Below are positions 1 to 64,000 of a stretch of 64,000 nt of DNA, in pieces. The stretch comes from Marsupella aquatica (taxonomy: Eukaryota > Plantae > Marchantiophyta). Positions within the stretch are counted from its first letter, which is position 1, and the number at the start of each line of letters is the position of its first letter. The notes below the pieces were generated by a model. The model searched no databases. It was not told where the DNA came from and saw only the letters and a program-made list of their open reading frames with translations. Made by a program: the position numbers and the translations under genes. The stretch covers positions 12,292,359-12,356,358 of the forward strand of contig OZ316893.1 of NCBI GenBank assembly GCA_973895155.1, in the 5' to 3' direction.

Positions 1-1000
1 TTACACCTTTGATTGAGTCTGGTTTGGTGATCTCAAACCCACTTTTATTTTGCTGGTTGCACATTTTCTTGGGCAGTTGTGGGATGGAGCTCGCTTATTT
101 AAGTCCTTGGTATTTGTGTTATGGTTCTCCCATTTACCCTACTTGACTTTGGGCCTTTGTCATAGAAAAATGCCAAGAAACAAATGCTCATGGTTTTTTT
201 TTTTGCATTTACACCTCATGCTCATAATGTGAATCAAAATCAGTTCTCGTTGATTTCATTTTTCCTTAGTTAGCTATGTGAGGGAGCAAGTTTGTTCACG
301 TTCTTTGTATTTTGGTGAATGATGATCCTTCCATTTACCCCACTTAACTTTGGAGCCTTGTCTAAGAAAAATGCCAAGAAACAAATTCACATGATTTCTT
401 TGTGTATTTACCCCTAAGGCTAAGCCTGATATTGTGATTTGAAATGTGCTCTCACTTTATTGGTTTCATTTTTCATAAGTCAGTTGTGTAGGGGAGAAAG
501 TCATTTGTATTTGGTTAATATGAGCTTCCCATTTACCTTAGCTTTGGATCTTTCTTTCAAAAAAATGTCAAGAAGCAAATTAACATAACTTTTTACACCC
601 TAGATTTAGTGGGCCTTGGTGATTCCAAATTTGTTCCCACTTTGCTGTCAGTTTGGCCAATTGTGTGGTGGTGCAGGTCAATTCAAGTCCTTTGCATTTT
701 TGTTGTGCTCTTCCCATTTACCCTAGCTGTGGACCATTGTCTTAATAAAATGCTGAGAAACAAATCGTCATATTTTCTTTGTGTATTTACACCATAGAGC
801 GATACCCAAATGTGTTCAAGTTATTTGTATTTCTAAACAGTGTTGGTATTTACTCTAGTCTGGACCCCTTTGAAAGAAATTGCCAAATAATAAATGCTGA
901 TAGTTTCTTTGTGTATTTTTTAAGAGACACAGCATGACCGACCTTGTGATCGCAAATTGGTCCTGACTTTGGTGGTTCTACCTTTCCTTGAACTGTTGTT
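1..1000. repeat. Degenerate tandem repeat, about 190-bp unit, about 5 copies
   Basis: The motif series CCCATTTACCC ... AAAAATGCCAAGAAACAAAT ... TGTGTATTTACACC recurs near 130, 330, 527, 712 and 850. Confidence 0.7.
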
Positions 1001-2508
1001 GTTGTGGAGCAAGTATGTTGAAGCCTTAGTTACGCCTTTTTTTCTATGGTGATGGTTAGTCATAAAATATGGTTAAGGTTAATATTTACAAAACTAACTT
1101 ATTTATCAATTAGTTATGAATTAAAGTGTCAATGGACCAGGGTAGTATGGACAAAGTATCATGAGGGTTTGATGTGAAGGGGGTTCCAAGAAACACAGAT
1201 AGATAGCGATAGACCACATTATCCTTACCAGAATAAAAGTTATTTTTTTAATAAAATGAGTTAAGTTCATATAGTCATCTGGGCATTTTGTTAAGCATTT
1301 AAGTGCATGAGTTTTAATTAGTTCCTATTTATTCCCTATTTAGAAATTGGATAATCGGTTTTTCAATGTGTACAGTAGTTTGTTCAATGAATCACTTCCC
1401 CCCCCCCCAAAAAAAAAAAAAAACTCCCGCTTGAAAACTATTGCATGTTTCTCTCTTGAGAATGAAAACCATTTTTTAGTTCTCTAAAATAAAATAAAAC
1501 CTTGGTGGTGGTGTATATTTTGTGTGTTATTTTTTCTGGATGTGCATTGTTTTTTGGGGTGACTTTTCCTGGAGAAGGTATTTTTTCCGTGAAATTTGTT
1601 CTCCCTTCAAAATGCTCCATTTTTGTTATTCCCCTAACTATCATTTGGAGTAAAACCTTTTACTTTCTCCAATATCTCAAAATGAATTTTCTCTGTAGAA
1701 TATTTTGAATTTTTTTACTCTTTATTGAATGCTTCAAATATTTCTCACCTTATGTTATTTCCAATTTTTTCCAATGTTGTGTTTGAGAAGAAAAATTATA
1801 ATTACACTATGTAGTGACCCATTTGATTATTTTTACGCATTACTAGTTATGTAATTCTGTTTTTCTCCCTTTATCTTTCCAGTTCCGAATCCTCTCTTTT
1901 CAGACTCTTTTCCGCAGATATTTTCTCTCGGTTCAACTTTTTAGCAGATTTTCTCCCCGCAACATTTCAAACACCGTACCCAATTACATGGTTCTCGTCT
2001 CAACTCTTGAAGGGAGGGATTGGAGGGATTGGGAGGAGGAGGGCTCATGGGGCGGAGGGGAGGGCGAGGGAGAGGAGGAGGAGCAGGAGGAGGAGGAGCA
2101 GGAGGAGGGGAGGGCCATGGGGGCAGAAGGCAGGAGGCAATGGCTACCTTTTCCACGGTGCGGAGTTGCAGTTTTCTTGCGGTCGGGCTGTTTGAGGAGG
2201 TGTGGACGATGTCGGCGAGGCGGACGTGGTGGCAAAGAGGCGCTGAGATGCAGGGGTGATTGAGAATCGAAACAATCGTCGGTCGAAGAAGTGTGTGCGA
2301 TGAAGCGAGGGCTTCTCTCGCCTCCTGCTTGTTTGGGAAATTGTTGTTGTTGCTGAGGAGGAGAGGAGTACATGTCCGTAGTTGACGAGGGCTGCTGCTG
2401 CTGCCGTCCTCGGGGTGCGGGCTTTTTCGGCGAGAGCAGCAGCAGGGGCAGCAGACGAGGCGTGCAGGAGGTTCTTCCTTCTCTTCGTCTTCTTATTCGT
2501 CTGCCACC

Positions 2509-14658
<12,150 letters not shown>

Positions 14659-16355
14659 CCTCTGCGGGAACAAATTATATGGATGGGAGATGGGGCAGGT
14701 TCGATATCCAGTTTCATATGCATCGTGAAGGTCTTAAAATATAGGGATTCAGCTGGAGATTTTGACGGATTGAGAGCCCACGATCTCTTCTGTAGTTGTG
14801 TAGAGTATTTTGTAGTGAGGACATTATAGGGATGCAATTCAAGGGGGAATTCAGAAAATCTGTGCAAATTGTATTGAGATACATTCAACCAATTCACCAT
14901 CGGAAAGTTTCACGATTAATGCCCTGAGCTTGAAATCAACCATGTTGTCCTTGATGTTTCTCTGCCGAAATTGTTCGTTTGCTGCATCCGATATTTGTTC
15001 AAACCTTTGGAATTTTCATCTCACTTGACCCCAAGACAGCACTGAACATTCCGCGCTGAAAGTGTACCTGGACTTGTAGTCGACCATAGTTTCCAATGAC
15101 GGCGTAATGTACTACATCGACGATGCAAGATCTGTGGCTCCCAGTAGGCCCAAATGTTATCACGGTGATAATTGTGCAGTTCTCCATCGAAATAGGACTC
15201 TCAAGAAAATATGTGATGTGACGTTTCTTGGTGGAGGAAACACAATTAAGTTCATACAAATTGAAAGCAAAAGTGGTGGGTGGGGTTCTTTACAAGATGA
15301 GATATCAACCATATTTCGCAATGAGGGCGCAATGTACTGCATCCAAGATGCACCAATGTAGGGCTGTAGGTCCTCTACAATGATGTGAATCATCATACTG
15401 ATTATAGGAGGCCCCCCTGGCAAAGTTTATAAATCGACAGACCCCCAAAATTTAGAAGCCACCAGAGATAACTTAATACAATGTGGGATCCGCTTTTAAA
15501 AGTCTGTCTAGAGGGCCCCTGGCAAACTTTATGGCTTAATAGACCCTGCTTAGTACAATATACAAACCACCCGCTTAAAAGTCCCCCAGCAGACCACCAC
15601 TTGGTACGATATCACAGACTCTGTGGATTTTGTGCGATGTAAAAACTGAGATTGTATACTGCGCCTTATTTTGCTTTCCATTGTTCAAATTTGGGGCTTG
15701 AACAATGATAATGTTTTCTTCATGTCTGTGCTTGATCATCTGTCCGTGATTTAGCTTAGCCTCGAGCTCGCACGACTCCAAACCGTGGCAGCAGAGATGT
15801 ACTATGGGTTCGGGAGGATGGAAGAACAAAGACATCTACTGTAAACAAGCAAAACAATATTCAGTTCAGTTCACATCAAACTCCATTGAAGCAGGGCCTA
15901 CACCTTCCCTCGCTTTGCTGTTTCTTGCCTTTTTTTTGTACTCTTCATAGATAAACTCTTGGTATTTCTCCTTTAATTACATTCTTTGGGCCATGCCCCT
16001 TCCCTAGCCACTTGCCCCCACCCACCCAAAGAAAAAACAAAGAGTAGCTTGCATTTGGATATGTTGGAGCTGTGGATGTTAGCCATGAATGAAGAAGAGA
16101 GAAAAAGCCGTCAAGTTCTTGAAACTCCACATGTCATTATTGTACCCCATCAACTTTGCAAGTTGAACTTGGTCTATCACTGGAAAATTGAAAATCACAG
16201 CGCTGGCCGACAACAATTTACCGCACGAGTTGGAGTGTACTCCTGATCAAGTTTAGGGCCTTGTACTCGTACACATTCAAACCATTTCAATCCGGTAGAA
16301 AAAGCATCCAAAGAAGTTATTTCTCGAGAAGTTACAATACGAGCTGGGTGCTGAG

Positions 16356-16510
16356 CCAAAACTGGTGTGTTCAGGTTTGTAGTAGCGTCCCACTCTCGCC
16401 AAATGTTGTGGATGCGTCCTGGTTGTCTCCAGCAAGCCAAAACTGCTGTGTTCAGGTGTGCAGTAGCGTTGCCTGCCCACTCTCGCCAAATGTTGTGGAT
16501 GCGTCCTGGT
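16356..16510. repeat. About 80-bp tandem duplication
   Basis: GCCAAAACTG.TGTGTTCAGGT...CCCACTCTCGCCAAATGTTGTGGATGCGTCCTGGT occurs twice. Confidence 0.85.
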
Positions 16511-17408
16511 AATTGCACATCAAAATGCTGCAACTGGATGCATAGAAGGAGCAACACTCGGGTTTACCATAGTTTGGAAAACGTTCGATTTGTAGGTACA
16601 CAGCTTACCAGGGATGGTGATTGCATCGTCTTTGTTGGAAAGGCAGCTGATAGTATCAACCCCTAGCTTATATTGTGCCCAATAATGAGTGGAGTTGTTT
16701 CCCTGTCCCTGCGACGGTCAGCAAGTCTTACTTTTCACCGACACCTTTCAGCCGGGCTTCAACCCTTTCGGCAGTCTCAGTTCAGCAGTTTTCAGAAACT
16801 TGTGCGTAGTGTTTGTTATCATCGAGACTTGTGTGGTCCCTTGCACGTACAAGAAGATTCTGTTCTCCAGCTGTTCTGCATGTTGCAGCTGTATCCTGCG
16901 ACTCTAGATTCAGCTTAACTATGTGCTGTCATGTGGCGTGGCTTGCTTTGGCAATACCTGGAATTGTAGATCATGTCCTAGGTGACTTTGCTTAGTATAC
17001 AGGCCCTACTAACCGATCAAATGAGGCTTTTTCGGTGCAAGTCAGGTGGACAACTCCTTAACAGAACAGAAACTAAAAACTTGTGCTGGGAGCTACCTCT
17101 ATGGCTTTCGCATTTCCGTTCAGGACTGTGGATAGGGAACCGTAGGCTGGAAAAGGCTTTTTGCCGATCCGCATATCAGGAGCCCTCGATGATGTAATGG
17201 TTGATCTGCCATTCTATAAACACGTCTCTTGGTGCTGCCCTGAAAACCTGAATATCCCGATCAGAGAGGTTTTGCTCGAGGTATTAACGCCCCTTCCATC
17301 AGTGTTATTTGTGAGAACATAAACCACATTTAGTTGGTAAGCACCAGGTAAGGCTGCACGACCATTTCATTGAACTGATGTGCATAACAAGAATTTCTTC
17401 AGGTCTGC

Positions 17409-20138
17409 CTATTCACCAGCTTGCTCGGTCGCATCCGCCAAAGAATTCAATAGTTGGCAGACAGTCTGCACTCCTGCCATAATCACATTCTTGTCCTCCG
17501 CAGAGAGATGACGACCAAACACTTGTAAAAATTTATCCGGATGCCTGAAAACAAAACATGAGTAATCATCAGTAGATTACAACCATCTGCCACAACTATC
17601 ACAGTTCCATATCGAAGGCTGTAGAAGTTAGCTGTGGGTTTGGTGGTCCAGTTACGTTACCATCGAAGCCGTTCACGCTGGATAAGAGGACGAAGAGCAG
17701 CTCCCGTCAGACCCAGCTCAGCTAGTAGCAATGTCTCGGTGCCTGCATCATCACAAACAAATTCCCACCAAAAGCCATACTCTCATAAATGAGAATCCTC
17801 TATGGAGCCGTTCTGTAGCTTCATCTTCAAGGGGCTTTAAGTAACAGACATTAAATAGCTGCACAGACACCTATGGCATGAGAAACCTTTCGGTACTATT
17901 CTATCAAAACTTGAGGTATCCTACTGGTCACCCTCTTGAGTTGCATCTTCGCGCAGTAACTAATTCAAACTAGGGCAGCAACATATATAAGAAGAATAGC
18001 CATCTCACCTAGACTTCTGCCCGCGGTAATATGAGTTCCAGTCTCAATGTCTATCCGAGTGACTGGCCAAGGTACATCATGAAATCGGATGGCACCAACT
18101 GGAAGCGTGTCAACTCCTGAAGGCTTTGTCGGAGGATCCCTGCTACTCACAGTGCCATCGTCTGTCCCAGATCTACCCACAAATCTCTCAACAAACTCTG
18201 CATATGCTCTGTTATAATCATCCCAGTCACCCAGCAAGCTCCCGGGTACTTCACTGCCAGCACCACTCTGCCTCGTGATATTATCAGTAGCAAATTCACT
18301 GTCTCTTTCCATACGCCAATCCAAGGATGCTGATAACAAATGATGTTTCCGGATATTGGCGCGTTCTGTCTGCAGGTTTCCCAAATGCTGGACTTTCTCA
18401 ACTGAGTCTACCAGGTCACGAAGGCCTGCACAGGGTACCATTCATACTTAGAGGGCACATAAAGTACTACATCAACAAGGTGCATGCCGAACTCTAGAGA
18501 CATAGTCACACATACTCCGATATCAGTTAGCCTATACCAGATACACACCACTGGCATTTCCTTTGGCAGACAAGGGGCACATACAACCAAGAGACTACTC
18601 CCAACTGTTGAACTCTTCTGGCGGAGATCTGGAATTCATACTCACCGAGAGAAACTGGAGTCTTGTCATAAGCGTTCATGAGATACTCATCCGGCTTGTA
18701 AATCTGGAGCATAGCAGCCACCTGTGCATGTTGTCCAAGGCATGCCAGATGTAGAGCTGTGTTGCCGGCATCATTTTGACGATTGATCCTCTTCCCGTCA
18801 CCAGCCCCCAACCCTAAGAGGATTTTCACAACCTGGGATCCACACCACAAAATATTATAGCCACTCTTAAGCAACCACTTCCACCCTCTGTCTTTGAATT
18901 AAACCCATTGCAGACATGCATTTGACAAATTTTCCAAACCTTTAATTGGGAACTTTCTTAGAGGATGTTATATCAAGCCATTGCAGGCATACATTTGACA
19001 ATTCTTCCAAAAAGTTTGGGGGAGCTTTCTTAGAGGTTGTTATATTCCTTGCATCACAGTGGGAAAAACGCACTCTGAAGTACAAAACGAACACCTCAAG
19101 GAGTCCATCCTGTTTGCATCGCAGATGCATACTGAGCCCAGAAGACCAAAAAATCTCACTCTTCTCCCACAAAAATGGATTCACCAAATCCAGACAAATA
19201 TCTGACATCCAAACCAAGAATTGAAACTGAATACCGTTCCACAATGCCAAAGTCGGGTGCTTCAGCTTACTGCATGAAAAAAGTGGGGGAAAGAGAGACC
19301 TCAACATGACCATAAAGAGAAGCCCAGTGCAGTGCTGAGTACCCCGAATTGTCTTTTGATGAGACCTTGGAAACTTGAGAAATTAGTTCTCGCACTCGTT
19401 CCGCTTGGCCAAGACGCACAGCTTCATGGAGCATTTTATCTTCCTCCTGCAAGTCTCCATCAAATGACGTCTGACCTTCAGAACTACGATCGACCACGCA
19501 TAACAGGCATTACAGGATGGCACCGGAAGATACAATCTACAGCTACAGCAGTTTCGGATGCCATACCCTCATCGACTTCGCAGAACGTGAAATCGCATGT
19601 CCACCTTCATCGCCATTCTCTTTCTTCTGCTTTGCTTTATCGTCAAGCCTGCTCTTCTTTCGGTGGCGTTTCCGTGACCTGTTCAACACGAAGGAAACAG
19701 ACAATTATGAGCCACTGAGTGGTCTGACTGCCTATGACTTAACCCTCTGAGAGAAAAAGAGATCCCTTTTTCAATCATTTACTTCATTTACCATATATAT
19801 GTCAGTTCAAACTAGAACATTGCAGAAGCCTCCGGTTGCTTGATCACAATGCCGAGAAGGATGGTTCAAGCAAAATGCAGGACTGTCATTTACAAGATAA
19901 ATGAAGCAAGCCAAAAATGAAAAAAGGTAAATTGCACAAACTTTCTCTGGAGATCCGGGGAAGTGGCAACGGAGCGCAGAGATTGCCAAGCTGAAAATAC
20001 TCGCTCTCGATTCTCTGAGCTAGTTCCGTGCGGATTTCGCAATGCTCTCCTCAATTTCCGAACGGCCTCGTCCTCCTCACCTGCTACCTGACGAGAGTCC
20101 ATTTGCCCCGAAGAACCCGTCTCTGCAGATCGCCGCAT
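17409..20138 (-). CDS. NFKBIL1: Ankyrin-repeat protein of the NF-kappa-B inhibitor-like protein 1 family, 7 exons
   Basis: Minus-strand exons 20138-19942, 19678-19567, 19446-19300, 18832-18646, 18425-18009, 17742-17661, 17544-17409 join in frame through GT-AG introns. Basic N-terminus (SRKRHRKKSR), ankyrin repeats (SGYSALHWASLYGH, AGNTALHLAC), then FHDVPWP and RERLRWHPDKFLQVFG, the C-terminal signature of NFKBIL1-like proteins. Confidence 0.85.
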
Positions 20139-20841
20139 CTCCTCTCCTCTCCCCTCAGAGCCAACGGTATCCTTTCATTCTTTCAACTGCTGCACTTGCG
20201 AAGAGATTGTGACATTTGCTTCGCGTAAAGTACTTTTTAGATTTTGAACTCGTCGGCCTATGTTCCGACTCGCTCCAGCCCTGTGCAAAAACTTGAGGAA
20301 TCAAAGGGTAGGGAATGCGATGGAAAGCGGCTTTCTCATGAGCGTTGGAAGAGCGTACTGCTTTGACGAGTGAACGGGGGAGATGGCCGTGCTCATCAAA
20401 CCCTAAAGGAAAAATCCTGCAGAGTTTCCGTTCAAATTATAACATCTCAATTTCATTCATGCGCAGTTTCGAATAATTACGCGAATTGCTCCTTCTGTAG
20501 CTCCATTAGAGATCTCTATCTCCACTTCCTCCAAAATTGATCGACGGCATGACATCAGGGGACACAGAATGAACCTCGCAACCCATCCGAAGACGCTTTT
20601 GGCATGATTTGGAAGCGTTGCGGTAGAAATCACCGGATGTGCACCTCCATTGTGGGTGTTCCTAGAGGGATATGCGGTCGCGGAGTCTTGTAATCCAAAT
20701 CACCTACAGTACGTCACTTCAGGGTTTACAATCACGATTGCGAAAGCAGAAGAAAGCAACTCAAATTTTAATCAGGTCACAATGACGCTACAGAAGGACT
20801 ATTGACAAATTACGTTAATGGAGAACATTCGAACAAAGGGC

Positions 20842-21201
20842 TCATTGTAGGGTGCGAGTAAAGAGTTAAAAACTTTTACTCGCACAAGCAAAATCTTTCC
20901 TCACATGACCTTTAATTTTGAACATTTCAACAAAGGGGTCATTGTAGCATGTGAGTAAACAGTTTAAAAAATTACTCGCACTAGCAAAATCTTTCCTCAC
21001 ATGACCCCTAATTTTTCTATATCCAACTGCCTCGCGAACAACAACTTGATTGATAACATGCATTTTAGGGACTCCTCTTTTTGCTATCTAGAGTCATGAA
21101 AAAACACAAAATATATAAAAGGCAGCAAAAAGTTTTTTAAAAATTAAACCATTAGTGTCTTGCTAACAAAATTATTATTTACTCGCATTATACAACACCT
21201 C
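20842..21201. mobile_element. MITE-like element with a duplicated left end
   Basis: A unit of about 97 bp (CATTGTAG..TG.GAGTAAA...CTTTCCTCACATGACC) is duplicated. GGGGTCATTGTAGCATGTGAGTAAA (20935) is imperfectly inverted at TTTACTCGCATTATACAACACCTC (21178-21201). Confidence 0.45.
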
Positions 21202-21579
21202 AGAAAGAACTCAAACAAGAAACAAAGCAACTCAAAATTTAATCAATTGAATATTGCTCTCAATCGGAAAAACAGTCTGGAAAAAAGGTTACCCGTGTGT
21301 AACCTTTTCTACTAGGGGCTACCATTTCCATAACCCTGTGCCCAGAAAGTCTTACCCGGTAATCTTTTTTGGGGCAGAAAGTTGTTCCCACCAAGTTCAG
21401 ATAAACTTCCCCGCTGCCGCCAATCAACATTTCCTCACTTTCTGGTCATAAGGTTACAGACTAGTAACCGCAGACCAAACCATCATTACTCTTAAACTTC
21501 TAATCTGATGCAATGGACCAAGTACTTTTGGTTTTCAAGGGTAAAAACACCAGACAGGAGGACACAAAAACTATTGAAA

Positions 21580-21790
21580 CAAATAAATTCTATACTATTT
21601 CTCCTTTGTCTTTTGCCTCACCTTTTTGTCCATATTTATTTCATTTTTTTCTTTATTTAGATTGTTCATCTTTGCTCTAGTCCCTATTTTTTGTCCACCC
21701 TGGTGTGTGTTGTCCATATTAACAATCCTTGTCACTTTTCTCTTTCTTTAAGAGTTACTGGCTAGAGGCTTCACTCTAGATCATAGGCCT
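21580..21790. mobile_element. Dispersed repeat family ending in a CTAGAG-N6-CTCTAG hairpin
   Basis: Inverted homolog at about 39830-40020 and a terminal piece at about 62965-63000. All share CTAGAGTGAAGC(C/T)TCTAG. Confidence 0.55.
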
Positions 21791-21827
21791 AAAAAATAAG
21801 TTCCCTTCACAAATTATTAGCAAGATA

Positions 21828-22330
21828 CTAGTTCAATACCTCTGCATTGCACAAAAAATGTTGTTAAGTAAAAAAAAAGTCGTGTTGCCATAGATGTTAT
21901 GTCTAAGATGTAGTCAAGTCGACATATGTCATGGCGCCAAAGATGTCATTATGTGAAAGATGTTGTTATGTAAAAAGATGTTGTGGCGCCAAAGATATTG
22001 TTATGTCTATTAGTAAGATGTGGTCAAGTAAAAAGATGTTCTTATGTCTAAGATGTGGTCAAGTAAAAGATGTCATTATGTGAAAAATGTTGTTATTAAG
22101 TAAAAAGATATTGCTATGTCAAGATCTCATCAAGTAAGAAGATGTCATACGTAAAATGATGTTGTTAAGTATAAAATGGTCGATAAGTAAAGGGATGTTG
22201 GTAGTGAAATATGTTGTGAAGTAAAAGAGGTTAAATACAAAATATAGTTAGTAAACTCTGTTAGGTCAAGTAAAGAAGCCGTTAACTAATCAATGCACAT
22301 TGTTGTGTAAATGGTGATGTTGTTGCCCTA
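21828..22330 (-). mobile_element. Non-autonomous Helitron-like remnant with an AAAAGATGTTGT minisatellite body
   Basis: The minus strand ends TGTGCAATGCAGAGGTATTGAACTAG-T, a degenerate hairpin followed by CTAG-T. The same end and repeat body occur at 45560-46700. Confidence 0.6.
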
Positions 22331-23738
22331 AACAAGTCTTCAACAAAATATGATCTGATATTTATGCCAATTATACCCCTTGGGGCAACAGCACGGCTTG
22401 GCCCACTTTTCAAAAGCCCTTTTGTCCTATCCCTTGCTTATGTAACCCCATTGGTAACCCTAGTTTTGGTTATTTTAAAGTTGGTTTGCTTAAAGTTGTC
22501 GTGATTGCTTGCTAGCCTTTGACCGCCCCAATACCGAGACCCCTTGGGGCACTAGCATGGCTCAACCCACTTTTCAGTAGCACAATTTTCCTACCCTTTG
22601 CATGAAACCCCTTTGATAACCCCATCCAAGTTTACTTGGCTCCTTACTCTCCAACACCATGCCCCCTTCGGATGGTAGTGTGGTTTGTATAGCTTTTCAA
22701 CATATGTTTGAGAGGATGTGGTCCCCTCATATATGCAACTGGGGACCTGCCACCCTGGATCACCTTAGTTTGGTCCCAATATCTTGGCCTTCTAGACAGG
22801 GTGGCAAGAGATTGATAACGGCAAGGCCGAGGGCTCAGGAGGGAGTTGGAACCAACACAAGCGGTTGAGTTAGGTCCGGGGATGGCTGACCTCACACTCT
22901 TCAAGTTCAGAGTGCCTGGACCTGAGACCCAGGGGTGGTCCCTTCTGGCCGGTGGCATAGGCTCTCCAAGAGCATGGCACAAGGGAGGGAGGTGGTGGGC
23001 AAGCGAGAGAGGGCAAGCCCAGGCAGAGGCAAGGGTCAGGTGAGTCAGGAGTCGGGGAAGGGCAAGACAAGTGTGAGATGTTGCGAGTTAGAGTCGAGAA
23101 TCAAGAGTCGGGCAAGTCCGTGTCAGGGCGAGGGCCTACCCAAGATTTAATCCAGGCATCCCGAGTCAGCCAAGATTTGGTGCAGGCACAGCGAGGGTGA
23201 GACGGCCAGGGGCGACCGCGAGTCAAGCATCGATGTCCAACGTCGGGCAAAGGCCTCGGCAAGGGCAAGTAACAGCCCCAAGCACTCAAGAGCAACGGCT
23301 GCATAGTCGGGCCATTAAGTATACGGTTAAGGACGGCTACTGTCCCTTTATAGGATATTATAGTCAACTATATATGGTCGGCCCGCGTATGCGGGGAGAC
23401 CGTATAGGGGAGACTTAATATCCCGTTAAGGTAGTTTGGTGGTGTTAAGTTCTTTCAGTCCAATTCAGTGATTGACACGTTTGCACTTAACGGGTTGATA
23501 ATATCTCATGATTTTATACCATATATTTATATGGTATGTTCATTATCACATACGGTCATGTTCTCAATAATGGCGCCCTCAACAGAACCGATCCAAATTG
23601 GAACACGTTCTCAATGGCGCGCCAATAGTGAAGACTGTAAACAATGGTGAATCTCCCGCAGTGGAGAGTGTAAACTTTATTTACATGATCAAAAAAATTA
23701 CAATGGGATTGTCTCATCAAGTAGATCTATCTATTGAC

Positions 23739-23867
23739 AATTCCCGTGTCTGTATAAAAAGAATGCATGTAAAGAAGGGACGTCTGATCAATTCCCGTGT
23801 CTGTATAAAAAGAATGCATGTAAAGAAGGGATGTCTGATCAATTCTAGTGTCTGTAAGAAAGAATGC
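23739..23867. repeat. 51-bp tandem repeat, about 2.5 copies
   Basis: Unit CAATTCCCGTGTCTGTATAAAAAGAATGCATGTAAAGAAGGGA(C/T)GTCTGAT. Confidence 0.9.
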
Positions 23868-24039
23868 TGTGAAATGTCTATGAATGATGAATGTGTGTAA
23901 TGTGAATGTCTAATTCTACCGGATAAATGCCTAGCCGCCTTACTAATATGCAATGCAAGTGCCTCTCGGGCTACAATCTACAACTAATTACAGTGCTCCT
24001 ATCAAGTCTGCCTCCGCTGCTCCATGTCGAGTACTTACA

Positions 24040-25445
24040 CTAGCCACCAAATTTACCAATGTTAATGGAGATAGTGCAATTGTTGAGTGATTGCACTTGG
24101 TTGAAAAGTGCTTGGACTGGATTCACAATCACAGCCCCACCACCTTGATGCAAGTTCTGGAAATGATCATCCCAATCATACTTCTCGACCCAATCATCAG
24201 AAAACCAGTCAACCTGACTAGTATCAACATTCAAAATAGGACTTCCATCACTTCGAGCAGCGTCTTCAACAGCAACCACCTCAATCTCCATGGGCATCAA
24301 TCCACCAGTCGCCTCTTCAACTTGTGTCGGGCCTTCAGAACTGTGAATTACAGTTGCAGGAGCCACTGCTTCAACACCCGGAGGAGTGACATCTTCTGCT
24401 CCATCAAGTCCTGGTCGAGAGTACATGCTGGTCACAGTCGACTCATCTGTTACAAGCATCAACCGGACAACATCAGAAATTGTCTCAATTGCAAAGTTGT
24501 AAAGCAATAATTGCCGAATGGGACTAAGAACAAATTTACCTTCGTCTGCCTTTGGCCTTTTGTTTGATCATCCTCAAGGCCTTGGATGACCTTCTTCTTG
24601 AACCGCTCCGTTTCTTCCTGACATTTGCCTTCAAAATCTGAGGACCCGCTGGTACACTTATGGGCAGCCCTTACCTTGGAGTCTATGCTGCGATCATACC
24701 GAGCATAAGCACCCTGGCTTTTATGCCCAGTTATCAGCATGCCAATAGGTGCCGGCACTCCTTCAGCAGCCATACGTGTAACACAAGTGGTTCTACCGGA
24801 CTTATTTGATACGCCTTCCGTCAATAGACCACATTCTGTGTGAATCTCTTTCACAATGCCACTTAATTTTTTGACTGACACGCGTTGTGTTGAATACCAA
24901 GCATGCGTACGTGGACTGTCGATGCACTGATAGAACAGAAACAAACCAGCAACAGGTAAATGAGATATTAGACTCTCCATCGTGGAAACCATGTCAGGAT
25001 CGTAGCTCGTTACAGCTGGGCGGAAATGCTCGTCTTGATAGCGTTCAAGACCGACTTTGTAATTCTTCGAGAGTCTCTCATCGTATCTCACGTAATGCCC
25101 ATTGTCATCAGTACCCAAAAGAAAGTCGCTCTTAGCAAACAGATGTAGCTCAGACCTCCCCGAATGGCAAACCGAAATAACAGAATGTATACTGCCCGGC
25201 GTTGAAGACCTCGGGGATGAACAATGGCTGTGCATGAGTGAGTCAATATCGTGGCCTCATCAGCTAACGAAATTACAGATGCCTTCTTCCGAGGCATATT
25301 CGCACCATTCCTCCTTGATCGTTCCATAGCTAAAACGCAAGCAACCCCTACCTGCTTGAATAGAGGACTCTCGCCTCTCTCGCGCATGTGGAACACAGGT
25401 TCATCTTGTCCGCTTTACCTTACTCTGACTTCTTGTCTGATTCAA
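24040..25445 (-). pseudogene. DUF3504/Crypton-type tyrosine recombinase, disrupted
   Basis: ORFs 25396-25088, 25235-24459 and 24507-24040 stitch into RFAIRGG-[1-nt indel near 25155]-SELH...ERLSKNY...WYS...VSNKSGRTT...ITGHKSQGAYARYD. This gives R, K, (H>K)xxR, H, Y in tyrosine-recombinase order. A GT-AG intron at 24539-24447 follows, then an acidic tail ending NNCTISINI. Confidence 0.8.
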
Positions 25446-25625
25446 AGGACTCTTGTATGCGGACCTTGCATTTTCCACTAATTGTTGTATGTGGACCTTG
25501 CATTTTCCATTGGCTGTCTACTCCATTTTCCACTGACTACTCCTGTACCCGCAACCTTGAATTTTCCACTGACTGCAACTACATTCAGTTTGCCATTATA
25601 TGCTCAAGTCTATCTTGATCAAGAT

Positions 25626-27815
25626 ATGGCACAACGCAGCACAATGACCACTACGCCATCAATGTCAATGGCAATCCCAACCTTCAGCATTGGGATGTTG
25701 GCCTTTGTGAACAACGAGATAAGTGTCCTTTCGCATGGACTTGACGCTACCAATCACAGTGATCTAGTCTCTAGCATGTTTGATAAACTCACACTCGATG
25801 AGAATCAGACGCAACTCCTGATTGATTTGCTGAATGCAAACCTGGATAGTATCAATGTAGAGTCATCCCTCAGTCAACAGGTTGTCGTTCAGGTTGAAGG
25901 TCAAACTCCATTTGATTTCTTGCCGAGGACAAGATGTTTTAGTAGACGATTGCTGCTGGTGGCACCAGTCCATCTGCGGCTGTTGATAAGTGGGCCAGGA
26001 ATGACCTTGACAAATATCATAGGTTTAAGGGTTGGGAAGTCACCATTCCCTTTGAAGATCTGTTTACCTGGCATGTGTAGTAGCTTACTTACAAAGTTTT
26101 TTGGGCAAGTTACTAAGAAAGATGGTAGTCTGAGCCAAACATTGATGGAGCTTTATCGTGCATTTCATAGGATGGTTCATCTTAAGCAGGAGTCCAGAGT
26201 TTAGCTGTCTGGTCAAGATGAGCCAACTTTCTGCATGAGGAGCGGCCTGCTCTCTAAACGGGTAGGTATTTCCTATGTCTTAGCCATGGAAAGATCTTGT
26301 TGGGCTGGTGCAAACCTGCCCCAAAAGAAAGCTGTTGTGATTTTGTTGTCACAGCTCTACAAGCAGACGATATTGGATCACAATTGTACAAGTCGTGCAC
26401 ATCCAAAAGGCCTGCAAAGAAGGTGTGTGTTTTACTTGCTTTGCAGATTTGCGATACGTGGTGGATAGAGGTTGTACAAGCTTGAGCAAACTGAGTTTCC
26501 ATTTGGTACTGATGAAGTTGGTGAGTATATTCGCTACAATGAACGACTGTTGAAGAACTATTGTGTGAGTCTTGATAGGTACCAAGAAGAACATTTCTGA
26601 CCTGCAACGACAGAATATGATTTGGATATGGTTGAGACGTTGAAGGAGTTGATCAGTTATCTTGCTGTGTCTAGTACGTTTCTATTTTGTCAGTCCATTG
26701 ACAACTTGTAGACTAATGTTTGGTATTCAACTCTTTGTGTGTCTGCCAAGAAGTTAACTGGATGCCTGAAGGAGATTCACAAGGAATGTACATGGTCTAG
26801 ATGTAGAAGCTGTCTCTAACAAGTCAGGAAGAACGACGTGTGTTGGCCTCCAAAGGTGTCCCGCCTACAGTGGGAATGCGGATCACAGGACACAAGAGTC
26901 AAGGTGCCTATAGCCGATATGACGCCATTGTTGAAGCATAGGTTTATGCTACTCAGAGATCTTTAGGTGAGAGGCCAAGAGCCCTTATAATTCTAATGTT
27001 CTTGAAGGACAGGTCTCTTCAAAAATAATGTGATTGAAGGTTGAGAGGAGCATGCGATTGTGAAGAAGGCTCGTTCAGAGACCCTATTCAGATAAATTTT
27101 TTCCATTTTAAACCTTGTTTTTCAGAAGTAAAGGTTACTAACACAGTTTTTTTTGTTTCATAGGTAGCTCAGCTAGCCACAACAGCAAAGTGTTTGAAGT
27201 GACTAGTGTGGGGTCAAGTGTAGCTGCTCCTGCAGCTGATACAATGGTCAGGATTCATAGAGTGGACATGATGATTTTGGGCCCTGAGAACAACCCAAAA
27301 GTAGTGTCATCAACTACGATGGGGACTGCAATTGAGGAGGGTGGACAATTTGCAGATGATGACTTTGAGGGAGTGGAGTGGATGCACGACTATGATTGGG
27401 ACAAGTACATGTCTCCATGGGACCGTGAAGGAGGCCATAGCACTCTAGGGGATAACTAAGCGTATATTTTGGGGTACCACGTGCAATCCTAGCCTAATTT
27501 AAATAGACTTGTTTTATATTTAAGAGAATATTTTATATTTTCAATATTAATAACCTCTTATAATATATAAAAGGTAAATATTAGAGAATATTCTATAAAC
27601 ATGAGTTTATAATACTTTCTTTTGCCTCCTACACTTTTTAAAAATTTAGTTAATTCCTATAAAGAATACCTATTTTGGATCGCACGTGGTTCCTAAAAAT
27701 TTTAATAGTAAACCCCTCGAGCTGCAACACCATTATGAACACAATCAATGCTCTCATTGGGAAAATATCTGGAATGACCAATTGCACAATCAATTTTAAC
27801 ATCAAGTCACTCTAG
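25626..27815 (+). pseudogene. DUF3504/Crypton-type tyrosine recombinase with multiple stops and frameshifts
   Basis: Manual translation: LLTKFFGQVTKKDGS...TLMELYRAFHR; HPKGLQRRCVFYLLCRFAIRGG*; YIRYNERLLKNY; VSNKSGRTTCV; ITGHKSQGAYSRYD; EWMHDYDWDKY; MTNCTINFNIKSL*. It is collinear with copy A. Confidence 0.8.
27447..27717. mobile_element. AT-rich MITE inserted in the last exon of recombinase copy B
   Basis: Imperfect TIRs AGGGGATAACTA...ACCACGTGCAATCC and GGATCGCACGTGGT...TAGTAAACCCCT. Homology to copy A resumes right after it. Confidence 0.7.
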
Positions 27816-30800
27816 ACCAACTGAGTACCACGAACAAAGTTGAAACAAGCCACTACAAGAGGCCTTTGTGGCATATAGATTGTAGGTAGTATAAGCAACA
27901 AGCTAGGATAGATTCTTGTAGCGATTGTAAATGGCAAGCTCAATTTTGGCTGCCAATATTATAATTGTAGAGTGTTTGGTAAGATAGCGCCACTTTTCAG
28001 AGACTATGTGTCTCAAATAATTGACATTTGCTAATAAGTCCATCTTAATATACCCAATGACCTTTATTGGTGTTTCAAAAGGCTCCTTTCAATGTATCTT
28101 TTCTTTTCATATAATAAAGTTGGTACTCTCCACCGTAGGAGTTTTGCATTTGATAACAATTATGTTTATATTAAACTCCAGTTAGGCTGCTGTAATTTGA
28201 ATTGCCACGCCTAGGCCAAGTTGAGCTGGTTAGCTTTCGAATACAGCTCACCCTATGTCACATTTGGTCTATACAGTTGTACACATAAAACACTCACGGT
28301 GAGTGTTTTATGAGATATAATATCTACAAAAAAACCTTACATGTCATCTCATGAATGGCCAAAGAGAGTAATAGACAAACACTTTTCCTTAACGGGGGAC
28401 TTTCGTCGGGGCATAGGTGAGGTCACAAGTCAAGTCTGGCTTGGGCGGTTCGGGCACGGGCTCAAATTGGGCATCGGGCACCACTCGGCCCAGGTGTGGC
28501 GCGATTTGGGTGTGAGTAGGGAGGCAAGTTGGGCATCATCGGCCACACGGATGGAAGGGTTGCGGCGGCTTTTTTCCTTCAATGTTTCCACATTTTACCT
28601 ATTTTTATTGTTCAGTTTTTAAATACTTTGCAATTAAAGATATTCTAATTAAAAACATTATCACAGTTTCTTTGTATTTACTATTCTGTATACTGATGAC
28701 AAGTTCACCAAGGTAATAAGAAAACTATATAGGCATATTTGTAAATATAAATAAAAAGAGTAGCAGAATTGTAAATTGAAACATCTTTATTGGCAATGTA
28801 CTTTAAAAGCTTGCACCCAAAATAGACCTGTAAGTTCAAATAATTACCACGGACAAAACAAGGCGCAACATTTTATTATAGTTTTTGATAGACTGTAGCC
28901 TGTGCCTACCCATTTAAAAGTCACACTTAAGTGTTGTTGTATTTGCATTTGACAAAACATTGAGGCCCGTCTAGATCAAAAAATACCATGGGGGCATTTT
29001 GTGAAGCATGCAGATCTATCTGAGCCTTGTTTATACATGTCAACCTGAAGTTACTAACATACCTCTTTGTAACATTAAAATTGCCAGTCAAACAAGTCTG
29101 CACACAGGTTAAAGTCCACATTATTTTGTACTCTGTTTGGCACTTTTGGTAAAACATTTGTATTTTTCCTTGTTAGAGTAGTTTTTCATCATCTGTCAAA
29201 CAAGTTGTCAATAGAGTAACTCAAAGCTCAGAATTTTATAGACCGTAACTCCATAGTTACAAGCTACAGATGACAAGTTAATTACAAACTATCAAATTAG
29301 TAGTCCGTATCCTTTTGACATAAAAATTGATAATATGTCAACCTCATTAGTCACTCTAGATTTGTACTTTTTTAAATTAGGTAATCTTGTAAGAAAGTTA
29401 AGATCATTCCATTATGATCAAGTGGTTGATTTCAATTCATTTCCATCATTCAAAGGTTGCCATGTCAGGATTTTTTCCCTGATTATTTCTCATTAAGAAA
29501 TTGCAGTATTTCATATGGTGTCTATATGGTGCAGCTGTGTGACTCTCTGCGATGTATGAGCTGTCAGGAATGCGGGCGAGCTGGGGTCAAATTGAAATCT
29601 GAGAGCTCCCCTAGACACATTGGTCCTTTGACAAAGAGATAGACACCATAACTAAGTATTGTGTGGGGTGTTCTGCTCTGCAGTTGCATTAGTGAGCTGC
29701 CCACTTGAAGAGGGCGGAAATGAGGCGAAGATACTGAGCTTTGCCGACAATATCTAAAGGAAGCCAGCAGGATAAGGATTGATTCAACAAAACTCCCATC
29801 TCACATTCCCTCGAGTAAAGAAACACATCAGCAAATGCAGGACATCTTTATCAAGAGAGTACTGAAGTCAAAGAGATGAGATCGTAAGAGCTGAAGTTGA
29901 TGCTCAACTTCAACATGCCAGATTGTGTTTACAAACATACAAAGAAAATTACAACCAGGAATTTGTGTTGCATTGAGTTGCCTAGGTCTGTACAGGAGAA
30001 TCATAGCAGTGCTAGGTGATAGAGACAACCATGTGATGAGGCAACCATTAACCACACTGGCAGTCAGTTGTTGAGGTCCTCAGCTAATTTTGCACAGTTC
30101 ACATGCAACACTTCAAATCAGTGTATTACTCAACACTTAATGTTTTGCTAAAGACGATCGTGTTCCTTAATAGGGCCACTGTCCAGGACAAAACCTGTAT
30201 ACACCAGGTTTCACCCTTTTTACTACATTTTTCTTGAAATTATGGAGCAAACTCTCACGCTAGGGGAGAGAAACAAGTTTCACCATGTTTAGTATATTTT
30301 TCTTCGAAATTAAGGGGGATAGTTTTTGGCCATGAAGTACATGGTTAAGGAAAGGAGCTGTCCCTTTATGGGACGTAAAGATGACTGTAGTCGGGACTGT
30401 AGTATATAGTATTTTGAAACCTATTGGGTCCATTGTGGCGCAATGCCTCGTCGTCAGGGGCGAGCATTCCTCGGAAGCGGAATCGCATTTTGAGAGAATG
30501 ATTATTTTGTTGACTGAGGTTCATCGTCCATTCGTCCGGGAATAATGCAGAGAAACAAACAAAAAAGCAAGCCACGCTGCAGCATGGTACTCGTCTGTAG
30601 CTGTCACTCGCTGACGGGAAAACGCCAACACTGACGGCGATGGCCATGGCCAAATAACTGCTTCGAGCTTCGGGATTCGCGTCGTCAGGGCGGGAAGTAC
30701 GGCTGGCGGGAGAGAGGCAGTGCGGGCGACGGGGCATGACAGTGACAGAGCATCATTCTGCAGTTCTGCACGTCAATTGGTAAACAGGGGAGAGCCCGAT

Positions 30801-31187
30801 CAACAAGTTCACTTTTAAGAATCTATATTTTTCGTGGGGACGAATGCCCATTGTGTAATATATGCAAAATATTTGGAAGCTAATTATTAAACAGTATTTA
30901 CTTGTGCGAAGAGACAACTTTACTAGATTTATTTCTAGGTACTATCTTTAATAGATCTAAATAAAAACTGACTATTTAATTTAACTATAATATTTTGTTT
31001 ACTCCTGAATCTCCCTCGTTTCAGTGATAAACGTGATCTGTCCAAGTATTATTAATAATTACTCGTGCTGCGAGAAAATTCGAAGAATTCGTTGCTTAGA
31101 TTTATTGGATTAAATTCTGATCACTAAATTTCCTCGAATTTCCTCGTACTAGTAGATGTTTCTAGGAGAATGCATTATTTTACTTTA

Positions 31188-31281
31188 TTGGTTCAGTTTC
31201 TGACGGGCAGATCTCCTACACTTCAGGATGATCATTGGCTCAGTTTCTGACGGGCAGATCTCCTACATTTAAGGATGATCA
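31188..31281. repeat. 47-bp tandem duplication
   Basis: TTGG(T/C)TCAGTTTCTGACGGGCAGATCTCCTACA.TT.AGGATGATCA occurs twice. Confidence 0.9.
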
Positions 31282-32984
31282 TCAAGTTCTGGTCAATGTC
31301 TGGACCGTGGCCAGGGGAATTAAGTTACACGATTGTCCACCGTTTGACGCAAACACACAAAAAAATAATTATTTAATTCCGATAGCCTTAGATGTTAAGA
31401 TAGCCGTCCGATTTTAGCTAGTGTGGGGAGAACGTTCATCTTGTGACTGCACTAGGCACCTATATCATTTTGACGGCGCAATTTGACTGCACAATCTGAC
31501 GGCCCATTTTGACGGCACTGTTTTTCACCGTCCAGATGATATTCTTGTAAACTTTGGACGATAGGATAGATCACTAACTTTCAGATTTCGCCCAGCAGGC
31601 ACAATCACGTGACGACTGTCTCTGGAAGGCTGACCATTCTGCCCCTTTGCTGCCTCCACGTCCGCTCCAGATCACGATCGATCTTCACGTTCCATCAGAG
31701 TTTAACGGTCTCCATATCATCGGAAAACACATCTTGCTTGGTAATGTTTTGGATGATTTTCGTTGGCTGACGTAGTTTCCTCGTGCTCATGTGAATATGT
31801 ATTGTGCGTACTGCGTAGGCTCAACGACGTAAATACTATGGAGGTTTCTCGATGAAATCGTTCACCGTTAGCTTGATGAATGAGACAACGATGGTCGACA
31901 AGCTCCCGCCAACTGACAAGATTCTCAACTGTCAGCGCTCCTCCTACCGTCCTTCAAAAGCTCTTGGAAGAAATTCTCTCTAGTGTCGAGCTTCTAGTCA
32001 TAAATAGGAGTAACAGTATCAACCTCCGCTTACACAACTATATGCAAAGATTGGAACATAATTCACCAAGCTTGTCTCCCATCTCTTTCGACTACTGACC
32101 CGATTTCCGATTTACTGTTAAAATGCTCCTACAAGACGTGCCAACTGTTTACAAGCTTACTAGAATGACTCCCATTCTACTGCTCATGCAGAATTTCTAG
32201 AGTCGTCATACTTCAATTTGACGATGCTTGTAACTCAGCTTAACAGACTAGTAGGCGAACATGACAAAGCATCATCCAAAATGCTGCCTAAACGTTGCTT
32301 GTTACAACCAAGTAATTGACGTCTCAGGTTGTTTTGGCGACGGTGGAAGAGCACTGGAAAGAACCGCACTCGTTTCTTTCAACAAATTCTCCCCAAGAGC
32401 AAACCCCAAATAGGCCATTCCATGAAACAACCTCCCAACCTACGTGCTTCTGAACCAAAGGACTTCGAGAATGATCCTCTTGTGATTCTCTTCTTTATTG
32501 AAAGAGAGAATCACGCAATTCCATTAAAACCAATCCCTGTAAACTTTCACGATAAGATCACCTGCACAAGTCTACAAAGCATCCTGCTAGACACTAAGCT
32601 AATGAGTATTAGCTTTCAATAGTACGATATACGCAGCCACTCCGTGCGACGACAAGTCAACTGGATGTTAACTGTTACGGAAGTAACCAATCTAAGCGTC
32701 TACCTCCCAATGCGCTTTGAGTCGGGATTTCAAGATACTACACAACGACCAGACATAACAACATATACTTGTGTTCGCAGATTGCTCCCCGCAACACGCA
32801 TCTAACGACGATGACACTAACGAAACATGAAGCTCAAGCGTCCGATTTCGCTCCGGACAGGCTCCACAACCTAATCCGCTACTGTCGTAAGCCTGCGTAC
32901 TCTCGCAAAGGAAGCCCTGGTGAATTTGCAGGACTCCATTTCAAGATATGAAATGTTCAATGGAGTCCTGCCCACTCAGGATTC

Positions 32985-33350
32985 TCAGCAACAGCAGCAT
33001 AGAACGTCGAGACAGCACTCGCATGTCTCGTAGCAGCAGAAACAGCAACATAATGTGAAGGCGCTGCATGACGAACATGGAAAACAATGCAATCAGTTTT
33101 GGTAGTCTCTCAACGAGCAAAATTTACTAGACGAACTTTGTGGATGATTGTGAGAATTAAACTCTTCGCACCAATTGTTCAAGAAGTACTGAGCATTAAC
33201 ATACATGTAGATCTGCAAGTACGGCTCTATATATGAGGCAGGGTAGTAAGTAACATCGGCAACTCACCATGCATAAAGGCAACCCTTCTCATCTTTCCTC
33301 TTGTTAATGTGGTCAGTGTAGGTCATATCCTGACTGTAGGGAGCGTCCAT
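32985..33350 (-). CDS. CDT1: CADMIUM TOLERANT 1-like (CYSTM-related) Cys-rich peptide, 53 aa; not the replication licensing factor
   Basis: Exons 33350-33268 and 33063-32985 (intron GTGAGT...GCAG) give [53 protein letters not shown]. This matches the plant family pattern [23 protein letters not shown] 5'UTR intron probably spans about 34570-33358. Confidence 0.92.
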
Positions 33351-35096
33351 CTTGAATCTGTACAAAAATTCTTGTTGGTGAGAATCGGAACAGCGACGTG
33401 GTCTGCAATCTTGGAGTCAGTTGTCAAGCCCATGATAGCAGATGGACTGTGGCTAGACTGCCCGGCCCATCTACTTCCATCAGAGCAAGCGTTACAAGCC
33501 GTCAATGACACTACTAACACATAGGAAACTTGTCCCTGACATTAAATCAACCATAAACAAAGCAGGGTTGGACAGATCACCACGAAAGCAGAACATTGGA
33601 CGGTGAGAGACTAGAGAGAAAAGGGTGCAACAATCTCATTACCTTCATCCTTTCATGAGCTTGCAAATAGACGAACAGCAAAAGCGTAACAAGAAGAGGA
33701 CTGAGGAGAACGATAAGTGAACTAAAAGTCTCGGGAGCTACGACAGCCATGATACGTTGTGTGCGGCAGATCACAAGACAAGCTCCGGAGGAAACCCGTC
33801 GTTAGTTTGGTAGAAGGATAGCACGAAGAGAGTGGGCGTCACGGCAGCTGAACTATCGACTCGCCATTCCCACTTACCAACCACAAGTAGTAATACTATC
33901 CAAGTGCACTGATGTAACTGCAGAGCGAAGAAGGCTGGCAGCACTATGGCAAATTAAGTCACAAAAGTGATCGCAGTATAGTGTCAACAGTAGCGAAACA
34001 GGGGATCCCTGATAAATCCACCAACTCTATACTACCTCTTGCATGAGTTTCGATGGCACAGAAGAATGCTCCAGCAAAAAATAGAAGCACAGATCTAGAA
34101 AACAACACAGAAAACGTGAAAATTCGAAAACTGTAGCCGCGCTACTTTCTCATAAGGGAAGGACAGGGACAAACAAGTAAAGGGGTTTCCAATCCGACCG
34201 AAGGAAGTATATGGCATTGAAAATCACATATATTACGCAGCAGGCTGACAGCCAGAATCGAAACCACAGGCCGCAAAGAATATCGACACACGCGAGATTG
34301 GAGAAACTGGAAGGGAACGAGTCCGGCACAGAGCCGTCGACGACGAGACCTAGAAACGAGAGTACACGGGTACAGATTGATCGAAGAAGCACCCAAAACG
34401 AACGCAGACAAGATCTAGAAGGGGAAACGTGCACACGATGATTGACCCCGCACCGGAAAAAGTCACACGACTACGAACAGTGAAGAAGAAGCAGGAATAA
34501 GAAGCAGGACCAGCAGCAGCAATGAAACAAAGACAAGGATTGAAGTGCAAGCAGAACCACCCACAACTCACCAACAAAAAATCCTTCCAGGCCGAGCCGA
34601 GCCGATTCGATTCAACTCGTCGTGTATCACTTCTTGCTGACGACGTGGGAAGCGAAAACACTGAAATGAGCGCTCCCTACTAGGCCCTCAGCGAGCCGCA
34701 GCTGACATATACCCGGTATCGAGATGGCATCGAGATGGCATCGAGACAGCTCACCTCTTATTTCAGCTCGGCAAATACTAATTACCGTAATTAACTGATC
34801 CCCGTGGCTCGCGAAGCTGGCGCACTACATTACTCCAGCAAGGGCGATGTTACCGTCATTTGTGCTCGACTTCTGGCGATGGTGCGGGAGTGCTGGACTA
34901 CTACTGGAAGAGTGTCACTCGCTTTCTTACTGCCAGTCAGGTGTTTGGCTTTTGCTTTTTACCGCGACCTTCACGGCTCGAATGACAGCGTCGCTCATTT
35001 GGGTGGAGCACGCGTTCTATGAAGAGGATATCCACATGTCCCTTGAAAGTGGGATCCTATCACATTGTCCACCTTCAGGCACGGAGATGGACCCCA

Positions 35097-35245
35097 AGGC
35101 AGTGTTGGAGTGATGTCATTTTATTTTCCAAACATCTTTATAGTAGGCAGTCCTGGAGTGATGTCATTTTTATTCGAAACATCTACTGTATATAGTAGGC
35201 AGCGTTGGAGTGATGTCATTTATTTTTCGACCATCTACATAGTAG
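35097..35245. repeat. About 52-bp tandem repeat, 3 copies
   Basis: AGGCAG...TGGAGTGATGTCATTT...CATCT...TAGT occurs three times. Confidence 0.85.
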
Positions 35246-35788
35246 GGGTCTCAAATCTCAAAATATGATGGACCTTTAAGGTTATGGCCAAAAAAAGCTA
35301 GAGACTACCAAAGTCATGATCCATGACTCTTTGCTGTAAAGACTTATCATATGCCATATCACTATAGAGGCTAGTGAAAAAAATTAAAACTTTACATAAC
35401 CTGGAAAACCTATTGTTATTTACTTCTGGCCAAAAACCATCATCCAAAACTATGAAGCCTTGAGATGCCCTAACTGTAAGTAAATGTTAATGACCCCCTC
35501 AATTTATTATATTCATGCCAAACCTTACTATTAAATCGTGATGCAAAACTACAAGTTTTGAAGGCCTATGTCTAGATTGAAGCCCACAGACCATGACTTT
35601 TAGGGTGATAATCATATTAGGGGTGGGGGTGAAAATGGGAATGGGAATGGGGGTGAAGTAGTGTTGGGAGTAGTGCGTAAGGGCCGCCTGTGAAGAGAGT
35701 CGGTGGAGTAGGGGCTGTATGTGAAAAGAGTCAATGGATTAGGGAAATTGCTTGTGAATCATTGAGGGTTGAGAGCTATGGTGAAACA

Positions 35789-35950
35789 TGTTAGGTTATG
35801 CCTCTAGTATAACCTATTGACTTCCATCGTACTAGTTAGAGTTCAACGTACTAGGATAGCACTTGTATGAGTTCCAAGTTCCCATATTAAACCATGGGAG
35901 GGGATAACCCAAGGGGAACACAACCTTGTGCTCACACTTGAAGACTCACT

Positions 35951-36004
<54 letters not shown>

Positions 36005-36133
36005 ATGTCGACTACGACAAGTGTAATTGGTTTGTATCATTGGATTTCTCTCATGACCGTGGACATAGCCTAGACGGATGAACCATATAGTTTTAGTGTC
36101 GGATTCTATAGATGTTGTTCACTTGTGTTGACA
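35789..36133 (+). mobile_element. Degenerate solo-LTR-like sequence containing (GA)n
   Basis: Starts TGTTAGG and contains CCGTGGACATAGCCTAGACGGATGAACCA, resembling the CCGTGGACGTAGCCTCAAGGAGGTGAACCA core of the copia LTRs at 54.7 and 60.8 kb. No TSD was found. Confidence 0.4.
35953..36004. repeat. (GA)n microsatellite
   Basis: Pure GA dinucleotide run. Confidence 0.97.
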
Positions 36134-37179
36134 TTGCCTCATTAGGTCTAGATTTATCCCAAAAAATGACCAACTTTTCTTCAATTACTTGAAGAGGCTT
36201 TGGTCAGCTGTTGTCATTGAGGGTCAACATTTTTTTATCATCACCTCTATTCATAGTCATATTCAAAGAGTAGTTGGGCTGATCATAAAAATCACCACAT
36301 GTTGATGATGTGTGAGAGCATGAAAATCTATGAGCCTGCATATGTGGCTGAGCTTGTTATGGGATGGATTTAATAAATTCATAGGGTGTATAAAACATTC
36401 CTTGTATCTACTGGGATGCATGTGATGAGTTTATGGGGTGAAGCAAACATTCCCTGAATCCATCTAATCAAGGGTCATCAAAACTAGGAGAAAACAGAGA
36501 AGCCTCTAGTGTGACTTTGAGGCACATCTATGGGTGGAGGTGGAACTTGAAAACGGACACATGGTACTCACTTGCCTACAAGCAAAGCTGGGGCATGCAA
36601 ACTAGTTATATAAGCATAGGGTACTCAACAGGTGTAGCTCTTTTGGATGCCAGAGAGTATCATGCACAAAGCAAATAGTATGTTGACTTTCTACCCAGAA
36701 CAATTGATTGTAGCTCTTGGGGTTACCATGGAGTGTTGTATCATCCATAAAGCATACTAGCCCAGTGCCGGTCCTTTGGATATCAAAAATTCGTGATATA
36801 AAAAAGAAGCTCATTAAAATTTCAGTCCCCATGATGGTACATTTCCATGCGTGCCTGGCTAGAGTCACTATCCAGAGGCTTATTTTCATGATTATGTAGT
36901 TAGATAGTGTACCCGTGAGAGATCTGGTTTTTATCTCCCAAACTATGGCAGGTCCCATACTTGGGATGAACCTCCTCGCCACATGAGGTGAGGAGTACAT
37001 CCTTTACCCAGCCGCAAGTGCCTGGAGGGCAAGGGACGGAGGGCAGAGTGGGGTGAGCATGACAGGCAGGGCGAGGCCTACCTCACCCTCACTGTCCCTC
37101 TCCCTACCATTACCCTCCCTTTTGCTCCTGCTTTTGCTTACAAGGGAGGGTGGGAAAATGGAGGATGAGGGTGAAGGAG

Positions 37180-37620
37180 TGGCAAGGAGGCAGTTGGGGG
37201 GGGGGGGGGGGCACAAGGGATGGAGGAGAGAAGGATAGGGGAGCGACAAGGGGGAAAATGTGAACCTCCACCTTACATTGAGCTTGTATCACACTTGCAC
37301 CATCACTTTCACAAATTACAAGTACATTTTTTGTCACAAATAACTCATTTATATAGAAAAACATCTTTTTCACAACAACATCTATTTTGGAATGATGTCC
37401 TTTGCACAACAACATCTTTTGCACAATAATACCTTTTACAAATTGATAATTTTTGAGTAAAATCTCTATCACAAGTGACATCTTTTATGCATTGACTTGT
37501 TTGCACGACAACTCTGCGAACAATGTCTTTTGCCCAAAGACATGTCTTTCTCAATGACATCTTTTGTGCAACAAAATCTCTCCCCCAATAATTTCTTTTC
37601 TGCAAACTACATCTTATATG
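37180..37620 (+). mobile_element. Helitron-like family remnant (G-rich head plus ACATCTTTT minisatellite)
   Basis: Same ACAACATCTTTT repeat body as 45560-46690. The G-rich head resembles 54400-54560. Confidence 0.4.
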
Positions 37621-38359
37621 AATATGTTATAACATATGGAATCCATCCAAAAAGTTCATGACCGTCATATGCTTACAAATATAGAGGGATTAAAATCCAG
37701 CTATCAAATTCATTCTAGACTTTTTTTGCTCGTCATTGTATTATGCGCATTTGGGTGCCCAGGGGGCTATTAGCTAGGGAAGAGAGCTATGTACAATAGA
37801 CTACTAGGGGATGTGGTAAGTATGTAAGTATGTAAAAGTGGTACTACAATACCTACATGCTCTTATTGTAAAGGAGACACATATAAAGCATCCGTGAAAG
37901 GTTTGTGATGGGTAAAAAGAGATGTAATTTCATTGGTTCAAGTTTATTTTTTATATTTACTCAGTATGTTTTTCTTTTTTTAATAGTGTTAGAGGGATAG
38001 GGTGATGTAGTCTTTGGTTTCTCTTTTCCAGTCAAATTCATGGGACCAAGTTGAACCACCCCCTCCGGCCTTAGATGTTTTCTAAGGTGAGGTGGACATT
38101 TCTTTTTTCATTTGCGAGTGTAGGCAAATTGTTGTGACAAGGTGTTCAACCTGACCCAATGTTTATTTTTGGCCCTCATCTAAAATTTACTTTTTTGGTC
38201 GCCAATGATATTTTCTTTGCATCACCTGATAAATTTTTTATGCAAATGTTTATTTTTGGCCCTCATATAAAGTTTGCATTTGGTCTCCCATTTTATTTTC
38301 TTTGTACCACCTGATAAAGTTTTTATGCAAATGTTTATGGCCCTCATTTAAAATCTCAA

Positions 38360-38684
38360 TGGGGGGGGGGGGGGGTCACTATATGGAGGGTCATACATCA
38401 CGTGCGACGTTTTAGGGTTTGACCCCCTAACTTATAAGTGAAATTTTATTTTGCAAAACCCTTTCTTTCTTTAAATTTTGACTTTTTATTAAAAAACCTC
38501 TAAAAAATTTAAATAAAGTAATTTTTTTAATTAAATAGACCAATGTGTTCTTTAAAGTCAACCAGTCAATAAAACATGCCCTATGTGTTCTTCTACCAAA
38601 CTTTGGAAATCTTTCGCCACACCCATTTAAATGGGCCTATACTTTATCGCACGTGATGTGCCACTTCCGTGGAAGTGACCCCCC
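38360..38684. mobile_element. MITE with G-rich TIRs, inserted in a degenerate tandem repeat (about 38150-38830)
   Basis: GGGGTCACT...CATCACGTGCGA is inverted at TCGCACGTGATG...AGTGACCCCC. The ATGTTTATTTTTGGCCCTCAT repeat continues on both sides. Confidence 0.7.
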
Positions 38685-39193
38685 TAGTTTAAAATTACAT
38701 TTTTGTCTCCCATTTTATTTTCTTTGCATCACCCCATAATGTTTTTATGCAAATGTTTATTTATGGCCCTCATGTACAATATACATTTTTTTGTCTCTGA
38801 TTTCATTTTCTTTGCAACACCTGATAAGTTTTTTGTTTGCATAAATCATTGACATTGTATATCTTTTACTCAATTCAACATCTTTTCTCATTTCAACATC
38901 TTTTGCGGAACTCACAGGCATTGGGCTAATAATAAGGCGCTATAAAACTTCTCACTGGCCTTGAGATTAGTCACCTGGCTTGCAAAGTACACCAGAGTGT
39001 AAAACCACAAATCCTTCTTCCACTCCTTCCCTTTGGGTACTCAGTCTGGTCGATGACAAGGGCCTCAACGGTCCTCAACAGTCGGAAAGGATCTACTGTG
39101 GTTACGGTCGCAGTTTGTCTAACCAGGGTGCTTCAGCTGCATTAGGCATGTTGGTACTCCTTTATATGTGTTTACACATTTTGGTGGTGCTTA

Positions 39194-39345
39194 GAGCATC
39201 TCCAATCCAATGGGGTTTTGCTTACTGGGTACATTAAATACCCAGTCTCATAGCATCCTATATTTAGTTCACTGTATTTATTTAGGGGCCAAATAATTGA
39301 AAAGCATCCCCAACCTTGAGGGGGTAATCTTCCCTAAACAATAGG
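39194..39345. mobile_element. Tourist-type (PIF/Harbinger) MITE, partial
   Basis: TTA followed by GAGCATCTCCAA. Inverted homology to about 62320-62566. Confidence 0.6.
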
Positions 39346-39404
39346 TATCAAGATCTGAGAGCAGTGGATCCAGATCTTGAAAACCCAGCAACAAGAAAGG
39401 AGTC

Positions 39405-39714
39405 TTGGCTAGGGGATTTGCCTGGAACTGAGAGGTCCCAGGTTCAATCCCCCCTCCACACACTGGGGTGTGGAGGGTATTTGTGTGTGGGTGGGATGGG
39501 TTTTGTGGGTAGTGGATTGGAGTTCTGATTATCTGCTCGGCCCCTGGTCGTCCACTTTGTGGCCCTGATTTAATCCTCTCTCCTTCCTGGTGCGGGTCCC
39601 TGTCGGATCCGTTGGGGCTCACCCTGGTCTGGGTTCCCTACAGAAAAACTGTCACATTGGGATGGGGGGAGTCTAATTGTATTTCCTCCCCATTTCCGTT
39701 CAAGACAAAAAAAA
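39405..39714 (+). mobile_element. tRNA-derived SINE
   Basis: B-box GGTTCAATCC at 39442, a degenerate A-box (TGGCTAGGGG), a poly-A tail from about 39707, and a 9-bp TSD AAAGGAGTC at 39396-39404 and 39715-39723. Confidence 0.75.
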
Positions 39715-41264
39715 AAAGGAGTCAATCAACTATTATATAACTTCACATATACAGATCCACTAACTAGAAAACCTCATTAGTGAAATCTTATTATAAAATC
39801 GCAAACAAAGTCTACTCTTATTTTAAGGACCTAGGGTCTAGAGTGAAGCCTCTAGACCATAACCCTTAATACAAACAAAAGTGATCATGAGTCTCAATAA
39901 AAAAAACTTTTAATGAGGAAGGACAAAAATGAGATTGATTCCAAATAAAGAAAAAAAATGAAACAAAGGTGGACAAAAACAAGGATGGACCAAAGATTAA
40001 CTGAAATAGCATAGAAATTATATTATGCAAGATTGTTTTTCTTCATATCTATTTAAAATTATTTTTATTCATATCTATTTACTTTCAAGGGGGCTAGTCC
40101 AAATAACGTTACAGGTTACACTGGGTGGGTTAGACCTGACTTTTTAGATTTTCTTTACTGGGTCAGCACCAGTGTTTTTTTAGTGGCAAAAAATGGCCAA
40201 ATTCCACCTCCCCAAAATTCTTTGGCCACTTTTGGCCAAAATTGCCTACTATTTTTCGGTTTCATTAGGCAGTTTTCCACCTAATTTCATGCCCCATCAG
40301 CCAGAATCTAACAGTCATCCTTAAAGCCTTAAATCTAGGAAGATCTACAATCTGACCGTCAGGGAATTAATTGAGTAAAGAATCTTCTGAGCATCTTCTC
40401 CTTCCCACATTGTACATTGGCCACTCTGGGTACAAAGTAAAATCTTCAAAAAAATACGCTGGTCAACACCCAGGTACACGAGCAAAACTTGGGTTGGAGA
40501 TGCTCTTACTAGGATATACAGTCTTACATTTTACAGCGGCTTGGTATGATGATTGTCTCCTGAGTCTCCGTCTCTCTGGAGGGTACCGGTACGACTCTAC
40601 TTGCTCGAGTCGTCTTTCTATCGACCAGTCTCAATGCGTCGTCGGTCTCCCCTCCCTCTTTTTCGTTCCTTTTCTTCGTCATCGTTGGGTTGGAAGCTGA
40701 GGTTCCACTGGGTGTTTTGTTTGCGTTGTGCTTGTTTCTCTTCTCTTGCCATGTCGTCTCTTCTCTTCTCTTCTCTTCTCTTCTCTTCTGCTCTGCTCTG
40801 CTCTGCTCGGCTCGGCTCTACTTTTGCTTGTGCTTGCCTGAGGGTACGATGGCTTTCGTTTAGTTTTGCGTCGGTGCGTTCTTCCTCTATGTAGCTGCAA
40901 AGGTGGATCATCGACGGTGGGGCGCTGGCGATTTGAGGTCGTGATTTGGGTGGGAGCAAGGTTTGTGGTGAGAAGGGGATTTCAATGGCGTGCCAACGTG
41001 AGTACTTGATTTCGTCGCAAGAACAGAAGGAAGGGAGGAAGGCACGGGCACACGGGTCGTTGGACAGAGGGGCAGAGGACTTTGTGTTCCGTATGTGGCT
41101 CCGGGTGGACAGCGTGGATTTTTGCTGAGACAGGAGGAGGAAATGGTATCTGTCACCGGTTCTCGAGTTAGGTTTCTCGCACTTCGGTGAACTGAGTTTT
41201 TCAGTTCGGACCATATTTTTGGGAAGATTTTCCTCGCAGTGGTGGATTAATAGATAGTGGGACC

Positions 41265-42557
41265 ATGGGACCGAGCCGACAGGTTTTGGGCGAGGAGAAT
41301 CAGGGGAGAGAGGTGGCACAGGTCGATTGGGATTTCCTGCCAGAGGACTTACTTGCGCGGGTTCTGTCTCGGCTGCCATTTTCGAGTCTCATTAGGTCAC
41401 GCTGCGTGTGTAAGAAGTGGAACGAGCTCAACTTCTCATCGGATTTCACCTTCTCCGGAAACCTCGCCTCGAAATGTGTTCCGATATATTATTTTGAGGG
41501 CCCACTGCGGGTGTACAATTCCGGGACGAATACTTGGGAGAAGCACTCTCTTGCATTTCTCGGCGTTCCACTAGACTCCCTAGCCCTGCTGGTCTCTGCC
41601 GGAGGGCTGTTGTGCTTCAAAAACAGAGTTTCTGGAGAGTTTATAGTATGCAATCCTATCACCAAACGGTGGAGAGTGCTCCAATTGCCTCAGGGATTCG
41701 ATCATGTGGATATTAGACCTCCTATGGGAGAAATATGGGCCAGAACACCCCCTGTACTCGAATTCAGAAGACTGCAGCAGCAGAGGAATAGAGAAACCTC
41801 AAGGGCGTACAAGCATGCCATGAATTCTTACCTGCAAGCATTTGGCAGGGAGGTCATTGTTGCCTTGTTGCCCCAGAAGCATGACAAAAGCTTTAAGTTG
41901 CTGGTAGCAGGAATTTCCGATGGGTCCAAGAGAACAACGTTGACTTTTGACTCCCTCACAGATAGGTGGACCGTTGGCAGTGAAGTGCCCCGTGGGGTAA
42001 GATTTTGGGAATCCGGTAAGACACTCTACTGCAATGGGTATTTGTATTGTATCACCTGGAGCTATGGTCTTCCTAAGGGCGTCTGTGATTTGGAGTCCCC
42101 TTGGAGCGTTGTAAGGTACAATGCGGTGAATGGCAGTTGGAGCGAGTACCCTCTTAGTTCGATAGGTAATATTCTGCCGCAGCTTGTAGAGCACCGTGGA
42201 AGAGGCTTTGTGGTGCAGAGAAGGTTCAATCATGACAAAGTTGAGATCTCTTTTGCCGAGCTTAAAGAAGGAGAACCAATGACTTTGGTGATGTTCAAAC
42301 ACTGGCCGCTGGATCTTTTCCCGCTCTACCCGGATGATAACCCGAGGGATGTGAAGGGGGATTGGTGCGTCGGACAGGGAGATTGCTTCTACTTAGCTCG
42401 TGGACATGGTCACTACATCGAAAGTCAGAGCTTACCAGTGCTTGCTTACGACTTGACCGTGGACACCTGGACCAAGCTTCCCACTCTGCGTGATGATTTT
42501 CAACCAAGCCCCCTCTGGCTCCGGACATTTGTGGCGTCCATTACTGCCGCAGTGTAG
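41265..42557 (+). CDS. F-box protein with a C-terminal beta-propeller (kelch/FBA-like); intronless CDS
   Basis: WDFLPEDLLARVLSRLPFSSLIRSRCVCKKWN is an F-box. SAGGLLCF...FIVCNPITKRWRVL is typical of plant F-box/kelch-like proteins. Intact 430-aa ORF. Confidence 0.92.
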   Translation: MGPSRQVLGEENQGREVAQVDWDFLPEDLLARVLSRLPFSSLIRSRCVCKKWNELNFSSDFTFSGNLASKCVPIYYFEGPLRVYNSGTNTWEKHSLAFLGVPLDSLALLVSAGGLLCFKNRVSGEFIVCNPITKRWRVLQLPQGFDHVDIRPPMGEIWARTPPVLEFRRLQQQRNRETSRAYKHAMNSYLQAFGREVIVALLPQKHDKSFKLLVAGISDGSKRTTLTFDSLTDRWTVGSEVPRGVRFWESGKTLYCNGYLYCITWSYGLPKGVCDLESPWSVVRYNAVNGSWSEYPLSSIGNILPQLVEHRGRGFVVQRRFNHDKVEISFAELKEGEPMTLVMFKHWPLDLFPLYPDDNPRDVKGDWCVGQGDCFYLARGHGHYIESQSLPVLAYDLTVDTWTKLPTLRDDFQPSPLWLRTFVASITAAV

Positions 42558-44407
42558 ATCGAAAGAGCAAGTGAGCTACTGATTTTACACGCACGAATGT
42601 TTGAGTATTTTACTGCAACCCACCAGGTTGGTTCAGGAAGCAAGTTGAAGGAATGTAAGCATATGTACAGATAAGCCTATCTTAGTTAACAGTTTCGAGA
42701 CTACACTATTTCGAGTCATTTTCTGGAGTGTCCAAGGACGGGGATTGCTATTGATCAATGAAAGTTGCAGTCCGACATAGGGAATATTGAATTGAGTTGC
42801 TGTACAAAGCTCTTGTAATATATTGAGAGAGAGAAACTGAGTTGCTGTAAAAGTGTTTGTAATATTGAGAGAGATAAAGTGAGTTGCTGTACGTAAGTAG
42901 AGTATCAAACTGAAAGAATGTGAAAAACTTACACTCATTTGGCAAAATCATATATGGGCAATGTCAATATAGTGTATGCTAATCATTCAATCGAGAAGCA
43001 CCAATGCATCACCCTCAAAGAGGAAGAATTGTTCTTCAAAAGAATTGTTCTTCAAATTACACTTCCAATGACAGTTTCTATCCTCAAATCTTGTCCTGGC
43101 TTAGTTCACAATAGAATCTGAACTGTCCACAGATCACCGTCATGATGCCTTCACACAGAATTTCACTCGCCGTATGAAAGCTGACTGGAGATTCGGAGGA
43201 GACCTAACTTCAGAGGAAATCTGTTGAACAAGAGTGAGTAATCAGTCATCGTTGCTGAGTAATTACCAGACTGAAGAACATGTTTTAGGAATCAATATAA
43301 TAGACGTTTATAGTGGTTACTAATTGACGATGATCGAGAATTTACGTTGGTTACGGAATTGAGCATGTCACATTCGGTTACGTAGTCTGGAACTTCTTGC
43401 GTGTACACCTACGCAATGTCTGTAAACTGATTTATCGTCCTACTAATTTATCGTGGCTGTCCAAAGAAACGACGTCTTTTCTTGTGATCCAAGGCAAGGT
43501 TCATTCTCCAGGAATAGATGGGAATCAAACTTTTACCGAAATGTTCCATACTGACTGCTGGGTGATCAAGTTCCAACAGTTTTGTGTTCAATGAGTAAAT
43601 AAAATATGTTGTGCTGAAAATTCTTTGGTGTGATCTGTGAAGTTCAAGTTACCTAGGGACTAAAGTAGGGAATTTTTGGACATCTTCAACACTTAACCGA
43701 TATACTCAATCAGTTTTTCACAAACTCTAATCTACGCTTGGCCATGTCTTTAGTCATTTGTTTGGCGAAGCATCATACTTTTACCAAGTGTGACTTATTT
43801 GCAAAAAAGCCACTTACACTAGCTTAGTTTTGGTTCTAACTTTCCTTCTAACTTTGCTCTACCTAAAGAAAAGCACTTAATTGAACATTACAATCTCAAT
43901 TGTGAAAAAATGAATTTTGAGAATATAAGATTTTAGGGTTTGATGTCCAAACAATCCAAACTTTTGTCACTATTTTGCTTGAATTTCAAAGATCACACCA
44001 ACAATTTTCAACCAAACAGAGTTCGTTTTGTGATTCAAAATTAAATCTTGGATATGATAGAAAAAAATAGCATTATGCAGATTTAGTGTCCCCCCCAGTC
44101 AAGCAAGGACGCCCTATGTTGTGGAGGTGGACTGGACATTAGGGAGTGTCAAAGTTCGCCCATAACACTTTGGTTACGACTTTATTTTTTTGGATGTACC
44201 ACCCGTATGGGGTATGTATTTTGGTAACGTATAATGATTATGTCCTGACAGTAAATGCATTCTATGTCCTGAGCCGTAACTCAGGTACAAATGTGCTTTG
44301 ACACACCCTATTAACTCTTGTGTATTGATTTGCAGAGTTTCAAATGACCTGCCATTGGAAGGGCTGGGTCAAAGTCCTAACAGAACACATCTTTGGTGTC
44401 CATGAAG

Positions 44408-44591
44408 ATGCAAGAGGGGGGCAGTAAGTCATTGTTTGGCTAAAAAGGCTGGTAATCTTGCACCATGGTAACATCATGAGTAATCTTTATGAGAAACTAT
44501 TCATGCAAGAGGGGGGTGGTAAGTCCTTGTTTGGCTAAAAACGCTGGTTATCTTGCACCATGGTAAAATCATGAGTAATCTTTATGAGAAA
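44408..44591. repeat. About 95-bp tandem duplication
   Basis: ATGCAAGAGGGGGG...TGTTTGGCTAAAAA...TCTTGCACCATGGTAA.ATCATGAGTAATCTTTATGAGAAA occurs twice. Confidence 0.9.
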
Positions 44592-45399
44592 GGACCAGAC
44601 AAAGTAAAGATTCTATCTAGGGTCTTAATAATCGCACATAAAATTAGTCAGCCAGATTATATTCAGAGTAAGATTTACCAATTTAAATAAAATATTGGGT
44701 TAATCATGGTACTAAGTGCTATAATATATTGTCACATTAGCAAAAACTGAGATTTACTAGATTGTCACTCTTTTTTGACATATTACATACCTGGCCATTG
44801 AGTTTTTTCTATATTGAGGGTTTGATGGCTCGAGCTTCATCGAATACCTTCCTCTCCCTTGCTATTGAATGAGATATTTAGGTGTCTTCATCATCAGTTT
44901 TTGAAGGGCTTTTTCAACAGACTGCTCGTGATATTCATAGATGGATGGGGCCCTACAGATAAATGACCAAAATAATAGTACTGGGAATTGTACAAAAAGC
45001 GAAACAAAACACAACAAAAATATCAATAGGACAAGATAATATGAGTAGTCTCATTTACCAAGGTAACACCAGAGTAGGATTGATGGCCTTGTCAAACTCA
45101 TTGACTTTAAATTTATTAAAGTCTTAATCTTTGATTGACGGCCTATTTGGAAGCTCTTTGTCTTGTAATTAATTAAAGCATTGACCCTGGATTGACAGAC
45201 TCTTTCAAAGCTCTATTCTAAACTATAAAACAAGGTTGCGCCTTTTTATGCAGTGCTCGTCATTCAAATTTGGAGTGGCTTTTAGGGTGAAAAAAACAGA
45301 AACTGCAAAAAGTGGGAGGAATAAAGAACAAATGAATTATATTTGGTGTGAACGAAAAAGTGAATGCAGGCTTCCCTAAGCTAGAAGGAAAAAAGACAA

Positions 45400-46700
45400 A
45401 ATCTTCTCTTTACCATCCATGTATAGAAATTAAGTGCTCTTCCCTCTACTATATATCCATGCTAGCTCTTAACTCCTTCTACCATCCATGCATTACCATG
45501 CTCCTCCCTCTACCATCCATGCTATACAACCTCATCTATTACGCATTTACATTTTTTGACAAACAACATCTTTTAGTAAATTACATGTTTTGCGTAATGA
45601 TATCTTTTACTTAACCACATCTTTTGAGTAACCACATATTTCACTTGACAGCATCTTTTGCGCAATGTTGTCTTTTACTTAACAACATCTTTTACTTAAT
45701 GACATATTTTCCTAACAACATCTTTTACTTAACAACATTTATTGCGCAACAGCATCTTTTACTTAATGACATCTTTTGAGAAACCACATATTTACTTAAC
45801 AACGTCTTTTACTTAACTACATCTTTTACTTAACATGTCTTTTGCACAATGACATATTTATTAGCGACATCTTTTGGACAATCACATATTTTACTTAACA
45901 ACACCTTTTGCATAACATCTTTTACTTAAGGACATCTTTAATGCAACGACATGTTTACACAACAACATCTTCTGTGAATCTGACCTCAAGATCTTTTCTC
46001 ATCTTGACATGTTTTCCTCACCTCGAGATCTTTTCTCACCTTACCATCTTTATCTCACCATAACATCATTCCCTCACCCTCAACATCTTTTCTCTCCTCA
46101 ACATTTTTTCCTCATCTTGACATATTTTTCTCAACTCACCATCTTTTCTCTCCTTGACATCTTTTTCTCACCTTGGAATATAATTCTCTCATTCACATCT
46201 TTTTTCACCACAACATCTTTTCCTCACCACGCCATCTTTTGTGCAACTTTTGTATTAACAACAATCATCTTTTCTCTGAAAGACATCTTGGGCGCCATTA
46301 CATTTTGGACAACATGACATCTCTTTTCTTAAGGACATCTTGGGTGCCAAGGCATCTTTTTTCTTAACGATATCTTGGTTGACACTCTATTTCTTTTCTC
46401 AATGACACCTTGGACGACATGATATTTTTTTCCTTAAGGACATCTTGGGCAACATGACATCTTTTATTTCACGATATCTTGGGTTTTCTTAACAATATCT
46501 TGGGCATGATCTTGGGCAACACCACATCTTTTTTTTCCTTAACGGCACCTTGGGCGACACAACATCTTTTTTTCTTAACAATATTTTAGGTCACACAACA
46601 TCTTTTTCGTAACGACATCTTTTTTTCTTAGCAACATCTTGGGCAACACATCTTTTTTCTTCACGCCATCTTTTTGTGCAACGCATGCGTATTGAGCTAG
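45400..46700 (+). mobile_element. Non-autonomous Helitron-like element made mostly of minisatellite
   Basis: Dozens of ACATCTTTT-core units. The 3' end TGTGCAACGCATGCGTATTGAGCTAG-T is a hairpin followed by CTAG-T. The 5' boundary is approximate. Confidence 0.65.
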
Positions 46701-46709
46701 TGTCCTATA

Positions 46710-47480
46710 ATTACTTAAAGCATTGACCCTACTCTAGTCACCCTTAATTATAGTCTTGACCCAGGACTCACTACCTGACTTTCAAAGGTCCCTAGGTGAC
46801 TTGGTACCTCTTCCCACGGGTGAGACAAAGAAATGCTACAGGGATAATGTGAGCCTCTCCCCCCTCAATTTTAACTAGTCAACCGCTTCAAGGGGCCAAC
46901 ACTTGGTGAGGTCATGACCAGTGAGGAGAGGGCAGAGGTACCAAGTGGCCTCAGACTTTTATTCTTGCTTTGAGTTGGTTCAGAAAATAATCTTCTCCCT
47001 CAAGTATTTTCAACATGCATGTAAATCCTTTTGATATGGAAACACTACAAGACAAGCTATTTACTTTCTTTTGGGGGACCTAGGTGACACCAAAACAATG
47101 TACACAAGATTAAAGGCCTTGTCAAACTCCTTGTCTTAGCAATTAATTAAAGTGTTGACCTTATTGACCTCGTGACCCAGGACAGACTGCCTGACTTCAA
47201 AAGCTCCTAGGTGACTTGGTACCTCTTCCCATGGGGTGAGACAAATATGATGTCATTCTCGCCCCTTTCAAGGATTGAAATGGGGCCACCACTTTTGTAT
47301 GGGCATGACCAGTGAGGAGAGGGCACATGTACCAAGTGGTCCAAAACGAATTTAGGCTTACTCTAAGGAGGTGCCCAAAAAATTGAATCTCAACTCTCAG
47401 AAGGAATGATCAATTATTCTTCTCAACATGGGAATCAAAATGAAGGGTAAACACTACAACACAAGTCATTTTGGGGGATC
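46710..47480. repeat. About 420-bp diverged direct duplication with an internal inverted repeat
   Basis: GACCCAGGAC...CCTAGGTGACTTGGTACCTCTTCCCA...CATGACCAGTGAGGAGAGGGCA...GTACCAAGTGG...AACACTACAA at about 46758 and 47175. A related piece lies at 45085-45215. Confidence 0.8.
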
Positions 47481-47639
47481 CTCCAACGTTTAGGTTACTT
47501 AAAGAATATTTGTTTGCTCATTTATCTATGTACAATGCTTTGTCCGGCCCCCTTCATACCTTATTCAGACTGTTTTGCCCACTCCCTTGTTTTTGTCATT
47601 GCTCCCATCCTTTGACACCAGTGTGATGGGGACCTTTGG

Positions 47640-49030
47640 ATACCTTATTGGCCCTAGAGCCCTTGACGGAGAAGATGGTTCTTTTGCCGCTCGGTAGGCT
47701 GCCCTGCCGCCTTCTGGCGGTGGCATGGGTATTTCCTCAGCTGTTTCTACTGCCCCTTGCGCATGCCTTGGGAGTTGGGCGCCCTTGCTTCTCGTTTCAT
47801 TATGGATCTCCAGCCCATCCTCTTTGACCATGTCATGGGGGTTGAGGAGGGAGTCCTCCCTTTCCAGGTTTGCCTTCAATTTGCCACACCCGTTCTCTCT
47901 TGCCCGAGGTTGTACAAGCTGTTGTTCCTCATTTTATGGAGGTGGTTCTTGACAGTCCGGATTGTGTCCAGCAGGTGATTTTCGATCGCATGCACCATCA
48001 CACCCTTTCCAGTATGCTCTTGGATGCACCTTCCGACTTGGTTCGAGCTCGCCTCCTCTCTTGTGCAGGAACGGGTTTTGGAGCTTGGTTGTCTGCTAGT
48101 CCTTTGTGGGCCCCCTGTCGTATGAGCTCCTTTCTCTTTACCACTTCACTACCACTTAGGTTGAGACCAACTCACGTGTGTTTGTGGGGCATCGTTGGAT
48201 TTGTTGGGAGTTCGTATTCTCAGGTGTGGCCATGGGAGTGAGAGGACTGCCACCCATGATGACATTTGGGACGTGGTGGCTGCCATTGCCCGGGACTCTG
48301 GTTACCATGTTGCCATGGAGCAACGACAAGTTCGTCCCCCTCGGGATGGTCTTCCTGACCAGCGGCGTGCGGATCTGGTCTTTTCTAGGGCTGGGGTTCG
48401 TGCTCTTGGGGATGTGGTTGTTGCTGATCCTACTGGGGGGAGGCATGTCGCGGTTGCCGCCCATGTGCCTGGCCATGCTGCTGCCAAGGCAGCTTGGCTC
48501 AAGGAGGAGGCCTATGCAGTTCGCTACCCGGGAGATCTTTTCTACCCGTTTGCCCTTGAAGTTTTTGATGCTCTCCACCCTACCTTCGACCAGTTCTTAC
48601 GGGCCTGTGCAGTTTTTTGTATTGAGCAGAGGCCTTTCCCCCCTGTTTCCGTCCTCACTGCCTTTTTCGGCAATGGGTGTCTATGGCTCGTCAGCCTGCC
48701 CAGGCTTTCACCCTCCTTTGTAGGGCTGAGGCAGTTCCCTAGGCCCAGTTGGTTTTAGGGCTTCCCGGCAGGTTCCGCTTCATGACCCTCCTATGCGGTT
48801 TACTATGGAGCTCTACCAATTTTCAGTTCTTCACTTAGCCTTCACGGCTCCTTTGCAGCTTCCTTTTTTGGCCCTTGCTTCCTCGTTGGCATTTGGTTGG
48901 GGTCCCCTTGGCTTGTTTTTCTTGGGGCCCTTTCCACTCTTTTACTTTCCTTCATTGGGTTGCTTTGCCTTTGGGATCATGTCTCCAGGTTAGGCATTTT
49001 TTGCCCTTGGGCACTCTGATATATATACAA
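47640..49030 (+). mobile_element. 5'-truncated, decayed non-LTR retrotransposon with restriction-like endonuclease (CRE-clade-like)
   Basis: Frameshifted pieces: AALPPSGGGMGI (end of RT/thumb), RARLLSCAGTGFGAWL, a CCHC remnant, THDDIWD (RHD motif), RRADL...GDVVVADP (PD..D), KAAWLKEEAY and FYPFALEVF. It ends in a short (AT)n run at about 49019-49027. Confidence 0.75.
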
Positions 49031-49559
49031 TAGCACTAAAAGCTTTTTATTACCTTTTGGGGAATGTGTTTAAAGTTGGCCCTTTCTGCGAGGTGTCCCA
49101 AGCTCACTAGGACAGATTTGGGGTCCAGGTGTCCCCAAGCACTAAAATAGAGTTAGGGTCCATCAAGACCTAGATGTTAGATTTCCATCAAGACCTGGAT
49201 GTAGGTCCGTTTGGCTTGTTCGGCCCCTGTGCTTTTTATCCCTTGATTGGGTTGGGTCCAACAAGTCCTGAATCTAGATTTCCATCAAGACCTGGATGTA
49301 GGTCCGTTTGGCTTTTTGGCCCTGTGTTTTTTCTCCCTTGATTGCGTTTCTTGCTGAGGGCTTTTGTCTCCCAGTTGGGTACTTTTTGGTTTTTGGCAGT
49401 ATGATATATACCTATGATTTGGGGTCCATCAAGACCTGGAGATGCTTGAGGGGCACGTTAGGAGACTCTTTGTAACATTCTCCAAGCTTTCACAAAAGCT
49501 TTAGCTTTTCGCACGTCGAGGACATCCGTCTTCCTTCCAGTGATGCTGCATTGCAGTAG

Positions 49560-51092
<1,533 letters not shown>

Positions 51093-54000
51093 TGGGCTTA
51101 ATGTAGGCAGTTGTGACGGTTTTGGAAGAGAGCTGCTGTTAGGTGTGTTTGTCCATTTTAGGGCTTAAACCATGACCTACTGTAGACTGCATCTTCATGT
51201 AGAAATAGACCGTCTTAAGTTAACGAATTGACCTGGTAAGGAAGTGGTCTGAGCCCTTAGGGCATTTATAGTTATGGGAGAGACGAGTCGCTTACTTTGG
51301 TACTCTTTTTGTAAAGTATATTGATAGTTGCATGACTGACACCTATAGCTTGCCGCTAACTGGTGCCTTGTGCAATAATTGTCTCTCTACCCCTTTCCCA
51401 TCACACCCAAGTTTTGTGCTTCTTTGATTACTCAAGTTCAGTAGCTTTTTCCTCGATCTTCTTTTGAACCTTCTTCCTCTAGCTGTGTGTTTGTCGATTT
51501 TAGGGATTAAACCTTCTTCCTCTAGCTGGATTCGTTTGCTTTAGGATCTCTCCTCTCCAGACTGGCGGTTGTGCACTCTTACTGTCCGTTATTCTAAAGA
51601 TAAAATTCAATAATGTTATTCAGCAGGTCTGATCCTGGAGTAGCTTCCTTAACACAGGGTCAAGGATGGGAGAATACGGCAGAATGCTAAATGGAAATCA
51701 GTTTCTCTGGTCTGGTCTGGATTTGCACTGGATTGGATTGGTTTGGCAGAGCAAGAGGAAGGTGCCATTTTCTCTCTGGTTTAGCTTGGAGATGCTGGTA
51801 ATCTAGTCTTTGGTTTGGTCATTGTTGAAAAATACTCCAGCCATGGTTGTTCCCTGGGATGTGCAGTAAATGGGTTTTCAATTCTTGGGGTCATTCCTTG
51901 GCTCCCTTGCTCCGTCCAATGGGCAACCCGTTCATAAATTATAGACATATCAAGACTTCGAGTGGGGAGAATATACATATTAATGCAATCTTCCACGTAC
52001 CTTGGTTCTTTGGGGAATTGGGTGACTGCAGTGCTACAACGAAATCTACAACGAGCCTTTAACAATAATGATCCTGACGGTAAATTGTCATTATTAGCGA
52101 CCAGAAATTAGGTAGCCTCCGAAGCTCGGTGGCACTTCAGTGATTAGAGCCTTTCATCAAGGTCCGTAGACTATAGGTCAGAATAAGGCTACCAGCTCCA
52201 GCAATGAGAAAAGTCTATCCTTTTCAATTACTCAATGGTTAGAGATCTCCATTGGATTTGGTGGTTTTGGGGCTTTCATTGCTCATGTTTACTAATTGAT
52301 TTACAAACCCCACAAAAAACCTTTACACTGATCACCACTGGTGCGCCCCATACATGCCCTTCATCTATAGCTCAGATGTGGGAGTCTTCTTCGTGCTGTG
52401 AGTTTCTCATCACGAGTGAGATGCTCCTTGTCTCTATCCAGTGTCTTGCCTTATCTTGCCCCAACTTCAGCAGTTTTGACTAGGAAAGGGTTTTGAGTGA
52501 AACATGGGAATAACATTTACTCCCACAATTCATGAAGACTGCCCTTGGGGGCTGTCTTGTGTAGAGCAAAATGTGACAAAGACAAATAAATTACAATTAT
52601 GTAGATGGCCCTAGCCCAGGATATACAATGGAAAGTTGTATTATCAATTGACCTATTTGTACAATCAAGCTGCATTTGATGAATTCTATTGAGAGTGTTT
52701 TTTTGTCCAAGTTAAGGAGGTTTACCCAATCGGTTAATGCAAGAGAATCTCTCTTTGCAAAACAAATAGAATCTTCCTTTTTACTCTAATCTAGAATATA
52801 ATGTCATTTTTTTCTCATTTTGTCATGTCGTGTTTCTTACCTCAAGTTACTTCATTGTCGTTGTCTCTTTTGTCATTTACATAAGGTTTCTACTCATTGC
52901 CCTTTCATTTGTTTACTATTCATTTTTAAGAGAAATCGCCTTTTCCCAAACTAATTAATTAATCTTTTTTCATGCTTTCAGTCCAAGCCTATTGGATATA
53001 TGAGCTCTTTGGCTCACAAGCACAATTTTTTCAATCAAATTCTTCTTTTTTGGGGGGATGTTACAATATTTGCGCAAATTCAAATGGGAGCACTGAACAT
53101 TATACACCAATAATGTCATTCTGACCAGTAGGACACTATCCAGGTGCATCCAAACTACACCAGGGAAGACAAATCCAGATTGATTGTATCTCATATGTTA
53201 GATCCACAATCTAATATATCCTAAACTTGGGCCAACAGATAGACGCAGCTATCAACAGTCTATCTGGGAAGATCCACATGAAGGTCTAGTGCTTAGCAGA
53301 GCTCGTGAGGAGCAGGCGAACTGTCGTGCAGTACTATAGCTGAAACCGTGTACCATTAGCACATTTACAATAGTCAGGAGTTTAGAGACTGTGGTACGTT
53401 GTGTGGAGCTCTCATGGCATGCTGGAACAACAATACTACCTGCCATTACCATCACCCTCCAATGCCATGGGCAATGACCACTATTGGGTGCACAAACAAG
53501 CTGTTCACAAATCTTCACTCTAACTGCACTCTGTCTAATCAAATATGTGATTGAATTTACCACTTTCTTTAATAAAGGATATGACAAGTAGTCTTTTAGC
53601 TGACTATGTCTCTCCTTAGACATCCCGACATTTGCTGCAAAAACATAGGACCAAAAATTTGCTTATTAATACCATATTTTGACCCAGTGGCAGGGGCTGA
53701 AATATGAATTGAGCTAGTCTCTTGATTCCCCCAAAAGGAAGAAGGTCCTATACTCCATGCTGTAGACTCAGCCTTGGAGCAGCACCCTCAAAAAAACTTC
53801 AACTGCCCCCAAAGGATGTCATGGATCCAATTACAAAGTTTCATCTGGATTTAAAAAGCATTTGTATTTCTATGACTAATCTCTTTGCTTGATAATTAAA
53901 TTTAAATAGTGCAGATTTATATGCTAACCACTCAACATGAGTATTCCTGGTCTTGACCATCTAGAATGCTATATATTTGACAAGAGATGATAGAAACTGT

Positions 54001-54707
54001 AGATGCACATAACACACACGATGCTGACTGTTTGATCAAACAATATAATATGCGATCTTGTCCAAAAGCTTCCATGCAATTTGTTTACAACTTAAAAAAA
54101 GGAGTGAACATCACACTGTCACCTGTATTCCAAGGTTTTTGACACGACTCAAAATTTGCTCAAGAAATATACTTGCTTTTACAATAGGTACAACGTAGTG
54201 ATTACACCTATGGTACTAACGGTACTTAATGTCAGTATAGAGTACTTTACTTAGAGTACTTTCTGGCATTTAGGCCCTACATGAGAAGGATATTGGTATG
54301 CTTTTCTCTCGTTTTGAAGTGGAATCGTTTTTCCATTAAGTCATATTTGTTTTTTTCCTTCATTTCTTTTCTCTTTTAAATCATGTTGGACGGAACAAAG
54401 GGGGGGTGGGGAGACAGAGGGAGTGGACTTTGGTGGGGGGGGGGGGGGGGCGGGTGCCGGGGGCCCCGCAGGAAGAGAGAGAGCAAAAGGAGAGAAGGGA
54501 GGGCAGAGGGAAAGGCCAATTGGAAAAAAGGGAAACTTTCCCCTCTATAGTGCAGATCAACCATGCCTGGACCCCATTGTTAGGTATTTACTCAAGGTCT
54601 AGGGTTACGATATGTAACCGTAGTTAGGCTAACCGTAGTCGGAGATGATTAGGTTAACTAGGATGCACACTATATGTCAAGCGATGTTTGCTTGGATAAG
54701 TGGAACT

Positions 54708-55128
54708 TGTTGGGTATTTACTCTTACGTCTAGGTTAGGTATGACGTGGTTGGTACAACAACGTGGGTTGGTACAACTACGTGGTTAGGTACAACTACGT
54801 GATTAGGTATAACTATGTGGTTAGGTACAACTACGTGATTAGGTACAATTATGTGGTTAGGTACAACTAAGTTGCACACTATATCATAAGAGGCATGTGT
54901 GCTTGGAGAGGTAGAACCAAGGCTCATTGTTATGGAGCCACTTGAGAGATAGGGAGAGCTTACACTGTGGAGACTCGGTATAGCTGACGGGCTTAGAGTT
55001 CAGTAAAGCTCTCTTGTGTGTTCCCGTGGACGTAGCCTCAAGGAGGTGAACCACGTATCTCTTGTGTCGACTATTGTGCGTTGGATGGTTCATGGGCTTG
55101 CCGTTGCGATCGTCGTCTATGCTCAACA
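54708..55128 (+). repeat. 5' LTR, containing about 7 copies of an 18-bp GGTTAGGTACAACTACGT unit
   Basis: Matches 60784-61204 with only one mismatch seen by eye (54849 T versus C). Confidence 0.97.
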
Positions 55129-55130
55129 AT

Positions 55131-55142
55131 TGGTATCAGAGC
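55131..55142 (+). promoter_or_regulatory. Primer-binding site complementary to initiator tRNA-Met
   Basis: TGGTATCAGAGC, 2 nt after the 5' LTR. Confidence 0.95.
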
Positions 55143-56279
55143 ATGCTTGGGAGGTGACGTGTGTTCGTGACGGGATTTCATTACGGTTTTTCCAGCGTTG
55201 AGTGTCGGTGGATTTCCCGGAGTTCCGTCGCATGGAACTTGGAGTTTATGGGCTCAACGGATAGATCGGGGCAAGAGCTTTCTAACGGTGTGAAGAAATC
55301 GTTGAACGGAGCTCGTGGTGCAGAGAGATCTAAGTTTTCGTCGTTCTGGATTTTGTGAAGAAAGTTGGCAATCGACTCGGAGGGAGAAGCGTCAAGTGTT
55401 TTGACTCAACGGAGAGATTGAGGCAAGACGATTGTTTTGAGTCCGGGATTGGCTCTTTGATGCAAAGAGGAAGGCTAAGCAAAATCAATTACCTTGTTGG
55501 ATTGGTGACGGCACCAAGTGCAATTGATCAACATTCGTTGTTGACAAGGTACCATTTTTTCTCTTTGAAAAACTGATTCGAAATTGGCTATGGCAATTGA
55601 GAGAAATCTGTCATCTTTACCAATTTTTTTCTCCCTCGTTCTTTCCTCGTTTTGGGTGCTTCTTATATCGATCTTCACCGCCTCGAAGTCTAGTTTCCAA
55701 ATCTGAAATCAGATCTTGATTTCGTCAAAACTCGAGTGAGATATCTTGCGTTTGGTGTCGAGGGGTACATTCTGTCGTGTGTATTTTCTGCGCGCGCGAC
55801 CAGATTTCGACGACGAAGGGTGGTAGGGGGTTTTGGGGGTTCGAGGACACGTGTCAGCCCCTCGATTGTTCTTCCAAAATTCCCACAGGGCCTGTACAAG
55901 GGTCATAAAATATTCCAAAAAACCAGAGAGCTATTTTTTGACCGTCCGACAAAGATTTCATCCGTCGAACGGTAACTTTTTTGGTTATTTTTTGGCGAGG
56001 TCGTAGCCATTGAAGTTGGCAACGCGGCGCACCAATCACATCGTAATTCCGACAACGGGTTGTACTTGGTATTTCGGTTATTCCCTGAGGTGGTCAAAAC
56101 GGGGGAGTTTCCCAAGGTTTTACCCACCTCGACCGAAATTTGAATAACTTTTCCGTCAAATTTCGATTTTGATTTCGGTTTACAGTATTGGACTCCTAGC
56201 TTTGTGGGCTACGCGGCGGTGTTGAGTTTCGAGTTTTTTGAGAAGTTGTGAAAAACAACAATTTTTGTGATTTTCTCAT

Positions 56280-57320
56280 ATGAGTGATTCGGAGAAATTT
56301 TTCGAAGACGTGGAACTTGAAGCACGAGGATCACCGCGGCGGTTTCAGGGGCAGAGAGAGGAGCAGGAGGAAGAGCACGTGACACCGATACCATCACCGG
56401 TGCGGCGTGTGGTGGAGGAAGCAGTACTACTACCGGAGCTCACGGTAGTGCCAAAGAAGAAGATGGGGACTTTCAAGCTTGGGGGACCCAAGTATGAAGT
56501 GACAAAGTATGATGGGCGCTCTGACTACTTGCTATGGGAGAAGCAGGTGAAGGGAGTGCTCTATGCGTCAGGGATGGGCCAACTGCTGAGCCCTCGTGAA
56601 GACGATGTTGATGAGAAACAATGGGACCGCATGCAGGAGCAGGGAGTGTGGTGTGTTACACTCTATCTCATGCCTCCCATCATCAAGCAGTTGGGTGCAC
56701 ATAAGGATTGCATGTCCTTGTTTGCGGAATTGCAGAGCAAGTATCACCGCAAGGAGTTGTCGAACCGGCTCTACACTTCCTACAAACTCATGAGTTTCAC
56801 GATGAAGGAATCTGGCACAAAGTTGCAAGACCATGTGGATGCTTTCAACGACATGGTCGTTGACTTGGAAAACCTTGGGGAGACTTTGAATGATGAGACG
56901 AAGGCTCTGCAGCTTCTTAGTTCATTGCCTCCATCTTACCAGTCCCTATCACGAGTGTTGTTGCATCGTGATAGGGATACCATTTCATATAATGACGTGG
57001 TAAGTTCTCTGCTTAGTGATGATCTTCAGCAGAAGATGCACATCACATCACAGCCTTCATCATCTGGTGCTGCCCTCAATGTTAACCGTGGGAGGGGTAT
57101 GCAGCGACCAACTGGGGACCGTAGAACCCAGTTTAGATCTAAATCCAGATCTAAGTCCAAGGGTAAATCCCCTCAGAGGAGGCAGGTGACATGTTGGAAG
57201 TGCAACCAAGTTGGACACTTCAAGCGAGACTGTAAGGGAAAGGCAGCGGAAACTTCATCGGCAAATGTGGCTAGGGCTGATGGAGAAGCTGATTTACTCA
57301 ATGACGAGTATGTTTTATGA
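56280..57320 (+). CDS. gag: Copia Gag (UBN2-like domain plus CCHC zinc knuckle)
   Basis: YEVTKYDGRSDYLLWE, LLSSLPPSY and CWKCNQVGHFKRDC. Ends in TGA at 57318-57320. Confidence 0.93.
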   Translation: MSDSEKFFEDVELEARGSPRRFQGQREEQEEEHVTPIPSPVRRVVEEAVLLPELTVVPKKKMGTFKLGGPKYEVTKYDGRSDYLLWEKQVKGVLYASGMGQLLSPREDDVDEKQWDRMQEQGVWCVTLYLMPPIIKQLGAHKDCMSLFAELQSKYHRKELSNRLYTSYKLMSFTMKESGTKLQDHVDAFNDMVVDLENLGETLNDETKALQLLSSLPPSYQSLSRVLLHRDRDTISYNDVVSSLLSDDLQQKMHITSQPSSSGAALNVNRGRGMQRPTGDRRTQFRSKSRSKSKGKSPQRRQVTCWKCNQVGHFKRDCKGKAAETSSANVARADGEADLLNDEYVL

Positions 57321-60300
57321 AGTCGGGGGTATGCCCTGTGCACGTCATCTAGGAGAGCAGATGATGTGTGGATTCTTGATTGTGCTTGCTCTTTTCATAT
57401 TTGTTACATTCGTGAGTTTTTCAGTTCTTACTCTATTTCAAACGGTTCAGTTCTGATGGGAAATGATCACTCCTGTCAAATTGAGGGAATTGGGTCTGTG
57501 AAGATTCAAATGTTTGATGGCGCTGTGCGCACAGTGTCCGGAGTCAGGTATGTACCTGGCATGCGTAAGAATCTGATTTCACTCGGTGTGTTGGATTCAA
57601 ATGGTCATCAATGGAGCGTTATTGATGGTGAACTTCAAGTCAGGTCGGGAGAGACAGTGATTTTGAAGGGGAGTAGACAAAAGAATTTGTATGTGTTACA
57701 GGGCAATACTGTATGTGGAGAGGCCAATGTAACCAAGTCTCACGAGGAGATGACTCAACTGTGGCATTCACGGCTAGGCCACATGAGTGAGAAGGGTTTG
57801 GCTATCTTACGGAAGAATGGACTCATTTCTGATTTGCAATCTTGTAAATTAGAGTTTTGTGAGCATTGCATTCTTGGAAAGCAGCATCGTCGTGCTTTTG
57901 GTGTTGGAACTCATCGTTCCAAAGCGGTTCTTGAGTACATACATAGTGACGTGTGGGGTCCATCCCCGACTCCCTCACACTCTGGAAAGTTGTACTATGT
58001 ATCATTTATTGATGATTACTCAAGATTTGTGTGGATTTATTTCATGACGCATAAGTCTGATGTCTTGTCCATTTTTAAGAAGTGGAAGGCCCAGATGGAG
58101 AATCAGACTGGAAACACGATCAAGTGTTTGGATACAAGGGTGAAGAGTCTGAGGTCAGACAACGGCGGGGAGTACACTTCAATGGAATTTGAAGAGTACT
58201 GTTCAGAACAGGGGATAACTCGCCATCTCACCATAGTTTATACTCCGCAGCAGAATGGTGTCGCTGAGAGGCTCAATCGAACACTGTTGGAGCGGTCACG
58301 GAGTATGTTGAGCCAATCAGGTTTACCACAAGAATTTTGGGCAGAAGCTATCAATACCGCAGCTTATTTGGTAAATCTTTCTCCTTCTAGTGCTATCAAT
58401 TTCAAAATGCCGTTTGAGATGCGCTATAAGCGGCAAGCAGACTATCATGGCTTGGTAGTTTTTGGAAGTGATGCATATGCTCTCACACCGAAGCAGAATA
58501 GGACCAAGTTGGATCCTACCTCCAAGAAATGTGTTTTTCTTGGGTACCAGAGTGGTGTGAAAGCCTATAGGCTATGGGATCCTATTGCCTGTAAGCTCGT
58601 TGTCAGTAGGGATGTTTCCTTCAATGAATCCAGATTATTGAAGGAGGGGGAGAATACTCAGGTCTCTCGTACTGACAAAGGAAAATCTCCTATCCCGGAT
58701 CTCGTTGAGGGGGAGATTGGTTATGAGGTGCATGACCGGAGAGAAGGAGTTGCTCCAATTATGGAGCTGGTTCCTGTGCCAGAGGAACCAGAGGAGTTTG
58801 TTGATGCTGGTGAGCAGCAAGTGGATGTTGTTGAGCTTCAAATTGTACCAGCACACGCAGATCAACCGAAGTCATCGGCTAGAAGAACATCTGGTCGCAC
58901 TGTACGTGCTCCACCAAGGTATGGACAGTGGGTTGATTCATCTCAACTGCAAGAAAATGATTTTGCAACTGATGATGAGGGTGATGCGTTAATTTTGGAA
59001 GAAGGGGAACCTTCTTCATTTCATGAGGCAAGTGCTTCAAAGGAGAAGCAGAATTGGACTGCAGCAATGCAAACGGAGATGCAGTCACTAAAGGACAACA
59101 AAACTTGGGAGCTTGTTAAGCTGCCTAAGGGTCAGCAAGTGGTGGACAGCAAGTGGATTTACAAGCTGAAGGATAATTCCATAGGAGGTGGATCGAAGGT
59201 CTACAAGGCTAGGTTGGTAGCAAAGGGATTCACACAAGAGAAAGGTGTGGATTACAATGAGGTCTTCTCACCAGTTGCTAAGTACTCTACAATACGACTA
59301 TTGTGTGTACTTGTTGTAATGTTTGGTCTGCTGCTAGATCAGATGGATGTTGTCACAGCTTTCCTCTATGGCACATTGGAAGAGGTGATCTTCATGAGAC
59401 AACCGCCAGGTTTTGTGAAGAGAGGACAGGAGGAATTGGTTTGCAGATTGCTGAAATCCTTGTATGGGTTGAAGCAGTCACCAAGACAGTGGAACAAGCG
59501 GTTTGACGATTGGATTCGGTCACAAGGTTTTCACAGAAGTGTATTTGACCCTTGTGTGTATTTGAAATCAGTAAAGAATATTGTATTTGGGTTCATTGTT
59601 TTAGTACTTTATGTGGATGATATGCTAATTGCAGCCAAGGATAGGTCTGAGATTGTTAAGCTCAAGGCACTGCTTAGTGCAGAGTTTAAGATGAAGGACT
59701 TAGGGCCAACTAAGAGGATTTTGGGTATGGAGATCACTAGGGACTTGGAGGCTGGCAAGCTATGGTTGACGCAGAGCAGTTATGCGAGGAAGGTAATTGC
59801 AAGGTTCAACATGGGGAATAGCAAGCCAGTAAGTACCCCGTTGGCTCCACACTTCAAGTTATCATCAGCATTCTGTCCTACGGATGACATAGAGAAGGGG
59901 TTGATGTCAAAGGTTCCGTATGACAAGGCAGTGGGGAGTCTCATGTATTTGATGACTTGCACTAGACCTGATCTTGCCATGGCTATGGGCAAGGTAAGCA
60001 GGTACATGTCAAATCCAGGGAAGGTACACTGGGAAGCAGTGAAGTGGATTATCAGGTACTTGAAGGGTACCGTGGATCATGGTCTTTTATTTGATGCGAA
60101 TGCAAAGAATGCTAAATCATTGATTGGCTATGTTGATTCTGACTATGGACAAGATTTGGACCGAAGGAGATCAACAACAGGATATGTGTTCATACTTGGC
60201 GGTGGATGCATAAGTTGGAGGTCTACTTTGCAGAAGTGTATTGCTCAGTCTACTACAGAAGCGGAGTATGTTGCAGCTGCGGAAGCAGCAAAGGAAGCGA

Positions 60301-60593
60301 TTTGGTTGGATAGACTTATCACTGAAATGGGATTGCCACAGGGGAATGTGAAGCTCCATTGTGATAGTCAAAGTGCGCTCCACCTTGCTATGAACCAGGT
60401 GATGGACAGCAGAGTGAAGCACATTGATGTCAGGTACCATTTTATCAGGCAGGCTGTGTCTGATAATTTGTTTGAGCTAGTCAAGATTGATGGTAAACTC
60501 AACCCGGCTGACGCATTTACCAAAGTGATTCCTTTGGAGAGTTTCTCTAGACACCGTGACGTATTGCAGGTTTTGCAATTGCATCACAAGTAG
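57321..60593 (+). CDS. pol: Copia Pol (protease, GAG-pre-integrase, integrase, RT, RNase H), in frame with gag
   Basis: WILDCACSFH, WHSRLGH...CEHC, HSDVWGP, SDNGGEY, QQNGVAER, YKARLVAKGF, LYGLKQSPRQW, YVDDML, YVDSDY and KHIDVRYHFIR. The frame is open from the codon directly after the gag stop. Confidence 0.95.
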   Translation, partial: SRGYALCTSSRRADDVWILDCACSFHICYIREFFSSYSISNGSVLMGNDHSCQIEGIGSVKIQMFDGAVRTVSGVRYVPGMRKNLISLGVLDSNGHQWSVIDGELQVRSGETVILKGSRQKNLYVLQGNTVCGEANVTKSHEEMTQLWHSRLGHMSEKGLAILRKNGLISDLQSCKLEFCEHCILGKQHRRAFGVGTHRSKAVLEYIHSDVWGPSPTPSHSGKLYYVSFIDDYSRFVWIYFMTHKSDVLSIFKKWKAQMENQTGNTIKCLDTRVKSLRSDNGGEYTSMEFEEYCSEQGITRHLTIVYTPQQNGVAERLNRTLLERSRSMLSQSGLPQEFWAEAINTAAYLVNLSPSSAINFKMPFEMRYKRQADYHGLVVFGSDAYALTPKQNRTKLDPTSKKCVFLGYQSGVKAYRLWDPIACKLVVSRDVSFNESRLLKEGENTQVSRTDKGKSPIPDLVEGEIGYEVHDRREGVAPIMELVPVPEEPEEFVDAGEQQVDVVELQIVPAHADQPKSSARRTSGRTVRAPPRYGQWVDSSQLQENDFATDDEGDALILEEGEPSSFHEASASKEKQNWTAAMQTEMQSLKDNKTWELVKLPKGQQVVDSKWIYKLKDNSIGGGSKVYKARLVAKGFTQEKGVDYNEVFSPVAKYSTIRLLCVLVVMFGLLLDQMDVVTAFLYGTLEEVIFMRQPPGFVKRGQEELVCRLLKSLYGLKQSPRQWNKRFDDWIRSQGFHRSVFDPCVYLKSVKNIVFGFIVLVLYVDDMLIAAKDRSEIVKLKALLSAEFKMKDLGPTKRILGMEITRDLEAGKLWLTQSSYARKVIARFNMGNSKPVSTPLAPHFKLSSAFCPTDDIEKGLMSKVPYDKAVGSLMYLMTCTRPDLAMAMGKVSRYMSNPGKVHWEAVKWIIRYLKGTVDHGLLFDANAKNAKSLIGYVDSDYGQDLDRRRSTTGYVFILGGGCISWRSTLQKCIAQSTTEAEYVAAAEAAKEAIWLDRLITEMGLPQGNVKLHCDSQSALHLAMNQVMDSRVKHIDVRYHFIRQAVSDNLFELVKIDGKLNPADAFTKVIPLESFSRHRDVLQVLQLHHK

Positions 60594-60766
60594 AGTTTTC
60601 TTAACATTCATTGTAATTACTGATATATGCTCTTCCTCATTCCTATGTATTAGGCTACGGCTTAGTTCTGGTTTGCTCTAGTTAGAGAGGGAAATCAGTT
60701 TGGTTTTTGTCCAGAACTTCCCGCTGAGGGATCATATACATTGGCAGTATTACTCTCCCCTAGACC

Positions 60767-60783
60767 AGAGTCAAGGGGAAGAT
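60767..60783 (+). promoter_or_regulatory. Polypurine tract
   Basis: AGAGTCAAGGGGAAGAT directly before the 3' LTR. Confidence 0.85.
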
Positions 60784-61204
60784 TGTTGGGTATTTACTCT
60801 TACGTCTAGGTTAGGTATGACGTGGTTGGTACAACAACGTGGGTTGGTACAACTACGTGGTTAGGTACAACTACGTGATTAGGTATAACTATGTGGTTAG
60901 GTACAACTACGTGATTAGGTACAACTATGTGGTTAGGTACAACTAAGTTGCACACTATATCATAAGAGGCATGTGTGCTTGGAGAGGTAGAACCAAGGCT
61001 CATTGTTATGGAGCCACTTGAGAGATAGGGAGAGCTTACACTGTGGAGACTCGGTATAGCTGACGGGCTTAGAGTTCAGTAAAGCTCTCTTGTGTGTTCC
61101 CGTGGACGTAGCCTCAAGGAGGTGAACCACGTATCTCTTGTGTCGACTATTGTGCGTTGGATGGTTCATGGGCTTGCCGTTGCGATCGTCGTCTATGCTC
61201 AACA
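60784..61204 (+). repeat. 3' LTR
   Basis: TGTTGGG...GCTCAACA, 421 bp. Confidence 0.97.
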
Positions 61205-62099
61205 GAACTTAGGCTCATTGTTATGGAGCCACTTGAGAGATGAGCGGGGAGATGAAGAGAGCTTACACTGTGGTGACTTGGTATGGCCGACGGGCTTAGA
61301 GTTCAGTAAAGCTCTCTTGTGTGTCCCCGTGGACGTAGCCTCGAGGAGTTGAACCACGCATCTCTTGTGTCGACTACTTGCGCGTTGGATGTGTCATGTG
61401 CTTACCGTTACGAGGTCGTCTATGCTCAACACCCATGATTTCTTTGCCTAGCTTATATTCACTTTCCTTGCATTGCCTACACTTTTTTGCCTTGCTTCAA
61501 CATCTTTACCTTGCACCCATACCTTCTGTGCAATGCATGCACATCGGGCTAGTACATCATAATATACCGACAAATATGGAACTGTTGTTGTACCTCTATC
61601 ATTAGTAAATTCTGTGGATGTGACTTATCATTGAGCTGGATGTTTAAAAATAGGACCTAAAATTTATTAGGGCATGATGCATTTATACATCACATACCAG
61701 ATCACGTTTGACTCTTTCACCAGGGCTTTCACCCAAGCCTAAACAATTCAGCACCAAAGACAATCTTGAGGCTCATTATGAGCCTCCCATACATAGCTGC
61801 CCATCTCTCCAAGTTTTTCTATAGTGTAATTAGGTGATGAATGAATAAACCCGTTTCTATGGGATGAAATTCAAAAAGAGAATTGCACTCTGGCAGGTTT
61901 GATTTCAAACTGGAGACCTGCCTTGCCCCGATGAGCTTCTCTACCACTCAGCCTGGGGCTGGCTGATGATCACACTGCCAGTACCTTGGGCCCAGGAAGT
62001 CCCTTTTAAAAATATGGGCCTCATGAGGGCTTGTTTGGGGTTGTGGTAACTGCACATCAAATAGCAGCAGTCAACTATGTAGAAAGAACAACACTTGGA

Positions 62100-62566
62100 G
62101 AGCATCTCCAACCCAAATGAGTTTTGTTGCCATAAGTTGACCAAACCCAATAAAGAAAATGCAAAAAACAAGGTCCAACCCACTCACTAGAATACTATCA
62201 GGTTTTCAGGAACAGGGATTTTGGGGTTATTTGATCTCTATATGGAAGAGATTATACACTAGTTAATGTTTACTCGGTTTGTTGCAGTGTTTTCAAAATT
62301 TCAATATATGGCTGTCAAATGTTGATACCTGTTGTTTAGGGAAATCACCCCATCAGGGTTGGAGCTGCTTTTTAGTTAAATCACCATTGTCCACCAAGTT
62401 TGGGGAGGAGAAAATGGAGCACTTCTTTACTGTTTTGAGCACAGATTTTGTGGGGGACAGTGGCACTTTAAGCATGATAGATATGTACAATGAACTAAAA
62501 AAGGGTGTTGTCAGACTCGGTATTTAATATATCTAGTAAGCAAAACCCGGATTGCTTGGAGATGCC
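62100..62566. mobile_element. Tourist-type (PIF/Harbinger) MITE
   Basis: TIRs GAGCATCTCCAA and TTGGAGATGCCC, followed by TTA. A homolog starts at 39194. Confidence 0.75.
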
Positions 62567-63756
62567 CTTAGTGATATAAAAGAATAGTCAGGTTTATTGT
62601 GGTGTGAAAAATGCGGACAACCTTTGGACACTTGCCATGCTTTTGCTTTTTGATGTGCAATTGCACCCAGGAGTTGTTTCCCTCTTTCCAGGGCCCATGA
62701 GCATAGCATAATGACGCTCAGTGCACAGGGTTACTAGGTTGTAATCCTGTGACCAAAATGTGAAGAAAAAAAAGCTGAGGGGAGGTAGCCAGAAAACTTT
62801 TCTAAGAATTCTGGGAGCAGCTCTTTTAACCCCAACCCAGACAGTAAGTATGGTATGTAAATTCAGTGGACTAGAGCCCAGCCAAGAATGTCATTATAGT
62901 AAGTAATGAACCCAGACTGTCACTATCTTGCTTCTAAAATGCCAATTACAAGCTAGAGTTGGGGTCTAAGCTTCTAGAGTGAAGCTTCTAGCCTGTAACT
63001 CCATGGCTTATCATGTGGATGTGAAAAACTCATGACATGATGTCTGTCAAATGATAGCATGTATGTATGCTTTTCGTTATGATTTCTATTTACATTAAAA
63101 AATGATTACATGCATGATAATTTTTTCTATCAATTTCATTAACATTCATAAAATGTGAATAAATAATATATTTTGGTTCCATTTTTATTTTACTGTTTCA
63201 AAAACAAGTAATAGGAGCTAGTAGTATGGAAATTCAGTGGACTAGAACACAGCCCAGAATGTCATTATAGTAAGTAATTTTCAGTACGGAAAAACATTAA
63301 CTATCATGAGGTTCCATAAATGATGTAAATAAGAGGGACCTCCAAAAATGGTTACACTCCCGGATAAACCTTACCTTGTTGCTTACGGAATTTTATTCTT
63401 TGCTTGGACTTCCTCAACCACTTCGAAGACCCTCAGAGAAGACGTCAGCAGTGAGCACACAACTGTTGTAAGCGAACCTTCCCTGGCTCTGGAAACCCAG
63501 CTCGAAGGCCCCCACGACCTCATCTGTAAGTGGGGTCCTTCCCAATCAGATACCCAATTCATCACTGCACACTGCTCACATGTGAAGCAGTCAAGGAGGA
63601 CCCATAGTCCCTGAATTGTGCATTCACCGGGTTCTATATACAAAGGAGGGGAAGGACATAATTGTTGTGGGGAATTGGCAGCTCAGACGCATCAGAGCGA
63701 AGAAGAGAGCAAAGCTAGATTGCAAATTCACTCCAGCGAAGTACAGAGTCCCCACG

Positions 63757-63759
<3 letters not shown>

Positions 63760-63805
<46 letters not shown>
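63760..63805. repeat. (GA)n microsatellite in a probable 5'UTR, directly before an ATG
   Basis: Pure GA run. A TATA-like CTATATACAAA lies at about 63634. Confidence 0.95.
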
Positions 63806-63810
<5 letters not shown>

Positions 63811-63953
63811 GAGTAGTGGTCCGGTTCGCCATACAGTGGTACTCAAGCTGATCAACAAGGAAGATACAAAGAAAGTCGCTGACAGCCTGAAGGCAATGGC
63901 GAACGGACTTCCTGGCGTGAAGTGGACGAGCTTCAACGTCGTCACCGATCTCG
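63806..63953 (+). CDS. First exon of a probable stress-responsive A/B barrel (Dabb) protein; the gene continues beyond the window
   Basis: MASSGPVRHTVVLKLINKEDTKKVADSLKAMANGLPGVKWTSFNVVTDLG fits the Dabb pattern VRHxVxxK...L.A....LPG...DLG. Candidate splice donor G|GTCTGC. Confidence 0.65.
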
Positions 63954-64000
63954 GTCTGCTTACCGTCCCGGGCTCTCCGTCTCTCTGTGTCGTTGTGGGA

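Follow-up and report, generated by a model that had tools for sequence, protein, structure and literature searches.

The window, which is the whole stretch of 64,000 nucleotides analyzed here, carries two decayed tyrosine-recombinase genes arranged back to back: copy A on the minus strand is truncated at its 5' end and frameshifted, and copy B on the plus strand is full length with five stops, frameshifts and a MITE insertion. With a probability of roughly 85%, we consider A and B to be dead representatives of two subfamilies that diverged long ago within a tyrosine-recombinase family found in seed-free land plants; this family is likely a Crypton-type DNA transposon, corresponding to CryptonA/DUF3504 in animals and mycorrhizal fungi. 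The locus comprises the following features:

23310..24039, minus strand: 3' non-coding region of copy A, containing a tandem repeat of 51 bp (23738-23861), an AATAAA at 23681 and candidate end motifs at 23431 and 23332
24040..24446, minus strand: exon 2 of copy A, with acidic low-complexity tail, WxxxxDW, terminal NCTISIN motif and stop
24447..24539, minus strand: putative GT..AG intron of copy A, ~93 nt, directly after the KRPK basic motif
24540..25456, minus strand: exon 1 remnant of copy A, comprising the last part of the core-binding domain and a complete catalytic domain (R..K..K-x-x-R..GH..Y)
25457..25625, no strand: junction of the broken 5' end of A and the 5' region of B, with 14-25 nt direct repeats and exact bridging contigs from two studies
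25626..27092, plus strand: exon 1 of copy B, with N-terminal extension, core-binding domain with LTKFFGQVTKKDG, and catalytic domain
27093..27164, plus strand: putative intron of copy B after KKAR, at the position seen in A; acceptor at 27164 intact, donor not
27165..27815, plus strand: exon 2 of copy B, with acidic tail, WxxxYDW and terminal NCTINFN; interrupted by the MITE
27441..27720 (approximate), no strand: MITE with imperfect TIRs of ~50 nt, in the last exon of B
27816..28397, plus strand: 3' non-coding region of copy B, with AATAAA at 28113 and a candidate end motif at 28387
30328..30373, minus strand: repeat end of 46 nt that shares 80% identity with 23310-23355

The arrangement of the two copies is genuine, the junction being spanned by zero-difference contigs from runs of two studies (25286-27432, 25317-26060 and 25286-25907); no Rfam family was found at 20-34 kb of the window. 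Copy A breaks off at ~25456, with two stops within the first 45 bases and a frameshift at ~25157, directly after the first catalytic Arg; we infer a second frameshift near 24570. Its exon 1 is 64% identical to Calypogeia protein P0004, and its exon 2 is matched in tblastn by residues 492-551 of P0007 (E 5.9e-9). Exon 1 of copy B contains five in-frame stops as well as frameshifts near 25915, 26065, 26790 and 26843, and is matched in tblastn by residues 1-435 of P0004 (E 1.4e-92). The left end of copy B is expected within 25457..25625; only ~170 bp of 5' flank separate B from A, so that an upstream part of B may have been lost. Copy B likely inserted at, or removed, the 5' part of copy A, after which both copies would have decayed and the MITE would have entered B. 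The summed contig depth of the MITE (7,000-57,000 compared to 20-100 in unique flank) marks it as high-copy, and it is separate from the Crypton; the earlier note does not mention it.

The motifs by which that note had recognized two recombinase genes were located in both copies: FAIRGG (25171, minus strand, in A; 26448, plus strand, in B), SNKSGRTT (24809, minus; 26815, plus), TGHKS (24731, minus; 26885, plus) followed in each by AY.RY, and the terminal NCTI.(I/F)NI (24081, minus; 27780, plus). The N-terminal block L.KFF.QV.KKDG, ascribed to both proteins, was found only in copy B (26094), and SKN is intact in copy A but reads LKN in copy B. The proposed late intron, predicted from sequence, has a good donor (~24539) and acceptor (~24447) in copy A, whereas copy B retains the acceptor without an intact GT donor. 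Comparison of A with B yielded 60% identity over 191 codons (5 of them contributed by two short mis-framed segments), pN 0.27 and pS 0.74, and a dN/dS of ~0.1 that is only a rough value because dS is saturated. Given this identity and the saturated synonymous sites, the copies represent separate subfamilies, just as two well-diverged copies of several subfamilies had been proposed.

The assignment to the tyrosine recombinases with DUF3504/CryptonA affinity, already suggested from the motifs, is borne out by profile–profile comparison, in which 346 columns of the family profile align with QRICH1+DUF3504+Phage_integrase proteins (probability 100, E 8.1e-52). The predicted structure of the intact relative P0007, whose folding alignment took in DUF3504-tier sequences, has a core pLDDT mostly above 90 and resembles Cre (E 6.9e-9, TM 0.69, ~350 columns) and QRICH1 (E 4e-5); an earlier fold from an alignment of 6 sequences was unusable (pLDDT 46). 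The plant family is thus predicted to fold as a tyrosine recombinase with core-binding and catalytic domains like Cre/Xer/Int. A sequence search of the PDB gave one weak integrase match (E 0.077), and the viral structure matches are generic integrases at 9-16% identity. In the Pfam check proposed earlier, the window copies stayed below the DUF3504 and Phage_integrase cut-offs (no hits for P0001 and P0003, just Phage_integrase at E 0.011 for P0002), and the DUF3504 cut-off was passed by one of 19 plant-tier proteins, Riccia P0051.

The catalytic R, K, R, H and Y are all kept in both window copies. At the H of the H-x-x-R motif, both copies and the plant clade have K, so that the literal R-H-R-Y tetrad is absent although R, R, the second H and Y are present. 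Among 58 scorable hits this position holds Lys or Arg in 38 and His in 20, all of the latter in the DUF3504 tier. Because of this replacement, we file the family as a CryptonA-related variant and not as a plain CryptonA member; a Lys in place of the tetrad His is a swap known from type IB topoisomerases. Two other classes were rejected: CryptonF, as GCR1_C had no Pfam match in any protein scanned, and Starships, as DUF3435 had no match in plant-tier proteins and the elements are ~3 kb long.

The plant family shares with animal CryptonA (Kojima and Jurka 2011, PMC3212892) a single recombinase whose QRICH1-type N-terminal and DUF3504/Phage_integrase catalytic domains are collinear over the 346 columns, the lack of a recognised C-terminal domain and, within this window, the lack of RT; its terminal NC motif also closes two DUF3504-tier proteins. 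At the candidate ends of the window copies, no terminal repeats are obvious. It differs in its land-plant hosts, its separate clade (96/97) at ~23% identity, the Lys or Arg for the tetrad His, a longer acidic tail, the putative late intron and scores mostly under the Pfam DUF3504 cut-off. Glomhoppers, the DUF3504 CryptonA of Glomeromycota (PMC13465315), are likewise non-animal, mostly truncated, frequently intron-bearing and hard to delimit, but they are reported to retain the His where the plant family has Lys or Arg, and to be nested within animal CryptonA (PMC13465315); no fungal protein was among 20 named hits (30 of 150 looked up). CryptonF-1_cRei of Chlamydomonas, a Crypton of the green lineage as well and an experimental model that inserts via recombination at a short motif and excises cleanly (PMC9977147), belongs to the CryptonF group, which carries a GCR1_C domain according to PMC3212892; this domain had no hit in any protein scanned here.

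Relatives occur in the liverworts Calypogeia, Riccia and Marchantia, the moss Ceratodon, the clubmosses Selaginella and Diphasiastrum and the fern Adiantum. The plant recombinase lineage postulated from this one genome therefore spans genera of five seed-free plant groups and includes likely domesticated genes. In a tree comprising neither Repbase references nor an outgroup, the plant sequences group in a separate clade (96/97) beside DUF3504-tier proteins, with copy B nearer to a Calypogeia protein than to copy A (100/70); Selaginella P0128, whose gene model is garbled and whose long branch lies outside the plant clade, was disregarded. Adiantum capillus-veneris has eight loci on seven chromosome-scale contigs, three of them in one 90% cluster and some nearly identical, and Calypogeia has three loci on three contigs. 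Diverged contigs (~85% identical) cover both window copies in all four runs, with up to 8-9 contigs at one site and extra ones in the 3' region of copy A; they continue beyond the break of A and have a sense codon at the B stop 26598-26600, and could stem partly from other organisms in the runs. These contigs and the Adiantum loci indicate dispersed copies instead of a single syntenic host gene, as anticipated. In metagenome contigs, the family alignment yielded 302 pattern matches and P0162 yielded 67, and viral contigs gave 53; none of these was confirmed.

The dispersal also bears on the view that A and B are pseudogenes of host genes, derived from already domesticated recombinases and spread by gene duplication, which we regard as very improbable: the putative intron and the catalytically dead, conserved relatives in Marchantia and lycophytes would fit it, but the window copies keep their catalytic residues despite many stops, the dead host-like genes sit on separate long branches and near-identical Adiantum copies are spread across chromosomes. 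The window copies were likewise rejected as domesticated DUF3504 genes themselves, since their ORFs are broken and their catalytic residues kept.

Consistent with the earlier statement that no RT/RNase H or DDE transposase lies adjacent, RT, RNase H and transposase were absent from 32 stop-free flanking frames (20.1-23.1 kb and 28.3-35.3 kb) and six read-through frames (30.3-34.4 kb), in a scan of this window in which its Copia pol scored as control; an RT domain was absent from all 49 relatives scanned. Slightly less probable still is accordingly an origin of the recombinase ORFs from a DIRS/Ngaro-like retrotransposon that lost its RT part at this locus. Both copies are truncated or crowded on the 5' side, where RT/RNase H would sit; yet the QRICH1+DUF3504 architecture spans the whole protein, B still has an N-terminal extension of its own that aligns with the Calypogeia protein from residue 1 onward, and RT is missing from the scanned flanks in this window and from the 49 relatives. 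According to Kojima and Jurka (PMC3212892), DUF3504 is unmatched by DIRS and Ngaro recombinases.

Positions 23327 and 28397, the bounds given earlier, are candidate rather than demonstrated element ends. A 46-nt match between 23310-23355 and 30328-30373 (80% identity, score 47, reached by 0/300 shuffles) overruns 23327 by 17 nt, and the end of copy B shares just a 10-nt word, near chance, with an internal A site (23431); the A-B match around AATAAA was equalled by one of 300 shuffles. At the supposed third isolated terminus the match is genuine, but no recombinase sequence or coding remnant, including in six read-through frames at 30.3-34.4 kb, lies behind 30328..30373, and this repeat end may or may not belong to the family. 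CryptonA ends are expected to lack long inverted repeats and target-site duplications and to have short direct repeats at most; no long terminal repeats were seen at the locus, only candidate ends, and neither terminus nor empty site was recognised among contig loose ends and joints at the window because these are swamped by high-copy repeats. With the ends undefined, transposition is deduced from dispersal. The least probable reading takes A and B as a divergent pair, the halves of one composite element bounded by 23327-28397, or as an inverted duplication that arose locally, since the back-to-back layout, similar 3' lengths and similar outward-pointing motifs at both far ends are countered by saturated synonymous sites, the closer affinity of B to the Calypogeia protein (100/70) and other A-matching contigs that continue into sequence different from B.

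For the preferred reading of a Crypton-type family, the mechanism is modelled on that of known Cryptons: an intact element would encode one protein of ~550-650 residues in two exons, whose core-binding and catalytic domains would clamp both element ends. The catalytic Tyr would nick and rejoin DNA via a 3'-phosphotyrosine, thereby releasing a circle that would recombine into a short matching target and leave no target-site duplication. Arg-Lys-Lys-Arg-His-Tyr would make up the active site, with Lys where His stands in most recombinases.

Cryptons had been noted as poorly described in land plants, and our literature search, which covered sources outside Repbase and Dfam, found no land-plant description. 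CryptonA-type elements have so far been described from animals and, since 2026, mycorrhizal fungi, and within the green lineage data exist for a single Crypton, the unrelated algal CryptonF. A distinct clade in liverworts, moss, lycophytes and ferns would fill a kingdom-sized gap and account for some unclassified repeats in seed-free plant genomes. While the window copies are dead, intact-looking plant-native site-specific recombinases, for example of Adiantum, are open to assay.

More tentatively, at somewhat less than even odds, land plants inherited from their last common ancestor a Lys-for-His Crypton lineage of their own; this lineage would still have been mobile recently in ferns, lost in seed plants and domesticated at least twice, once in lycophytes by the joining of PAXX to the DNA-binding core of a dead recombinase. 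If true, this would be a plant parallel to animal ZMYM/QRICH1/KCTD1 and place a transposon-derived part within a DNA-repair protein, PAXX being a DNA end-joining factor (PDB 8p26 is presumably Arabidopsis PAXX). In both the lycophyte fusion and Marchantia Mp5g04240 the ORF is intact and conserved but catalytic residues have been lost; both are likely domestications, which would make at least two in plants. Given their position within the plant clade, they would have been domesticated independently in plants. They resemble the animal domesticated DUF3504 genes (KCTD1, KIAA1958, ZMYM2-4, QRICH1, WOC) in keeping the DNA-binding core and losing catalytic residues, whereas the window copies are dead elements and not such genes. 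The likely domesticated Marchantia gene is a testable case, Marchantia knockouts being routine.

Two side observations concern these relatives: lycophytes have a conserved gene in which a PAXX-like domain is fused to a dead recombinase core, and Mp5g04240 is another dead, conserved recombinase copy.

Six-frame translation of the window revealed two decayed tyrosine-recombinase genes arranged back to back, and a MITE of about 280 bp that interrupts the last exon of the second:

Copy A, about 25456 to 24040, minus strand: begins within the core-binding domain; catalytic domain open.
Copy B, about 25626 to 27815, plus strand: full length.
MITE, 27441-27720, inside copy B: very high-copy, with imperfect inverted ends of about 50 nt.

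The feature is real: Copies A and B are dead members of what is likely a CryptonA-related, Lys-variant lineage of recombinase transposons in seed-free plants, whose interest is carried by the range of the family and its likely domestications rather than by the two window copies. Copy A is frameshifted directly past the first catalytic arginine. The reading frame of copy B is broken by five stops and changes four times; no clear target-site duplication was seen around the MITE. The KFF..QV..KKDG block, which the earlier note had ascribed to two proteins, is found in copy B and not in copy A. Both share the terminal NCTIxxN motif and an acidic tail, and the late intron described previously is recovered in both as a probable intron after the basic KxPK/KKAR motif, as judged from sequence. 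The A/B junction is not an assembly artefact, since contigs without mismatch span it in runs from two studies, one of which runs may be that of the source sample. Over 191 codons the copies show 60% identity, a pN of 0.27 and a pS of 0.74, which indicates an ancient divergence under purifying selection followed by decay.

The proposed limits of 23327..28397 were not established. A 46-nt segment at 23310-23355, which runs beyond 23327, matches 30328-30373 with a score reached by 0 of 300 shuffles; no coding sequence was found behind the latter segment, formerly read as a third terminus. One 10-nt word occurs both at the end of copy B and 100 nt inward of the supposed end of copy A, and the two sites lie at similar distances from AATAAA (274 vs 250 nt). 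Copy A may end near 23430, which is just a hint because 1 of 300 shuffles reached the score of the 3' alignment of A and B. High-copy repeats occupy 21860-23100, namely a degenerate tandem array with a 17-bp unit and, immediately next to copy A, a GC-rich repeat; an inverted relative of the array lies at 45700-46700. A further repeated segment, seen in diverged contigs, is located at 29400-30330, just outside the shared 46-nt motif.

Matches to Pfam domain profiles were weak: Two of three window pieces had no Pfam match at all, the third matched Phage_integrase at E 0.011, and the best close relative matched DUF3504 at E 4e-5, below the Pfam cut-off. The catalytic domain of copy A retrieved 7 proteins among 673 candidates (two from Calypogeia fissa, one from Adiantum, four without species name), and a profile built from six of these yielded 2,840 matches at E 1e-3 and 81 at 1e-30 among 1.84 billion representatives. 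Looking up 30 of the 150 listed matches, a sample that cannot show absence, assigned 20 to species: 18 to seed-free plants, 2 to animals (Branchiostoma; a KIAA1958-like protein of Mytilus), and none to seed plants or fungi. The seed-free genera are Adiantum, Calypogeia, Riccia, Marchantia, Ceratodon, Selaginella and Diphasiastrum. The next tier of matches comprises QRICH1+DUF3504(+Phage_integrase) proteins, of which 22 of the 42 scanned passed the DUF3504 cut-off vs 1 of 19 plant-tier proteins. The profiles of both tiers align over 346 columns with a probability of 100 (E 8e-52, 23% identity), which upholds the suspected DUF3504/CryptonA affinity. The structure predicted for an unbroken relative, P0007, has a mean pLDDT of 77 and values above 90 in most of its core; it resembles Cre (E 7e-9) as well as 9hjt, an entry that contains QRICH1 (E 4e-5). 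UniRef already labels single family members as DUF3504 or Tyr-recombinase proteins.

Both copies retain the arginine of RGG, the lysine of SKN/LKN, the second arginine, the GH histidine and the tyrosine; the histidine of H-x-x-R is replaced by lysine. Among the 58 pattern-scored of the 150 listed matches, this position is Lys in 35, Arg in 3 and His in 20, and all 20 His-bearing proteins belong to the DUF3504 tier. A tree over 455 columns was built without an outgroup from 52 rows that the plant-built profile had picked and that exclude fragments and most short matches. It contains a 29-row clade (96/97), to which copies A and B, 16 of the 17 named plant proteins and 11 proteins without species name belong; within it, copies A and B and two Calypogeia proteins fall into an 8-row subclade (100/100). 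The closeness to Calypogeia proteins makes a leafy liverwort the likely host. The plant recombinases thus form a distinct lineage, on whose origin the tree is silent. P0128 from Selaginella possibly represents another plant recombinase lineage: its gene model is garbled, and the two repeated recombinase segments in it are more divergent and have a K-D-I-R motif.

Mobility is suggested by the dispersal of copies, which was confirmed: In 4/4 runs, both copies attract contigs of about 85% identity, whose depth is not a copy number. Three diverged contigs continue past the break of copy A, and others carry a sense codon at a stop of copy B and an extra base at its frameshift at 25915. In Adiantum capillus-veneris, 8 loci are spread across 7 contigs, each 143-178 Mb long; three of the loci fall within a single 90% cluster, and another three are less than 0.07 changes per site apart. 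In Calypogeia, each of 3 loci lies on a contig of its own. As the earlier note had stated, there is no sign of RT, RNase H or transposase nearby: 32 stop-free frames from the flanks and six read-through frames covering 30.3-34.4 kb gave no such match. By analogy with the published model of Crypton insertion and excision (PMC3212892) and with CryptonF-1_cRei, for which de novo insertions and clean excisions are described in PMC9977147, a single protein, presumably active as the Lys variant, would use site-specific recombination to cut the element out and to reinsert it at a short matching target.

No land-plant description of the family was found in the accessible parts of the literature searched, including PMC11630846, PMC12130899, PMC10288648 and PMC3537659; most subscription papers, Repbase and Dfam lie beyond this search. 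The consulted part of PMC3212892 gives animals, fungi and stramenopiles as Crypton hosts, and that of PMC13465315 calls DUF3504 "widespread in Opisthokonta" and contained no plant elements. Against novelty count PMC4438587, which lists Crypton among the superfamilies present in all groups, land plants included (by our count, the Selaginella row of its supplement is blank in the Crypton column), and trace "Crypton" labels for seed plants in automatic repeat tables (66 bp in PMC13084152).

Two groups of relatives have likely been domesticated. One clade (100/100) unites Selaginella LOC9653486/LOC9657420, Diphasiastrum O6H91_21G046100 and two proteins without species name (fusion proteins P0046, P0040, P0055 and P0060), in which the recombinase core is fused to a 200-residue N-terminal domain and the first Arg as well as the whole K-x-x-R/GH/Y lobe are missing. 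The Selaginella and Diphasiastrum fusions are 46% identical over 736 columns. Their N-terminal domain has a match in PDB entry 8p26 (E 8.7e-13), which bears the label "U2 snRNP auxiliary factor-like protein" and which we take to be Arabidopsis PAXX; language-model features point to XRCC4/XLF/PAXX (0.82-0.86), as a lead only. This conserved fusion to a catalytically dead Crypton core is likely a lycophyte domestication. A second likely domestication is Marchantia Mp5g04240 (P0019; UniRef name "DUF3504 domain-containing protein"), a highly conserved protein of Crypton origin from which the K-x-x-R and His motifs are gone and which clusters at 90% or more with a M. paleacea protein (P0165).

Elsewhere in the window, which is DNA of a plant, ORF reading points to what are presumably an intron-rich INO80-like gene, an F-box gene and a methionine aminopeptidase. 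The last, a 510-aa ORF at 49560-51092 that we take to resemble methionine aminopeptidase 2, has no introns although the genome is otherwise intron-rich, and is a possible retrocopy. Frames at 47565-48758, without match in the Pfam scan, presumably resemble the C-terminal zinc-knuckle/endonuclease end of a non-LTR retrotransposon. A Copia LTR retrotransposon, its pol recognized by Pfam, occupies 56271-60593; both its gag frame (349 aa) and its pol frame (1090 aa) are open, a single stop codon lies between them, and the element is possibly young.
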